NCBI GenBank assembly: GCA_963803805.1
Contig: CAWDOD010000011.1
Coordinates: forward strand, 192,001 to 256,000
Length of the DNA stretch: 64,000 nucleotides
Direction of reading: 5' to 3'
From: an uncultured cyanobacterium
GTDB lineage: Bacteria > Cyanobacteriota > Cyanobacteriia > Cyanobacteriales > CAWCAG01
Below, one piece after another: positions 1 through 64,000 of the stretch. The notes under the pieces are model-generated. The model did not search any database, was not told the DNA's origin, and saw only the letters and a program-made list of their open reading frames with translations. Made by a program: the position numbers and the translations under genes. Each line of letters opens with the position of its first letter. Position 1 is the stretch's first letter.

Positions 1-697
1 CTTGGCTACCTTAGTTAACTACAAAACTAGGGAACACTAGAGCAAGTAGTTAAGACAACAAACTTAGTAGAAATTGTGAGGGATTTTGAATTTTTTCATT
101 TACTTTTTTTAATTAGTTAATATACAATTAAGCTAATTGTGTATATAGCTATTTTCCTATAGTCGTATGTAGTAGCGTTCTATGCAGATTCAGTACTTTA
201 GTAAATTGCAACTTAAACTTTATCTTCTGCTGCCTATTCAATTTTGGCATGGAGAGATAAAAGCGACGCATCTACAATTCAAGTTTTTCCTAGCAAACTC
301 ATTTCTTAATTGTTAATGAGTTTATCAATTATCATTTCATTATTAAAATAGCCATCATTTTGGGGTATATCCCCATAAGTTTAAGCAGCTTAGCTATCAA
401 GCACTTAGATAGTCTATTGTGTCTGAGGACTAGGGAGTGAGGTTTACGTAGCGTAATCATAGGCTATAGGTAGCAAAAGTTTAAAATCCTTCTTTCAGGG
501 AAGATTAAGATAAAAATTCCCTGAAGCTTCCCAATTTAAAAGTAAATAAAGAAAAGACTGGCACTGTCGTTTGTCACTCAAAGTAACCAAAGAAATATTT
601 TTTTCTCTTTAGTCATCAGGTGAGCAATAAAAGGCAACTAGTAGCTATAAAAAACAACTAAATACTAAGCAGTTTCAAAAGGAAGGAAAATGGGGAA

Positions 698-1375
698 ATG
701 ATTGTTGGTAAAGATGCAGACAATAACGAATCATTCGTAGCACCAATTGAAGAAATATCAGAAATCAGAACATCTCAATTAAAGTTCACTAACCGGGAAT
801 TTTATCAAAGATTACCTCAGAAACCATTATTACTTCTGGGGGTAGGTTATTTCAGTTTAGGTCTATTACTAGGAGCTTACCAAGCACCTTGGTTAATTTG
901 GTTATTAACTGGGTTTAGCTCTTTACTAGGAATATTCAACAGCTATTTAACTTTTTTTGTCCCTATAATTGCTACTTTTTGTGTTCTTAGCTCTACTTCT
1001 ATGTCCATTGTTACTGTAGTAGTGGCGACAGTAATGGTCTTAGTCTTTCTTGGTTTGCTCTTTTCCCTTGACTTTGATATTACCAAAGCCTTAGAAGGAG
1101 GAGTTTGGATTGGGGGCTTAATTTCGGGAGTTTTATTGCTAACTGACTTGTTTTTTAATGGCATTGCTGCTTTTAGTGACAACCAGGAAATTTTTGCAGG
1201 TGCTGTTCCTCTGGGGATCGCTTTTTTAGTCGGCATTATCACCATTACCTTTGGTGCTGGTGCTTGGGTTCCTATGAGTTCTAAAGGTTTTGCTAAAAAG
1301 CAAACTTTACAAACTTTCGCTTTAGTCACCGGAATAAGCTTATTTCTCGGTTGGGGGTTAGAAATGCTTCTTTAG
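698..1375 (+). CDS. Hypothetical integral membrane protein
   Basis: 225-aa ORF with about 6-7 hydrophobic segments and a purine-rich RBS-like stretch upstream; no recognised motif. Confidence 0.7.
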   Translation: MIVGKDADNNESFVAPIEEISEIRTSQLKFTNREFYQRLPQKPLLLLGVGYFSLGLLLGAYQAPWLIWLLTGFSSLLGIFNSYLTFFVPIIATFCVLSSTSMSIVTVVVATVMVLVFLGLLFSLDFDITKALEGGVWIGGLISGVLLLTDLFFNGIAAFSDNQEIFAGAVPLGIAFLVGIITITFGAGAWVPMSSKGFAKKQTLQTFALVTGISLFLGWGLEMLL

Positions 1376-1534
1376 AGGGAAATTGGCGACCATAAGAACC
1401 AAAACTTGCCACGATGTTAAGGATTAATGCACAATTGCTGTCAAAGCAGCACAATAAGCTAAAATTCAGTCTCAAATGCTGGCTAATTTCTTAACTTAGT
1501 GTTTAAAATTTTGGTTTTATGAGGAGTCGCAACT

Positions 1535-2152
1535 ATGAAAAAAATTAAAGCTTCAGTCTTTCTCGCTGGCGCGTTAAGCTTAGGGCTAGCTTGGGAAGCT
1601 ACAGCTAGTGAAGTGAGCTTACAACCAACTAACACCCTGAACCCAGGATCAACCTCTACCTTGATAGCTCAAGGGTTTGAGGGGCAATGTCGCTTAACCA
1701 ATAGAACCACAGACATTTTTTCTCAGCCTTCAGTTGGCAATGCCTCTCAACGGGTAAGAATCTTAACCCCTGATAGTAGAGTAACGTTGGGTAGTGTAGT
1801 TAGCAATGGCTGGATCTCAGTTACTGCTCCGGTAGAAGGTTATATTATTGCTCGTTATTTAAAACCCTGCCCAGGGAATACTACAACTAATCCTCAGCCG
1901 ACAACTCCAGCCCCCACCGCTAGCGGTTCAGGTTGTCGTACTACTAACGTAGGCTTAATTATTCGTCCTCGTCCTATAGCTGGTTCTTTACCTTTAGTAG
2001 GTTCTGTAGCCGCAGGAAGCAATATTACTACTACTGGTGAAACTCAACAAGATAGTGTTGGTAGGACTTGGTATCGTATTTCCGCACCCCAAGCTGGCTG
2101 GGTTTCTGGCGGTGTAGGCAATAACAGTAACTTGACTAATTGTTCTAATTAG
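1535..2152 (+). CDS. Secreted protein with two SH3b-like domains
   Basis: Signal peptide MKKIK...AWEATA; two beta-rich repeats ending GWISVTAPVEGYI and WYRISAPQAGWV, joined by a Pro/Thr linker; GAGGAG RBS. Confidence 0.75.
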   Translation: MKKIKASVFLAGALSLGLAWEATASEVSLQPTNTLNPGSTSTLIAQGFEGQCRLTNRTTDIFSQPSVGNASQRVRILTPDSRVTLGSVVSNGWISVTAPVEGYIIARYLKPCPGNTTTNPQPTTPAPTASGSGCRTTNVGLIIRPRPIAGSLPLVGSVAAGSNITTTGETQQDSVGRTWYRISAPQAGWVSGGVGNNSNLTNCSN

Positions 2153-2222
2153 GGAATAGGGAAAGGGAATAAGGAACAGTATTATTAACTCATTACTTGT
2201 TACTTCTCCCTACTCCTCGTCC

Positions 2223-3560
2223 CTAATAAACATCATTGGTGGGATCAACAGCAGGATGTTCCAAGGGCATAACCAGAATTTTATCAACTCGATTACCATC
2301 CATGTCCATCACCTCTAAACGCAAATTTTCCCACTCAAAATGATCTGCGGCGGTAGGAATTCTGCCCAGGTGGGTGATCACAAATCCACCCAAAGTATGA
2401 TAATTACCTCTTTCTTCTCCTGGTAAGATTTTCAACTTAAATAAATCTCGAAAATCCTCAATGGGTAAAATGCCATCAACTAACCAAGAACCATCTTCCC
2501 TACGGGTAGCTTGAGGATTATCCTGTTCATCAACAGAAGGAATATCGCCAACAATGGCTTCCATGATGTCGTTAAGGGTTACTAAACCTTGGATCACTCC
2601 ATATTCATCAACCACCAAGGTAATATGGGTTCCTGTTTGCTTAAATAACTCCAAGACCTTTAATCCCCGCGTTGTTTCCGGGACAAAGAGGGGGGGGCGT
2701 AGGGAAGAAGTCAGATCAAAAGGTTGCCCAGCTAAACAGTTGGCAAGCAGGTTAGTTACTTGAACAACACCCAAAACATTATCTAGGCTGCCTTGACAAA
2801 CGGCAAAGCGGGTATGAATGCTATTAATAATTTTATGGCGATTAGTTTCAGAAGAGTCTTCTAGATCTAGCCAAACAATTTCCGGTCTAGGGGTCATCAA
2901 GGTATTAATTTCTCGATCTCCCAATTGCAAGACTCCTTCCACCATATCTTGTTCTGCTTCTTCAAACATACCCGCTTCAGTACCCTGTTTGAGCATTACT
3001 TTGATTTCTTCTTCAGTAATTAAAGGTTCTGAGTAAACTGTAGCTGTACCAAGAAGTTGCAGTACTAAATCTGTAGATAAACCTAATAAATGGACTATGG
3101 GAGCAGATAATTTCGCTAGATTACTTAATGGTAACGCTACACGCCTGGCAATACGTTCTGGTTCATTGAGGGCAAGACGTTTAGGAACTAATTCCCCAAT
3201 CACTAAAGAAAGATAGGTAATACACAAAACTACTATAACTAGAGCGATCGCTTCACTCTGTGGCTTCAGAAGCGGAAAACCTGCCAAAAAATCAGCTAGG
3301 CTTTCGGCGAGGGTAGCACCGCCCAAGGCTCCTGCAAAGATACCTATTAAGGTAATGCCAATCTGAACAGTAGAAAGGATTTGATTAGGATTGTTAGCCA
3401 GTTTTAAGGCTGCTTTAGCCTTGTAGTCTCCTTGGGAACTAAGTTGTTCTAAACGAATTTTACGGGAGGAGACAATAGCAATCTCTGACATAGCAAAAAT
3501 GCCGTTGGCTAAGATCAACAAAAGCAGTAAAAGAATATCGCTAGTGACGGAGAACATCAA
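2223..3560 (-). CDS. Hemolysin/CorC-HlyC family protein (CNNM/DUF21 + CBS pair + transporter-associated domain)
   Basis: NGIFAMSEIAIVSSR, GELVPKRLA, MTPR, VVDEYG and HTLGGF motifs. Confidence 0.92.
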   Translation of the reverse strand: MMFSVTSDILLLLLLILANGIFAMSEIAIVSSRKIRLEQLSSQGDYKAKAALKLANNPNQILSTVQIGITLIGIFAGALGGATLAESLADFLAGFPLLKPQSEAIALVIVVLCITYLSLVIGELVPKRLALNEPERIARRVALPLSNLAKLSAPIVHLLGLSTDLVLQLLGTATVYSEPLITEEEIKVMLKQGTEAGMFEEAEQDMVEGVLQLGDREINTLMTPRPEIVWLDLEDSSETNRHKIINSIHTRFAVCQGSLDNVLGVVQVTNLLANCLAGQPFDLTSSLRPPLFVPETTRGLKVLELFKQTGTHITLVVDEYGVIQGLVTLNDIMEAIVGDIPSVDEQDNPQATRREDGSWLVDGILPIEDFRDLFKLKILPGEERGNYHTLGGFVITHLGRIPTAADHFEWENLRLEVMDMDGNRVDKILVMPLEHPAVDPTNDVY

Positions 3561-3767
3561 TTTATTGACTCACAGAAGGTAACTATACTTACCTCCAGAT
3601 AAATGTGCTAGCTCTAGTATCTTTTATTCATCCCCCATTGTGAGCATCATCACGATTTTATATGGATTATTCTTAGGGATAAACTTCTCTAAATCCGTTA
3701 CAAAAGTTAAGATATATAGTAACTTAGAGCAGAGTGTCCCTTGGGGTTTGTTGCTGGAGATTAGAGA

Positions 3768-5474
3768 ATGCTGCGATTAGAACATATTAGTAAAATTTAT
3801 CCTACAGGTGAGGTTCTCAAGGATGTTACTTGGGAAGTGAAGCCAGGAGAAAGAGTTGGTTTAGTAGGAGTTAATGGCGCAGGAAAGTCTACTCAGCTCA
3901 AAATTATTACTGGAGAAACTGAACCTACTTCTGGGGAAGTGGTACGTCCGGGGAGTTTGCATATTGCTTATCTTACCCAAGAATTTGAGGTAGAACCTAC
4001 TCGTACTGTCAGAGAGGAGTTTTGGACGGTATTTACAGAGGCAAATCAGGTACAGCAAGCTATTGGGCAAGTAACTTTGGAAATGGAGACAGCCTCACCA
4101 GAGAAGTTAGAGAAATTAATTAATAAGTTAGATAAGTTACAGCGCCAGTTTGAAGCTTTAGATGGTTATGGTTTGGAGGCGCAGATTGAGAAGATTTTGC
4201 CAGAAATGGGTTTTAAGAGCGAAGATGGCGATCGCTTAGTTTCTTCTTTTAGCGGCGGTTGGCAAATGCGTATGAGTTTGGGGAAAATTTTACTCCAAAA
4301 CCCTGATGTTTTACTTTTGGACGAACCAACCAACCATTTAGATTTGGCAACTATTGAATGGTTGGAGACTTATCTTAAGTCTCTTAAAACTCCTATGGTT
4401 ATTGTTTCCCATGACCGGGAATTTTTAGATTGCCTCTGTACAAAAATTGTGGAAACAGAAAGGGGTGTAGCGACAACTTATCCAGGTAATTATTCAGCTT
4501 ATTTACAACAAAAAGAAGAAGCAAAATTAGCCCAACTAAGTACCTATGAACGGCAACAAAAAGAGCTTGAAAAGCAACAGGTATTTATTGAAAAGTTCCG
4601 GGCTAGTGCTACTCGTAGTACCCAAGCGAAAAGTCGAGAAAAGCAATTAGATAAAATTGAACGGGTAGAAGCACCAACTGCTGATTTAAGAGGCTTACGC
4701 TTTAAGTTTCCCCCTTCTTCCCGTAGCGGTAGAGAAGTGGTGGCAATTAAAGATTTAACCCATACCTATAATGAGAATATTCTTTTTGTTGGTACAGAAT
4801 TAGAAATTGAAAGGGGCGATCGCGTGGCTTTTTTAGGGCCTAATGGGGCGGGAAAGTCGACTATTTTAAGAATGATCATGGGCTTGGAAACCCCGGAAGA
4901 TGGTCAAGTCAACTTAGGAAAACATAATGTTATTCCCGGTTATTTTGAACAGAATCAAGCTGAAGCTTTAGATTTAAACCGAACAGTTATGGAAACCATT
5001 CACCATGAGGTTCCTGACTGGAAAAACGAAGAAGTTCGCCGTTTGTTAGGACAGTTTTTGTTTAGTGGTGAGACTGTATTTAAGAAGGTAGATGCTTTAA
5101 GTGGGGGAGAAAAAGCCCGTCTAGCTTTGGCAAAAATGCTCCTGCAACCAGCCAATCTTTTAATTTTAGATGAGCCTACTAACCATCTTGATATTCCCGC
5201 TAAGGAAATGCTCGAAGAAGCAATTCAAAACTACGACGGTACTGTTATTGTTGTTTCCCACGACCGTTATTTTATCTCCCAAATAGCTAACAAAATCGTC
5301 GAAATTCGTGATGGTGAGTTTCGCACTTACTTGGGAGATTATCACTACTATTTAGATAAAATTGCTGAAGAAAAAGAGGCAGTTAGGTTAGCTAAAATTG
5401 CAGCAGAAAAAGAAGCAAAGAAAAAAGCCAAAGCTGCCAAGAAGAAGACCAAAACAGCTTCTAAAAGTCGATAA
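3768..5474 (+). CDS. ABC-F family ATP-binding protein
   Basis: Two ABC cassettes (GVNGAGKST/FSGGW/LLLDEPTNHLD and GPNGAGKST/LSGGE/LDEPTNHLD) and no transmembrane domain. Confidence 0.95.
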   Translation: MLRLEHISKIYPTGEVLKDVTWEVKPGERVGLVGVNGAGKSTQLKIITGETEPTSGEVVRPGSLHIAYLTQEFEVEPTRTVREEFWTVFTEANQVQQAIGQVTLEMETASPEKLEKLINKLDKLQRQFEALDGYGLEAQIEKILPEMGFKSEDGDRLVSSFSGGWQMRMSLGKILLQNPDVLLLDEPTNHLDLATIEWLETYLKSLKTPMVIVSHDREFLDCLCTKIVETERGVATTYPGNYSAYLQQKEEAKLAQLSTYERQQKELEKQQVFIEKFRASATRSTQAKSREKQLDKIERVEAPTADLRGLRFKFPPSSRSGREVVAIKDLTHTYNENILFVGTELEIERGDRVAFLGPNGAGKSTILRMIMGLETPEDGQVNLGKHNVIPGYFEQNQAEALDLNRTVMETIHHEVPDWKNEEVRRLLGQFLFSGETVFKKVDALSGGEKARLALAKMLLQPANLLILDEPTNHLDIPAKEMLEEAIQNYDGTVIVVSHDRYFISQIANKIVEIRDGEFRTYLGDYHYYLDKIAEEKEAVRLAKIAAEKEAKKKAKAAKKKTKTASKSR

Positions 5475-5561
5475 GCTCTTTATTTAATCAAGCAGTTATT
5501 TTTTAAAATCAAGATATCGATATTTAAAAAATAGCTTTCTCTTATCCTATCTAATTGTAGA

Positions 5562-6573
5562 ACGTGAGTTCGACGGAGGAAAAAGAGAGAAAAGAAAAGC
5601 ATCAGAGGTATGCTGAAAATGAATCTTAATCAGAATCTGATGCTATGTCCAATATTGTATCTCGTCTCGATATCACCCAAATATTCTGTCAGGTAGATGA
5701 CTTTTATCAAAGGTTTGAGAGGCATTGGCAACAACAGCCAATGTTAACAGCAACTTGTGGAGAGCGTCTATGTCGCTCCCGCCTAAGCCTAAGCGAAGTG
5801 ATGACCATTGTCATTGCCTTTCATGGTTCGGGATTTCGCACTTTTAAAGAATTTTACACTCTACAAGTCTTGCCTTACTGGAAGAAAGCTTTTCCCAACT
5901 TGGTCAGTTACACTCGATTCGTAGAGCTAATGCCGTGGAGCTTAATGCTTCTTTGCTGTTTTCTACATACTCTTCGAGGAGAAATTACCGGCATCAGCTT
6001 TATTGATTCTACCCCCATTGAGGTCTGCCACCCGAATCGCTCCAAAAGCCACCGTGTTTTTGAAGGTTTGGTAGGTTGGGGCAAAAATGCTATGGGATGG
6101 CATTATGGCTTCAAGCTACATCTAATTATTAATGACAAAGGTGAGCTGCTTGCTTTCAAACTTACAGAGGGTAATACTGATGACCGTAACCCTGTGCCAG
6201 ATATGGCTGATGGCTTGATTGGTAAGTTATTTGGCGACCGAGGTTATATTTCTCAGGATTTGTTTGAGAAACTCTATGAACAAAGACTACAACTGATTAC
6301 ACACCGCAAGAAAAATATGAAGCCGAAGTTAATGCGTCTTCAGGATAAGATTCTCCTACGTAAGCGTTCTCTGATTGAGACTGTTAATGACCAGCTCAAG
6401 AATATCTGTCAGATTCAGCATTCAAGACACCGTAGCGTTTGGAATTTTTTGGTTAATCTCTTAGCTGGTCTAATCGCTTATACTTTCTTGCCCAAAAAGC
6501 CTTCCCTTGACCTTGACCCCAAAGGCCTAGCTGAACTTCCTTCTGCTGTTTTTTAACTTCATCGAACTCACGT
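5562..6573 (+). mobile_element. IS982-family insertion sequence, 1012 bp
   Basis: Terminal inverted repeats ACGTGAGTTCGA (5562-5573) and TCGAACTCACGT (6562-6573); 6-bp target duplication TGTAGA at 5556-5561 and 6574-6579; one transposase ORF. Confidence 0.93.
5645..6556 (+). CDS. IS982-family DDE transposase
   Basis: LSLSEVMTI, FIDSTPI, GWHYGFKLHL, FGDRGY and KRSLIETVNDQLK motifs. Confidence 0.93.
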   Translation: MSNIVSRLDITQIFCQVDDFYQRFERHWQQQPMLTATCGERLCRSRLSLSEVMTIVIAFHGSGFRTFKEFYTLQVLPYWKKAFPNLVSYTRFVELMPWSLMLLCCFLHTLRGEITGISFIDSTPIEVCHPNRSKSHRVFEGLVGWGKNAMGWHYGFKLHLIINDKGELLAFKLTEGNTDDRNPVPDMADGLIGKLFGDRGYISQDLFEKLYEQRLQLITHRKKNMKPKLMRLQDKILLRKRSLIETVNDQLKNICQIQHSRHRSVWNFLVNLLAGLIAYTFLPKKPSLDLDPKGLAELPSAVF

Positions 6574-6741
6574 TGTAGAGTTTCCATTTCTGTTAACTCT
6601 GGTAAACCTGTTGGCCATTCCTCAAAAAAATTAGGATCGCGGATACGTTGAGAATGCTTTGTTTGAGAGGATTGTTGAGGATACAAACTAATGCAGCTCT
6701 ATTTACTTGATAATATTTAAGATGCGATTGCTAAAAAAATC

Positions 6742-8088
6742 ATGAGTCAAGCTTCCCTCAACCCCGCTAAAATCACCAATGTTTTACCCAATTCCATCGC
6801 CGCAGAAGTTGGTTTTGAAGTTGGGGATGCTTTAGTGGCGATAAATGGCACTCGCCCTCGCGACTTAATTGACTATCAGTTTTTATGTGCTGATGAAGTA
6901 TTAGAATTAGAAGTTATTGATAGTCTTGGGGAGATTCATCAAGTTGAAATTGAAAAAGACTATGACGACGACTTAGGCTTAGAATTTGAAACCGCTCTTT
7001 TTGATGGTTTAATTCAGTGTAACAATCGTTGTCCTTTTTGCTTTATTGATCAGCAACCACCAGGTAAGCGAGATAGCTTATATCTTAAAGATGATGATTA
7101 TCGCCTCAGCTTTCTTTATGGCAGCTATTTAACCTTAACTAATTTAAGCGAGAAAGAATGGCAACGCATTGAAGCTATGCGCCTTTCTCCCCTTTATGTT
7201 TCTGTTCACGCCACGGAACCAGAAATACGCATCAACCTACTCAAGAATCCCCGCGCAGGGCAAATTAAAGCCCAATTAGCTTGGTTCCAGGAACGACGTT
7301 TGCAAATCCATGCTCAAGTGGTTGTTTGTCCAGGAATTAATGATGGTGTTCATCTTGAAAGAACCTTACTAGATTTAGCCTCCTTCCATCAAGGAGAAAT
7401 CCCTACCGTTGCTTCTGCTGCTGTTGTACCTGTGGGTTTAACTCGTTTCCGCCCCAACTTAACGGAATTAACCCCGGTGAGCCGTGATAAGGCAGCAGAA
7501 GTGATTAAGCAAGTAAAGCTTTTGCAAAGTAAGTTCCGCCAACAGTTAGGGACAAACTTTGCTTGGTTAGCTGATGAATGGTTCTTAATTGCCCAGGAAG
7601 AACTTCCCCCCACTTCCCATTATGAATCCTATCCTCAAATTGGTAATGGTGTGGGTTCGATTCGTCAATTTCTCCAGGAATTTCAAACTACAGCCAACGA
7701 GATGTTACCGAGTAAATTAGCTAAACCAAGAAAGTTGACTTGGGTAGTGGGTAATGCTGTTGAAAAAGCGTTTCAACCTTTGGTTCAACAATTAAATGAG
7801 GTAGAAGGATTAACAGTTAATCTTGCTGCAATGAATAGCGAATATTGGGGACAGGAAATAACTGTAACTGGCTTACTGACTGGAGAAGACTTATTAAAGA
7901 ATCTCCAAGGTAAAGATTTAGGTGAAGGAATTTTGTTACCTTCAGTAATGTTGAAACATGGCGATACTTGCTTTCTTGATGATTTAACTGTAGAGGAATT
8001 AGAAGCAAAATTAGCTGTAAAAATACTACCCGTTACTGGCATTGCTGAATTAATTACCAAGGCAACACGTTTGATAATTGATAATTGA
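6742..8088 (+). CDS. TIGR03279-family Fe-S/radical-SAM-like protein (PDZ + DUF512)
   Basis: N-terminal PDZ-like segment, CNNRCPFCF (CX3CX2C), KDDDYRLSFLYGSYLTLTN. Confidence 0.88.
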   Translation: MSQASLNPAKITNVLPNSIAAEVGFEVGDALVAINGTRPRDLIDYQFLCADEVLELEVIDSLGEIHQVEIEKDYDDDLGLEFETALFDGLIQCNNRCPFCFIDQQPPGKRDSLYLKDDDYRLSFLYGSYLTLTNLSEKEWQRIEAMRLSPLYVSVHATEPEIRINLLKNPRAGQIKAQLAWFQERRLQIHAQVVVCPGINDGVHLERTLLDLASFHQGEIPTVASAAVVPVGLTRFRPNLTELTPVSRDKAAEVIKQVKLLQSKFRQQLGTNFAWLADEWFLIAQEELPPTSHYESYPQIGNGVGSIRQFLQEFQTTANEMLPSKLAKPRKLTWVVGNAVEKAFQPLVQQLNEVEGLTVNLAAMNSEYWGQEITVTGLLTGEDLLKNLQGKDLGEGILLPSVMLKHGDTCFLDDLTVEELEAKLAVKILPVTGIAELITKATRLIIDN

Positions 8089-8090
8089 TA

Positions 8091-8717
8091 TCACCAAATT
8101 TTCGTCATTGGTAAGCAGAAACCTGGTAATTCTGGCTCACCACTAACTTGAGGGGGATTTTCTAATACTTGAGGCTCTTGATTCGGGCGATAAATATAAA
8201 CAGTACGATTTTGACGATCTATTAACCAACCGAGCAATACACCATTGTCAATGTATTCCTGCATCTTAGCTTGCAAACGGCTTAAGGTATCACTCGAAGA
8301 ACGCAACTCAATGACAAAATCAGGACAAATGGGTGCAAAAGAGGCTTTTTCCGGCTCCGTGAGAGCATCCCACCTTTCGGCTTGAATCCAAGCAGCATCA
8401 GGGGAACGAGTTGCACCATTGGGCAAAGTAAATCCTGCACTTGAGTCAAAGCCTAGCCCTGTACCATCTTTTTCTGTCCAAATGCCTAGCTGTAGGGCAA
8501 GATTAAAGTTGCGGTTTCCAGTGTCGGAAAAAGCGGGTGGCATAATTATAACTTCTCCACTGGTAGTTCTTTCGATACGGAGGTTGGGGTTAGCCTGACA
8601 AAAATCATAGAACTGATCGCGAGTCATGGGGGCGATCGCTGGCAAAGAAACTGTTAAGGGTGTTGTTTGAGTTTGAATGAGTAAGGTTGTTGTCATATTG
8701 TTATTTCCCCATGCCAA
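8091..8717 (-). CDS. Uma2 (DUF820) family PD-(D/E)XK endonuclease, copy 1; likely start ATG 8696
   Basis: GFDSSAGFTLPNGATRSPDAAW, PICPDFVIELRS, KMQEYIDNG...LGWLID. Confidence 0.92.
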   Translation of the reverse strand: MAWGNNNMTTTLLIQTQTTPLTVSLPAIAPMTRDQFYDFCQANPNLRIERTTSGEVIIMPPAFSDTGNRNFNLALQLGIWTEKDGTGLGFDSSAGFTLPNGATRSPDAAWIQAERWDALTEPEKASFAPICPDFVIELRSSSDTLSRLQAKMQEYIDNGVLLGWLIDRQNRTVYIYRPNQEPQVLENPPQVSGEPELPGFCLPMTKIW

Positions 8718-8728
8718 GAATTAATAAT

Positions 8729-8766
8729 TGATCATTGTTCGGCTTGCCTTTGCAGTTAGGCATCAT
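8729..8766 (-). repeat. Small double-hairpin dispersed repeat (SDR-like) flanked by CAATGA
   Basis: Reverse complement reads CAATGA-TGCCTAACTGCAAAGGCAAGCCGAA-CAATGA; a related copy lies at 39539-39574. Confidence 0.6.
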
Positions 8767-8778
8767 TGATAATTGATA

Positions 8779-9405
8779 TCACCAAATTTTCGCCATTGGT
8801 AAGCAGAAACCTGGTAATTCTGGCTCACCACTAACTTGAGGGGGATTTTCTAATACTTGAGGCTCTTGATTCGGGCGATAAATATAAACAGTACGATTTT
8901 GACGATCTATTAACCAACCGAGCAATACACCATTGTCAATGTATTCCTGCATCTTAGCTTGCAAACGACTTAAGGTATCACTCGAAGAACGCAACTCAAT
9001 GACAAAATCAGGACAAATGGGTGCAAAAGAGGCTTTTTCCTGCTCCGTGAGAGCATTCCACCTTTCGGTTTGAACCCAAGCAGCATCAGGGGAACGAGTT
9101 GCACCATTGGGCAAAGTAAATCCTGCACTTGAGTCAAAGCCTAGCCCTGTACCATCTTTTTCTGTCCAGATCCAGAGATGAGCAGCAAGATTGAAGTTGC
9201 GGTTTCCAGTGTCGGAAAAAGCGGGTGGCATAATTATAACTTCTCCACTGGTAGTTCTTTCGATACGGAGGTTGGGGTTAGCCTGACAAAAATCATAGAA
9301 CTGATCGCGAGTCATGGGGGCGATCGCTGGTAAAGAAACTGTTAACGGTGTTGTTTGAGTTTGAATGAGTAAGGTTGTTGTCATATTGTTATTTCCCCAT
9401 GCCAA
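8779..9405 (-). CDS. Uma2 (DUF820) family endonuclease, copy 2; likely start ATG 9384
   Basis: Same motifs as copy 1, with 8 amino-acid differences. Confidence 0.92.
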   Translation of the reverse strand: MAWGNNNMTTTLLIQTQTTPLTVSLPAIAPMTRDQFYDFCQANPNLRIERTTSGEVIIMPPAFSDTGNRNFNLAAHLWIWTEKDGTGLGFDSSAGFTLPNGATRSPDAAWVQTERWNALTEQEKASFAPICPDFVIELRSSSDTLSRLQAKMQEYIDNGVLLGWLIDRQNRTVYIYRPNQEPQVLENPPQVSGEPELPGFCLPMAKIW

Positions 9406-9502
9406 GAATGCCAGAAATAAAGTGTTTAATGTTTAATAATCAATGATAAATGACATAAATTGGTTTATGTTGGAAGCAATTTATACTTAGTTAAATCTTC
9501 CT

Positions 9503-10465
9503 ATGCAACCCACTGTTAGTTTAATATCCGCTCAATCCTACCAAAAACAAGCACTACGCAACTCCATAGAAAAACTCCTCGAACCATTAGGAGGAATAGG
9601 TGCTTTCGTTAAAAAAGGCGATCGCGTCCTCCTTAAACCTAACTTACTTACTGCTGCCCGTCCCGGCAATGAATCTATCACTCGCCCAGAAATTGTTGCT
9701 TGTGTGGCAGAAATGGTGCAAGAAGTTGGGGGAAAACCCTTTTTCGGTGATAGTCCCGCTTTTGGTAGTGCCATGGGAGTAGCGAAAAACAACGGCTATT
9801 TACCTATGATGGAGGAAATTAATCTACCGATTGTCGAATTTCATGGTCAGCGTTATGCTACCCAGAATGATAATTTTAATCATCTACGACTTTCTAAAGA
9901 AGCTATTAACGCAGATGTTGTTATTAATTTACCCAAAGTTAAATCCCATGTTCAACTAACTATGACAATGGCAGTTAAAAATCTCTTTGGTTGTGTTCCT
10001 GGTAAAATGAAAGCTTGGTGGCATATGGAAGCAGGGAAAGATGCTAACCGTTTCGGAGAGATGTTAGTAGAAACCGCCAAAGCAATTGCCCCAGATTTAA
10101 CGATTATTGATGGTATCATTGGTCATGAAGGTAATGGTCCCAGTGGGGGAGAACCTCGCCAACTAGGGATTCTCGGCGCATCAACAAATGTGTTTGCTTT
10201 AGATAGAGCTTTATTAGAATTGCTTCAAGTTGAACCTGCTTTAGTTCCTACCGTAGCAGCGTCTCAGCGTTTAGGATTATGTCCAGAGTTAGCAGAGATT
10301 CACTTCCCTCACCAGCGCCCCGTAGATTTGCAAGTCTGCGATTGGAAACTCCCAGCAGCGCTATTACCTATAGATTTCGGTTTCCCTCGTATTCTGCGTT
10401 CAACCTTTAAACACTTCTATATTCGCTTTATTAAAGAACCCATGGCAGCTTATTCAGATAAATAA
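9503..10465 (+). CDS. DUF362 domain-containing protein
   Basis: VLLKPNLL, INLPKVKSH, AVKNLFGCVPG and DGIIGHEGNGP motifs. Confidence 0.88.
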   Translation: MQPTVSLISAQSYQKQALRNSIEKLLEPLGGIGAFVKKGDRVLLKPNLLTAARPGNESITRPEIVACVAEMVQEVGGKPFFGDSPAFGSAMGVAKNNGYLPMMEEINLPIVEFHGQRYATQNDNFNHLRLSKEAINADVVINLPKVKSHVQLTMTMAVKNLFGCVPGKMKAWWHMEAGKDANRFGEMLVETAKAIAPDLTIIDGIIGHEGNGPSGGEPRQLGILGASTNVFALDRALLELLQVEPALVPTVAASQRLGLCPELAEIHFPHQRPVDLQVCDWKLPAALLPIDFGFPRILRSTFKHFYIRFIKEPMAAYSDK

Positions 10466-10544
10466 CAGTTGAATAAGTAAATTAAGTTACAAACCCTAAA
10501 AAAACGTTGTTGTAAGCTAAGACAACCCTCCGATTGCTTATATG

Positions 10545-10576
10545 AACCGCCCTCACCACAGCGGCGGTTTTTATTT
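10545..10576 (+). terminator. Putative intrinsic terminator
   Basis: AACCGCC...GGCGGTT stem followed by a T-rich run, downstream of the DUF362 gene. Confidence 0.5.
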
Positions 10577-10797
10577 GGCAAAGTAGGCGGGGGTGCATCT
10601 ATGATGAATTTTGGATTTTTTTAGCTGTTGCGATCGCGGAGTTAGATCGGATTTTTACTCATATTAATGCTAGGCTTGCTGCTCAAAATGCTAATCAGTG
10701 ATTCTGAAATTTTAGGTTGAATTACTTAGTTTGTATGATGCTTCTCAAAATAGCACGGTAATATTATAGATCAAATAAGAGATGCCATAAATCTTCA

Positions 10798-11733
10798 ATG
10801 AATCCCCCATATCCTTATATTTCTCGTAAACAGGCTGAAAAGTTCATAGAAAACCTTGAAAAATCCTTAAAACAGCCTCAAGATAATCCTTTGCTGCACT
10901 ATGCCTATGGAATTGGGGGCATTGGCAAATCAACTTTGCTAGAAAAAATAGAAAGAAAATATGCTTCAGGTTGGCGATGTATCAAAGTTTCTTTTGATGT
11001 CAATTCCCGTATTGATACCCCAATCACATTGATGAAGATTATCAGCAAGGAGATATCTGATCATGTTTGGACTCATGGCAAAACTCCCTTTCAAAAAAAG
11101 TTAGAGGAATATCAGGGAACATTACATAAGCTTGAAACTGAACCAGTTGAAGGAGAATCAAAAGTTAGTAAAGAACAAAAAGAATGGGTTAAACAACTAT
11201 TTAGAGGAGGGGCAAAACTCATTGGTAAGGTAGCTGCTTCTCAAGCTGACGGTGGTATTATTTCATCTGAAATAGTAAACCCAATTTTAAATCCAGCAGT
11301 AGATTTAGCAGTAGATGCAGGAGCAAATAAAATAGAGCGTTTTAAGAAACACCAAGCCATTAAAAATAAGCCAGAATTACAGGAGTTAGTTGAAAATCCT
11401 ATACCTCAGCTTGCTAAGTCTATTATTGACACTCTAATTCAAAATTCCAAGGAAAAGCCCATACTATTATTTATTGATACTTATGAAAAAGCCTCATCTG
11501 ATTTTAATACTTTCTTATGTAAGTTTTTGCTAGCGAATGAAAAGTTACATAAAGCTCCTGTCAGAATCGTTATGGCAGGAAGATACTCTTTATACAGCCA
11601 AAGATATCAGCGAATGTTTCAGCAGCATAACAGTTTGATATCAGAAAAACAATTAGATAAGTTTACTGAAGAAGAAACGACAACTTATCTTAAAGAGATT
11701 GGCATTTTATTACCAGAACTTAGCAAAATTTGA
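10798..11733 (+). CDS. P-loop ATPase (STAND/AAA_16-like); N-terminal part of a disrupted ATPase-TPR gene
   Basis: Walker A YGIGGIGKSTLL, Walker B LLFIDTYE, sensor IVMAGR; the ORF ends abruptly just after YLKEIGI. Confidence 0.75.
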   Translation: MNPPYPYISRKQAEKFIENLEKSLKQPQDNPLLHYAYGIGGIGKSTLLEKIERKYASGWRCIKVSFDVNSRIDTPITLMKIISKEISDHVWTHGKTPFQKKLEEYQGTLHKLETEPVEGESKVSKEQKEWVKQLFRGGAKLIGKVAASQADGGIISSEIVNPILNPAVDLAVDAGANKIERFKKHQAIKNKPELQELVENPIPQLAKSIIDTLIQNSKEKPILLFIDTYEKASSDFNTFLCKFLLANEKLHKAPVRIVMAGRYSLYSQRYQRMFQQHNSLISEKQLDKFTEEETTTYLKEIGILLPELSKI

Positions 11734-12880
11734 AACCAATCAAGATGAACTTGCTGATAAGTATGAAAATCCTGATTGGTGCGAGTATGTTACAGAATCT
11801 ACTTATCATTGTCTATTTGCTAATAAAAATAAAGGACAAGTTCAATTATTAACTCACTTTTTTGAAGGTGCATATCTAAAAAAACCTGATGTAGCTATAA
11901 AATCTTTTACTGCTGTAACTGCCAAGTCAGATTTAGGAGATTATAAGCTTCTACCAGGTAATACGAAAGACTTTCTTGAATCGATTTCATTGGCAATTAT
12001 GTTTGGTTGGATGTTTGTTGATGATCATCCTGATAGTTATGGAATCAATTTAGAATCTGAGGAAGGCGAAATAAAGTCAGAAGTAAGCAATCTTTTTAAA
12101 TCTCAGATTGAATCTGCTTTGGAAAAGTGTTTTAAAGAAGTAGAACGTCTTCAAGGATTAGCAAAGTGTTTTGGTTTGTTTGGTGGTTGCTTAAGAAGTA
12201 AACAACTTAAGCAAAATTTGAATTTATTAAAACAAGCTGAAGAAGAAATAGAAAGATTAGGTACTGATAATTACTCAAAGCTGATTAGTCTTATTTTTAC
12301 CTATTTAGGCGTTACACTTGGTAAGTTAGAAAGATACGAAGAAGCTCTGACTAGCTTAGATAAAGCAATAAAATTAAACTCTAATGATTCAATTGCTTGG
12401 GAAAATAGAGGTGCTGCACTATTACAATTGGAAAGATATGAAGAAGCTTTGACTAGTTATAATCAAGCAATAGACTTGAATTCTGATGATTCAAATGCTT
12501 GGAATTGTCGAGCTTTATTCTTAAGTATTCAAGGTGATTTTGATAAAGCGATCGCCGATATAAATCAAGCCATTAAAATTGATTCAGACAAAGCAATATA
12601 TATTGCAAATAAGGGAATAATTTTAGCTCGTCAAGGTGACTATAATGAAGCTTTGAAATATTGCGACCAAGCCATATCAATGGATGCTAAAAATGAAGCT
12701 TGTTACTATGCAAAAGCTTGTTATTACGCACTGCAAAATGATGAACAGCAAACAATAGAAAATCTCAGCAAATCAATCGATATAGCTCCTCGCAGATGTC
12801 GCTTAGAAGCTAAGAACAATCCTGACTTTAACAGCTTAAAAAACAATCCACAATTTCAAGCTTTACTCAATGGCAATTAA
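11699..12880 (+). CDS. TPR-repeat protein; C-terminal part of the disrupted ATPase-TPR gene
   Basis: Several TPRs (ERYEEAL..) and a typical terminal YYAKACYYAL...NPDFNSLKNNPQFQ; only a TTG start, overlapping the upstream ORF out of frame. Confidence 0.75.
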   Translation: MAFYYQNLAKFETNQDELADKYENPDWCEYVTESTYHCLFANKNKGQVQLLTHFFEGAYLKKPDVAIKSFTAVTAKSDLGDYKLLPGNTKDFLESISLAIMFGWMFVDDHPDSYGINLESEEGEIKSEVSNLFKSQIESALEKCFKEVERLQGLAKCFGLFGGCLRSKQLKQNLNLLKQAEEEIERLGTDNYSKLISLIFTYLGVTLGKLERYEEALTSLDKAIKLNSNDSIAWENRGAALLQLERYEEALTSYNQAIDLNSDDSNAWNCRALFLSIQGDFDKAIADINQAIKIDSDKAIYIANKGIILARQGDYNEALKYCDQAISMDAKNEACYYAKACYYALQNDEQQTIENLSKSIDIAPRRCRLEAKNNPDFNSLKNNPQFQALLNGN

Positions 12881-12945
12881 TTATTAATTCTTTTCTCAAC
12901 TTACCCTAAAAACGATTATGTAAATCTTTCACGCTAAGCAGCAAA

Positions 12946-13089
12946 CCAATAAATAAAATATCCTCTGAAGTATAAGATTTTAGCAACTAGCAACTAACAA
13001 CTAACAACTAACAACCAACAACTAACAACTAGCCATTAGCCATTAGCCATTAGCAACTAGCAACTAGCCATTAGCCATTAGCCATTAGC
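12946..13089 (+). repeat. Heptamer tandem array (TAGCAAC/TAACAAC/TAGCCAT, STRR-like) with a conserved ~35-bp head
   Basis: About 15 heptamers preceded by CCAATAAATAAAATATCCTCTGAAGTATAAGATTT; a related inverted copy lies at 45484-45558. Confidence 0.85.
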
Positions 13090-14679
13090 AAAATTCCTAT
13101 TTTCAATCATCTCTTCTTCCAACGAATCAGCAAGAATTCCTTGTAATAAAGGAGAAAGATTTGTATTTAATTTACCAGCCCGAATAAACTCCGCATAAGT
13201 ATCAGCTTCGATATCTAAAAGTTGTTCTCTTAACTGTTCCATATTTAACTGCCTTAACTGGGGGTGGAGGTTTTGTAGTTTTTCAATTTCTTCCTCCACA
13301 CTGGTTAATTGTCCTTTCACCAAGCCTTGTTGGTAGCGATAAAATTCTGGGTCAATTTCTGGAGTAAGTTTAACCTTAGCTAAATAGTCTAAAACCCGAT
13401 TCAGGGCAACTCGACGGGCGATCGCTTCAGAATATTGTTGACGCAAAGGTTGATCACCAATTAAATCTAATTTTTCTAAGAAGAATTGAGTGGTCAAACC
13501 TTGCACTAAAAGGGTGAATAAAACAACCCCAAAAACTGTATCAATAATCTCTTGCCTACCAGATAAAACCACTGGTACACTTAAAGCCAAGGCAATAGAA
13601 ACAGAACCCCTCAAACCGCCCCACCAAAGTACAGTTTGTTCTCTTAAACCAATTTCGGTTTTAGCTAACCAATTGGTTAAACCTCCTAAGCCGAAAATAG
13701 TTATCCCCCTGGTTACTAATACTGCTGCGATCGCAACCAAAATTAAATCAATGTTGCTACCCAAGCTAGAAAAGTTGATTTGATTGCCGATGAGGAGAAA
13801 GACGATGGAGTTGACAAAGAAAGCGAGGAAATCCCAAAACTCAGAAACCAAAAGGCGAGTACGAGGATTCATACCGATGCGGGAACCGAAGTTACCCAAA
13901 ATCAATCCTACAGTTACCACACCAATTACACCAGAACCCCCTAACTTTTCAGCGATTAAATAAGTTCCATAGGCAGAAACCAGGGTTAAAGATTGTTCTA
14001 CTAAAGGCAAATCAAAGCGTTGAGTTAGGTAGGAGATGCCAAAACCAACTAAACAACCAATGCCAATACCAATGCCAACAAAGGTAAAGAAGCTAGTTAT
14101 CGTGTTAGCCAGGGAAAATTGTTGAGTTCCCAAGGGGATGCCTACCAATAGCAAAAAGGCAACAACCGCCACCCCATCATTAAATAAACTTTCCCCTTCC
14201 ATTAAAATGGTTAACCGCTTACCTGCCCCCAATTCCCGAAATAAAGCCACCACAGAAACCGGATCTGTTGCTGATAAACTTGCCCCAACTAACAGGGAAG
14301 TGGTTAAGGAAAGGTCTGTAAAATAGCTTAAAGCAAAAGCAACCCCCAATACCGAAATCAAAACTCCCATGGTGGCAAATAGAGTCACCGGAAACAGATT
14401 CTCTCGTAACTCTCGCCAACGAATGTTCCAAGCAGCTTCAAAAAGCAAAGGGGGCAGAAATATTTCTAAAATTAGTTCCGGAGAGAGATTAACCAGACGA
14501 ACATCAATAAAAGCCAGGGCTAATCCTACAATTACCAAAAGTAAGGTATAGGGAATTTTGCGAAACCAACTAAAAATCCTTGATACTGTGGCGACGCTTA
14601 AGGATAGACTTAAAACAATTAAAAACTGTTCTAGGCTTTGCTCAATGCTAGCATCGGCAACTGTAGCCTCTAGACTCAT
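13078..14679 (-). CDS. nhaS1: Na+/H+ antiporter, CPA1/NhaP type (NhaS1-like)
   Basis: LEQFLIVLS, FLPPLLFEAA, SATDPVSV, EGESLFNDG and WGGLRG motifs. Confidence 0.88.
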   Translation of the reverse strand: MSLEATVADASIEQSLEQFLIVLSLSLSVATVSRIFSWFRKIPYTLLLVIVGLALAFIDVRLVNLSPELILEIFLPPLLFEAAWNIRWRELRENLFPVTLFATMGVLISVLGVAFALSYFTDLSLTTSLLVGASLSATDPVSVVALFRELGAGKRLTILMEGESLFNDGVAVVAFLLLVGIPLGTQQFSLANTITSFFTFVGIGIGIGCLVGFGISYLTQRFDLPLVEQSLTLVSAYGTYLIAEKLGGSGVIGVVTVGLILGNFGSRIGMNPRTRLLVSEFWDFLAFFVNSIVFLLIGNQINFSSLGSNIDLILVAIAAVLVTRGITIFGLGGLTNWLAKTEIGLREQTVLWWGGLRGSVSIALALSVPVVLSGRQEIIDTVFGVVLFTLLVQGLTTQFFLEKLDLIGDQPLRQQYSEAIARRVALNRVLDYLAKVKLTPEIDPEFYRYQQGLVKGQLTSVEEEIEKLQNLHPQLRQLNMEQLREQLLDIEADTYAEFIRAGKLNTNLSPLLQGILADSLEEEMIENRNFANG

Positions 14680-14823
14680 GCAACGACTCCAAGTAGTTTA
14701 AAATTTAAGTATAATGCTCAATTTTATTACAAGTGCGATCGCTATTTTCTTTCTATCCGTCATCCGTTACTTCATCTGTTTCAGGAGTAGCAGATTGAGA
14801 GAGAAATAGTTTAAATGATACTT

Positions 14824-15602
14824 TTAAACTTCTTTCTGCACATTGCGGACTATTTTCGTCACTAACTTTCTGGGTAAAAACTTAATCAATGCAGCTAAAA
14901 ACTTATTCTGAAAACCAGGTACAATTACCGTTTTACTAGCCATCAAACCACTATAACCAATCTCGGCCACAGTTTTGGCCTCCATCAGATTTGAACCCTT
15001 AAATAACTTCGACTTTTCCACATCAGCCCTAGCTTGAAAACCTGATTTTGTTGCCCCGGACAAAGAACTGTAACCGTTACTCCTGTACCAATTAATTCAT
15101 TTGCGATCGCCTCAGAAAATGATAAAACATAAGCTTTGGTAGCGTAGTAAACTGCCATTAAAGGCCCAGGTTGAAAGGCAGCCGTGGAAGCAATATTAAG
15201 GATTTTTCCTTGTCTGCGTTGCACCATACCAGGCAGAAATAATTTAGTTAAATGAGTCAAAGCAACCATGTTAACTTGCATCATCTCTAATTCTGCTTGC
15301 AAGTCGGTTTCCGTAAATAATCCATAGGTAGCAAAACCAGCATTATTAACCAAGACATCAATAGTAATATTTTCTTCTTGTAGTTGAGAAAAGATAGTTT
15401 TAGGAGCAAAATTAATCCCTAAATCTTGCACAATCACTTTAACTTGACTACCAAACTCATTTTGCAATTTCGCTGCTAAATCTTGTAGCTTATTTTCACT
15501 TCTCGCTATTAAAACTAAATCGTAGCTGTCTTGGGCAAATAACTTACTAAGTTCATAACCAATACCACTAGATGCGCCAGTAATTAAAGCAGTTTTAGGC
15601 AT
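14824..15602 (-). pseudogene. Short-chain dehydrogenase/reductase, frameshifted
   Basis: TALITGASSGIG, NNAG and YYATK. VLCPG continues as ATKSGFQ in another frame; one missing base in the C4 run at 15054-15057 explains the split. Confidence 0.85.
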
Positions 15603-15696
15603 ATTCCATACCAACTGAAACAACCAATGATAGATTTTTAATGTCGCCTGCGGCAACGCATTTGTGAAACGCCAACAATGATAAATGATATCTGAT

Positions 15697-15735
15697 TGTG
15701 GAAAAGCTGTGGAAAAACACCTTTATTTTTCCACA
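15697..15735. promoter_or_regulatory. Cluster of three DnaA boxes (TTTTCCACA) just downstream of dnaA
   Basis: TGTGGAAAA at 15697-15705 and 15708-15716; TTTTCCACA at 15727-15735. Confidence 0.75.
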
Positions 15736-15767
15736 GAGCATTTATACTTAGAGCTTTATCTAAGGAA

Positions 15768-17153
15768 TTATTGTCCAGATAAATTGAGGCGATCGCTTAA
15801 CTGTCGTAGAGTTCTATTCAAGTTAGCATCTTTCTTTTGTAGCTGAGTGATTTTTTCACAACTATACATAACTGTCGTATGGTCTTTGCCCCCAAACTCT
15901 TCACCAATTCTAGGCAAACTTAAATCAGTATGTTGTCGCATCAAATACATCGCAATTTGTCTAGCTGTACTAATTTCTCGACGACGGGAACTACTTTTGA
16001 GATCCTCAACCGGAACATTCATTGCCTCAGCCACGGTGTGCAAAATTGCCTCTGGGGAAACAGCCACCTTTTCCACAGGAGGATTCAAAATAGGGGCAAT
16101 ATTTTCTACCTGCATCGGTAAACCAGAAATAGAAATATAAGCCACTGCCCGAATCAAAGCCCCTTCTAACTGGCGAATATTAGAAGTAAAGTTGTTGGCA
16201 ATATATTCAATTACTTCCCTGGGTAAACGCATCCGTTCATATTCCGCCTTTTTTTGGAGGATTGCCACCCTAGTTTCAAAATCCGGGGCTTGAATATCAG
16301 CAATTAATCCCATCGAAAAACGAGAACATAATCTTTCTTGTAAACTCGGAATCAGATTAGGAGGACGATCAGAAGCGATCACAACTTGTTTTCCTGACTC
16401 GTGGAGGGTATTAAAAGTGTGGAAAAATTCTTCTTGGGTATATTCTTTCCCTTCAATAAACTGAATATCATCCACCAACAATACATCCGCAGCGCGATAA
16501 TGTTCTCGGAAGCTTTCCATACTATCTTGGCGAATAGCAGCAATCAAATCATTAGTAAACTGTTCTGTAGAAACATAAAAAACCTTAGCATCCTGATGGA
16601 TATCCAAGCGATAATGACCAATAGCCTGCATTAAATGGGTTTTACCTAAACCAACTCCTCCACAAAGGAAAAGGGGGTTAAATTCCCTGCCAGGGGCTTC
16701 TGCTACCGCAAGAGAAGCAGCATGGGCCATACGATTATTTGAACCTACCACAAAGCGAGAAAAGACATACTTAGGATTTAACTCGCTAGTTTTTTGATCG
16801 CGTTCACGAAGTGTCTCTGCAAGAGAATCGCCTTCTTCTTTGTCATTAGTAACAGGTATTGACCAAGCAAGATCCTTTTTAACTCCAGCATAAACATTGT
16901 CCCCCTGATCCGTAACAAGTTTAATTTCTACAGGATAACCAAGGATATCTTGCATAGCTTCAGCAATAATCTTAATGTAATACTTTTGTAACCAATTGCG
17001 CGCAAAAGGATTGGGGGCAGCAATAACAGCACAATTATCCTCTAACTTCTGAATCTGAGTCGGTTTAATCCAAGTATCAAAAGTAGGTTGACTAAGCTGT
17101 TGCTTAAGGCTTTTCAGTACTTGCTTCCAAAGCTTTTCCGGGGCTATATTCAC
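15768..17153 (-). CDS. dnaA: Chromosomal replication initiator DnaA (GTG start at 17153 preferred; the ORF extends to 17186)
   Basis: [42 protein letters not shown] and GGKDHTTV motifs. Confidence 0.97.
16800..16831 (+). mobile_element. 24-nt SDR5-like element inserted at GCG^ATCGC (HIP1) inside dnaA
   Basis: GCG-TTCACGAAGTGTCTCTGCAAGAGA-ATCGC. Removing 16803-16826 restores HIP1 and keeps the frame; a related copy lies at 60794-60825. Confidence 0.75.
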
Positions 17154-17235
17154 GGTTTTTGCCTGACGATGGGCGAAAGTGAACAATTAAGTAAAAATTA
17201 AAGTAGTTCTTAATTGATACACAAATTTTTTTCTT

Positions 17236-17766
17236 ATGGTTGAACTTCCTGAAATTGCTCAGTTGGGCAATCCTCTTTTACGGCGGATAGCGAATAAAGT
17301 TGAAAATCCTCAAGCTGAAGAAATCCACAAACTCATTGATGATCTTATTGCTAAGGCTGCTTTAACTAATGGTGTTGGTATTGCTGCCCCTCAAATCTGC
17401 CAACCTTACCGCTTATTTATTGTTGCTTCCCGTCCCAATCCTCGCTATCCCCAAGCCCCAGAAATGGAACCTACAGCAATGATTAACCCCAAAATAGTTA
17501 GCCATTCTACTAAAATGGTCAAGGATTGGGAAGGTTGCTTAAGTATACCTGGTATTCGCGGCTTAGTTCCTCGATATCAAGTTATTGAAGTAGAGTATAC
17601 CAACCAAGAAGGAATTTTACAGCGTCTGGAGTTGAGGGATTTTATTGCCCGCATTTTTCAACATGAATTAGATCACCTCAATGGCATACTCTTTGTAGAT
17701 CGTCTCGAAAGTACTCAAGATATGTTTACTGAACAAGAGTACGAGAAGCTAGTTGCTAGTTGCTAA
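17236..17766 (+). CDS. def: Peptide deformylase
   Basis: GVGIAAPQ, EGCLS and QHELDH motifs. Confidence 0.96.
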   Translation: MVELPEIAQLGNPLLRRIANKVENPQAEEIHKLIDDLIAKAALTNGVGIAAPQICQPYRLFIVASRPNPRYPQAPEMEPTAMINPKIVSHSTKMVKDWEGCLSIPGIRGLVPRYQVIEVEYTNQEGILQRLELRDFIARIFQHELDHLNGILFVDRLESTQDMFTEQEYEKLVASC

Positions 17767-17769
17767 TTG

Positions 17770-19209
17770 CTAATTGAGCATTGACAGACGTTTTTTGTCT
17801 AATCCTTTTTGATTAAGTAATAGCCAAGATTGCATCAAATCTGGACCTTGGAGTTCACCTAATAGGGCTGCCCGTAATGATCGCATTAGTAAGCCTTTTT
17901 TAATTTTCTGTTCTTTGGTTACTTGTTTAATTAGTTGTTTAGCATCGGCTTCGGTTAACTCCTCTTTTCTTGCTTCTAATGCTGTTGTAATCGCTTTTAC
18001 TGCTTCAGTTGCCCCTTCTTTTTGCAATTGGGCGATCGCCTCTTCTTTTAAAGAGAAAGCCTGATTAAAAATTTGGCGACTTTCTTCAGCAGCATCGGTT
18101 AAGCGAGTCAAACTGGGGGCGATTAAAGTTGCCAGTTGCACTAACCAAGGACGTTCCTTATCTGCATCAAATTCATATCCTGCTGCTTGCCAGTGGGGAA
18201 TTAATAAATCAACTAATTTTTCCCCAGGAATTTGGTGGAGATACTGGGAATTTAACCAATCTAGTTTATCCCAATCAAACTTAGCCCCCGCTTTATTAAC
18301 CCTGTCTAAACTAAACTTTTCTGCGGCTTGGGAGAGAGTAAAAATTTCTTCGGTAGCATCGGGAGGAGTCCAACCTAACAAAGTCATGTAATTAGTTAAG
18401 GCTTCAGGTAAAAAGCCCATTTTTTTGAAATCATCAATAGATGTTACCCCATCTCTTTTAGAAAGTTTCTTCCCTTCTTGATTCAAAATCAAAGGAGTGT
18501 GGGCAAATACGGGAACTTCAGCACCCATTGCTTCGTAAAGTAAAATCTGCTTAGCGGTATTAGCAATATGATCTTCGCCACGAACAACATGGGTAATACC
18601 CATATCTACATCATCGACTACCACCGCTAGGTTATATAAAGGCTGACCAAAGTCTTCTTGTTCTGAAGTACGGGCAATAACCATATCTCCGCCCAAGTCG
18701 CTACCTTGCCAAGTAACTTGATCCCTAATTTGATCTTGCCAAACAATTTTCCGACTATCATCAATTTTAAAACGAATTACCGGACGACGACCTTCTGCTT
18801 CAAAAGCGGCTTTTTGTTCATCGGTTAAATTACGGTGACGATTATCATAACGGGGGGCTTGTTTTTTCGCCCTTTGTTCTTCCCGCAGTTGATTTAGTTC
18901 TGCTTCTGTACAATAGCAATGATAAGCTAAACCCTTGTCAATTAAAGTTTGGATCGCTTTTTGATATAGTTCCAAACGTTGAGACTGGAAAAAAGGCCCT
19001 TCGTCCCAATCCATCCCTAACCAGGTTAAGCCCTCAAGGATATTTTCGGTAAATTCAGGGCGCGATCGCGATTGATCTGTATCTTCAATGCGTAAAATGA
19101 ATTTACCACTTTGGTGGCGGGCAAATAGCCAGTTGAATACTGCTGTTCTGGCTGTACCAATATGGAGGTTTCCAGTGGGGCTTGGGGCAATGCGAACTCG
19201 AACGGTCAT
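17770..19209 (-). CDS. gltX: Glutamate--tRNA ligase
   Basis: [13 protein letters not shown] (HIGH), KLSKR (KMSKS) and RGEDH motifs. Confidence 0.97.
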
Positions 19210-19321
19210 TCAGTGTTTACTAAAGATTGTTGATTAGTGTAGCTAAGTTAAATGTAGAAGATTTTCAGTTAACTTCTCTACTTTTTATTATTTTACGGGA
19301 CTGACTAGGGAGTAAATAACA

Positions 19322-19522
19322 GTGATTACCCAGATCCAACTAAGAAACTTCAAAAGCTATATATTTAGAACTTTGTATCTTGCGCGGCTGACGGTTTTAG
19401 TTGGGGCTAATGCTTCTGGAAAACTTTTAGAACGCTTTGTCAAGGATCATCCAGGGGCTGAGAAAAAGAAACAAAAAGCTATGGAATGGTTGGCTTCTCT
19501 GAGTGGTAGGGGAGAAAGCTGA
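19322..19522 (+). pseudogene. Collapsed remnant of an AAA_21/AAA_15-like ABC ATPase
   Basis: MITQIQLRNFKSY...LTVLVGANASGK (Walker A) is joined directly to a C-terminal-looking tail; only 66 aa. Confidence 0.6.
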
Positions 19523-19525
19523 ATA

Positions 19526-19654
19526 ATGAGTCCAGTCGCAATCGTTGATACTTCTATCTTCTGCAATGTGCTTGACATTCCGCATATGAATGGGGAAAGA
19601 GAAAAAATAATAGAAGAATTGAAGCAATTTTTAGAAAATGGGACAACTCAGTGA
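19526..19654 (+). pseudogene. Truncated PIN-like gene fragment (42 aa)
   Basis: MSPVAIVDTSIFCNVLDIPHMNGEREKIIEELKQFLENGTTQ*, with a PIN-like hhhDTS start, 3 bp after the ATPase relic. Confidence 0.5.
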
Positions 19655-19687
19655 CAGGAACAATCGCCGTCTTGAAGATGCTTTGTT

Positions 19688-20686
19688 ATGGCTGTCGCGA
19701 TCACACTAAAAAGAAAAATGGTATTACTAATTTTAATCCTCATCACCTCAACAACAATAGTAATAAACACTTCCTGGGGAGAATATCCCATCCCTCCCTT
19801 AGCTGTTGTGCAAACCATCTTCGGTTTGGATGCTGGAAATAGTGACTATGCCTTTGTTATCAGGACTTTGCGCCTGCCCAGAAGTTTGACTGCGGCATTG
19901 GTGGGTATGGCATTAGGGGTTTCTGGCACAATCCTGCAAGGTATCACTCGCAATCCCCTTGCTGCCCCAGGAATCATTGGTATTAATGCTGGGGCGAGTT
20001 TAGCCGCAGTGAGTTTAATTGTGGTTTTTCCCAACATTCCTGTAAGTGTTTTACCTTTAGCAGCTTTCGGTGGTGCTTTTTTGACTTCACTATTAATTTA
20101 CTTCCTAGCTTGGCAACACAGAAGCCATCCAGTGCGACTTATTTTAATTGGTGTGGGCATTGCTGCTGTGGTTAATGCTGTTACTAACTTAATCGTCACT
20201 TTAGGGGAAATTAATAGCGTTAGTCAGGCTTTAGTTTGGTTAGCAGGAAGTGTTTATGGCCGCAGTTGGGAACAGATTTTTTACCTGTTACCTTGGTTAA
20301 TAGTTTTTATTCCCTTAGCTTTCTTAAAAGCACCACAATTAAATGCCTTAAATTTAGGAGAAGAAATAGCAAAAGGTTTGGGGATGAAAGTTGAATGGCA
20401 GCGTGGTTTTTTATTATTAATTAGTGCTGCCCTTGCTGGGGCAGCAGTAGCTACCGCAGGAACTATTGGTTTTGTTGGTTTGATTGCCCCTCATCTATCC
20501 CGTCAATTAGTCGGAAATCTCCATGAAGGATTGATTCCTGTAGCAGCAATGATGGGAGCAGCAATTGTCGTCGTAGCAGATTTTTTAGGTAGAATTTTGT
20601 TTGCCCCTATAGAACTTCCTTGTGGGATTATTACTGCTTTACTTGGTGCGCCTTATTTTATTTATATTCTTGTTAAGAATAACTAA
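19688..20686 (+). CDS. FecCD-family iron-siderophore ABC transporter permease
   Basis: LRLPR, QGITRNPLAAPGIIGI, LGEEIAKGLG and IGFVGLIAPH motifs. Confidence 0.92.
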   Translation: MAVAITLKRKMVLLILILITSTTIVINTSWGEYPIPPLAVVQTIFGLDAGNSDYAFVIRTLRLPRSLTAALVGMALGVSGTILQGITRNPLAAPGIIGINAGASLAAVSLIVVFPNIPVSVLPLAAFGGAFLTSLLIYFLAWQHRSHPVRLILIGVGIAAVVNAVTNLIVTLGEINSVSQALVWLAGSVYGRSWEQIFYLLPWLIVFIPLAFLKAPQLNALNLGEEIAKGLGMKVEWQRGFLLLISAALAGAAVATAGTIGFVGLIAPHLSRQLVGNLHEGLIPVAAMMGAAIVVVADFLGRILFAPIELPCGIITALLGAPYFIYILVKNN

Positions 20687-20818
20687 GAAAAGAAATTTCT
20701 CTATCCTACTAGATCGGTATTTGGCAGCACCGGTTATTTGTGAGGGTAGGGAGTAGGGGGTAGTATGTTCGATAGTCAAGTTGTCCCCCTTACCCATCAA
20801 TTGAAAATTGATACACCA

Positions 20819-22207
20819 CTAGTCTGCTAGTAAAGATTTTGCTTCTGCCAAAGCTTTCCTAACTTGCTCAAAACCAGTACCACCATAGCTATTCCGGGCT
20901 GCTACAACTTGTTGAGGAGAAATGGCTTGGTAAATATCTTCTTCAAAAGCAGGATGTAATTGTTGCCATTCTTCTAAGCTTAAGTCTTTGAGTAGTTTGC
21001 CCGCAGCTAAACTGGTTTTTACTACTTTACCCACCAGGTTATAAGCTTCTCTAAAAGGTACACCTTTTGTTGCTAAATAATCTGCGACATCGGTGGCGTT
21101 GGAAAAGTCTTCTGCTACGGCTTCCCCTAAACGTTGGGTACGAAATTCTAATCCTTCTTTTAAAAGAACTGTCATTGCTTCTAAGCAACCTTGAACGGTT
21201 TTAACTCCGTCAAATAAAGCTTCCTTGTCTTCCTGTAAGTCTTTGTTGTAGGCAAGGGGTAATCCCTTCATTAGCACCAACAACCCTTGGAGATGGCCAA
21301 AAACCCTACCTGTTTTTCCCCTAACTAGTTCTGGGACATCGGGGTTTTTCTTTTGGGGCATAATACTAGAACCAGTGGAACAGCTATCTTTGAGGGTAAT
21401 GAAACTAAATTCCTGGGAAGCCCAGAGAATAAGTTCTTCAGAAATGCGGCTGAGGTGAACCATAATTAAGCTGGCGGCACTAAGAAATTCGATGGCAAAG
21501 TCGCGATCGCTTACTCCATCTAAACTATTGGCATATACTCCTCCAAAGCCAAGTTCCGAGGCAGTGTAATGGCGATCTATGGGGAAGGTTGTACCAGCTA
21601 ATGCACCACTACCTAATGGAGAGATGTTGGTACGTTGATAAACTTCTCCTAAGCGTTCCCAATCCCTTTGTGCCATTTGGAAATAGGCGAGAAGGTGATG
21701 TGCTAGGCTGAGGGGTTGCGCCCTTTGGAGATGGGTATAACCAGGAATGAGAGTTTCTACATGGTTTTCGGCGTGGTTAAGTAAGGCTTGTTGCCACTGG
21801 CGCAATTGAGTGCGAATTTCTGTGATCTGTTCTCTTAAATAAAGGCGAGTATCTGTTCCAACTTGATCGTTGCGAGAACGCCCGGTGTGGAGTTTTTTGC
21901 CCACATCACCAATTATCTCAGTTAAGCGGCGTTCGACGGCAAAGTGAACGTCTTCTGCATCAATTCCAGGGTTAAAGTTCCCGGCTTGGTATTCTGAACG
22001 AATTTGTTCTAAACCTGCTACTAATTTTTCTCCTTCTTCAGGGGAGATTATACCTGTACGGGCTAACATTTTGCCATGGGCAATGGAACCTGTTAAATCG
22101 TATTCAATTAGTTCAATGTCAAAACCAATGCTGGCATTAAATGCAGCGATCGCAGGATGTAAAGATGTTTCAAAGCGATCACTCCAAGTTTTATTTACTT
22201 TCACCAA
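20819..22207 (-). CDS. argH: Argininosuccinate lyase
   Basis: [20 protein letters not shown] and [11 protein letters not shown] motifs. Confidence 0.97.
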
Positions 22208-22255
22208 AAATTTTTCACCCCTTAAGTTATATTGATCATTGATAACCGAAGCCCG

Positions 22256-22456
22256 TTACCCAAAAGAACTGAAGCCACGAATAAAATAACCCAAAGCTAT
22301 ACCAATCAGCAAAGCCCAAATTTGCCCAGATTCTATAAAATTTTGTACTGCCCCACGCATCTGACCAAGAACATCTGGATCTGATACGGCTTGAGCTAAA
22401 ATGCTGCTTAGATGAGGTAAATTTGCTGTTACTGTATCCATATTTGTTTGCATCAC
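22256..22456 (-). CDS. Small cyanobacterial membrane protein
   Basis: 66 aa; LAQ..DPDVLGQM...NFIESGQIWALLIG plus one TM helix; co-oriented between the phosphatase gene and argH. Confidence 0.7.
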   Translation of the reverse strand: MMQTNMDTVTANLPHLSSILAQAVSDPDVLGQMRGAVQNFIESGQIWALLIGIALGYFIRGFSSFG

Positions 22457-22483
22457 TGATTAATATTATCTTAATGAATTACC

Positions 22484-23962
22484 CTACTCAATCACTTCTT
22501 TTGAGCCACAGGGTGAAACTTGTTTCTGAGAAGATTTTACCTGCATAACCACCAATGTCATATCATCACCATTGCGATTGCCCAGACCGATGAATTGCTG
22601 TACTCTCTCGAAGAGATGATCAAGAACACTTTGGGGGCTATGCTTTTCTTGACAAGCCCATTTAAAAGCTGCCACTAAATTATCCTCATCAAAGCGATCC
22701 CCATTTTTATTTACGCCATCGGTAAAACCATCTGTGTAATAAATTATTGTATCTCCTGGAGCTAGTTGTATTTGAGCATCTTGATATTCTGATTCTGCAT
22801 CTAAGCCAATTAACATACCCAAGGTGTCTAAGCGAATAATCGAACCACTAGCTGCTTGCCATAACAAAGGAGGGTTATGGGCAGCATTGCTATAGGAAAG
22901 AATGCCTGTTTTGGGGTCGTATTCGGAGTAAAATAAGGTCACAAAACGATGAGAATTTTCTAAATCCTCATACATAACCCGATTTAAGTGTTGGAGGATT
23001 TGCGCTGGGGAGTTACGGTTAAGAACCTCTGCCCTCAACATTCCCCTCGTCATGGTCATAATTAATCCCGCAGGCACTCCTTTGCCCATAACATCCCCAA
23101 TGGTAATACTCCAAGGAACACATTGGGAAGGGTCTGAGCCATCGGGATTTTGCCTGATTTGGTCGTAATTGGCAGGAATAAAATCGTAATAATCTCCCCC
23201 CACCCGACTAGCAGTTTGGCAATTAGCAGCTAATTCTACCCCAGCAATTTGTGGGCATTTACTAGGAAGTAGGTGTACTTGTATTTCTGAGGCAATTTCT
23301 AGTTCCCGATCTAAACGTTCTTTTTGTCGCAGTTCTACGGTTAAATCGTTGTTAGCAATGGCTACAGCAGTTTGATCTGCCACTAGCTGGACTAATTTTC
23401 TGCGGGTAGGAGTCCAACTATAGTTTTCATCTCGGCTAAAAACGTATAAACGCCCTCGATCTTGATTTTTGAGGAGAATAGGTGTCCCAAAAAACTTAAC
23501 TTCTGACTCTAGATATTTTTTTAGCTTTTCATCAAGATATTCTGCTAGGGGAATGGGCTGTTTAGTTTCTCCTGGGATATTTCTAGGTTGTTTTTGCGAA
23601 GTATTAACATGAGCGATCGCCTTATCCAAAGCCAAACTAATATCCTGACAGCTATTAGCCTGCTGACAATGCAATAATTCCAGCCGAACTTTACCATTAG
23701 GCTTAAACAGGACTAAAGCCCCTCCTTCTGCATCAGTAACCCTTGCAGCCATTAAAGGTACAATTTCTAGAAATTGCTTTAAGTTATTGAAGCTACGAAG
23801 GGCAAACCCCAAGGAACTCAAGAGGTTTTGAACTTTATGCTGTTCCCTAGAAAGGTCAGCTACTAACTCCTTGAGGGCCAAAATTGGTTGAGTGTCAGTA
23901 ATAGCAACTTGTTGATTTTTATCTCCAGAGTACTGGCGATGTGAAATAGGCACAGCAGTCAT
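22484..23962 (-). CDS. GAF + SpoIIE/PP2C serine phosphatase (RsbU-like)
   Basis: VGGDYYDF, IGDVMGKG, YYTDGFTD and DDMT motifs; N-terminal GAF-like region. Confidence 0.92.
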   Translation of the reverse strand: MTAVPISHRQYSGDKNQQVAITDTQPILALKELVADLSREQHKVQNLLSSLGFALRSFNNLKQFLEIVPLMAARVTDAEGGALVLFKPNGKVRLELLHCQQANSCQDISLALDKAIAHVNTSQKQPRNIPGETKQPIPLAEYLDEKLKKYLESEVKFFGTPILLKNQDRGRLYVFSRDENYSWTPTRRKLVQLVADQTAVAIANNDLTVELRQKERLDRELEIASEIQVHLLPSKCPQIAGVELAANCQTASRVGGDYYDFIPANYDQIRQNPDGSDPSQCVPWSITIGDVMGKGVPAGLIMTMTRGMLRAEVLNRNSPAQILQHLNRVMYEDLENSHRFVTLFYSEYDPKTGILSYSNAAHNPPLLWQAASGSIIRLDTLGMLIGLDAESEYQDAQIQLAPGDTIIYYTDGFTDGVNKNGDRFDEDNLVAAFKWACQEKHSPQSVLDHLFERVQQFIGLGNRNGDDMTLVVMQVKSSQKQVSPCGSKEVIE

Positions 23963-24486
23963 CGCACAAAGTTTCGCAATTTTTTTATAGGGAATTTGGC
24001 TCGATTTTTCCTTTAAAGGAGGCTCAAAAAAACAGATAGCTTGTACTGTCTATTAGGGTAATTCATACTTACTGATTCATCTAGCAAGATGTACCAAACA
24101 ACAGAGATTCCCATCACCCTTAAGGAGTAGCACACAATGTCATTTTATAGAAGCAATATTTGTTTTTCTGGTTAAATTAAAACAGCTTGAGGCTGGTAAA
24201 TGATACCCTTAAATGTTTTTTTTGCCAATAGGCAAGAGAAGTGGATAAAAAAGATGCTCTAATAATTCAGGTAGCTTTTCCTGAGATTTGCCCAAATCAG
24301 TTGAGTAAGCGAGAAAGTCTCTGAATCTGTTATTCCAACTTTGCTATTGCCTGCTGAGTAAGCTTCACCTTGGTTTAGTAGACTGGTTATTTTCCTTTGA
24401 AGGTCAAGGTTTCAACTATCTGCTTTTCTCTTCTATGGATTTTCGTCCTCTACACGGTTATTTTAAATTATTATGTTCAATATTTA

Positions 24487-24834
24487 TTATTCTAAAATCC
24501 CTTTGAACTGAGCATAAAACTCTTTCGGGGCTTCACCAAAGTATTTCAACAAAGCAGGGCAAAGCCACCCTTCCATATCTAGCATGGCAAGATAGTACCA
24601 ATTTCCTCCGTATTCCTCTCGCCGCCAGTCAAACTTAACTTGATAGCCAGGAAAAGGACGAGCAGAAAATAACAAGTTGAAACCTGATTCTGCATTTGCT
24701 ATATTCGCTACTATCTGGTCAATAATTTTGTCAGCTCCTGCTACAAATGGCTCTCGCACTAAACCTACTTTCTCGTCATCAAACACCCACATCTCATCAT
24801 ATTTATAGGGGTGTATGACCATAATTGAATTCAT
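24487..24834 (-). CDS. Conserved hypothetical protein (DUF6717-like)
   Basis: WVFDD...GLVREPFVAGAD...GGNWY...GWLCPALLKYF; starts 5 bp after the ligase stop. DUF number is from memory. Confidence 0.7.
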   Translation of the reverse strand: MNSIMVIHPYKYDEMWVFDDEKVGLVREPFVAGADKIIDQIVANIANAESGFNLLFSARPFPGYQVKFDWRREEYGGNWYYLAMLDMEGWLCPALLKYFGEAPKEFYAQFKGILE

Positions 24835-24839
24835 AGGGC

Positions 24840-25781
24840 TTACCTCTTATCGGCAAAAGTCTTTTGAGCAAAAGAAACTTTTTCGGCAATAGTTGTCAGT
24901 TTACCTCGAACCTCATTTATCGCTTCCAAGCGGGGAATTAACCCTGCTTGGTTAGCAATTTGAATTGACAAACCCGGACGGGCATTAATTTCTAAAAGTA
25001 AAGGCCCTTTTTCCTCATCAAGAACAAAATCCACCCCTAAATAACCAAATTCAGTTTTCTCCCCTAAAGTGGCAGACATTTCTAAAATCTTCTCCCAATT
25101 AGGAATTGATAGCCCCGCTAAAGGACTACCAGTTTCAGGATGTTCTTTGATGTAACGATTATGCTGAATGGCAGCTAGGGTTTTACCTGTGGCTAGATCA
25201 ATGCCAACCCCAACACCACCGCGATGAAGATTTGCCTTACCCTCAGAAGCGCGAGTTGGCAACCGCAACATCGCCATCACCGGAACTCCATGGTAAATAA
25301 TAAGACGGAGATCCGGGACTCCTTGATAGGCAACATCGGCAAACACCGGGTCAAATTGTACTGCATATTCAATGATTGCTACATCCTTATGACCAGAAAG
25401 GGAGAACATCCCACTCAGAATGTTATGAATGTGGTAGTGCAAATCCTCTGGCTTGATTAGAGAATCATTACTTTTGAGATAGCCTTCCTTGACGGTATCT
25501 TTTATAACAACGATGCCGTCCCCTCCACTACCCCGTGAAGGTTTGACCACAAAAGCACTTTGTCCTTTAACTAGGTCTGCTAATCCTTTAACTTCATTTT
25601 GAAAGCGAATTACACCATAGGTTTGAGGGACTGTAACCCCAATATTTTGGGCAATTTTTTTGGTTTCTAGCTTGCTGTCTGCATATTGATAAAGTTTGCG
25701 GGGGTTGTGGGGAAATAAATAATCTAAATTACGAGCATTGACCCCAAGAATGCCATGACTTTGAAGCAAAAATGACTGCAT
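24840..25781 (-). CDS. Alpha-L-glutamate ligase-like ATP-grasp protein (RimK-related)
   Basis: LGVNARN, FVVKPSRGSGG, GVPDLR, ANLHRGG, YLGVD and LEINARPGLSIQ motifs. Confidence 0.9.
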   Translation of the reverse strand: MQSFLLQSHGILGVNARNLDYLFPHNPRKLYQYADSKLETKKIAQNIGVTVPQTYGVIRFQNEVKGLADLVKGQSAFVVKPSRGSGGDGIVVIKDTVKEGYLKSNDSLIKPEDLHYHIHNILSGMFSLSGHKDVAIIEYAVQFDPVFADVAYQGVPDLRLIIYHGVPVMAMLRLPTRASEGKANLHRGGVGVGIDLATGKTLAAIQHNRYIKEHPETGSPLAGLSIPNWEKILEMSATLGEKTEFGYLGVDFVLDEEKGPLLLEINARPGLSIQIANQAGLIPRLEAINEVRGKLTTIAEKVSFAQKTFADKR

Positions 25782-25799
25782 TAGTTTGTCTGCGATCCT

Positions 25800-27431
25800 T
25801 TATTGATTTAACTGTCGTTGTAGAGACAAGAAGCGGAAATATTCTGTGAGTTTGTAACCGTTGTAGCGGCCGATGAGAATGTTGAAGGCTAAAATAACTA
25901 ATAGTAGTTCGGGAAAGGCAAAGGCTAAATGCTGTACGTAGGGGTTGATGGTACATAAATAGCCCAGGATAGCCACTACTAAGCTACCTAAACCAGCTAC
26001 TATAACTTCCTTTCCCCCTTCTTCTTCCCACATCATGGCCGCCCGTTCAATAGTCATGGCTAAAATGACGATGGGAAACAGAGAAATAGACAGTCCCAGA
26101 GTGAGATTGAAATTTTTCATTACTACTGCTAGAACCCCCATGATTAAAACCGTTGTGGTTAAAATTGCTGCTAAGCGAGGTACAACCAGAAGCTGCAAGC
26201 GATTAAGACAAGCTCTCATGACAAGCCCAACTGCAACAACCATGATAAATAAAGGAATGCCCTTAATTAAGCCAGTTTCTCGAAAGGAAAGAGCAATTAA
26301 AATTGGTGTAAACGTACCGAAGGTTGGTAAACCAATAACTTGGTGGAGAAAAGAAACAATTAACCCACCGATGGGTACTAGCACGAGTATTTGGAAAACT
26401 CGTTGAGTTGCCAAGGGTAATCGGAGAAGGGAGTATTCTAAAAAAGGATTGCTGGCAGCCTCTTCTTGCCAAATGGCCTTAGTTAAGCCGTTGTCGATGT
26501 TAGGACGTACCAAAACTTCGAGGGTGATGTCTCCTGAACCCTTGGCTGTAATGGGTTTGCTAGAACCATACCACCAAGTCAGGTAGCGGTCTTGGGGGCC
26601 AAAACTGCGGTTAACAGGGTCATAAGCTAACCAGCGATCGCTATCTTGATTTTGAACTTCTAACCACTTAACAAAATCTGTGGCATAAACTTCCTCGCTA
26701 GTTAGTAAAATGCCATTACCAATGCGGGTTGGTATTTGTGCTTCTTGAGATAAAAATGCGGCAATTTCTGCTGTAGATTTTTCTACTCCGATGGTATTAC
26801 GAATAGTCTGGACGCGAATATCTTCGGAGTTTAGGGCTAAATCGTAGATATTTTGCACTAAAGATAAGCGATCCCTCGATTCTTCTTTAGCTATTTTCAG
26901 CAAGGATTTAATGGCTGCATCTGGTGGATTCTCTTGCAAATTTTCTTCCACCGTAGCCCTTTGATCATTATCAAATTCAGCAAACTTTTGGTTAATTAAG
27001 CGGCGGCCGGCTAGGGAAACTTCCTTAGAGTCTGAGTCGGTAAAGTTTTGTTGTTCGTCTACAATGACCCGATAAAAAAGAGTTGTGCTATTTTTAGCTT
27101 GCTTATTGCTAAAGGTAGCAACTCTGTTAGCAGGATTTTTTTGAGTTTTGATTTGACGTTCAAACCCTGTATTAACAAAGTCTTCGTTGATTAAGCGATA
27201 GCGTTGAGAATTTTGGGGCATTTGTAGCTGAATAGTTGTTGGCAGTGCCTCTTCTGATTGCAGCAGCGATCCCTCTGATGTAACCGCAACCTTAGTTTCC
27301 ACATACCAACTTTTATAAGCTTGATTTGGCAGTAGGGGAATGTCTGTAGAGAGGGACTTGTGGAGAAAAATCGTGATGCCAACTGCCGTTAAAAAAAGAG
27401 CTAACAGTAGGGCTTGAAAAGTTCGATTCAT
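25800..27431 (-). CDS. Inactive transglutaminase-like domain fused to a 7-TM domain
   Basis: IPTRIGNG..., KWLEV (catalytic His replaced), AYDP; C-terminal GLPTFGTFTP, FPIVILAMTIER and GRYNGYKLTEYFRF. ATG at 27431 overlaps the upstream TAA. Confidence 0.85.
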   Translation of the reverse strand: MNRTFQALLLALFLTAVGITIFLHKSLSTDIPLLPNQAYKSWYVETKVAVTSEGSLLQSEEALPTTIQLQMPQNSQRYRLINEDFVNTGFERQIKTQKNPANRVATFSNKQAKNSTTLFYRVIVDEQQNFTDSDSKEVSLAGRRLINQKFAEFDNDQRATVEENLQENPPDAAIKSLLKIAKEESRDRLSLVQNIYDLALNSEDIRVQTIRNTIGVEKSTAEIAAFLSQEAQIPTRIGNGILLTSEEVYATDFVKWLEVQNQDSDRWLAYDPVNRSFGPQDRYLTWWYGSSKPITAKGSGDITLEVLVRPNIDNGLTKAIWQEEAASNPFLEYSLLRLPLATQRVFQILVLVPIGGLIVSFLHQVIGLPTFGTFTPILIALSFRETGLIKGIPLFIMVVAVGLVMRACLNRLQLLVVPRLAAILTTTVLIMGVLAVVMKNFNLTLGLSISLFPIVILAMTIERAAMMWEEEGGKEVIVAGLGSLVVAILGYLCTINPYVQHLAFAFPELLLVILAFNILIGRYNGYKLTEYFRFLSLQRQLNQ

Positions 27432-28003
27432 TACTGGGCCTCCCCTTGAGAACATTTTGGTTCGGCTGTGAAGGTAGCAGCAGAATCTATCACCAACCCG
27501 CCTTTTTCGAGCATATTACGACCAATTAGGACTGGGTAAGTAAACTGTTTACGGTCAGCAAGGTTTACTTCTTCTTCTACCCAACGACCAGCAATACAAA
27601 ATTTCATCTTTACTACTGGACGGCGGAAAAAGCCCCCATCTCCATCCTTAATTTTTACCCACCTGACCACAGGACGCTCAAAAACACTACTAGTTTCACC
27701 GTCTACAAAGCGGAATTTAATCATACCGCCAGATTCTGATTCGTTTTCTGGCTTGTCTAAAATTTCGGCATTAATGGAGGTGGTTTTGGCTCCTGTATCA
27801 AGTTTTACTTGGGTTTGAGCTTCAACACCTAAAATTTGAGTATTTTCTATCCAACCTACTGTTTTCACTTCCTGGAAAGATTGGTTACTAGCTTTTGTTT
27901 CTTGGGGGCTACATCCACTTGTAAATAATAAACTTATTGCGATCCCACTTAACATTTGTGCAGTCACAGAATAAGTCTTTTTCTGATACAAAATTCTCAT
28001 CAC
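27431..28003 (-). CDS. RimK-associated retropepsin-like protease (PF05618 type), probable lipoprotein
   Basis: VGWIE, KLDTGAKTTS, RRPVV, LADR and VLIGRN motifs; lipobox-like LLFTSGC. Confidence 0.85.
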   Translation of the reverse strand: MMRILYQKKTYSVTAQMLSGIAISLLFTSGCSPQETKASNQSFQEVKTVGWIENTQILGVEAQTQVKLDTGAKTTSINAEILDKPENESESGGMIKFRFVDGETSSVFERPVVRWVKIKDGDGGFFRRPVVKMKFCIAGRWVEEEVNLADRKQFTYPVLIGRNMLEKGGLVIDSAATFTAEPKCSQGEAQ

Positions 28004-28262
28004 CTAAAATAAAATAAAATTTGTCCTGATTAAATAAAACACATAAAACCAGAGTAGCTTTTTTGAGTTCAAGCTGCAAAATATACTGACACTAATAAGT
28101 TTGATATTTTTTTGCTACATTGAAACCCTATGCCGTCATACCTCTTAGGAAAGATAAATAAGTCACTGAATATTGTCAGTAAAAATCAGTATCTAGAGGG
28201 AGCGCAAATCAGAAAATACTTATCCAAAATAAAGCAATAGCTTAACTTTTAAATAATAATTC

Positions 28263-30671
28263 ATGACCAGATTTCGCGGCGATCGCCAAGCATTTGGCCA
28301 ACCTGGTGTCGAACCTCGTTGGACTCACGGGGATAAAGATGGTATTGGTACTGCTTATTCGGTGGCTAGTAGAGTTTGGTTTACCCTTTGGAATGGGATC
28401 TTAACAGAAATTTATTACCCAACCATCGACCGTCCCCAAACTAGAGATATACAATACTTAATTAGCGATGGCAGCAACTTTCTCCACAAAGAAACTAGTT
28501 TAAACACAAAAGTAGAGCGTCTTTGGCGACACGCTTTAGGGTATCGCATTACTAACAGCGATTCTCAAGGACGCTACAAAATTATTAAAGAAGTTATCAG
28601 TAATCCTTTGCTGCCTTGTGTATTGCAACAAACCACCTTAAGTTGCGATGATGCCAATTTAAAAGAAAAATTAGATTTATATCTTTTAGCTGCCCCTCAT
28701 TTAGAAGTAGGGGGGAAAAACAATAATGCTCATATTGTGCAAATAGATGGTAAGGAAATCTTAGTAGCCCAAAAAAAGGGGACTTGGTTGGCGATCGCAG
28801 CAACAGTTCCTTTTCTGCAGCTTTCCTGTGGTTATGTGGGTAAAAGTGATGGCTGGGAAGATTTAGCCGATAATTACCAAATGGATTGGGAATTTGACCG
28901 TGCTGATGACGGTAATGTGGCTTTAACAGGAAAATTGGACTGGCAAGGGGTTCAAAATGATTCTGGTGAGGCATCTTTCACTTTAGGTATAGCTTTCGGT
29001 GACTGTCTTCATGCCGCTGCTACTAGTCTTCTACAATCTTTAGCAATTCCCTTTGCCAAACACAAAGCCCGCTACCAACAGCAATGGCAACCTCCCTGCG
29101 ACCAAATTATTTCTCTAGAAAAGGTTTCTGACGATGATGGTGGGCTTTATTATGGCAGCCTTAGTATACTAGTATCCCATGAAGATAAAACCTATCATGG
29201 TGCTTTAATCGCTTCCCTTTCTATTCCTTGGGGAGAAGCCAAAGGAGATGAAGAAAAAGGGGGATATCACCTTGTTTGGACAAGAGACATGGTTAACAGT
29301 GCTACAGCGCTTTTAGCAGCCGGAAACAAGGAAACTCCTTTACGAGCATTAATTTATTTAGCTACAAGTCAAAAGGTTGACGGTAGTTTTCCCCAAAGGT
29401 TTTGGATCAATGGCGAACCCAGTTCCTGTGGTGTTCAGCTTGATCAGATGGCCCTACCCATTATCCTTGCCCGTCGCCTTCATCAAGAAGATGCTTTAGG
29501 AAGTTTCGACCCCTATCCCTTCGTCACACGGGCAGCTAGCTTTTTGATGAAAAACGGCCCTGTAACAGAACAAGAACGTTGGGAAGAAGCTAGTGGTTAT
29601 TCCCCTTCTACCCTGGCTACTATTATCGCTGCCTTGATTTGTGCTGCTTGTTTTGCTAGGGAAAGAGGAGATGAGAAAACAGCTCATTTCATAGAGGATT
29701 ATGCAGATTTTCTCGAATGTCATCTCGAAGCTTGGACTGTTACCACAAAAGGAACCCTAGTACCAGAAATTACTAAGCACTATATTCGCATACTTCCTGC
29801 CGAACCAGATGACCCTAAACCTAGTCAAGATCCCAATGAGGCCACCTTATACATTATCAACCGCCCAGAGGATGACCAAGCTTTCCCAGCTAAAGAAGTT
29901 GTAGATACTGGTTTCCTGGAATTAGTACGCTATGGTATCCGTAAACCAGATGATCCTGTCATCGTTGATTCTCTCAAGGTTGTTGATCAAATCCTGAAAG
30001 TGGAAACTCCAGCCGGAAAGGCTTGGCATCGTTATAACCACGATGGTTACGGACAACAAGCAGATGGTAGTGCTTTCACTAACATTGGTGTGGGGCGGTT
30101 GTGGCCACTGTTAACAGGAGAAAGGGGACATTACGAACTAGCGGCCGGAAAAGATGTGAGTTCCTATATTAAAACCATAGAAGGTTTGGCCTCCGAGACT
30201 GGGTTACTACCAGAACAAGTTTGGGACAGTGAAGATATTCCGGAAGCACATATGTATTTAGGAAAGCCTACAGGTTCCGCTATGCCTTTGATGTGGGCCC
30301 ATGCAGAATATATCAAGTTGTTGCGATCTGCTTTGGATCGTCAAGTTTTTGATTTCATTCCTGAAGTTGCAGAACGTTATTGCCAGGGTAGCAGTTGCAA
30401 AAACCTAGAAATTTGGCAACCAACTCACCAAGCTACTTCTGTGCAACCGAATTATACCCTACGCATCCAAACAGCACAACCATTTAAGCTCAGATGGTCT
30501 ACCGATGAGGAAATAGAGGAAGAAAGGGCTGCTGTTTCTACTAAGTTGGGTGTTGGTTATGTTGATATTCCTGTTCCTGAAAACCAAAAGAAACCCATCC
30601 GCTTTACCTTTGTAGAAACCCAGGATGGCAATCATCAAGAAGAAAGTTATCAGGTTGAAATTAGCCATTGA
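28263..30671 (+). CDS. Glucoamylase/glucodextranase-like GH15 glycoside hydrolase
   Basis: GYHLVWTRD, QLDQ, QERWEE, RYNHDGYG, LPEQVWD and PLMWAHAEY motifs. Confidence 0.92.
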   Translation: MTRFRGDRQAFGQPGVEPRWTHGDKDGIGTAYSVASRVWFTLWNGILTEIYYPTIDRPQTRDIQYLISDGSNFLHKETSLNTKVERLWRHALGYRITNSDSQGRYKIIKEVISNPLLPCVLQQTTLSCDDANLKEKLDLYLLAAPHLEVGGKNNNAHIVQIDGKEILVAQKKGTWLAIAATVPFLQLSCGYVGKSDGWEDLADNYQMDWEFDRADDGNVALTGKLDWQGVQNDSGEASFTLGIAFGDCLHAAATSLLQSLAIPFAKHKARYQQQWQPPCDQIISLEKVSDDDGGLYYGSLSILVSHEDKTYHGALIASLSIPWGEAKGDEEKGGYHLVWTRDMVNSATALLAAGNKETPLRALIYLATSQKVDGSFPQRFWINGEPSSCGVQLDQMALPIILARRLHQEDALGSFDPYPFVTRAASFLMKNGPVTEQERWEEASGYSPSTLATIIAALICAACFARERGDEKTAHFIEDYADFLECHLEAWTVTTKGTLVPEITKHYIRILPAEPDDPKPSQDPNEATLYIINRPEDDQAFPAKEVVDTGFLELVRYGIRKPDDPVIVDSLKVVDQILKVETPAGKAWHRYNHDGYGQQADGSAFTNIGVGRLWPLLTGERGHYELAAGKDVSSYIKTIEGLASETGLLPEQVWDSEDIPEAHMYLGKPTGSAMPLMWAHAEYIKLLRSALDRQVFDFIPEVAERYCQGSSCKNLEIWQPTHQATSVQPNYTLRIQTAQPFKLRWSTDEEIEEERAAVSTKLGVGYVDIPVPENQKKPIRFTFVETQDGNHQEESYQVEISH

Positions 30672-30740
30672 GGGTTGACATCAAAGCTGCTTTTTGGAAA
30701 TTCTGGTTAATTCCAGCATGATAGGGCGATTGTGCAATCC

Positions 30741-33700
30741 CTACCAAGGATTGCCAATCATTGTAAAACTACTCCAATAGTAGGGATGACTTAAATCTAT
30801 GTTGCCATATTTGCTCAACTCTTCAGGTAGTTCTATAACTGTACCATCAGGAAAAATCAGTTTTTCATCTTCTGCGCGAACTTTTCCTTCTAACATAGCT
30901 AGTTGAGCTAAGCGTAAAGCTTCAACCTTAGCAGGTTTTTGTTTTAAATTTTTGTAGAAGGCGCTCATCAACCCTAGAGTACCTCGATCATCGACAGACC
31001 ACAAACTCCCTAAAACCGACTTAGCCCCAGATAATACCGCCAAACCAGCAAAACCTAATTCTGCCTCCCTGCTACCCAAGGCGGTTTGACAAGCGCTTAA
31101 AACTAATAATTCAACTTGAGGATCGTGCCAACCAAGGGATGGTAACTTATCTAAGGTTAATTTCTCATCCCATAAATAAATGTAGGAATTGGCAGGTTTA
31201 CCAGCCCTAAAGTTTGCATGGGTAGCTAGATGTAAAATTCCTGGCTTTTGCTGTTTGCGAGTACCTTTAAGGTTGCTTAAGGTAAACTCTTCGTTAAGAT
31301 AGGCTTTGCCATTCCACAACTTATTAGTAATGGTAGAGAGTTCGATTGGTACAGCAGGCAAGGGAACTTGGTTGCGGAATGTTTCTGCACCCATAGCTAA
31401 TATGGAAGTTTTCCTGATGTCTCTGTAGTTGGTTTCTGTGAGGGAGAAACTAGGCATGAGACTGACGCTGTATTTTTTGATGATAAAATCATTACCATCA
31501 TGGAGAGCTGCTACTGGTGCGGAGCGCAAACCTGAATCCATAATGAAAGCAATATGGTTAACCCCTTGTGCTTGCAATTGTTCTTCCACAGGAGCTAACA
31601 ATATGTCGTAGAGTTGTTGAGATGCTCCTATGTAAGCACTAGGTTGGCTCATATGGAGGATTTTACGACGTAGTTTTTCGACTATATATAAAATATTTCT
31701 ACGAGTTAAATCGGGGACTTGATGGCGAATTACTTCTCCATTGGGCGTGATCGCTACTACTTCTAAATGATCGTCAGGGTTATGATATTGGTTACTAGGT
31801 AATAACTCTTCATCCAAAGGGTTGTTTTCTGAAGTATCTAGCTCCCAAATAGCTTCTGATGTTGGGGCTTCATTTAATTTTTCATCCCTATTTTGAGGAT
31901 GAAAGAAAGCATAAATAATAGCCGTTTTAACCCCAGTAGCTTTTTCCATTTTCTCCAAGGTGGCTTGGGTTTCTTGGAGAGTGACAGTGCGGGTTGAACT
32001 TAAACCTAAGTGATCGGCAAACTCGTTACTAAAGTTAGTTTCTATATTCTTAATATCTTGTTTAGTTAGTTCTATAGTATTGGTATTTGCAGCAACGCTA
32101 TAATTGGCTGAGCTTTGTTCTACTTTTTCTTCATCTTCTGAGATTGTTGTTTCTTCTTCATCTTCTTGAGCGATAGAAGTTATTGGTACAGGACTAGTGA
32201 AACTAACTTGCCCCCCTACACCATTTCCCGATGAACTAGCATTGATTTCTCCGGTGGTAATCTGGCCAGCAGCTTTGATGGTAACATTGCCACCATTACC
32301 AGGGGAACTAGTATCAAGAGTCCCGGCTGCAGTATTGATGCTGCCGTTACTAATTAGGTTAATGGCACGACCAGGATTAATAATATCCCCAGTGGTTAAG
32401 TTTTGGCCCGCTTCTAGGGAGATGGTGGCATTATCTTCTCCTCGTAAAGTTGCTCTTGTGGTATCAATAGAGCCTAGGGGCGATCGCCAAGTTACCGGAT
32501 CAGAAAAGCTGATATCATTTGAGAGGATGATGCTACCACTACTGTTATCCCTACCAATGGTGATGGAGTTGAAACCGTTTTTCAAGGCGTTTATATCTGA
32601 GAGAAGGAGATCAAGGCTGGCGGTACTACTATCACTGGAGCCGCCGAGGATGATGTTGAGGCTGGGAGTGTAGGGTTGCAAAAGTAGGTTCCCTGTACCA
32701 GAGACGGAATTGGTAAAGTTAAGTTCATCCCCTGTTAAGCTGATATCCCCTAAAATGATGAGGTTATTACCATAATTCTGTCCGGCAATTCCTGTGGTGG
32801 TAACATTTCCTCCAACTTGAGTTGTTCCACCGCCATTGATGGTTAAGCTGGCAGCGTTGAATGAACTAGCTAAGTTAGTTGTTCCCCCACTATTAAGGAA
32901 GACATTCCCCAATGGTGCTGTGTTTCCTACTGGACTAGCAAAGGTAATGTTTCCTGTACCTGTGGTAACAGTAAGGTTGCTGTTTGTACCGTTACCATTG
33001 AGATTTTGAGCAAAAGTAACGTTACCCCCAGCAGTTCCCCCTGTGGCGAGGATTGTTAAAGCTGGATTAGCCACAATTGCATTTCCAGCAAAGTTGATTC
33101 CCCCAGCATTGTGAGCATTACTGGAAGTATCAATGTTACCTAGTAATTGCAGCCCTTGGGAAGCATCAAGATTAATGTTGCCACCGTTGCTATTAGAGGC
33201 TCGACTAGAAGTATTGAGGGAGCCGACATTAACGTTGCCATTGCTAGCACTGATGTTGATGTTACCGCCATTACTTAAGTTGCTACTGGTGTTGAGATTA
33301 CCTACTGTCACCCCTGCACCAGAAATAGCAATATCTCTACCTATTGCAGTGATGCCTTGGTTAAGATCCATAACGAAGGAGCCAACTTGGTTGTGATCAG
33401 CATCAGCAGTAAAGGTTATGTTGCCCTCATTGCCAGGAAAGTTTAAGGATAAGCCTGAATTGAGAATGATATCTCTACTTGCTTCAATAATTAAATTACC
33501 TTGCAATCCTTGTAAGGTATCCCCTGTTGTGGTGTAATTGGGTGCAAAGGCATTGTTGGAGAGGAGAGAATTATCAAGGGGGGTTGCAACCCCACCAGTG
33601 ATTTGAAAATCTTCTGGATCTAAAAGAATTGTACCAATTGTCCCATTAGGAGCATTAGTATCAATATCACCGAGAAAAAAGAGATTTTGCTTTCCGGAAA

Positions 33701-34955
33701 CCTCTACAAAGCCCCCGTTACCTCCATTGCTCCCAGCCAGGGCGTTGATACTTCCAGAGAAACTAGTAGTATCTGTAGACCAGAAGATGATTTTACCACC
33801 GTTGCCGATTCCTGCCGTACCGGAGAGGGTATTAGCTTGGAACAAGGAGTCGCTACTAACATAGATGCGTTGAGCTTTGGGCAGGTTTCCTTGCCCTCTA
33901 ACATCTCCCCCGACTAAAATCTGACCTCCACCGGCCTCCCCAGAGGCGTTAAGATGGCTATGGAAAATACCTATTTTATCTCCCAAAATAGTAATGTTTC
34001 CTGCTGTCGTACCAGAAGTATCAAGATTGCTAGAGATAATAGTTGTACCTGGATCGGTGGGTATGGTTGTACCGGAAAAAGTTAATTCGACTGTGGCACC
34101 ATTGGCAGTTAATCCTGTATTCACAGCCCCTGCCCCCGTTAATAAAGCAGGTATATCTAAAGGGGTGATTGGTAAAACTTGACCGTTATTATTTCTGGGG
34201 GGTTGAATTTCTAGGCTAAGTATTTGTCCTGATTGAGAAATTCTAATGGTGCTGCTGTTGGCAACAGAGGAGATTAAAATCTGTCCTCCTGGAGTGTTCA
34301 CCGTACCTGTATTAACTACAGTTGCTCCCAAGAGGGTTAAATCTTTTCCCTCTGCTAAGTTTAAGTTGCCAGCATTAATAATTGCCCCTGAGTTAGCAAA
34401 ATCAAAGGCGAATTGAGTAGGATCACCAGTTAAGCCTCCATAAGTATTGTTACTGAAAGCCTCAAACCACTGGCCGTTACCAAAGCCAATACCTGTGGCA
34501 GTAGTAGCGGTAAAATCCCCACCAATATTCAATTGGGAACCGGCTCCAAAAACAATACCTGCCGGATTCATTAAAAACAAATTGGCATTACTACCACTTA
34601 CTTTAATTAAGCCATTAATAATGGAAGGATCGCCCCCAACAACTCGACTTAAAATATTACTAATACTAGGATCGGCCAGAAAGTTAGCAATTTGACTAGA
34701 GCTTAAACCAAATTGTTGAAAACTGTGAAATAAGTTGCTTCCGTCGACAGAGCGAGAGCCACCAACTATCTGAAATTCATTACCAACAGGAATGACTATT
34801 GTGCCTGTCCCATCAACTGCTTCTGTGACTGGCTGTCCCCAAGTAGGGTTGCTATTAGTTAAAGCTAAACTAATTAGAATTGCTTTAGTACAAAACGCTA
34901 CTTTGAATAAATTACTACTGGCTTTTAGGGGGCATTTCATGGATAGCTCGCCCAA
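30741..34955 (-). CDS. Filamentous haemagglutinin N-terminal domain + beta-helix + C-terminal CHAT domain protein
   Basis: NLFHSFQQF, NLFLMNPAGIVFG and GGFVEVSG; CHAT motifs LHLATHA, VLSACQTA, SLWSVDD and HPYYW. Confidence 0.9.
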   Translation of the reverse strand: MGELSMKCPLKASSNLFKVAFCTKAILISLALTNSNPTWGQPVTEAVDGTGTIVIPVGNEFQIVGGSRSVDGSNLFHSFQQFGLSSSQIANFLADPSISNILSRVVGGDPSIINGLIKVSGSNANLFLMNPAGIVFGAGSQLNIGGDFTATTATGIGFGNGQWFEAFSNNTYGGLTGDPTQFAFDFANSGAIINAGNLNLAEGKDLTLLGATVVNTGTVNTPGGQILISSVANSSTIRISQSGQILSLEIQPPRNNNGQVLPITPLDIPALLTGAGAVNTGLTANGATVELTFSGTTIPTDPGTTIISSNLDTSGTTAGNITILGDKIGIFHSHLNASGEAGGGQILVGGDVRGQGNLPKAQRIYVSSDSLFQANTLSGTAGIGNGGKIIFWSTDTTSFSGSINALAGSNGGNGGFVEVSGKQNLFFLGDIDTNAPNGTIGTILLDPEDFQITGGVATPLDNSLLSNNAFAPNYTTTGDTLQGLQGNLIIEASRDIILNSGLSLNFPGNEGNITFTADADHNQVGSFVMDLNQGITAIGRDIAISGAGVTVGNLNTSSNLSNGGNINISASNGNVNVGSLNTSSRASNSNGGNINLDASQGLQLLGNIDTSSNAHNAGGINFAGNAIVANPALTILATGGTAGGNVTFAQNLNGNGTNSNLTVTTGTGNITFASPVGNTAPLGNVFLNSGGTTNLASSFNAASLTINGGGTTQVGGNVTTTGIAGQNYGNNLIILGDISLTGDELNFTNSVSGTGNLLLQPYTPSLNIILGGSSDSSTASLDLLLSDINALKNGFNSITIGRDNSSGSIILSNDISFSDPVTWRSPLGSIDTTRATLRGEDNATISLEAGQNLTTGDIINPGRAINLISNGSINTAAGTLDTSSPGNGGNVTIKAAGQITTGEINASSSGNGVGGQVSFTSPVPITSIAQEDEEETTISEDEEKVEQSSANYSVAANTNTIELTKQDIKNIETNFSNEFADHLGLSSTRTVTLQETQATLEKMEKATGVKTAIIYAFFHPQNRDEKLNEAPTSEAIWELDTSENNPLDEELLPSNQYHNPDDHLEVVAITPNGEVIRHQVPDLTRRNILYIVEKLRRKILHMSQPSAYIGASQQLYDILLAPVEEQLQAQGVNHIAFIMDSGLRSAPVAALHDGNDFIIKKYSVSLMPSFSLTETNYRDIRKTSILAMGAETFRNQVPLPAVPIELSTITNKLWNGKAYLNEEFTLSNLKGTRKQQKPGILHLATHANFRAGKPANSYIYLWDEKLTLDKLPSLGWHDPQVELLVLSACQTALGSREAELGFAGLAVLSGAKSVLGSLWSVDDRGTLGLMSAFYKNLKQKPAKVEALRLAQLAMLEGKVRAEDEKLIFPDGTVIELPEELSKYGNIDLSHPYYWSSFTMIGNPW

Positions 34956-35524
34956 TGGGTGTTTAGGGTTTATTTGGGACAGAATTACGCTAACTTAAGC
35001 TAGGCTCATTGACATATCAAAGAAGGAATATATTTTCCTAAGTAGAAAATATATAAATATATATAAGGGTAGATTCCTTTTGTTGTTAGGTAATTATTCT
35101 CATTTATTATGATGACTTAATAGTTGGCAGGATTCCAATTCTACCATCTCATATTCTACAGCCAGAAATAAATTAAACCAGAGCAATATTGCTAAAAACT
35201 CAGCTTTAAAGTTTCTTTACTTTAAGTACTTTAAACTAATTTAGTTGTAAAAATAATACGAATTTTGTGTCTGGGTATACATAAGTCATGGAGATATTAC
35301 TTATAACATCTATAGAGATGTAAATCTTTCTAGCTGTTTCCCCTTTATCCAGTACTGATAAGTAGAGTTTGGCTGTCTAATAAGAATTTTTGCTATAGAA
35401 GTTACTTTCTTAAGCTGGAATTCAGTGCTAGCATTTATTCATAGACTTAAATAAATAATAAAATATTTTACATAGATTTGAGTCAATAATTGTTGCATCA
35501 CTATTTTAGATTGTCACCTTCTTT

Positions 35525-35734
35525 ATGAACTACCTCATTTTCTATACCCTCGGCATCGGTTCGATCTTGACAGGTGTTAGGACAAATGACGAAATTCACC
35601 GTTTAGCTTTAGTCTCAACGGGTTTGATTGGCTTAAGTTGGGGATATTTTTCTAGTCCTCTACTACTTCAAGGGCTAGGTACAATTTTACTACTCGGTTT
35701 GTACAAGTTTTATACTTCCTTGAGCAGCCGTTAG
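35525..35734 (+). CDS. Small hypothetical membrane protein
   Basis: 69-aa hydrophobic ORF immediately upstream of nhaS3. Confidence 0.55.
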   Translation: MNYLIFYTLGIGSILTGVRTNDEIHRLALVSTGLIGLSWGYFSSPLLLQGLGTILLLGLYKFYTSLSSR

Positions 35735-35793
35735 TTCTTTACATCAATTGACTTGCAATTCTTTTTAGAAATTAACGAAGAGAAATTATTACC

Positions 35794-37200
35794 ATGTTTT
35801 CTTACCTAGACAGTATCGATATTTGGGGGAGGAACTTAATTTCCCCTGTGTTGGCAACAGCAGCAAACCCAGAACAAGGATCTTTTGTTCTCGCTGGGGT
35901 TCTACTCAGCTTAGTTGTAGTTTATATAGCGAGTAAATTAGGAGGAGAGTTATCTAAATCTGTTGATTTACCCCCTGTTTTGGGAGAACTAGTTGGCGGT
36001 GTTTTGGTGGGAGTTTCGGCTTTGCATTTGTTAGTTTTTCCCGAAGGAGGAGCGCAAGCCACTGATTCATTATTAATGACAATTTTACAACTTATCGGTA
36101 ACTTAAGCCCCGATGCAGCACAGGAAGTTTTTGCGACTCAAAGTGAGGTTCTTTCTGTTTTAGCAGAATTGGGGGTGATTATTCTCTTATTTGAAATCGG
36201 TTTAGAGTCGGATTTAAGGGAACTACAAAAAGTTGGCTACCAAGCGGCTGTGGTGGCTGTGGTGGGAGTGGCAGCTCCTTTTTTGGCTGGTACAGCAGGA
36301 TTAATGTTCTTTTTCGGTGTACCAGCAATTCCAGCAATCTTTGCAGGGGCAGCTTTAACTGCTACTAGTATTGGTATCACTTCTAAAGTACTTTCAGAAA
36401 TAGGACATCTAAAATCTAAAGAAGGACAAATTATTGTTGGCGCGGCGGTTATTGATGATGTGCTAGGTATTATTGTTTTAGCCGTTGTGGCAAGTTTAGC
36501 TAAAACAGGAGAAGTAGATATTAATAATGTTATCTATTTAGTTATTAGTGCTACTGCTTTTCTCCTTGGTGCTATTTTCTTGGGTAAGTTCTTTAACCAA
36601 AGTTTTGTTACCATAGCTGCAAAGTTGCAAACCAGAGGTAATTTAGTAATTCCCGCTTTTACCTTTGCTTTTTTAATGGCTTTTCTTGCTAATGCTATTC
36701 ACTTAGAAGCAATCCTGGGTGCTTTCGCCGCAGGTTTGGTTCTTGATGAAACCGATAAGCGTAAGGAGTTAGATCAGCAGGTAATTCCCATTGCGGATAT
36801 TCTCGTACCGATTTTTTTTGTGACAGTAGGTGCTAAAGCAGATTTAGGAGTTCTTAATCCTGCTGTGCCTGCAAACCGAGAAGGGCTGGTTATTGCCGCA
36901 TTTTTAATTGTGGTAGCCATTTTGGGTAAAATCATCACCGGTTGGACAGTATTTGGCAAGGAAAAACTCAATCGTTTGGCGATTGGAGTAGGCATGATTC
37001 CCCGTGGAGAAGTGGGGCTGGTGTTTGCAGGGATTGGTTCAGCAAGTGGTGTTTTGAGCAAACCCTTAGAGGCAGCGATTATTATTATGGTAATTTTAAC
37101 GACTTTCATCGCTCCACCTTTTTTGAGGTTAGCATTTGGTGATCAAGAGGTAGAGGAGGTAAAAGAATCAGCTACTAAAGCGGCTAATGTTAAAGTTTAA
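35794..37200 (+). CDS. nhaS3: Na+/H+ antiporter, CPA2 type (NhaS3-like)
   Basis: PPVLGELVGG, LFEIGLESD, ATSIGIT, AAVIDD and GMIPRGEV motifs. Confidence 0.88.
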   Translation: MFSYLDSIDIWGRNLISPVLATAANPEQGSFVLAGVLLSLVVVYIASKLGGELSKSVDLPPVLGELVGGVLVGVSALHLLVFPEGGAQATDSLLMTILQLIGNLSPDAAQEVFATQSEVLSVLAELGVIILLFEIGLESDLRELQKVGYQAAVVAVVGVAAPFLAGTAGLMFFFGVPAIPAIFAGAALTATSIGITSKVLSEIGHLKSKEGQIIVGAAVIDDVLGIIVLAVVASLAKTGEVDINNVIYLVISATAFLLGAIFLGKFFNQSFVTIAAKLQTRGNLVIPAFTFAFLMAFLANAIHLEAILGAFAAGLVLDETDKRKELDQQVIPIADILVPIFFVTVGAKADLGVLNPAVPANREGLVIAAFLIVVAILGKIITGWTVFGKEKLNRLAIGVGMIPRGEVGLVFAGIGSASGVLSKPLEAAIIIMVILTTFIAPPFLRLAFGDQEVEEVKESATKAANVKV

Positions 37201-37241
37201 GTTTAAGTTTAGGTAATACTAAAAGCAGTTAAATAATATTT

Positions 37242-37271
37242 ATGGGTGGAAAATTTTGTAATTCCACCCAT
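37242..37271. terminator. Hairpin terminator between convergent genes
   Basis: 10-bp stem ATGGGTGGAA / TTCCACCCAT followed by TTT. Confidence 0.65.
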
Positions 37272-37337
37272 TTTGCTATTTCTTCTTTTCCGAGAATCTC
37301 AACTGTATGTAGTTCTTAGCTATTACCTCTGTCCCAA

Positions 37338-39515
37338 TTAGCGATCGCTAATTCCTAATTGCTTAATTTCGGGATTATAAATAAGTAAATAATTCCAGTA
37401 ATTACCAAAAACAGACTCTACATAACCTTTGGTTTCCGGAAAAGGAATATTTTCCACAAAAACATCAGGATCTTCCTTGGCGTATTCTTGTAACCATTTA
37501 CTCACATTACCTGGTCCTGCATTATAACTTGCGATCGCAAGTAAAGAATTATTTTCATATTCTTGGTGAGTATACTTGAAAAACCAAGTACCAATGGTAA
37601 CATTATCATTAGGCTCGGTAAGAGAATAATCTTTAAGATTGATTTTTTGGGCTACCCATTCCCCTGTAGAAGGTAGAACTTGCATTAAACCTACTGCCCC
37701 CGCCGAAGAGCGAATTTCCTTTTCAAATCTTGATTCTTGGCGGATTAAGGAAGTAACCAGAAGAGGATTAAGTTGCCTTTCTTCAGACCATTTGAGAATA
37801 ACTTCTTGGTAAGGAAAAGGGAAAAGTGCTTGCCAATAATCTGGGCGTTGCCGTAGGATTTCCCATTGTTCTTTTTCTTCAGGTTCGCTGCGAAGTTTAA
37901 GACTCCAAATTTTCCCAATGGCTTGAATATATTCTTGTTTATTTAACATCAACAAACCATCAGTAAATTCTTCATTAACCGTCAGTTCTTCTTTACCCCC
38001 TACTTCACCTTGCCACAACATTTTGGCTTCATAATCTTGCCCAAGTTGATAAAGTTCTTGAAACTGTTGTGATCCGGCGGGAGGGGCAAATCTAATTTGA
38101 GGTTTAACAACTTCTGGATCTAACTGCCAAACACTATCAAAGTCTCCCACATTCATACCTAATAAAGATGCAGAACGCCAAGCGTAGTAGGAGTGGGGAT
38201 AAGTAGCCAAAATGTAGCGAAAGGTTTTTTCTGCCTCTTGGGTTTTGCCTAATTGTTGTCCCCACTTCCCAACCCAAAAAGCCGCTTTAGGAGTAACATC
38301 ACTTTGGGGATTATTGGCAATAATTTTTTCTGCCCAAGCTGAAGCCTTTTCTAACTCTCCTTTTTCTGCAAATTTTTTGGCCACTTGCCAACGATACTCT
38401 GCTGTTGTATCAGATTCAGGATATTTATCGAGGAGAAATTGACGAACTTGGGAAGCGGAAGTTTTGCTTCTCATTTTGTCCAACAAATTAGCTTTTTTCA
38501 GCAAAATATCCGAGGCGGTATCAGGAAAAGTAGCGATCGCCTGATCGTAATATTTAATAGCATCTTTGCTGTCGGATAAACTAGCTAAGTGTTTGAGTGC
38601 TAAACTAGCTTCTTCTGTATCAGGAAACTGCTTAAGAAACGCTTGATAATTAGCTTTAGCGGCTTCGGTTTTACCTGTTAAGTGCAAACCCCTGGCAATG
38701 CGATAGAGGTTTGGGGAAGTAGGGGGAGTTTTTTGATAGGCTGGTATCGCTTTGGTGTAAAGATCATTTTGCCAATAAAAATCGGCGATTCCTTGCCAAT
38801 TCTCTGAAGATAGCTGATTAGTTGTATCAGCAATTCCTTTCTCCAATTTTTCCAACAAACCAGGGCTATCGGGGGCATATTCAATCAACCACAAAACCAA
38901 TTCCAACTGGTCAGGATTTTTTTCCAAACGTTCCCTAACCATTTGACTAGTAAGGGGATGGTAAGGAAATTCCGAGATAGCCTGATCCCAATATTGGGCA
39001 TCAGTTTTGCCTAAGTCATAAAGGGCTTTAACAATAACTGGATCTTGGGGATAATCTTCTAATAACTGGTTTAAAACGTCCTTTTCTTTCTCCAACTCCC
39101 CAGTTAATTCGTAAGCAGCAGCTTGTTGCAGGGCAATTTGCGGCGCGAGAACAGGATAATTTTTTTCTAAACCATCTAACCGTTTCAGGGCTTCTTGCCC
39201 TTGTTTTTGGGCAATTAAATCAGCAGCTAATAAGTAACGGGCGCGATATTGATCTAAGGATTTTTTACTCTCAGCAATTGATTGCAACTCAGCTTCCCTT
39301 TCCTGGGCTGGTAAAGTTGCTAAAGGCAAAACTTGAGAATTGGCATCTTCCTTTTGCTTACGCTGAGATGATAACAGTTCCGGATTCTCTCTCCTTAAAA
39401 TCCCCAACCAACCCCGTTGGGTAGCTAACCAAAAAGTAGCCCCCAAACCAGAACCAAGTATCACTACCAAAGCGATCGCTAAAGGAAGATTATTATATTT
39501 TTGCTGCTTCCCCAT
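37338..39515 (-). CDS. Soluble lytic transglycosylase (SLT domain) with TPR repeats
   Basis: IRQESRF, GLMQ and SYNAG motifs; N-terminal TM anchor and TPRs. Confidence 0.92.
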   Translation of the reverse strand: MGKQQKYNNLPLAIALVVILGSGLGATFWLATQRGWLGILRRENPELLSSQRKQKEDANSQVLPLATLPAQEREAELQSIAESKKSLDQYRARYLLAADLIAQKQGQEALKRLDGLEKNYPVLAPQIALQQAAAYELTGELEKEKDVLNQLLEDYPQDPVIVKALYDLGKTDAQYWDQAISEFPYHPLTSQMVRERLEKNPDQLELVLWLIEYAPDSPGLLEKLEKGIADTTNQLSSENWQGIADFYWQNDLYTKAIPAYQKTPPTSPNLYRIARGLHLTGKTEAAKANYQAFLKQFPDTEEASLALKHLASLSDSKDAIKYYDQAIATFPDTASDILLKKANLLDKMRSKTSASQVRQFLLDKYPESDTTAEYRWQVAKKFAEKGELEKASAWAEKIIANNPQSDVTPKAAFWVGKWGQQLGKTQEAEKTFRYILATYPHSYYAWRSASLLGMNVGDFDSVWQLDPEVVKPQIRFAPPAGSQQFQELYQLGQDYEAKMLWQGEVGGKEELTVNEEFTDGLLMLNKQEYIQAIGKIWSLKLRSEPEEKEQWEILRQRPDYWQALFPFPYQEVILKWSEERQLNPLLVTSLIRQESRFEKEIRSSAGAVGLMQVLPSTGEWVAQKINLKDYSLTEPNDNVTIGTWFFKYTHQEYENNSLLAIASYNAGPGNVSKWLQEYAKEDPDVFVENIPFPETKGYVESVFGNYWNYLLIYNPEIKQLGISDR

Positions 39516-39574
39516 ATCAGTTATCAGTTATCAGTTTTCAATGATGCCTATGGCAACGGTAAGCCGAACAATGA
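39516..39574 (+). repeat. TATCAGT heptamers followed by an SDR-like double-hairpin element
   Basis: (TATCAGT)x3, then CAATGA-TGCCTATGGCAACGGTAAGCCGAA-CAATGA. Confidence 0.6.
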
Positions 39575-39695
39575 TTCAGTTAGTTATTAGTTTTCGATGA
39601 GCCATCAGTTCTTCTTCTTTACCTTTTTCCTGTTTCCCCATCTCTTTGTTATTCAACTAAAATACAAGTTATCCGTACAGAGATTAAAACAAGGA

Positions 39696-41174
39696 ATGCA
39701 AATTCGAGGAACGAATCAATCCCAGTTAGACTGGACTGGTGATGCCCTAGCTGTGGGCTTATTTGAAGAATCTGTTGAAGTTGCTGGCGAACTGGCAACC
39801 TTAGATGAAAAGTTAGCTGGAACCATTGAAGAATTAATTACAGAAACAGAATTTAAAGCCAAGGCTAACAGTACGGCGGTAACTCGCGTTGGTAGTAATA
39901 GCCCCGTTCGGAAAATTATTTTAGTTGGTTTAGGCAAGCCTGACGAACTAAATTTAGACTGTTTGCGCCGTTGTGGGGCTGCAATCGCCAGAACTGCTAA
40001 ACAGGAGAAAGTTAAGACTTTAGGTATTAGTTTACCTGTAGTTGCAGAAGATGCTGCTACTACGGCTCAAGTTATTACTGAAGGCATAGTTTTAGCCCTA
40101 CATCAAGATAAACGCTTTAAATCTGATCCAGAAGATAAAAAAGAACCAAACTTAGAAACTGTTGATTTATTGGGTTTATCAGGGCAAGAAGCAGCTATCA
40201 GCCATGCTGAACAAGTTTGTGCTGGGGTTATTTTAGCGCGGGAATTAGTGGCAGCCCCGGCTAATACCGTAACTCCCCTTACTATGGCCGAAACAGCCCA
40301 GGAAATTGCTTCTGAACATGGTTTGGAGTTAGAAATTCTAGAACGGGAAGATTGTGAGAAACTGGGGATGGGAGCCTTTTTAGGGGTAGCAATGGCTTCT
40401 GATTTACCTCCTAAGTTTATTCACCTTACCTATAAACCCCAAGGTACACCACGACGTAAGCTAGCCATTGTGGGCAAAGGAGTTACCTTTGATTCTGGGG
40501 GCTTGAATATTAAAGGGGTGGGTAGCGGCATTGAAACCATGAAAATGGATATGGGGGGCGGTGCAGCTACTTTAGGTACAGCCAAAGCTATTGGTTTGCT
40601 TAAGCCTGATGTTGAGGTTCATTTTATTAGTGCTGCAACAGAAAATATGATTAGCGGCCATGCTATGCACCCTGGAGATGTTTTAACTGCTTCCAATGGC
40701 AAAACTATCGAAGTGAATAATACTGATGCAGAAGGACGCTTAACCCTCGCTGATGCTTTAGTCTTCGCTGAAAAGTTAGAAGTAGATGCCATCGTTGATC
40801 TGGCTACCTTGACGGGGGCTTGTATTGTAGCCCTTGGTAAGGATATAGCGGGTTTGTGGAGTAGCGACGATAGCTTAGGGACAGAAATTAAAGCAGCAGC
40901 AGAAGCAGCGGGGGAAAAGTTTTGGCAAATGCCCATGGAAGAGAAGTATTTTAAGGGTTTAAAATCTCCCATTGCGGATATGAAAAATACTGGGCCCCGT
41001 GCTGGCGGTTCCATCACCGCAGCGTTATTCTTAAAACAGTTTGTAGAAAAAACTCCTTGGGCCCATTTAGATGTGGCAGGGCCAGTTTGGACAGATAAAA
41101 ACAATGGAGTTGATAATTCTGGGGCCACTGGTTTCCCCGTTAGAACCTTGGTTAATTGGGTTTTGCATAGTTGA
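39696..41174 (+). CDS. pepA: Leucyl aminopeptidase (M17)
   Basis: [18 protein letters not shown] and NTDAEGRL motifs; ATG at 39696 after AAGGA. Confidence 0.96.
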
Positions 41175-41195
41175 TTAACCAACTACCCAAAAACA

Positions 41196-41236
41196 GTAAT
41201 TGACGCTTAAGGTGATCTTCCTTAAGCGTCAATTAC
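41196..41236. terminator. Perfect 17-bp hairpin downstream of pepA
   Basis: GTAATTGACGCTTAAGG-N7-CCTTAAGCGTCAATTAC. Confidence 0.7.
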
Positions 41237-41559
41237 AACCCAAAACCTAGAATTGCACACAGATTTAAAATTAATTGATATTTGTGGATGTCATACTAAT
41301 TATTAAGAGCATGACGATTTTTTTTGATGGTTACACCTCCTGGCCTTTAATTTAGCTATAGGTATTAAATTGTGCTACTTAATTCAATAGTTAATACACC
41401 CTGAATAAAAACAACTCATCTAATTTGCTCCTATAAACATCATCTAAGATGTATGTTTGCGCTCGTGTATACGTTGGTGTTGATTTTTGTATACGTTTAG
41501 GGAAAATTAGAAAAACGTTTACTTTTTCAAGGAGAAGGGGAAAGATTTTGCCAAAACAA

Positions 41560-41592
41560 AAGCAGAGAGTTAATTAATTTAACTCTCTGCTT
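41560..41592 (-). terminator. Terminator downstream of tRNA-Arg
   Basis: AAGCAGAGAGTTAA / TTAACTCTCTGCTT stem with a T-rich tail on the minus strand. Confidence 0.75.
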
Positions 41593-41600
41593 CCAATAGA

Positions 41601-41674
41601 CGGGCCAGGAGGGATTCGAACCCCCGACACCGTGGTCCGTAGCCACGTGCTCTAGTCCACTGAGCTACAGGCCC
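41601..41674 (-). tRNA. trnR-ACG: tRNA-Arg (anticodon ACG)
   Basis: GGGCCTGTAGCTCAGTGGACTAGAGCA-CGTGG-CTACGGA-CCACG-GTGTCGGGGGTTCGAATCCCTCCTGGCCCG folds as a cloverleaf; CCA is not encoded. Confidence 0.97.
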
Positions 41675-41712
41675 CTATCTAGATATATTACCTTAGCATA
41701 TAATCTCAAAAC

Positions 41713-42222
41713 ATGGAACAAAATTCTTCTACCCCAAACCAGCTAACCCATTTAGATAGTCAAGGGCAAGCCCAAATGGTTGATGTCTCCCATAAAGATG
41801 TTACCCGTCGCCAAGCGGTTGCGCTCGGACAAGTGAGGATGTTACCGAGTACCCTGGAAGCTATTGAAGCAGGCAATACTCCCAAAGGAGATGTTTTGGG
41901 TACAGCGAGGTTGGCTGGTATTATGGCAGCCAAGCAAACAGCCCAACTTATTCCTCTCTGCCATCCTCTACCTTTACATAAAGTAGAAGTTAGTTTAACC
42001 GCAGCCCCTCAGTTACCAGGTTATTTTATTCAAGCCTCTGTGATTACTAAAGCAGAAACAGGAGTAGAAATGGAAGCTTTGACAGCCGTTTCTGTCGCTG
42101 CCTTAACTTTATACGATATGGCTAAGGCTTTGGAAAAGTCTATGGAAATTGGCAATATTCATTTGCTTAGTAAGACTGGGGGTAAGTCTGGAAGTTGGAA
42201 GGCTGGGCAATCACAGAGTTAA
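41713..42222 (+). CDS. moaC: Cyclic pyranopterin monophosphate synthase
   Basis: [29 protein letters not shown] and KTGGKSG motifs. Confidence 0.96.
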
Positions 42223-42445
42223 ATAAAGGCTATTACTTTCCTCTCTAAGCTGCTGGCAGCATTAGCTCATTTTCGACCATCTTAATAGGTTGTTGTAAAG
42301 ATTTTCAATCACTGGTTTTCCCCCATGAACTATCTCTAAATAGCAAATACCGTGCTTAGACAAAGCGTAATACTAGCAGTCAAAGAAGATTTAGCTTAAC
42401 CTCAAAAGTATAACTACTTAACTTTCTCTTTCCAACCCAAAACCA

Positions 42446-44786
42446 ATGCAAGTATCCTCAGCAACTCCAACATCTCAAGCTACCGAAATATTAGAAACAG
42501 TCACTCTTGAAGTAGCAGGAATGAAATGTGCTGGTTGTGTTAGTGCTGTAGAGCGACAATTAACCCAAAACCAGGGGGTAGCTTCTGCTTGGGTTAACTT
42601 AGTTACTCAGATGGCGGTGGTTAAATATGATGCTTCTGTGATTCAACCTGGAGACTTGGCAGGACAAACTCACCTCTAAAGGCTTTCCTAGCCAGATTCG
42701 TAATGCTCAAAATGAGACGTTTGAGACACAAAAAAACAAGCTTCAGGAAAAACAAAATCAAGAAAAACGCCAACAAATACAACAACTGGCGATCGCTGCT
42801 ATCTTACTCTTTTTCTCCGGTTTGGGTCATTTGGGGCATTGGGGAGGTCCCCACATCCCTATTTTAAGTAATATTTGGTTGCATTGGGCTTTGGCAACCT
42901 TAGCTTTGCTTTTTCCTGGTAGAGAAATTATCATTGATGGTGCAAGGGGTTTGTGGCAGAGAATCCCTAACATGAATACCTTAGTGGGTTTGGGAACCGT
43001 TAGCACTTACATTGCTAGCTGTGCGGCTTTGTTTTTTCCCCAATTGGGTTGGCAATGCTTTTTTGATGAACCTGTTATGTTATTGGGTTTCATCCTCTTA
43101 GGGAGAATCTTGGAACAAAGGGCAAGAGGAAGGGCAGCCTCCGCTTTGAGGGCTTTACTAACCTTGCAACCTCCCTTCGCTTACTTAGTGAGTGAACCCC
43201 ACACCACAACACAAAAAGGTATTACTATTCCCGTTGAGCAGGTAAAACAAGGAGACTTGGTAAAGGTTTTGCCAGGGGATAAGGTTCCAGTAGATGGGCG
43301 AATTGCGGCAGGAGAAACCACCGTTGATGAGGGAATGTTAACCGGGGAAGCTGCACCTGTATTTAAGCAAGTCGGAGAAGAAGTTGTGGCGGGGACAATT
43401 AACCGCTCAGGAAGGGTGATCCTTGAAACTATTCGTACCGGGAAAAATACTACCTTAGCCCAAATTATTAATTTGGTAGAATCAGCCCAAACCCGCAAAG
43501 CCCCCGTCCAAAAATTGGTAGATCAAGTAGCAGGATACTTTGCCTATGGGGTAATGGCCGTGGCGAGTTTAACCTTTCTATTTTGGTATTTTATTGGTAC
43601 TAATCTTTGGCCCCAAGTTTTAGCTATTACCGCCACTTCCCCGTTGTTATTAAGCTTAAAACTGGCGATCGCGGTTTTAGTAATTGCCTGTCCCTGTGCT
43701 TTAGGTTTAGCTACTCCCACAGCAATTTTGGTAGGAACAGGAATTGGGGCAGAAAAGGGCATTTTAATAAAAGGTGGTGATGTTTTAGAACGCATCAATC
43801 AGTTGGATAGCATCGTTTTTGATAAAACCGGTACTTTAACTCAAGGGCATCCCACCGTAACAGATTGTATTCCTTTAGCTTCAATCGGGGCAACGAATGT
43901 AGGGTCACTCTGTCCCTCCCCCCTACTGCAAATCGCCGCTTCAGCAGAAAGTGGTACTAATCATCCCCTCGCCACAGCAATTATGCAAGAAGCCCATTTA
44001 CAAGGGTTAAGCTTATTAGAAGCTGATAATTTCCATACTGAACCGGGACAGGGCATTACAGCAAAGGTAATCGGCAAACAAGTAGTATTGGGAAATCTTG
44101 CTTGGTTAGAAAGTCGAGGTATTCCTGTAGACTCGCAAGTAGAAGAGAAAGTCACCCCTTTAGCAAAAACAGGCAAAACCGTCGTCTACTGCGGTATAAA
44201 TGGCGAATTAGCGGGATTAATTGCCTTAAAAGACAAACTACGCCCCCAAGGGAAAGAAACTATCTCTAAGCTTTACCAAAGGGGTTTAGAGGTCATACTC
44301 TTAACAGGGGATCACCAAGGAGTTGCTGAGCAAGTAGCAACAGAACTCGGTATCACCCAAATCTTTGCTGGAGTCAAACCTGAGCAAAAAGCTGCCCTCA
44401 TTAAATCTCTACAAAAATCTCAAGTAGTTGCCATGGTTGGGGATGGCATTAATGATGCCCCTGCCTTAGCCCAAGCAGATGTGGGTATATCTTTGCAAGG
44501 AGGGACAGATGTAGCCATAGAAACCGCCGGAATCATCTTGATGCAAGAAAACTTACTTAATGTCGTCGAATCTTTGCGCCTTAGTTTAGCAACCTTAAAT
44601 AAAATTCGTCAAAACTTATTTTGGGCCCTTAGTTATAATACCTTCGCCATTCCCGTCGCCGCAGGTATTCTATTACCACATTGGGGTTTTGTCCTCAGCC
44701 CTGGGTTAGCCGGAGGTTTTATGGCTGGTAGTTCAGTGATAGTTGTGACAAATTCACTACTTTTACGCCGTTCTTTCTTAAGCTAG
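42446..44786 (+). pseudogene. ctaA: Cu(I)-type P1B ATPase (CtaA-like), frameshifted just after the HMA domain
   Basis: GMKCAGC, TGE, CPC, DKTGT, HP and GDGINDAP motifs. Deleting one base near 42662 restores DLADKLTSKGFPSQIR and joins the two ORFs. Confidence 0.85.
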
Positions 44787-44976
44787 ATTTCATGACATTA
44801 CAAATTGACTACAATTATTAACTGTATAGAACTCAGTAGTGTACCTAGGCGTTCTTAAGGAAGAAAAGTATACTGTATTAAAATAAGGATGCTGTTTAGG
44901 GATAGCTTAATTGGCTCAATTGAGCTAAAAATAAAGTCATCTCTAATCAACCAACTAACTGCACGAGCAATTGCTA

Positions 44977-45444
44977 ATGGCTGTGAAATCGGCAAAACAA
45001 GATCGAGAACATTTATTTATCGTCGAAGACGACAAAGGGAAAAGAGAGGTTCTCTTAGATAAACCTGTCTATTCTATTGGTAGAGAAAAAAAGTGCGATA
45101 TTCGCCTTTACTCTAAGCTATATTCTTCCTCTATTTCTCGCCGCCACGCAACTTTGGTCAGAAAATCCCAAGAAGATGGCAGTATTTACTACCAAATTAT
45201 TGACGGCGACTCCAAAGGTAAAGTTAGTGTCAATGGATTAAGAATAAATGGCACTAAGCTGCAATCCCACAACTTAGCTAAGGGAGACGAAGTTGTCTTT
45301 GCGCCTCATGTACTAGCTGTTTATCAGTTAAGGGGAGATGTAGAACTACCTCGTCGTTCAGCACTACCCACCGCCCCTCCCAGCGACGATCCCTATGATA
45401 TTACTTTGATCGATCCATCTATGATGGATGGGGATGAAGAGTAG
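44977..45444 (+). CDS. FHA domain protein
   Basis: YSIGR, SRRHATL and SVNG motifs. Confidence 0.88.
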   Translation: MAVKSAKQDREHLFIVEDDKGKREVLLDKPVYSIGREKKCDIRLYSKLYSSSISRRHATLVRKSQEDGSIYYQIIDGDSKGKVSVNGLRINGTKLQSHNLAKGDEVVFAPHVLAVYQLRGDVELPRRSALPTAPPSDDPYDITLIDPSMMDGDEE

Positions 45445-45483
45445 TAACAGAGAGCCAAGAAAAGACTTATCCAAAAGTGAGAA

Positions 45484-45558
45484 GCTAATGGCTAGTTGCT
45501 AGTCGCTAGTTGCTAGTTGCTAAAATCTTATACTTGGTGAGGAGATTTTATTTATTGG
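45484..45558 (-). repeat. Second, inverted copy of the headed heptamer array
   Basis: Reverse complement reads CCAATAAATAAAATCTCCTCACCAAGTATAAGATTT followed by TAGCAAC/TAGCCAT heptamers. Confidence 0.8.
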
Positions 45559-45656
45559 AGTTCTCTAAGTTGTCATGTATTTAAGATTGGTATACCAAAG
45601 GAAGAAAGCCGGGATTGGGGAGTAGGGAGCAAAAGAAGAGTTACAGCTTATTCCCC

Positions 45657-45827
45657 TTAATCTGCTTCAACGTCGGTGATATCTTCTTGGGGGCTTTCTA
45701 TTTCCTCTTTGAAACCCCTTAAAGTTTTGCCTAAAGCCCCCCCTAGTTCAGGAATCTTTTTGGGGCCAAAGATAAGCAATGCAGCAAATCCAATTAAAGC
45801 AATTTCCGGCCAGCCTAAACCAAACAT
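45657..45827 (-). CDS. tatA: Twin-arginine translocase TatA/E subunit (56 aa; absent from the ORF track)
   Basis: MFGLGWPEIALIGFAALLIFGPKKIPELGGALGKTLRGFKEEIESPQEDITDVEAD*. Confidence 0.93.
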   Translation of the reverse strand: MFGLGWPEIALIGFAALLIFGPKKIPELGGALGKTLRGFKEEIESPQEDITDVEAD

Positions 45828-46001
45828 AAATTTACTAGTTATTTAGTTATTTAGTATTAAGCCTGCAACAAAGGCAAGCTGTAAAGTTATTGTAACTTCT
45901 ATGTATCAAAAATTAATTTATTTTTGCTCACCAAAAATAAATGTAAATCCGCGATCGCCTACAGGATAATAACTGGCAAATATTTTAGTTAAGTTTAATT
46001 A

Positions 46002-46622
46002 ATGAATTCATCAATTCAGATGCAAGCTGTTGTAGAAGCGCCTTATTACAAAGATGAATTTCTTTGTCCTTGGGCAGTTCAAAAATTCAAGCCGTTTTCA
46101 ATGATCCGTTTATGGGGAGAAATGACAAATCCAGAAATTGGGTTAATTTTTGCTCAACTAGCTAAATACAACGGCATAGAAATTACTAACGACAAACAAG
46201 CAGTTTTAGAGCAAATCATAGAAGCAGAAAACTTAATTTTGCCAGGTGGAATACAAACTGTATCTGAGGATCAAGTTATTCCTCCAAGTTGTTGTTGCGG
46301 ACTAGAAACATGGCGGGAATGGAGAGACTTTCTCAAAACTGGTGATTCACCTTGGTTAGGGCATGATCCAAGTCCATGGCTTGAAAGTAAAGATGATGTT
46401 ATTCTTATTTGGTCAGATGGCGGTATGATGCCAGTCAAAAATGCCTTTCATATTGATGCTTCACAGTCTGATTTTGAGCAGGCATTAAAGCTTGTAGAAC
46501 AGGATCTTCAGGAATTTCTGTTTTCTATTGAGAGTTGGGCGCGAGATATTAGCTTTGCCAGAGCGAAAGAGTTATTTCATAAATTTGATGAGTGTTTTAA
46601 TGTTAGAAAGCAGTATGCGTAA
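46002..46622 (+). CDS. Hypothetical protein
   Basis: 206-aa ORF with a conserved-looking PSCCCGLETWREW...WLGHDPSPW segment. Confidence 0.7.
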   Translation: MNSSIQMQAVVEAPYYKDEFLCPWAVQKFKPFSMIRLWGEMTNPEIGLIFAQLAKYNGIEITNDKQAVLEQIIEAENLILPGGIQTVSEDQVIPPSCCCGLETWREWRDFLKTGDSPWLGHDPSPWLESKDDVILIWSDGGMMPVKNAFHIDASQSDFEQALKLVEQDLQEFLFSIESWARDISFARAKELFHKFDECFNVRKQYA

Positions 46623-46722
46623 GTTTGAAGCATCATAAATAATCACGCGCCGTAAACGAACGAATACTCTCTCCTAACCGCAGATGCTTGTATAGCAATG
46701 ATTCTATGAAACCAAGCTGGTA

Positions 46723-47292
46723 TCAGAGCAAGTCATCGTATGATTTAAGCTCTACTACAGTTTGAGCTAAACCTTGCTTTTCGTAAACGGCAAGCAATTC
46801 TTCAATACTTTTAGGTGGATTTTTCAAACTCTTTCGTTGACGTTTCGCAGCTTCACAAACCGTTAAAGGAGCTAAATTAATCAAATGAGTTATGAACTCA
46901 TCGGGATGTTGGGCCTCAATACCATACTGTTTGAGAGTTGCCGTCGGAAAATCTGATAAGTTATAGGTAACAATCACATCAGCCCCCACACAGATTGAAG
47001 CTGCCAAAACATGACGATCATTTTCATCTGGTAAGGTAAGACAGGGGATAATATCTTCATAGCCAGAAACCAAACAGTCGCGAACATTACTGTTCATCAA
47101 CTCTCTTGTACGTTGTAAACTTTCCCTCGTCAGATCGGGTCTGTTTTTTAAAACATTCCGAGTCCATTCGTCATGAATTTCTTCAGTCCACTTAGCACGA
47201 AACAAATCTGTTATTGCTAAGTGCATTAAAAAGTCGCGTAAAGGGGCAGGGTAAAGGACACAGGCATCAAACATTGCCGTGAAGTTACTCAC
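46723..47292 (-). CDS. PIN domain protein (VapC50-like)
   Basis: FDACVL, WTEEIHDEW, PDENDRHVLAA and IVTYNLSDF motifs. Confidence 0.88.
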   Translation of the reverse strand: MSNFTAMFDACVLYPAPLRDFLMHLAITDLFRAKWTEEIHDEWTRNVLKNRPDLTRESLQRTRELMNSNVRDCLVSGYEDIIPCLTLPDENDRHVLAASICVGADVIVTYNLSDFPTATLKQYGIEAQHPDEFITHLINLAPLTVCEAAKRQRKSLKNPPKSIEELLAVYEKQGLAQTVVELKSYDDLL

Positions 47293-47295
47293 AAA

Positions 47296-47781
47296 TCAAT
47301 ATCCCATGTTTAACTCTTGTGCCTCTTGTGCAAGCTCTTCGAGAGCTTTAGTTCTCTGTTTGTCTATGTCTTGTTTGTAAGCCATGAGATCATCAAAGCG
47401 GATACGGCGATGGGTTCCAACTTTGCGATATGGAATCTTGTCATTGTCAATTAGCCCGATTAAAAAGGGACGGGAGACATTTAAAATATCTGCTGCTTGT
47501 TGAGTTGTTAACTCCGCGTGTACAGGTATTAAGGTAACTGCGTTACCACGAGCCATTTGCGTCAGAATATCAGTTAAAAGATGAAGTGCAGATACCGGAA
47601 TAGCAACGACCTCTTCTACCTTATTGTCTTTCTGTATACACAGTTTAAAGTCCTCTTTCTGACTTCCAGCAGGATATTCACTGACAAATCTTGATAGCTG
47701 ACTACTGGACTCTCGCGCAAGCCTCTGATCTGAAGCAGTCGGTACAATCGTTTCTTGGCAATCAGCGATTCCCATAACCAT
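47296..47781 (-). CDS. Excisionase-family HTH DNA-binding protein, putative antitoxin
   Basis: [22 protein letters not shown]...KVGTHRRI; 3 bp from the PIN gene. Confidence 0.88.
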
Positions 47782-47954
47782 TGCTTTTAACCTACACTCT
47801 TGATTAACTATTACTTATAGTAATCCGTAAACGAAATAAACGCAATGAGTGTAACAAACAGAATATTTGTATCAATAGAGAAAGCTGATCTTGCTTTCAA
47901 GTTACATCCGAAGGCACAATAATCTTGACAACTAAAACCTAGATAACATAAACC

Positions 47955-48866
47955 ATGACTACAAGTGCAACTCCTGGTTTAGCTTCCCGTTTGGTCAATG
48001 GAGTACTGGCGGTTAAGCCCTTAGCTAATTTGGCCAAATATCAAGCCCGTAAAATGATGATGGATCGGGCTGAGGCTATGGGTGTTCCTTGGCGGAGTGA
48101 GGTGGAGAAGTTGCGCAGTTATGATTGGGACTCGGAATTAGTAGAAGTTGAAGATCCTCAATTAACCTATCCTGAATATTATTTACGCTCTTTCCATGCC
48201 TATGAAAAGGGGAATTTGAGTTGGGATGCGGCTTTAGAAGTAGAGTTTGCTGCCTATGCTGTTCATGCCAAAATTTGGCCCGATGCGGGGGTAAATGGAG
48301 ATGCTATGTTGCGGCGGAGTTATCATAACTTGGTGAAGGAACAAGTTTCGGGTGAACCGGAAGCTATTTTAGATATTGGTTGTAGTGTGGGGATGAGTAG
48401 TTTTGCATTACAAGAGGTTTATCCCCAAGCCCAAATAACCGGATTAGATTTGTCTCCTTATTTCCTGACAGTGGCTCAAAACCGTGCTAAGGAGAAAAAT
48501 TTAACTATCAACTGGAAACACGCCGCAGCCGAGAATACGGGTTTGCCTGATGAAGCTTTTGATTTGGTATCGGTATGCTTGGTATTCCACGAATTACCCC
48601 AACAAGCAACCAAAGAAATTTTGTCAGAAATTAAGCGCATTTTAAAGCCAGGAGGTTATTTTACCTTTATGGATATGAACCCGCGATCGCCGATTTATGG
48701 GAAAATGCCTCCTTACATTTTGACTTTGCTCAAAAGTACAGAACCTTATTTAGATCAATATTTTGATTTAGATATAGCTAAAGCGATCACAGAAGCAGGT
48801 TTTGCTGAACCAACTATCACTCCTAATAGTCCCCGACATCGTACGGTTGTGGCTCAAAAAGTATAA
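47955..48866 (+). CDS. Class I SAM-dependent methyltransferase
   Basis: ILDIGCSVG, GLDLS and RILKPGG motifs. Confidence 0.9.
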   Translation: MTTSATPGLASRLVNGVLAVKPLANLAKYQARKMMMDRAEAMGVPWRSEVEKLRSYDWDSELVEVEDPQLTYPEYYLRSFHAYEKGNLSWDAALEVEFAAYAVHAKIWPDAGVNGDAMLRRSYHNLVKEQVSGEPEAILDIGCSVGMSSFALQEVYPQAQITGLDLSPYFLTVAQNRAKEKNLTINWKHAAAENTGLPDEAFDLVSVCLVFHELPQQATKEILSEIKRILKPGGYFTFMDMNPRSPIYGKMPPYILTLLKSTEPYLDQYFDLDIAKAITEAGFAEPTITPNSPRHRTVVAQKV

Positions 48867-48910
48867 ATGGCTAATGGCTAACTACTAACTGCTAAGTGTT
48901 AACTGAAAAT

Positions 48911-49327
48911 ATGCACCATCAAAAAGTACTCAAAATTAAAACCACTGGCAAATCCTTACATAAAATCACCCGTGATATAGACTCTGTTGTCGCTAACTCC
49001 GGGGTAGATACAGGTTTATGTACAGTTTTTGTTCGTCATACCTCTGCTAGCTTAGTCATTCAAGAAAACGCAGATCCCGATGTTCTCACAGATTTAGCTA
49101 ACTTCTTCGCCAAACTTGTACCTGAAGATGGCAGAAGTTACATCCACAGTGCCGAAGGTGCTGATGATATGCCAGCCCACATTCGTTCCGCCCTTACCCA
49201 AACCTCAGAACAAATCCCCATTTCTCGTGGCAGATTGGTATTAGGTACTTGGCAAGGTATTTATCTTTGGGAACATCGCCAACGTAATCACCATAGAGAA
49301 GTTGTGGTTCATGTTAGTGGTGAGTAA
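48911..49327 (+). CDS. yjbQ: YjbQ (UPF0047) family protein
   Basis: HTSASL, QENADPDV and LGTWQGIYLWEH motifs. Confidence 0.9.
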   Translation: MHHQKVLKIKTTGKSLHKITRDIDSVVANSGVDTGLCTVFVRHTSASLVIQENADPDVLTDLANFFAKLVPEDGRSYIHSAEGADDMPAHIRSALTQTSEQIPISRGRLVLGTWQGIYLWEHRQRNHHREVVVHVSGE

Positions 49328-49448
49328 TTCTTCATCTCTCTCCCTTTACCCCTTCCCTGTATTAAGCTGTGTAGCAATATGTTCGTTTCCTCCAAAGCCT
49401 TAACTAAAATTAGGATTAGCAACCTTAAGTAAGTACTGGGAGGAACAA

Positions 49449-49718
49449 ATGCTTATAGTTATCACTGAAAAACAGATACTTTCTCCTCAGCAAGTTTGTG
49501 GTGACTGTTTGCTTGCTAGTAAGAAAGGCTTACCTCGCTGGGATAAAGGTAAATTAGGTTGTAGTCGCAACCAGATTAAGGAAGCTAAAAATCTAAAAAC
49601 TTCCCTGGAGAGTAACGCTTTTCAAGAAGTAGCATCGGAGGTATACGAATGTCAGATGGGATTTTGCATCGCTAACATTGAGAGTACTAGAAGACTGGGA
49701 GACTCAGAGACTAGGTAA
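49449..49718 (+). CDS. Small Cys-containing cyanobacterial hypothetical protein
   Basis: QVCGDCLLA...PRW...YECQMGF; GGAGGA RBS. Confidence 0.75.
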   Translation: MLIVITEKQILSPQQVCGDCLLASKKGLPRWDKGKLGCSRNQIKEAKNLKTSLESNAFQEVASEVYECQMGFCIANIESTRRLGDSETR

Positions 49719-49795
49719 GGTAATTATCAATTGTATTTTGAGCTTTATCTATAATAGAGAAACTATTGACTCTAAGTTTCTCAGGAGAGAAGGCG

Positions 49796-50281
49796 ATGAA
49801 TTGGCGCGGTTCTACGGATATTAAAGATAAAATTTTTTCTGTTTTGGTATATTTATTCCCTTTATATTACTTGCTACCCTTTGGAAGATATATAGGACGG
49901 CAGTTTCCTGGGTTATTAGAGATAATTAGTATTCCTCTTATTCCTGTTGCCATAATCTATAACCTTTTAGGAATGTTCGCTGGAATTATTATTTTCTTTG
50001 TTCTATTCCTTGCTGTGGTGAGGAATCCTCGCATTAGCCATTTTATTCGCTACAACACAATGCAAGCGATTTTGATTGATATTTTGTTAACTTTGCTCAG
50101 TATAGTCTTGGACACTATCTTGAGTCCTATAATTGGCACTGGTTTAATTGCAGAAACACTTTTCAATACAGTATTCTTAGGGGTTTTGGCTATTTGCGCC
50201 TATTCTATGGTTCAGTCTTTGTTAGGTAAGTATGCAGAAATTCCTCAGCTTTCCGAAGCAGTTTATAGTCAAGTACGTTAA
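49796..50281 (+). CDS. ycf60: Tic20/Ycf60 family protein
   Basis: MNWRGS, VVRNPRISHFIRYNTMQAIL and YAEIP motifs. Confidence 0.85.
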   Translation: MNWRGSTDIKDKIFSVLVYLFPLYYLLPFGRYIGRQFPGLLEIISIPLIPVAIIYNLLGMFAGIIIFFVLFLAVVRNPRISHFIRYNTMQAILIDILLTLLSIVLDTILSPIIGTGLIAETLFNTVFLGVLAICAYSMVQSLLGKYAEIPQLSEAVYSQVR

Positions 50282-50294
50282 TTGTCTCATTTTT

Positions 50295-50936
50295 ATGGAT
50301 GATCACTCTTGGCTAAAGTTACTGCAACGATACCGGGCGATCGCAGTTATTCGTTCTCCCCAACAATCTTTAGGCTTGAAAATGGCTCAAGCTGTTGCTG
50401 CTGCGGGAATAAGGTTAATTGAGATAACGTGGAATAGTGCTAATCCTGGTAGCCTGATTACTCAATTGCAATCCCAACTACCAGGTTGCATTATTGGTGC
50501 AGGAACAATTTTAAATAAGTGCCAACTTACTGAAGCGATCGCCGCAAAAGCACAGTTTCTCTTTTCTCCTCACACCAACCCTTTATTAATTCAAGCTGCT
50601 GTAGCTGTGGGGACTCCTATCGTACCAGGGGCTTTATCTCCTACCGAAATTGTTACCGCTTGGCAAGCAGGGGCAAGTTGCGTTAAAATTTTCCCTTGCC
50701 AAGCTGTGGGAGGGGCAAACTATATTAAAAGCTTGCAAGGGCCTTTAGGTCAAATTCCTTTAATTCCTACCGGAGGGATTACTTTAAACAACGCCTCGGA
50801 GTTTTTAGCTGCTGGGGCGATCGCCGTCGGGCTTTCTAGTCAGTTATTTCCTCAAGAATTAATAGTAGCAGAAGATTGGCAAGGTATTACTAAAAGGGCT
50901 AAGTTGTTGCAGGAGAAGTTGTTGATTAATTGTTAG
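50295..50936 (+). CDS. eda: KDPG/KHG aldolase
   Basis: AIAVIR, IEIT, GAGT, SPTE, VKIFP and PTGGI motifs. Confidence 0.9.
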   Translation: MDDHSWLKLLQRYRAIAVIRSPQQSLGLKMAQAVAAAGIRLIEITWNSANPGSLITQLQSQLPGCIIGAGTILNKCQLTEAIAAKAQFLFSPHTNPLLIQAAVAVGTPIVPGALSPTEIVTAWQAGASCVKIFPCQAVGGANYIKSLQGPLGQIPLIPTGGITLNNASEFLAAGAIAVGLSSQLFPQELIVAEDWQGITKRAKLLQEKLLINC

Positions 50937-52194
50937 GTTGAGGAGATTTTACTTCGGGTATTGCTGGTTGTGCTGGTAAAGATTGTGTTATTTCTAAAGC
51001 TTGAGCTAATAATTCTGATGCTTGTTCAGGTTTTCCTGCTTCAATTAAGTTTTCGGCAATTTCAATTAAGGCATCAGCTTTGTTATTAGAATCACGATAT
51101 TGCAAACCTTGAATTATTGCTATTGCTTGCTCATATTTTTCTTGCTGGACTAGTTTCATTGCCACTGTACGTAAGGTATTATTTTTTATGAAAGGCTCTT
51201 CAATAATATCAGCAACTTGCGAAGCTGAATCGTATTTTTCTGTTTCTAGTAATAAGGAAGATAATTCACTAAAAGCTTTGGAGCGAGTACAGAAATCTTC
51301 TATATTTTGAACTGTACCGATAGCGAGAATAGCTTCTCCTTGATTGATATATTTGTGAGCAATGTTAGCAATAATAATACTTTGACTTTTTTCACTATAA
51401 GCATTTTCTTTTCTCAGTCTTTCTGCAATCTCCATAGCCTGTTCAAATTGACCAAGAGAAGCTAAATTAATACCTATTTGCACGAGAGTATTGTCTCTAA
51501 CTTCTTTATCTAAACTTGCAGCAATAGTTAAAGCTTCTTCTTGTTTACCAACAATAACTAGTTGAGAAGCTAGCTGAGAAAGCAAATCTTCTTTTAAAAT
51601 CTGTCCTTCTAGCTTTCTAATAGTTTGTGAGGCTAGGGAAAGAATCTCAGAAGCTAGCTTTGTTTCTTCTACTTCTAAGTAAGAATCCGCTGCTTGTAAA
51701 TAAATTTTAGCAATATCGTAAAAATACGTCTGTTCAGAAAAGTCATCTTGATCGCTTCCAACTATGCTTTCAACTATTATGTTTAAAGCTTGAGAAGCAG
51801 CATCAACAGCTAATTTCTGTTCTCCCTTTTGAAGATAAGATTCTGCTAAAGTAACAAGTGTATCTACTTTGAGAGTTTTCGGTTTAATTAATTCAAGAGC
51901 CTTCGCTGCTTGTTCATAATCACCAATTGAAGCATATTGTTTTGCTATATCGCTCAAATGTACTTCTTGTAGAGTATAAAGGTAGAATGGAAAGCGATGC
52001 TGAGGAATAAAACGTGAGGTAGAAAAATTCTGTGGAGGAATGACACAGAATCTTGACAAAGGAATGGGATTACCAGGAAGACTATTACCATTTTCCTCAG
52101 ATGTTATCTCTGTTTCACTTAAAACTCTCTGAGACACTGTTAAAGCAGTCGAAAAAGAAATAAGAACAGCAAGAAAGATTCTAAATATTTGCAT
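50926..52194 (-). CDS. Exported TPR-like alpha-solenoid protein
   Basis: Signal peptide plus repeated ..G..EQA..IA helical units. Confidence 0.75.
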   Translation of the reverse strand: MQIFRIFLAVLISFSTALTVSQRVLSETEITSEENGNSLPGNPIPLSRFCVIPPQNFSTSRFIPQHRFPFYLYTLQEVHLSDIAKQYASIGDYEQAAKALELIKPKTLKVDTLVTLAESYLQKGEQKLAVDAASQALNIIVESIVGSDQDDFSEQTYFYDIAKIYLQAADSYLEVEETKLASEILSLASQTIRKLEGQILKEDLLSQLASQLVIVGKQEEALTIAASLDKEVRDNTLVQIGINLASLGQFEQAMEIAERLRKENAYSEKSQSIIIANIAHKYINQGEAILAIGTVQNIEDFCTRSKAFSELSSLLLETEKYDSASQVADIIEEPFIKNNTLRTVAMKLVQQEKYEQAIAIIQGLQYRDSNNKADALIEIAENLIEAGKPEQASELLAQALEITQSLPAQPAIPEVKSPQPNN

Positions 52195-52294
52195 AGTTTC
52201 TTGTTCATGTAATAAGACTTAAAAGCATAAAAAGTATAATATAAATCGATAGCTAGGACTGAATATTTAGGTTTTGATCAGAGCAAACTTAAGG

Positions 52295-52804
52295 ATGAAA
52301 GTATTCAATAGCCAAAGATTATTAACTAATTTAGCTGCCAGTTGCTTATTAGCATTAGCCGCATTGGGTGCAGATTTAGGTGTTAACCCCGCAACAGCAA
52401 AAGATTTACGTACAAGCATAATCGAAAAAGTTGATACCCTACAAACTTCTGGACAACGTTGGATTGAAATTAATCTCTCAACGCAGAGATTAGTTGCTTG
52501 GCAAGGGAACTCCCCTGTGTATGCAGTGATTGTCTCCACTGGCAAACCAGCAACTCCAACCCATCCTGGTATCTTTGCTATACAACGTAAATCCTCAAAG
52601 GAGAGGATGCGAGGTGCAAATTACGACATTCCCAATGTACCTCATGCCATGTATTACTATGGTGGTTATGCAATTCACGGAGCCTATTGGCATCACAATT
52701 TTGGTACTCCAGTCAGTCATGGTTGCACTAACCTTGCTCCCGATCATGCCAAATGGTTATACAATTGGGCCTCTGTAGGAACTGCTGTGATTATTCATCA
52801 TTAA
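52295..52804 (+). CDS. L,D-transpeptidase (YkuD family)
   Basis: [15 protein letters not shown] and AIHG...SHGC motifs. Confidence 0.92.
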
Positions 52805-52874
52805 ATGAAGGGAGCAGGGAGCAGGAAGTAGGAAGTAAAGGTAAAAGTGATAACTGTTTACTTATTACTTATAC

Positions 52875-55358
52875 CTATTTTGGCCAAGTAAAACGAAAAA
52901 TTGTCCCTTCCCCCAATTGAGACTCAACTTTGATAGTTCCTCCTTGGGCTTCAACTGTTTTTTTGACAATCGATAAACCAATACCAGTATTTTCAGTTTT
53001 ATCCCTTGCTTCTAAGGTTTGGAAAATGACAAACACTTTGTCATGGTATTGTGGAGCGATACCAGAACCATCATCTTCTACTACAAACTCATAAAATTTC
53101 CCTTGGTTTGTCACAGAAATTTGCACTTTGCCATCATCACGAGGATGATGTTTAATGGCATTGCCAATTAAATTAGTGAATACCTGTTGTAAAGGTAAAC
53201 GCTTCGTTTGTAAAATCGGCATTTCTGAGGCAATGGTAATTTGAAAATTAGGTGGTGGTGCAAGAAAATCAATGATCTCTTCAAGAAGTTCACCGACAGC
53301 AACTTCTTCACTTTGAACTCGGATACGTCCGACACGAGAGTATTGTAGCAGTCCGTTAATCAGGGCTTCCATACGATGAACTCGTCCTCGTAGCAAATCC
53401 ATCTGATGCTTCGTATCCTCAGTTAGACAAGCTTCTAAATCTTCTTCAATCCACTCAGATAAATTAGCGATCGCCCGTAAAGGTGCTTTCAAATCATGGG
53501 AGGTAACGTAGGCAAATTGGTCTAATTCTTGGTTGCGTTTTTCTAGTTGAGCGGTGGTAGTGAGTAAAATAGCATTAATTCGTGCTAGTTCATCAGCCCT
53601 AGCTTGTAGGATAGCTTCATGTTGCTGACGTTCGGTAACATCATTAAGGGTTCCCGATGTACCTAAAACTTCTCCTTCAGTATTATGATAAAGTTGAGCT
53701 TCTATTTCTAACCAACGGAATTGGCCAGTTTTAGTTTGACAACGAAATGTATGTTGAAACAATTCTTGTTTTTTTGCCATCAAAGCTTGGAAAAGTTTCC
53801 AGCATTTCTGTTGATCTTCCTCTCCATAAATGTAGTTAGTGAAGGGAGTACCAAGACTGTTGGCGATAGAGAAATCAGTAATTTCCCTCCAAGCTTTATT
53901 TAAGAAAGTCCAACAACCTTCTTGATTAGTTTGGAAAATAACTTCTTTAACACTATTAACCACAGAACGATGTTTTTGTTCACTAGCCGCTAAGGCAGCT
54001 TCGGCTCGTTTGCGTCGGGTAATATCATCAAAGGCAACCCCCACACATTGATCCGGCAAAGGAAAGGCTTTGATGCTAAAGATGTTCTTGTTTCCTAGCT
54101 CATGATTATAAGCAAAACTTTCTAAAACCTTAGCTTGCCCAGAACGAATTACCTCAACATAAGTATCAATAATAATTCTATTTTCTGCCCTCAAAAGTTT
54201 GGGAAAACAATCCTTCATCATTTGACCCATTTTATCTTGAAGAGATACTCCAAGTAGTTTACTCGCAGCAGGGTTAGTTGTTACTGATTGAAAGCTATGA
54301 GGATCATCGAGATCCTTTAAGCGCCAAACCACAAAGCCGATGGGTATATTTTCAACTATATCTTGATAAATTTTATTTTCTGCTTGGGCTTGTTGGGCAA
54401 TGTTGACAGATTCATCTTTTAGGCGGTTAGCTACTTCTAGCTGAGATGTCCTTCTAGTAACCCTTGCTTCTAACTCTCGATTAAGGCGAACAATTTCTGC
54501 TTCTGCTTCCTTGCGTTCAGTAATATCTTGATGGGAACCTACCATACGCATAGGCTTACCTGTTTGATCCCACTTTGCCTTTCCTTTAGCTAAAATCCAT
54601 TTGTAACTGCCATCTTTACAGCGTAAGCGATATTCTGCTAGGTACTGAGAATTCTGGTTATGGAGATGGGCTTCTAGCTTTTCTGATACTTGGTTAAAAT
54701 CATCAGGGTGAACTAAATCGTGCCATCCTTCATAGGTATTAGGAATTTCTTCGTCGCGGTAGCCAAGTACTCCTTTTAAATTAGGAGACATAAAAGCTTC
54801 ACCAGTAACAATATTCCAATCAAAAATTCCGTCTCCTGCCCCTTCTAGCGCCAATTGCCAGCGTTCCTCACTTTTCCTCAAAGCTTCTTCTGCTTTAACT
54901 ATGGGTTCTAGGGTTCCAGCCCATTCGGTTACAGCCCCTCTTTCCCCCCTCAAAGGTTCAGCACAGGCAAGAAACTGTTCATAAATACCCTCTCTATTCC
55001 GCAAGCGAAGCTGGACTTTGTAGGTGCTTTGAGAGGGCAGTGCAGCCTGCCATTTTTGTTGCACTCCCTCTCTATCGTCTGGATGAATTGCTTGAAAAAA
55101 CTGTTCTTTTGGTACAGTAGTTGTTGTTGGGTAGATATACTCTTGCCATTTTTGATTTAAAAAAGTTATCTCTCCTGCTTGATCAGCACACCAAATTAGG
55201 TGCGGTAGTGCATCTAAAAAACGTCTGTTTTGGAAAAAATGCTCACTTTGGTGGTTGGATAAGTTGCTCATGGTGAAGTGTGGTTTTTGGTTATCCCTTA
55301 GACGACAGGCAGCATTATGGTTTATAAATGGGGTAAAAGTGCGTAGATAAAATACCAA
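52875..55358 (-). CDS. Multi-PAS sensor histidine kinase (start may be ATG 55271)
   Basis: Four PAS-like domains (IHPDD, VHPDD), H-box SHDLKAPL, N-box NLIGNAIK, DDGSGI and GIGLS. Confidence 0.93.
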   Translation of the reverse strand: MVFYLRTFTPFINHNAACRLRDNQKPHFTMSNLSNHQSEHFFQNRRFLDALPHLIWCADQAGEITFLNQKWQEYIYPTTTTVPKEQFFQAIHPDDREGVQQKWQAALPSQSTYKVQLRLRNREGIYEQFLACAEPLRGERGAVTEWAGTLEPIVKAEEALRKSEERWQLALEGAGDGIFDWNIVTGEAFMSPNLKGVLGYRDEEIPNTYEGWHDLVHPDDFNQVSEKLEAHLHNQNSQYLAEYRLRCKDGSYKWILAKGKAKWDQTGKPMRMVGSHQDITERKEAEAEIVRLNRELEARVTRRTSQLEVANRLKDESVNIAQQAQAENKIYQDIVENIPIGFVVWRLKDLDDPHSFQSVTTNPAASKLLGVSLQDKMGQMMKDCFPKLLRAENRIIIDTYVEVIRSGQAKVLESFAYNHELGNKNIFSIKAFPLPDQCVGVAFDDITRRKRAEAALAASEQKHRSVVNSVKEVIFQTNQEGCWTFLNKAWREITDFSIANSLGTPFTNYIYGEEDQQKCWKLFQALMAKKQELFQHTFRCQTKTGQFRWLEIEAQLYHNTEGEVLGTSGTLNDVTERQQHEAILQARADELARINAILLTTTAQLEKRNQELDQFAYVTSHDLKAPLRAIANLSEWIEEDLEACLTEDTKHQMDLLRGRVHRMEALINGLLQYSRVGRIRVQSEEVAVGELLEEIIDFLAPPPNFQITIASEMPILQTKRLPLQQVFTNLIGNAIKHHPRDDGKVQISVTNQGKFYEFVVEDDGSGIAPQYHDKVFVIFQTLEARDKTENTGIGLSIVKKTVEAQGGTIKVESQLGEGTIFRFTWPK

Positions 55359-55476
55359 TGGCTATTAATATTTCTTAGCCAATGACCAATTCAGGTGGTA
55401 TATTATTGCGGCGCAACTCTCAAGGCAGATTACTAGATTTCTGTTAGAGAAAATTTAATTTTATACTGAATTAATA

Positions 55477-56199
55477 ATGAGTAAGATTCGCGTCGTTGTA
55501 ATTGAAGATCATAACCTGAGTCGAGTTGGTTTATGTGCAGCCCTACGACAAGATGAAGGTATTGAGGTGGTAGGTGATGCAGCCAATGCTAGCCAAGGAT
55601 TACAAGTTTTAGAAGCTACCCAGCCAGATGTGGCAATTATTGATATTGGCTTGCCAGATCGTGATGGTATTGAGCTAACGCAGCAACTGAAGCAAGCCCA
55701 AGGAGGTTTGAAAGAAGCTAAAACCAAGGTTTTGATCTTAACAATGCACAAGAATGAAGACTCTGTTTTAGCCGCTTTTGCTGCTGGGGCAGATTCTTAT
55801 AGTATTAAAGATATTAGTGTAGAAAATTTAATTCAGGCGATCAAGTTAACTAACGAAGGAAATTCTTGGATAGATCCTACCATAGCCCGTGTGGTTCTTA
55901 AACAAGCACGTCATAACAAGCCTGGTGCAAACGTTATAGTCAATGGTGAAGATTCCCAAAGAATTAAGGCTATTGAGCCAGAATATGAGCAAGTTTTAGA
56001 GACATACCCTTTGACTAATCGGGAATTAGAAATTTTGGAGCTAATAGTAGCAGGATGTAGCAATGCTCAAATTGCTGAGAAGCTATTTATCACCGTGGGT
56101 ACAGTTAAAACCCATGTTCGTAATATTTTGAGTAAGCTTTGTGCTGATGATCGTACTCAAGCTGCGGTAAGGGCATTACGTTCCGGGCTAGTTAGATAA
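55477..56199 (+). CDS. NarL/LuxR-family response regulator
   Basis: Receiver domain (IEDH, DIGLP) and LTNRELEIL...TVKTHV HTH. Confidence 0.94.
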   Translation: MSKIRVVVIEDHNLSRVGLCAALRQDEGIEVVGDAANASQGLQVLEATQPDVAIIDIGLPDRDGIELTQQLKQAQGGLKEAKTKVLILTMHKNEDSVLAAFAAGADSYSIKDISVENLIQAIKLTNEGNSWIDPTIARVVLKQARHNKPGANVIVNGEDSQRIKAIEPEYEQVLETYPLTNRELEILELIVAGCSNAQIAEKLFITVGTVKTHVRNILSKLCADDRTQAAVRALRSGLVR

Positions 56200-56330
56200 A
56201 AAGAATCTGGTGGGATTTCCATTTAGTTATTAAGTAAAAAAAGAAGAGATTTTAAATCCCTCCTTCTTAATACTTTAGCCGTAAAAATCTCTAGGTTAAA
56301 AAGCTAGTAGAAAGCTGGCAAAAACTAAAT

Positions 56331-56513
56331 TTAATCAATAGCTTTCTTGACTTTATCTTTAGCATCTTCTACGCTATGGCGAGCTGCTGCTTCTGCTTGC
56401 TTGGCTTTACCTTCGGCTTTATCTTCAGGATCACCAGTTACTTTTCCCATCATTTCTTGGGCTTTTCCTTCAACATTTTTAGCTGTTGCTTTGGCTTTAT
56501 CTTCAGTACTCAT
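56331..56513 (-). CDS. csbD: CsbD family protein
   Basis: EGKAQE..GKVTGD...AEGKAKQ; GAGG RBS. Confidence 0.88.
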   Translation of the reverse strand: MSTEDKAKATAKNVEGKAQEMMGKVTGDPEDKAEGKAKQAEAAARHSVEDAKDKVKKAID

Positions 56514-56829
56514 GATTGATTAACCTCATATTGCTTATATAATGAAAACCTGAGAAAACAGACTTTTCATTAAGTTTTTATTTGTTATTAGTAACCTAAC
56601 AAATTTGATTCTTCTTAGGCTTCCACCTGAAGTAATATTGAAAGAAATAAAAAACTAACTATTTAGTTATAGAAAATTAGTTTGAAGCAACTTTTCATCC
56701 CAAAGAGGTAGTAATAACAATTTTTAAGCAAAGTGGATTCTCTCTTCTGAACGAGCAAATATAGCTGAAAATGTTTTATAAGTTAATGAGGACAACCTAA
56801 AATACAAGTTATGAGGAATCAAAAAAAAC

Positions 56830-57261
56830 ATGATGAAAACTTTCTTTTTTAGCAAAAAACTTATTCAAAGAAGCCAAAATTGGTTAGTAAGTATCTTATT
56901 TTTATTCGGCCTTACCTTATTCAGTACAGTATTTTTACCTTCTTCACTAACCGCTAACGCAGCTACTTTAAACTCACCTCAACTTCTCTCAACTGTTAGC
57001 ACAATTAATGAAGCTAAAGAAGAAGCAGGAGAAGCTTTTAATAATGTTTTTGGTGCGGGAAGTACCGACCAAGTAGAAGGTAATTTTGATAAAGCAGTTG
57101 GTAAAACTCAACAAAATTTGCGAGGTGCAGATAACACTATAGAAGGTGCTGCTAAGCGAGTTAAAGGTAAAGTTCAAAGTGATATTGGCGCAACTAAAGG
57201 TAAAGCACAAGAAGCCGCAGAAGATACTGGTAATGTTTTAGAGAGAATCTTTGGTGACTAG
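56830..57261 (+). CDS. Exported CsbD/LEA-like protein
   Basis: Signal peptide plus QVEG...EGAAKRVKGKVQ CsbD-like repeats. Confidence 0.7.
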   Translation: MMKTFFFSKKLIQRSQNWLVSILFLFGLTLFSTVFLPSSLTANAATLNSPQLLSTVSTINEAKEEAGEAFNNVFGAGSTDQVEGNFDKAVGKTQQNLRGADNTIEGAAKRVKGKVQSDIGATKGKAQEAAEDTGNVLERIFGD

Positions 57262-57320
57262 AATTGTCCGTTTTCTAAATACAAACTATATAGTTTGATT
57301 TTCGTATAGTTGCAGTTGTT

Positions 57321-57355
57321 AAATAGGGAAAAAATAGACCATTTTTTCCCTATTT
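57321..57355. terminator. Hairpin terminator between convergent genes
   Basis: AAATAGGGAAAAAAT-N5-ATTTTTTCCCTATTT, a perfect 15-bp stem. Confidence 0.7.
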
Positions 57356-57476
57356 TATTTTATGGTAAGCTGATGTGCATTTAAACTGTGTATTACTCAA
57401 CTAGGAAATAAGCCCTAAAACCCTCCCCCTATCTCCCCATCAAACCTAATAAGTAAATTAAATGCCTGACAGCTTA

Positions 57477-58979
57477 TTACCCTTCTAAATCCCCTTCCAT
57501 AACAGTTGCGATCGCAGTTTTAGTATTAGCTTTAAACTCAGCTACATCCACTCGATTGAGGAGATAAATAGCCACAAGCATACCTAAAGCTTGGATCGCA
57601 AATACCAAACCATAGGCAAGCACAGGGTTTTTAAAAACTTGCTTACCAATATCTAAAACCACACCACCCAAAGAAGTAGCTAACCCCCTAGACATAGCTT
57701 GTGCCAAACCCCAAGCCCCGATAAAAGTACCAGCACTTTCTACCGCTGTTAAATCTAACATCAAACTAATACTGCCAATGGTGGCAATCCCGGCGGCTAT
57801 ACCAAACAAAAACACCGCACTTTTGAGAATATTTTCCTCTTGGGTAAAGCCAGCCAAAATAATTAAGCAAAAACAAATAGCAATCAGCAAACAACCAATT
57901 TTGGCAGTTAATTTTTTTCCTAAACGTGGCACGACTAAAAAACCAGTTGTACCATAACCCAACAAAATTCCTAGTCCCCAAAAAGCATTTAACTGAGTTG
58001 TTTCAGCGATAGACATACCAAAAACCTCACCGCCATAGGGTTCTAAAACCACTTCTTGCATAAATAAGCTAATGGTAAAAACTAGTAGGAAGGAAAAGAA
58101 AATTCCTGTTTGACGACTGGCAGTTAAAATTTTCAGGGATTTTCTGAGGGTCATACTATCTTCTCTTTCTGTAAAGGAAGAACGAACAGAGAAACGAGAA
58201 TATTTTTTTTCTACTCCTAAAGTAGCTATCAATGCTAGGGCGAAAACAACAATCGGGACAATAAGAAAAAGTTTGTTGAGGGGATTTTGCAAAACCTCTA
58301 GGGGAGTATCAATCATCTTTTCCCCCACTAACAAGCTACTACCAACATTAGCCCCTAAAACAATGCCAGATTGTTGAACTTTTTTTAAAAGAATGCCACC
58401 ACTGATGCCACCAATGACGATACCAACCATCAACATTGACCAAACTACAGAAACAATTTTCGAGCGGTTATCTTCTTCAGAAATATCTACCAACATGGCG
58501 GTAAAAGGGGTTGAACTAGAACTTAGTGCCAAACCAAAACAGACAAAAAGCAAAGCTAGCAAACCTGTCCACCCCATAGTGGCAGTATTCCAAACCCAAC
58601 CACCATTAGCACGGACTAAACTACCAAGTTGCCACACTACTTGTACTGCGAAAAACACAGCTAAGCCTAATAAAGCGGTTCCCAAGCGTACATAATTGGT
58701 ACGATGTCTACCAAACAACTTCTTAGAATCTGATAGCTGTCCAAACCAAACCCTAGCTGGAGAGACAAATTGCTGCATAGCCACCACTACACCAGTTATG
58801 GTAGCAGGAATACCCAACTCACTAATCATCACCCGGTTAAGAATTGCTAGGGTTAGCACTGACATTAATCCCAGCCCTAGGTTAAACAAACCAAGGCGAA
58901 ACATCGTAATTAAGTCAACTCTCGGAATTTTCCTAGAGTCGAAGTTTGTTTGTAGATTAGGAATATCGCCAGTAGTCAT
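57477..58979 (-). CDS. pucC: PucC/BCD-family MFS protein
   Basis: RLGLF, LNRVMISEL, RVWFGQLSD, LEPYGG and GAWGLAQA motifs. Confidence 0.88.
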   Translation of the reverse strand: MTTGDIPNLQTNFDSRKIPRVDLITMFRLGLFNLGLGLMSVLTLAILNRVMISELGIPATITGVVVAMQQFVSPARVWFGQLSDSKKLFGRHRTNYVRLGTALLGLAVFFAVQVVWQLGSLVRANGGWVWNTATMGWTGLLALLFVCFGLALSSSSTPFTAMLVDISEEDNRSKIVSVVWSMLMVGIVIGGISGGILLKKVQQSGIVLGANVGSSLLVGEKMIDTPLEVLQNPLNKLFLIVPIVVFALALIATLGVEKKYSRFSVRSSFTEREDSMTLRKSLKILTASRQTGIFFSFLLVFTISLFMQEVVLEPYGGEVFGMSIAETTQLNAFWGLGILLGYGTTGFLVVPRLGKKLTAKIGCLLIAICFCLIILAGFTQEENILKSAVFLFGIAAGIATIGSISLMLDLTAVESAGTFIGAWGLAQAMSRGLATSLGGVVLDIGKQVFKNPVLAYGLVFAIQALGMLVAIYLLNRVDVAEFKANTKTAIATVMEGDLEG

Positions 58980-59193
58980 ATTCAGATCCGTTTGAACAGT
59001 TACAGTTTAATTTTTAAGCTAAGGGGGGAAGTAGTAAGTAAAGATATACTGCCCTCCGCCAAGCTAACTTAATAGGGGCTTGCTTAAAAGCTTGGAACAT
59101 CATCCCCATAATTCCGAATCTGTATTCGCCTCCGGCAATTTTAACCGATGATTAGTAAAATGTTCGGCTTTTAGGTAAGCTTTTATCAATTTT

Positions 59194-60690
59194 TCACAAT
59201 GCCAAAGACATCAGACTTGCCACCATCTCCTTATCTGCTAACTCGCGTATCTCATCATTAACCAAAGGATAAAGTAAATCGTATACTTCCGGGTGAGCAT
59301 TTTTTGCTGCCAACAATAAAGGTGTTTCTCCCACACTCCAAGCATTTACATTTGCCCCAAACTCTAACAAAATTTGCACAACTTCTTTGTAACCTTGGTT
59401 AGAAGCAGACATCAAAGCTGTCCAACAATCTTCTTCATAAGCATCAACTTCTGCCCCAGCTTCAAGCAGAATGCGTACAACCTCTTCATGTCCGCCGTTT
59501 GCAGCCTCATGTAAAGGCAGACAGTCAAAACCATTGTTAACATTAGCCCCCGCAGCAACTAACTCACAAACTATTTCTAGCAAGCCTTGTTTTGCAGCAA
59601 AAACTAAAGGTGGTGTCTCGTACCAAACTGAAGCTTGAACTTTCGCCCCTAACCTAAGCAGTGTTTGCACAGCATTTAGGTTTTCACTCATCACCGCAGC
59701 GATAAGCGGTGTGACGTTTTCAGGAGTTTCAGCAAAATATTCTGGTGAGTCGAAACTATCTTCTGTTTCTCTACCTTCTTGCCTTTGCAAATACTCATCT
59801 AACATCACCGCCACAGCAGATAAATCTGAGAAAATATTTTGGGGATTGCCGTGGTGAGGTTGTAGTTGAGTGATGTAGTTGTGATGATGTTCTAATAAAG
59901 TATTGGTAGGACAGCAGGGATGAGAATAACGCCAGAGTCGAGAAAATTCCCTTTCTGCTTCTAATTCTGTGGTGGTAGTAGTCAGAAAAGTCTCATCAGT
60001 AAAGCAAGTCACAAAATCTACTCCCCCGAAGCATTTATCCATTTTCATTACCACCCCACAAACAGACTCATCAGGGGAACCATAGCCATAGCTAATTACA
60101 TCCCGAAAATGAGAAAAGGTCAATTTCCCTAAAAGTTGAAACCCTAAACTTTGCAACTCTTTATTAATTTCCTGAATTGGCTCTATTTCTTGGTGGCAAA
60201 TGGTTTCAAGATCCCTGCCATAATAAGTTCCATGTTCTCCGGTGAAGAGAATTTTCTTTTTACTAGGAGTTGTTGCCACCGGAGCAATTTCAATCTCTCT
60301 ATGCTCCTCATTTTTTGGGGAACCTTTTCCTAAAAGCGCTTTGATAAACTTAGTAAAGCTAGCATAAAAATTGCTTGTCTCTGGCTCAACATTCTTTATT
60401 GCTTCAGTGATAAATTCCTCTAAGTCATCATCTTCTAGTGTCTCAAACAAACAATCTTCAGAATCAAAATCAACAAGTTGAGAAGCTAAATTTACCTGCG
60501 CCCCCGCAGCTACTAATAACTCAATTATGGCCACATTACCTTGACTAGCTGCCAACACTAAAGCAGTTTGTCCCTTTTCATCTATGCTGTTAGCAGGAAC
60601 TTTTAACTCCTCAAGGATATATTTCACTTGTGCGATATTAACTGAGTGGATCGCCTCAAATAAACTTTGAACTTGGGGGTCTATGGCCAT
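59194..60690 (-). CDS. Ankyrin-repeat protein with a central non-ankyrin domain
   Basis: GQTALVLAA at the N-terminus and five C-terminal repeats (TPLIAA, PPLVFAA, LPLHEAA, TALMSAS, TPLLLAA); ATG at 60690 follows GAGGA. Confidence 0.85.
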   Translation of the reverse strand: MAIDPQVQSLFEAIHSVNIAQVKYILEELKVPANSIDEKGQTALVLAASQGNVAIIELLVAAGAQVNLASQLVDFDSEDCLFETLEDDDLEEFITEAIKNVEPETSNFYASFTKFIKALLGKGSPKNEEHREIEIAPVATTPSKKKILFTGEHGTYYGRDLETICHQEIEPIQEINKELQSLGFQLLGKLTFSHFRDVISYGYGSPDESVCGVVMKMDKCFGGVDFVTCFTDETFLTTTTTELEAEREFSRLWRYSHPCCPTNTLLEHHHNYITQLQPHHGNPQNIFSDLSAVAVMLDEYLQRQEGRETEDSFDSPEYFAETPENVTPLIAAVMSENLNAVQTLLRLGAKVQASVWYETPPLVFAAKQGLLEIVCELVAAGANVNNGFDCLPLHEAANGGHEEVVRILLEAGAEVDAYEEDCWTALMSASNQGYKEVVQILLEFGANVNAWSVGETPLLLAAKNAHPEVYDLLYPLVNDEIRELADKEMVASLMSLAL

Positions 60691-60793
60691 AATTCCTCGC
60701 TCCCTTTTATAAGATTGAGCATACCCCAATTCTTGACAAGAGTTTCTAATAAAGATGCTTAACAGTTAGAAATTTAGCAGTTTTTAGGTTGGG

Positions 60794-60825
60794 GCGATCG
60801 CAAAGCGTCTCCGTAAGAGAATTGC
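60794..60825 (+). mobile_element. Second 24-nt SDR5-like element, in a degenerate HIP1
   Basis: GCG-ATCGCAAAGCGTCTCCGTAAGAGA-ATTGC; 18/24 identical to the dnaA insert. Confidence 0.65.
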
Positions 60826-60839
60826 CTTTTCTCAATTGA

Positions 60840-61064
60840 CTAAAATTTATTTTGATTGAGCCATTGTAGCAAAATAAACAATAACCGAATCAATGCGATC
60901 GCAATTGTCGCTTCTGGATTTAGCCAGCTTATCAGGGTGATTGTCGTGATGGCGATCGCTTTTAAGAGAGAGGGATTGATTTTAGGTTTCTTTGGTGGTT
61001 GAGGTTTGGTAACACAAGGAACAACAATTATGATTTTGGTTTCGGGTTGCTTGACAGGTTTCAT
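60840..61064 (-). CDS. Small basic Pro-rich protein with hydrophobic C-terminal helices
   Basis: 74-aa ATG ORF, divergent from the Roco gene and upstream of the ankyrin gene. Confidence 0.5.
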   Translation of the reverse strand: MKPVKQPETKIIIVVPCVTKPQPPKKPKINPSLLKAIAITTITLISWLNPEATIAIALIRLLFILLQWLNQNKF

Positions 61065-61365
61065 GAGTTTGCTTGGTTTGCATTTGATTAATTACAAACC
61101 TACAAACTTTGAAATTGAGGCGAAAGAGCTAGTAAATGCGAGTAGATAAAAGCATTTTCACGCATTGTTTTGCAGAGGCTTATTTATTAGTGACTCGGCT
61201 AAAATTGTCTGTTAGGGCGGGTTTATTTGGTTTAATGTTAATCTCAGGATTAGACTCGCGCCCCTGCTGTTGGAAGATTTTATGCCTGTCATGCCGCTAT
61301 AAATACTCGCGCACTTATACGCATTGTTTCGTTAAATTAGAGAAAGTTTTAGTGGCTACCTACCC

Positions 61366-63762
61366 ATGAGTGGAAATAAAAGACGAGGCGGTTATCTGGC
61401 GACGGCAGAAGGAGTAAAAAAACTTAAAGAAGCAAAGGGTATTAAGAAATATAGTTATCAACAAATTGCAGAGGAAGCGAGGGAGACAGAAGATAAAGTT
61501 AAACGCTTGTTTAATCCTCAATGGGGCGATGGTAAATATAAAGTTGGTGAAGAAGCTGTAGAAGCTATTTGCAATGTATTAGATTTAAAGCCAGAAGAAG
61601 TTGTTAGTGATTGGTATTCATTGGCTCTTATTCAAGAGAAAGAAAAGTTAGTTACCTCGACTCAAATCAAAAATCACGATCCTTCTTATTATCAGGCACT
61701 TAGAAAAATCAGACAAGCTGTTATAGATGAAGTAAAAAGACTAGATCTTTCTATAATGGAATTAACAGAATTACCATCAGAAATTGGACAATTGTCTAAT
61801 CTGACAGAACTTTACCTCAACAATAATTTCCTGAGCAGTCTGCCCCCAGAAATCGGACAACTGGCTAATCTTACAGTACTCTACCTCGGTTCTAATTCCC
61901 TAAGTAATCTGCCCCCAGAAATCGGACAACTAGCTAATCTTAGTAAACTTTACCTCAACTATAATTCCCTAAGCAACCTGCCTCCACAAATCGGACAACT
62001 AGCTAATCTTACAGGGCTTTACCTCAACTATAATTCCCTAAGTAATCTGCCCCCAGAAATCGGACAACTAGCTAATCTGACAGGACTTTACCTCGGTTCT
62101 AATTCCCTAAGTAACCTGCCTCCAGAAATCGGACAACTAGCTAACCTGGCAGTACTCTACCTCAGTTCTAATTCCCTAAACAGTCTGCCTCTAGAAATCG
62201 GACAACTAGATAATCTTAGTACACTTTACCTCGACAATAATTCCCTAAGCAATTTACCCCCAGAAATTATAGCAAAGCAAAACGAACCAGCTATCATAAT
62301 TGATTACTATTTATCTCTGCAACAAAGTAAGCAACAAAAACCGCTCCACGAAGCAAAAATGTTACTGGTTGGGCAGGGAAATGTAGGAAAAACTTGTCTT
62401 AGAGAAAGGTTAATTAGAAATAAATACGATCCGACTCGTAATAAAACTGATGGTATTGATATCGAACCTTGGGAAATAGAAGTAGACGATAAACAATTAC
62501 AAGTAAATATTTGGGACTTCGGTGGACAAGAAATTATGCACTCTACCCACCAATTTTTCTTAACTAAACGCAGTCTTTATATCTTAGTAGTTGATACGAC
62601 TATAGGAGAAGAAGAAAATCGCATTGAATATTGGCTTAAAATAATTAAAAGTTTTGGTAAAAACTCCCCGGTAATTATTGTCGGTAACAAAGCAGATCAA
62701 CATCCTTTAGATATTGATAAAACTGGTTTAAAGAAAAAGTATCCCCAAATTTTAGATTTTAAAGAAATCTCCTGTGAAACAGGAATGGGTATTTCCGATT
62801 TAGCTCAATTTGTCAAGCAGGAAATTAATCAATTAGAACATATTGACGATTTGTTACCTTTGCCTTGGTTTAACATCAAAGAAAAGCTAGAAGAACTTGA
62901 TAAAGACTATATTCCCTACGAACAATATGAGTCTTTGTGTGAACAAGAAGGAATTGAAAAAGAAACTAAACAACGCATCTTAATTGGGCTGTTAAACGAT
63001 TTAGGTGTTGTCCTCAATTTTCAAGATGACCCTAGGTTAGAAGATACCCACGTACTTAACCCTGAATGGGTAACAAATGGAGTTTATAAAATACTCAACG
63101 ATCGTAATTTAATTGTTGATAATCGCGGCATTTTAACCATTCCTACTCTACAAAGAATCCTCAATCAACCTCGCTACCCAGCCAGAAAGCATTTATTTCT
63201 TATTGGCATGATGCGAAAGTTTGAACTTTGTTTTGATATTGAAACAGATCAACAATTTCTCCTGCCTGATATTTTACCCAAAGAAGAACCTTATACAGGA
63301 GAATGGGAAAACACCCTTGCTTTTGAATATCATTACCCCGTTTTACCTGGTAGCATTATCTCTCGCTTTATTATTCGTATGAATCACTATATTCATCAAA
63401 CAACCTATTGGCGTAGTGGGGTAGTTTTAGCAAATGAAGGTAATTTGGCATTAGTTAAAGCAGACAGGGAAGATAAAATCATTAAAATTCGTGTTAGTGG
63501 CAAAGCTAATACGAGACGCAATCTTTTAACAGCAATTCGTTCCCAATTTGACTATATTCACAAAACTATTCCTGGTATTGTGCCAGTAGAAAAAGTCCCT
63601 TTAATGGAACATCCAGAAATCATTTTAGACTATCAAGAATTGTTAGGTTTAGAAGCGATGGGAGAAACAACTGTAGCCATTGGTAAACTTAAACAACGCA
63701 TTCCTTTGAGGCAATTACTCAATGGTATAGAATCTTTAGGCGATCGCCAAGCCCCAAAATAA
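61366..63762 (+). CDS. HTH-LRR-Roc-COR (Roco family) protein
   Basis: N-terminal XRE-like HTH (SYQQIAEEA...VKRLF...ICNVLDL), about 8 LRRs, Roc motifs GQGNVGKT/TDGIDI/WDFGGQ/GNKAD and COR motif LNPEWVTNGVY. Confidence 0.9.
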   Translation: MSGNKRRGGYLATAEGVKKLKEAKGIKKYSYQQIAEEARETEDKVKRLFNPQWGDGKYKVGEEAVEAICNVLDLKPEEVVSDWYSLALIQEKEKLVTSTQIKNHDPSYYQALRKIRQAVIDEVKRLDLSIMELTELPSEIGQLSNLTELYLNNNFLSSLPPEIGQLANLTVLYLGSNSLSNLPPEIGQLANLSKLYLNYNSLSNLPPQIGQLANLTGLYLNYNSLSNLPPEIGQLANLTGLYLGSNSLSNLPPEIGQLANLAVLYLSSNSLNSLPLEIGQLDNLSTLYLDNNSLSNLPPEIIAKQNEPAIIIDYYLSLQQSKQQKPLHEAKMLLVGQGNVGKTCLRERLIRNKYDPTRNKTDGIDIEPWEIEVDDKQLQVNIWDFGGQEIMHSTHQFFLTKRSLYILVVDTTIGEEENRIEYWLKIIKSFGKNSPVIIVGNKADQHPLDIDKTGLKKKYPQILDFKEISCETGMGISDLAQFVKQEINQLEHIDDLLPLPWFNIKEKLEELDKDYIPYEQYESLCEQEGIEKETKQRILIGLLNDLGVVLNFQDDPRLEDTHVLNPEWVTNGVYKILNDRNLIVDNRGILTIPTLQRILNQPRYPARKHLFLIGMMRKFELCFDIETDQQFLLPDILPKEEPYTGEWENTLAFEYHYPVLPGSIISRFIIRMNHYIHQTTYWRSGVVLANEGNLALVKADREDKIIKIRVSGKANTRRNLLTAIRSQFDYIHKTIPGIVPVEKVPLMEHPEIILDYQELLGLEAMGETTVAIGKLKQRIPLRQLLNGIESLGDRQAPK
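61770..62270 (+). repeat. 69-bp intragenic tandem repeats encoding 23-aa LRRs
   Basis: A unit close to CCAGAAATCGGACAACTAGCTAATCT recurs every 69 bp, about 7 times. Confidence 0.92.
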
Positions 63763-63857
63763 TTGGTTTTAAGTTATGCAACTCAATATCAAATTGATTT
63801 GAATGATATTTTCTCAAGTAAATTTATAATAATTAAAAGAGATTCAACTAAAAAAAG

Positions 63858-64000
63858 ATGGAAGCGATCGCTATTCCCAAAGGATTCAAAGTAACTACAG
63901 AACAATTCGACCAATTAGCATTCACCGAACAACTGGCACGAATGGAGTTAACCAAAAATGGAGAATTAATTATTATGAGTCCCACTGGTGGAGAAGCTGG
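63858..64000 (+). CDS. Uma2 family endonuclease, partial (runs off the window)
   Basis: MEAIAIPKGFKVTTEQFDQLAFTEQLARMELTKNGELIIMSPTGGEAG is a typical Uma2 N-terminus. Confidence 0.8.
   Translation, partial: MEAIAIPKGFKVTTEQFDQLAFTEQLARMELTKNGELIIMSPTGGEA

Follow-up and report, generated by a model that had tools for sequence, protein, structure and literature searches.

A cyanobacterial Roco GTPase gene with a helix-turn-helix at the N terminus faces a small membrane protein gene and looks like a sensor-controlled switch

Among bacterial Roco proteins, that of Chlorobium tepidum (CtRoco; PDB 6hlu, 8r4b-d, and 3dpu) is described in the available part of PMC11052575 as alternating between two states, dimeric through COR and monomeric with GTP bound. 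Kaur, Burroughs, Iyer and Aravind (2021), in the portion of their text at hand, place AP-GTPases in conflict systems that share rapidly evolving N-terminal LRRs, the AP-GTPase, COR, and several paralogues per genome, and that use at least 24 alternative C-terminal domains, TIR included (PMC8195603). Switches headed by a helix-turn-helix (HTH) domain are known from STAND proteins. In the accessible text of Kibby et al., an HTH replaces the enzyme at the N terminus of bacterial NACHT proteins and serves as an "adaptor" through which a transcriptional response may be activated (bioRxiv 10.1101/2022.07.19.500537); according to the sections seen of PMC8205485, XssQ of Synechocystis, a STAND protein headed by an HTH, has been shown to be a transcription activator, and its target promoters have a common upstream consensus.

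In the window, the whole 64-kb stretch of DNA that was analyzed, the forward-strand gene at 61366..63762 encodes a 798-aa protein that is a Roco (AP-GTPase) switch, with an LRR sensor, Roc, and COR-A/COR-B behind a Cro/C1-type HTH. The first-pass annotation had read a single ORF with an XRE-like HTH, about eight LRRs, Roc, and COR, and nothing thereafter, and this architecture was borne out by the ORF list, Pfam, and, for the HTH, structure modeling. Pfam assigned Roc to residues 331-444 (62356..62697, + strand; E = 5.5e-32), COR-A to residues 498-637 (E = 1.6e-41), and COR-B to residues 648-787 (E = 4.8e-33), the last two spanning 62857..63726 (+). The sensor region (61778..62267, +) was matched by LRR_8 in five stretches, as well as by LRR_4 and LRR_14; at the DNA level it consists of 7.1 tandem copies of a 69-bp unit (Tandem Repeats Finder), and the LRR arrays grow and shrink. 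The P-loop, DxxGQ, and NKxD motifs of Roc are all intact, and G336, G341-K342-T343, D384-xx-G387-Q388, and N441-K442 are invariant in an alignment of 23 homologues. Pfam found no domain C-terminal to COR-B, and the protein stops 11 residues past it. The source genome holds three COR genes.

CtRoco has the same LRR-Roc-COR order, again with the kinase absent, and its solved chains align to residues 290-794 with E values of about 1e-101 to 5e-102, chain 6hlu (5e-102) being the closest solved relative. An HTH is not reported for these chains, the match beginning at residue 290, and we know of no small membrane partner of CtRoco. Relative to the AP-GTPase conflict systems, the 798-aa protein differs in having an HTH in front and nothing behind COR, and the available text of PMC8195603 contains no mention of an N-terminal HTH or a linked small membrane gene on AP-GTPases. 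Bacterial NACHT proteins switch by a STAND ATPase, the 798-aa protein by a Ras-like GTPase.

The identification of the N terminus (residues ~1-85; 61366..61620, +) as an HTH is supported by predicted fold and by family. AlphaFold2 (AF2) modeled residues 1-85 as a Cro/C1-like bundle of five helices (14-27, 31-38, 42-49, 62-71, and 76-79; pLDDT 74.3). The top Foldseek matches were ClgR, SinR, C.BclI, C.AhdI, HigA, and CapH-N, all at probability 1.0 with an rmsd of 2.2 to 2.5 Å over ~63 residues, although the best E value was only 4.3e-3 and none reached E≤0.001; Pfam HTH_31 matched residues 27-79 only weakly, its 17.0 bits (E = 0.0073) falling short of the 27-bit cut-off. The HTH family comprises 52 clusters at E≤1e-3 and occurs in 120 of the 401 genomes of the order. 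In the 28 of 52 clusters that were scanned with Pfam, it also heads NACHT, NB-ARC, nSTAND1-WD40, VMAP, HerA, and AAA_35 proteins; the NACHT proteins that it heads are of the NACHT-HEAT, NACHT-NCH2, and NACHT-NCC-H/NCAB1 kinds.

Divergent from the Roco gene lies a reverse-strand gene (60840..61064) for a 74-aa protein, which had been noted from the start as a basic, hydrophobic ORF. Its dN/dS of 0.12 to 0.32 marks it as a real gene. As modeled, the protein is a two-helix membrane hairpin with a lysine-rich tail on the cytoplasmic side: a basic disordered tail (residues 1-30; 7 K/R versus 1 D/E) is followed by two hydrophobic helices with a W-L-N-P-E-A turn between them, placed by AF2 at 31-48 and 50-71 (pLDDT 69.5) and by hydropathy maxima at 31-48 and 52-66. 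Two features make the membrane topology uncertain: helix 2 contains a conserved basic residue, and the turn is very short. W47, P50, L61, and F63 are invariant in the family profile A3. The hairpin is the only part common to the whole family and all partner classes; the tail varies with partner class, down to ~8 residues in the type-C class. The protein has no family in Pfam, NCBIfam, or PADLOC, and no relatives were found in viral contigs. Class II holins, pinholins, and type I toxins are likewise small two-helix membrane proteins. Holins and type I toxins resemble the family in size (56 to 92 aa here), in the charged cytoplasmic tail, and in the two short hydrophobic helices, but no sequence or family match to them was found, and the small gene differs from them in having no lysis-gene or antisense-RNA context and in not being found in viral contigs.

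A search of the 401 genomes with profile A3 gave 40 places that have the small ORF, spread over 30 genomes, with up to four copies in one genome. At 33 of the 40 its divergent neighbor is a NACHT, NB-ARC, Roco, or WD40 gene that starts ~20 to 560 bp away; two places are contig ends, and five have no NTPase partner, three of these being remnants. All nine TIR-less HTH-Roco loci with a readable upstream region (G000, G027, G159 [L007], G265:C3, G265:C4 [L006], G204, G426 [L005], L008, and L153) have the divergent small ORF, which homologues therefore keep, and they lie in mutually unrelated genomic contexts. The HTH-Roco gene and the divergent 74-aa gene are a mobile two-gene cassette. The HTH itself has no need of this partner, since the small ORF is absent at 23 of the 30 best HTH loci.

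In four of the nine Roco loci (G027, L008, G265:C3, and G204) the NTPase gene is degraded and the small ORF intact, a pattern that fits activation more readily than it fits a toxin under a repressor. The same loci count against a small protein that serves as a negative partner, that is, a membrane tether or anti-activator keeping the HTH-NTPase inactive until a membrane signal arrives. Strict head-to-head pairing and a basic tail that varies by partner class would suit such a role, but the type-C tail is nearly gone and HTH-NTPases of the same types commonly occur without the small ORF; we regard this reading as very unlikely.

The 301-bp divergent spacer (61065..61365) contains both promoters and the three repeats listed by the first-pass annotation. 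The 11-mer ACGCATTGTTT occurs exactly at 61160-61170 and 61319-61329, and elsewhere in the window it was not found at up to one mismatch; the ACTCGCG-type repeat is ACTCGCGC at 61254-61261 and 61305-61312, and the inverted word is ATGCGAGT (61136-61143), the reverse complement of ACTCGCAT. Alone, the 11-mer repeat departs only a little from expectation: exact direct repeats this long or longer (≥11 nt) arose in 25 of 1,000 dinucleotide shuffles of the spacer (p ~0.025), and 10 of 212 tiles of the window reach the same level. What gives it weight is that related loci conserve it, with the repeated word at fixed positions. The 11-mer belongs to a bipartite site, GCAYT-N5-GCAYT, whose proximal copy (61311..61325, +) begins 55 nt ahead of the Roco ATG inside a ~45-nt conserved block (61302-61345) and whose distal copy (61152..61166, +) lies 159 nt upstream of the proximal one. 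These are the only two copies in the window, a number matched by 22 of 100 shuffles and hence not above chance. The exact site is found 51 to 56 nt ahead of the ATG in six of nine Roco spacers, 79 to 80 nt ahead of two type-B NACHT genes, and just upstream of L073 and L087, two type-B HTH genes whose bodies differ from these; it is missing from three Roco spacers and from both NACHT-HEAT loci that have the small ORF, and spacers of other HTH types contain none in 4,940 nt. On the side of the small gene, the CGCAYTG core of the distal site keeps a distance of 95 to 98 nt to the ATG of the small ORF across the window (where it is 98 nt), L007, L006, and the NACHT loci L080 and L085. An alignment of nine type-B spacers revealed a further conserved block 58 to 80 nt upstream of the small ORF (61122..61144, −), which holds the inverted ACTCGCAT word and is likely a promoter element of the small gene. 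Synonymous sites between loci are near saturation (dS 0.5 to >2.9), indicating that the conserved spacer blocks are under constraint.

Most NTPase partners have an HTH-like N terminus, and at least five kinds of it occur. The type-A N terminus aligned with that of the window's type in hhalign (probability 88%, E = 2.8e-6, 70 columns), and Pfam gave weak matches to HTH_3, HTH_26, and HTH_31 in six of eight type-A partners, weak Sigma70_r4 or GerE matches in three of four type-C partners, and HTH_26 in both type-E partners, once above the cut-off. Each kind goes with its own repeated spacer word: TGRACA in type A (2 to 5 copies), AACTCAAATCA in type A2 (4 to 5 copies), AAGTCAG in type C (3 copies with a 10-nt period), and TCTATTT in type D (4 copies). 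The motifs were chosen by eye in the loci in which they were later counted, and loci of one type are kin by descent, so that the near-diagonal motif-by-type table overstates independence. In an unbiased 7-mer test against shuffles, an excess was seen in 3/3 A2, 3/4 C, and 2/3 D spacers; for the window's own type, none of nine spacers had an excess attributable to the site, the repeated 7-mer of L163 being an unrelated heptamer. Escherichia coli MalT, whose C-terminal HTH is of the LuxR type, binds direct-repeat box arrays after ligand- and ATP-driven oligomerization. By analogy, MalT would be the closest counterpart to the direct-repeat arrays seen here. Both MalT and XssQ share with HTH-Roco an NTPase switch fused to an HTH; they govern metabolic regulons, whereas one dedicated small membrane gene is proposed for HTH-Roco.

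It is extremely unlikely that adjacency and repeats lack a functional link and reflect only chance or common descent. The modest significance of the 11-mer and the kinship of loci inside one type would allow it, but the 33 NTPase-facing places cover four NTPase classes and five N-terminal types, the small ORF is under purifying selection while dS is near saturation, and the sites keep fixed positions. A more serious alternative, though still an unlikely one, is that the HTH autoregulates only the NTPase gene and that activated Roco triggers the small membrane protein, as effector or co-factor, through direct contact and not via transcription. The proximal site is placed over the promoter of the Roco gene and also occurs ahead of type-B HTH genes without a small ORF (L081, L082, L073, and L087), the same HTH is found together with a TIR effector, and the cytoplasmic tail differs by partner class. 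However, the hairpin alone is kept across classes while the type-C tail has shrunk, the NTPases are without a membrane segment, in types A, A2, C, and D the likely promoter of the small gene has a repeat array directly upstream, and the distal site keeps its distance from the small-ORF ATG in Roco and NACHT loci alike.

The first-pass annotation had proposed DNA binding as the output instead of an effector. This reading needs qualification: sister proteins of HTH-Roco carry a C-terminal TIR, the example given by the annotation for the effectors often found in bacterial Roco members, and 6 of 36 HTH-bearing Roco homologues have HTH and TIR together, so the HTH is not simply an output replacing an effector and may serve autoregulation alone. 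Complementarity between TIR and the small ORF is seen at the single assessable HTH-Roco-TIR locus, L086, which is without the small ORF and whose promoter block has lost the CGCAYTG core; in the HTH tree, two other loci without the small ORF and of undefined C terminus group within the clade that is rich in TIR (support 96/90).

The ankyrin gene downstream of the small ORF (59194..60729, −; 511 aa, with ankyrin repeats at both ends by Pfam), initially counted as a divergent member of the unit, was rejected as such: it adjoins the pair only in a same-genus genome, and other loci have unrelated neighbors. PADLOC gave no match at the locus, and the window has no defense-island context, the neighbors being housekeeping or signaling genes. 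These observations, with the lack of small-ORF relatives among viral contigs and the example of XssQ as a cyanobacterial HTH-STAND activator of polysaccharide genes in the available part of PMC8205485, would fit a physiological switch instead of a conflict system, in which an NTPase-type transcription factor of the MalT or XssQ kind responds to an endogenous cue and adjusts the small protein, which would act in envelope, thylakoid, or stress physiology. We consider this distinctly improbable given the patchy distribution and copy number of the small ORF, the unrelated genomic contexts, the frequent degradation of NTPase genes, the expanding and contracting LRR arrays, the TIR on sister proteins, and the assignment of LRR-AP-GTPase-COR proteins to conflict systems in the accessible text of PMC8195603.

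We give about an even chance to a model in which HTH-Roco is a transcription factor gated by a ligand and activates the gene of a small membrane effector. A ligand, probably derived from an invader, would bind the LRRs and change the nucleotide and oligomeric state of Roc-COR; this would alter occupancy of the sites at 61152-61166 and 61311-61325 by the HTH head, switching on the small gene and tuning the regulator's own gene. In the membrane, the small protein would act as the effector, causing arrest or death by depolarization or permeabilization. As a pair, HTH-Roco and the small gene resemble a genetic switch under sensor control, whose effector would act in the membrane and may stand in for the C-terminal TIR of the sister proteins.

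The first-pass annotation had read the gene at 61366-63762 (plus strand) as a fusion of an XRE-like HTH, LRRs, Roc and COR with nothing after COR, and the Pfam scan and an AF2 model agree. The product, 798 aa in the ORF list, carries LRRs at residues ~120 to ~310 and Roc at residues 331-444 (110.9 bits against a cutoff of 27). Straight after Roc, as in Roco proteins, Pfam places COR-A (residues 498-637, 142 bits) and COR-B (648-787, 114.4 bits); it finds no domain C-terminal to COR-B, and the protein stops 11 residues past it. Across 23 aligned homologues, the residues of the P-loop, switch II DxxGQ, and NKxD motifs do not vary, as expected of a Ras-like Roc domain, and the nearest solved relatives are Chlorobium tepidum Roco chains (6hlu, E of 5e-102, query residues 290-794). 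LRR number is the main difference among homologues, whose lengths run from ~740 to 980 aa, and the LRR-coding DNA is a tandem array (61778-62267; 69-bp unit, 7.1 copies, 81% matches), a pattern that suggests copy gain and loss through unequal recombination. The source genome, G000 (11 contigs, 5.3 Mb, with the window on C11), has Pleurocapsales-type cyanobacteria such as Xenococcus sp. PCC 7305 and Pleurocapsa MAGs as its nearest named relatives. It holds three COR-A genes with different ends, and only the product of 61366-63762 bears the HTH.

The only Pfam match to the N terminus of this protein is HTH_31, at 17.0 bits against a threshold of 27, and no curated HTH family is matched above its cutoff; relatives with the same domain do exceed the cutoff for HTH_26 or HTH_3 (for example, P0151, P0166, and the protein at locus L091). 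In the AF2 model of residues 1-100, built from 24 sequences (pLDDT 74.3), five helices follow the Cro/C1 (XRE) order of a lambda-repressor-like fold, with helices 2 and 3 as the HTH. Foldseek against the PDB returned nothing at E <= 0.001 (best E, 4.3e-3). Its top rows were all Cro/C1 folds, namely, ClgR, SinR, the controller proteins C.BclI and C.AhdI, HigA, and the CapH N-domain, with a probability of 1.0, an rmsd of 2.2 to 2.5 Å over ~63 residues, and a TM score to the target of 0.6 to 0.71. Though Pfam stays below threshold, the model and these rows uphold the XRE-like HTH, and we take the N-terminal Cro/C1 fold as established at the level of structure prediction. We infer that this domain binds DNA, for which the conserved bipartite sites of the spacer (below) are indirect evidence.

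Phmmer, run in full against 1.84 billion representatives (E <= 1e-3), placed the HTH in a family of 52 clusters. The bodies behind it were read from a Pfam scan of 28 of these, in which the HTH was N-terminal in every case. They include NACHT proteins with NCH2, HEAT, NCC-H, or NCAB1 tails as well as NB-ARC, nSTAND1-WD40, VMAP, HerA/DUF87, AAA_35, TRADD-N/DUF1822, and LRR/Roc fragments. A profile of the domain matched 120 of 401 genomes sampled across the order; in plasmids, the family was represented only by two Tolypothrix AAA-like proteins, from which no link to XssQ was found. A second, distant member in the source genome (G000:C3:644708-644944, minus strand) starts a 457-aa frame, and similar-sized frames elsewhere are HTH plus AAA_35 proteins.

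DNA binding had been proposed to stand in place of an effector. The relatives temper this idea: the HTH is present on 36 of the best 120 cluster representatives of the whole Roco protein, and TIR_2 follows COR-B in 6 of these 36, so one protein can combine the HTH with a classical effector at its C terminus. The one assessable TIR locus (L086, HTH-Roco-TIR; n = 1) lacks the divergent small ORF discussed below, and its promoter block keeps the flanks and has lost the core. Two more loci devoid of the small ORF, whose C termini are unread, group with the TIR-rich clade in the HTH tree (support, 96/90). Of the HTH-Roco-TIR proteins P0012, P0013, P0023, P0025, P0032, and P0081, only P0023 could be placed on a contig: it is apparently identical to a gene at G426:C33 that begins its contig, where the upstream region is unreadable.

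Divergent from the Roco gene lies a 74-aa ORF (60840-61064, minus strand). Pairwise dN/dS values among its relatives are 0.12 to 0.32, with dS from 0.5 to saturation, and, judged from sequence comparison, it is a real gene that belongs with the HTH-Roco gene. Two hydrophobic helices (residues 31-48 and 50-71, with W-L-N-P-E-A between them) and a lysine-rich tail (7 K/R versus 1 D/E) are predicted, that is, two membrane helices with a charged cytoplasmic end, as expected of a holin-like protein or small membrane toxin. Searches of Pfam, NCBIfam, and PADLOC gave no family match, and no relative was found among viral contigs or plasmids; the ESM Atlas returned only unnamed cyanobacterial clusters, with scores of at most 0.77. 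Complex prediction for the whole Roco protein (alignment A4) with the small protein (profile A3) returned no answer either way (score of 0.00 twice, with controls not folded). Among sequencing runs, a search turned up a single DNA run, with 0.72 of the words, and no RNA run.

Co-occurrence of the two genes, as first suggested from the window, held among TIR-less HTH-Roco loci: the small ORF is present at all nine that have a readable upstream region. Besides the window, these are L007 (G159), L005 (G426), L006 (G265:C4), G265:C3, G204, G027, L008, and L153, the last being the one locus found in a metagenome scan with a single HTH protein, and their genomic contexts are otherwise unrelated. A tenth HTH-Roco locus, L166, has only a remnant of the small ORF. 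The small-protein profile A3, built from 17 sequences, hit 40 places, spread within the order over 30 of 401 genomes and 15 of 142 genera; in a phylum-wide sample it matched 14 of 401 genomes, 13 from the same order and 1 from elsewhere in the class. All 40 places were fetched and scanned for a divergent large ORF, which was found at 33, starting ~20 to 560 bp away. The partners are mostly NACHT-NCH2 proteins, along with NACHT-HEAT, NB-ARC-TPR, and WD40 proteins and Roco genes, so that STAND proteins (NACHT and NB-ARC) are among them. Two of the other seven places are at contig ends, and five have no partner, three of these five being remnants riddled with stops. The reverse is not true: among the 30 best HTH loci, the small ORF accompanies only 7. 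Those devoid of it include HTH-NACHT proteins with NCC-H or NCAB1 ends (L074, L081, L082, L091, and L092), the HTH-Roco-TIR locus, an nSTAND1-WD40, an NB-ARC-TPR, and a HerA form. At locus L145 (G193:C95), small-ORF copies at 4528-4821 and 8017-8253 lie 3.5 kb apart, one of them stop interrupted and with no partner gene; G193 has four copies in total.

In four of the nine Roco cassettes, a degraded NTPase gene sits beside an intact small ORF. At L078 (G027:C5, 2480-3163), in a same-genus genome, an internal deletion of the Roco gene leaves a 228-aa frame in which the HTH runs straight into the final ~118 residues of COR-B. The locus has lost its distal spacer site and still has an intact small ORF. 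Truncated or split Roco genes beside intact small ORFs are seen at L008 (4606-5669), L075, and L076.

The ankyrin gene at 59194-60729 (minus strand) had been counted in the divergent unit, an assignment that we reject, as it adjoins the small ORF only in the window and in a same-genus genome. In its 511-aa product, terminal ankyrin repeats flank a middle section of ~250 aa that matches no family; the PADLOC candidate PDC-M72A matches the ankyrin part only (E of 1.8e-29). Translations of the upstream neighbors at 52875-56199 and 57477-58979 indicate a divergent PAS/histidine-kinase gene and a LuxR-type response-regulator gene, and Pfam identifies a PucC-family MFS transporter in the neighborhood. 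No link was seen between the cassette and any of these three neighbors.

The spacer (61065-61365) had been noted for an 11-mer repeated at 61160-61170 and 61319-61329. This 11-mer makes up the right-hand half of GCAYT-N5-GCAYT, a bipartite direct repeat, and the candidate sites, in the pattern GYAYT-N5-GCAYT, are a distal one at 61152-61166 and a proximal one at 61311-61325. With both strands of the 64-kb window searched, the pattern occurs twice, which is not above chance (shuffle mean, 0.98; 22 of 100 shuffles reach two); what is notable is that a single 301-bp spacer holds both sites, separated by 159 nt and oriented alike. The repeat claim survives in part: six of nine Roco spacers have a bipartite site that starts 51 to 56 nt before the ATG; three have no exact bipartite site, and neither do the type B NACHT-HEAT loci L080 and L085. 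A site also starts 79 to 80 nt before two type B NACHT genes (type B being the kind of head that the window protein carries), bipartite sites lie just upstream of L073 and L087, which are type B HTH genes with other bodies, and none was present in 4,940 nt of spacer from loci with other head types. In the window as well as in L007, L006, L080, and L085, a distance of 95 to 98 nt separates the distal-site core, CGCAYTG, from the ATG of the small ORF. Since dS between loci is near saturation, these spacer blocks are under constraint. The whole 25-nt proximal block was considered as an operator and set aside, its best match in L080 and L085 being 13/25, and the candidate operator was therefore narrowed to the GCAYT half-sites. 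The L005 spacer has an exact duplicate of ~35 nt, 160 nt apart. At the L005/L163 locus only, five copies of a 7-nt unit, CCCACTA (GGTAGTG on the other strand), run between the two bipartite sites (L005 ~3130-3200).

The partners of the small ORF have at least five kinds of N termini. Type A is related to type B by hhalign (probability of 88%, E of 2.8e-6, 70 columns), and six of eight type A proteins match HTH_3, HTH_26, or HTH_31 weakly. Weak Sigma70_r4 or GerE matches are found in three of four type C proteins and HTH_26 in both type E proteins; none of the three type D proteins has an HTH-like Pfam match. Each of four types has its own spacer word upstream of the small ORF: TGRACA in type A (2 to 5 copies, ~11-nt period), AACTCAAATCA in A2 (4 to 5 copies), AAGTCAG in C (3 copies, 10-nt period), and TCTATTT in D (4 copies). 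Because these words were picked by eye from the same loci in which they were counted, and loci of the same type are kin, we added a motif-free test that compares the commonest 7-mer with 300 shuffles. It was significant for 3/3 A2, 3/4 C, and 2/3 D spacers and for 1/8 of type A, and the A2, C, and D spacers have clear direct-repeat arrays. The nine type B Roco spacers gave no site-derived excess, the repeated 7-mer of L163 being an unrelated heptamer. On these sequence comparisons, the site evidence is weaker for type B than for A2, C, and D. The arrays in the other types sit just upstream of the likely core promoter of the small gene. Four type C cassettes (L133, L137, L139, and L138) share an inverted repeat, AAATCC...GGATTT, ~25 to 50 nt before the small-ORF ATG, in its presumed 5' leader and downstream of the AAGTCAG array.

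We give roughly even weight to a model in which the NTPase would be a transcription factor gated by a ligand, with the small gene as its target. An oligomerizing NTPase would gather several HTH heads, and direct-repeat arrays at one-turn spacing would suit such binding, as in MalT, in which HTH heads of an oligomerizing NTPase bind arrays of direct repeats. Activation is favored over repression, because broken NTPase genes accompany intact small ORFs at four of nine Roco loci and because the arrays of the other types are placed just upstream of the likely core promoter. For the small protein, we infer a role as the effector, since its membrane hairpin is the sole part conserved across partner classes, the NTPase partners are devoid of recognized effector domains, and the sole assessable TIR form, a thin basis at n = 1, does not have the small ORF.

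Several published systems bear on this model. In the Roco protein, the switch might be supplied, by analogy, by a dimer-monomer cycle such as that published for CtRoco (PMC11052575). XssQ, a cyanobacterial STAND protein with an N-terminal HTH, is described as a proven activator (PMC8205485). Activators of the MalT/XssQ kind are defined by a STAND (AAA+-derived) module, where the window protein has a Ras-like GTPase. Arrays of direct-repeat sites would be expected in their target promoters; the window's spacer has two candidate bipartite direct-repeat sites, and clear arrays occur in types A2, C, and D. LRR-AP-GTPase-COR proteins with swappable C-terminal effectors have been described as conflict systems (Kaur et al. 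2021, PMC8195603). The window protein shares their LRR, AP-GTPase, and COR core but lacks the variable effector after COR; they have several diverging paralogues per genome, as does G000 with its three COR-A genes. An HTH is listed as an N-terminal "adaptor" of bacterial NACHT proteins (bioRxiv 10.1101/2022.07.19.500537), and one in the effector position is noted for VMAP proteins (PMC7159879). The passages of the literature that were searched report neither an HTH-Roco fusion nor a small membrane gene divergently paired with HTH-NTPases, and no HTH-specific spacer repeats; the pairing may be tabulated in figures, source data, or supplements.

A broader proposal, to which we hold only tentatively and which may well prove wrong, is a cyanobacterial family of two-gene immune modules. 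A NACHT, NB-ARC, or Roco receptor would act as a ligand-gated transcription factor whose sole target is the adjacent, dedicated gene for a small pore-forming membrane protein; suicide or arrest would come through transcription and not through a fused enzyme, and the DNA-binding head and operator repeats would be swapped jointly between receptor bodies.

Roco proteins have been studied chiefly as models of human LRRK2, and little is known about the function of the bacterial members; NLR-like bacterial receptors are believed to work via fused enzymatic effectors. In the cassette described here, promoter activity could serve as the readout of a Roco or NACHT switch, with candidate operators defined and a putative effector of just 74 aa. 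The covariation of HTH type and spacer repeat offers a ready set of candidate natural operator/regulator pairs. If the model is true, a Roco protein could have its GTP/dimer cycle assayed directly in vivo, and a transcription-coupled effector route would be added to bacterial NLR-type immunity.
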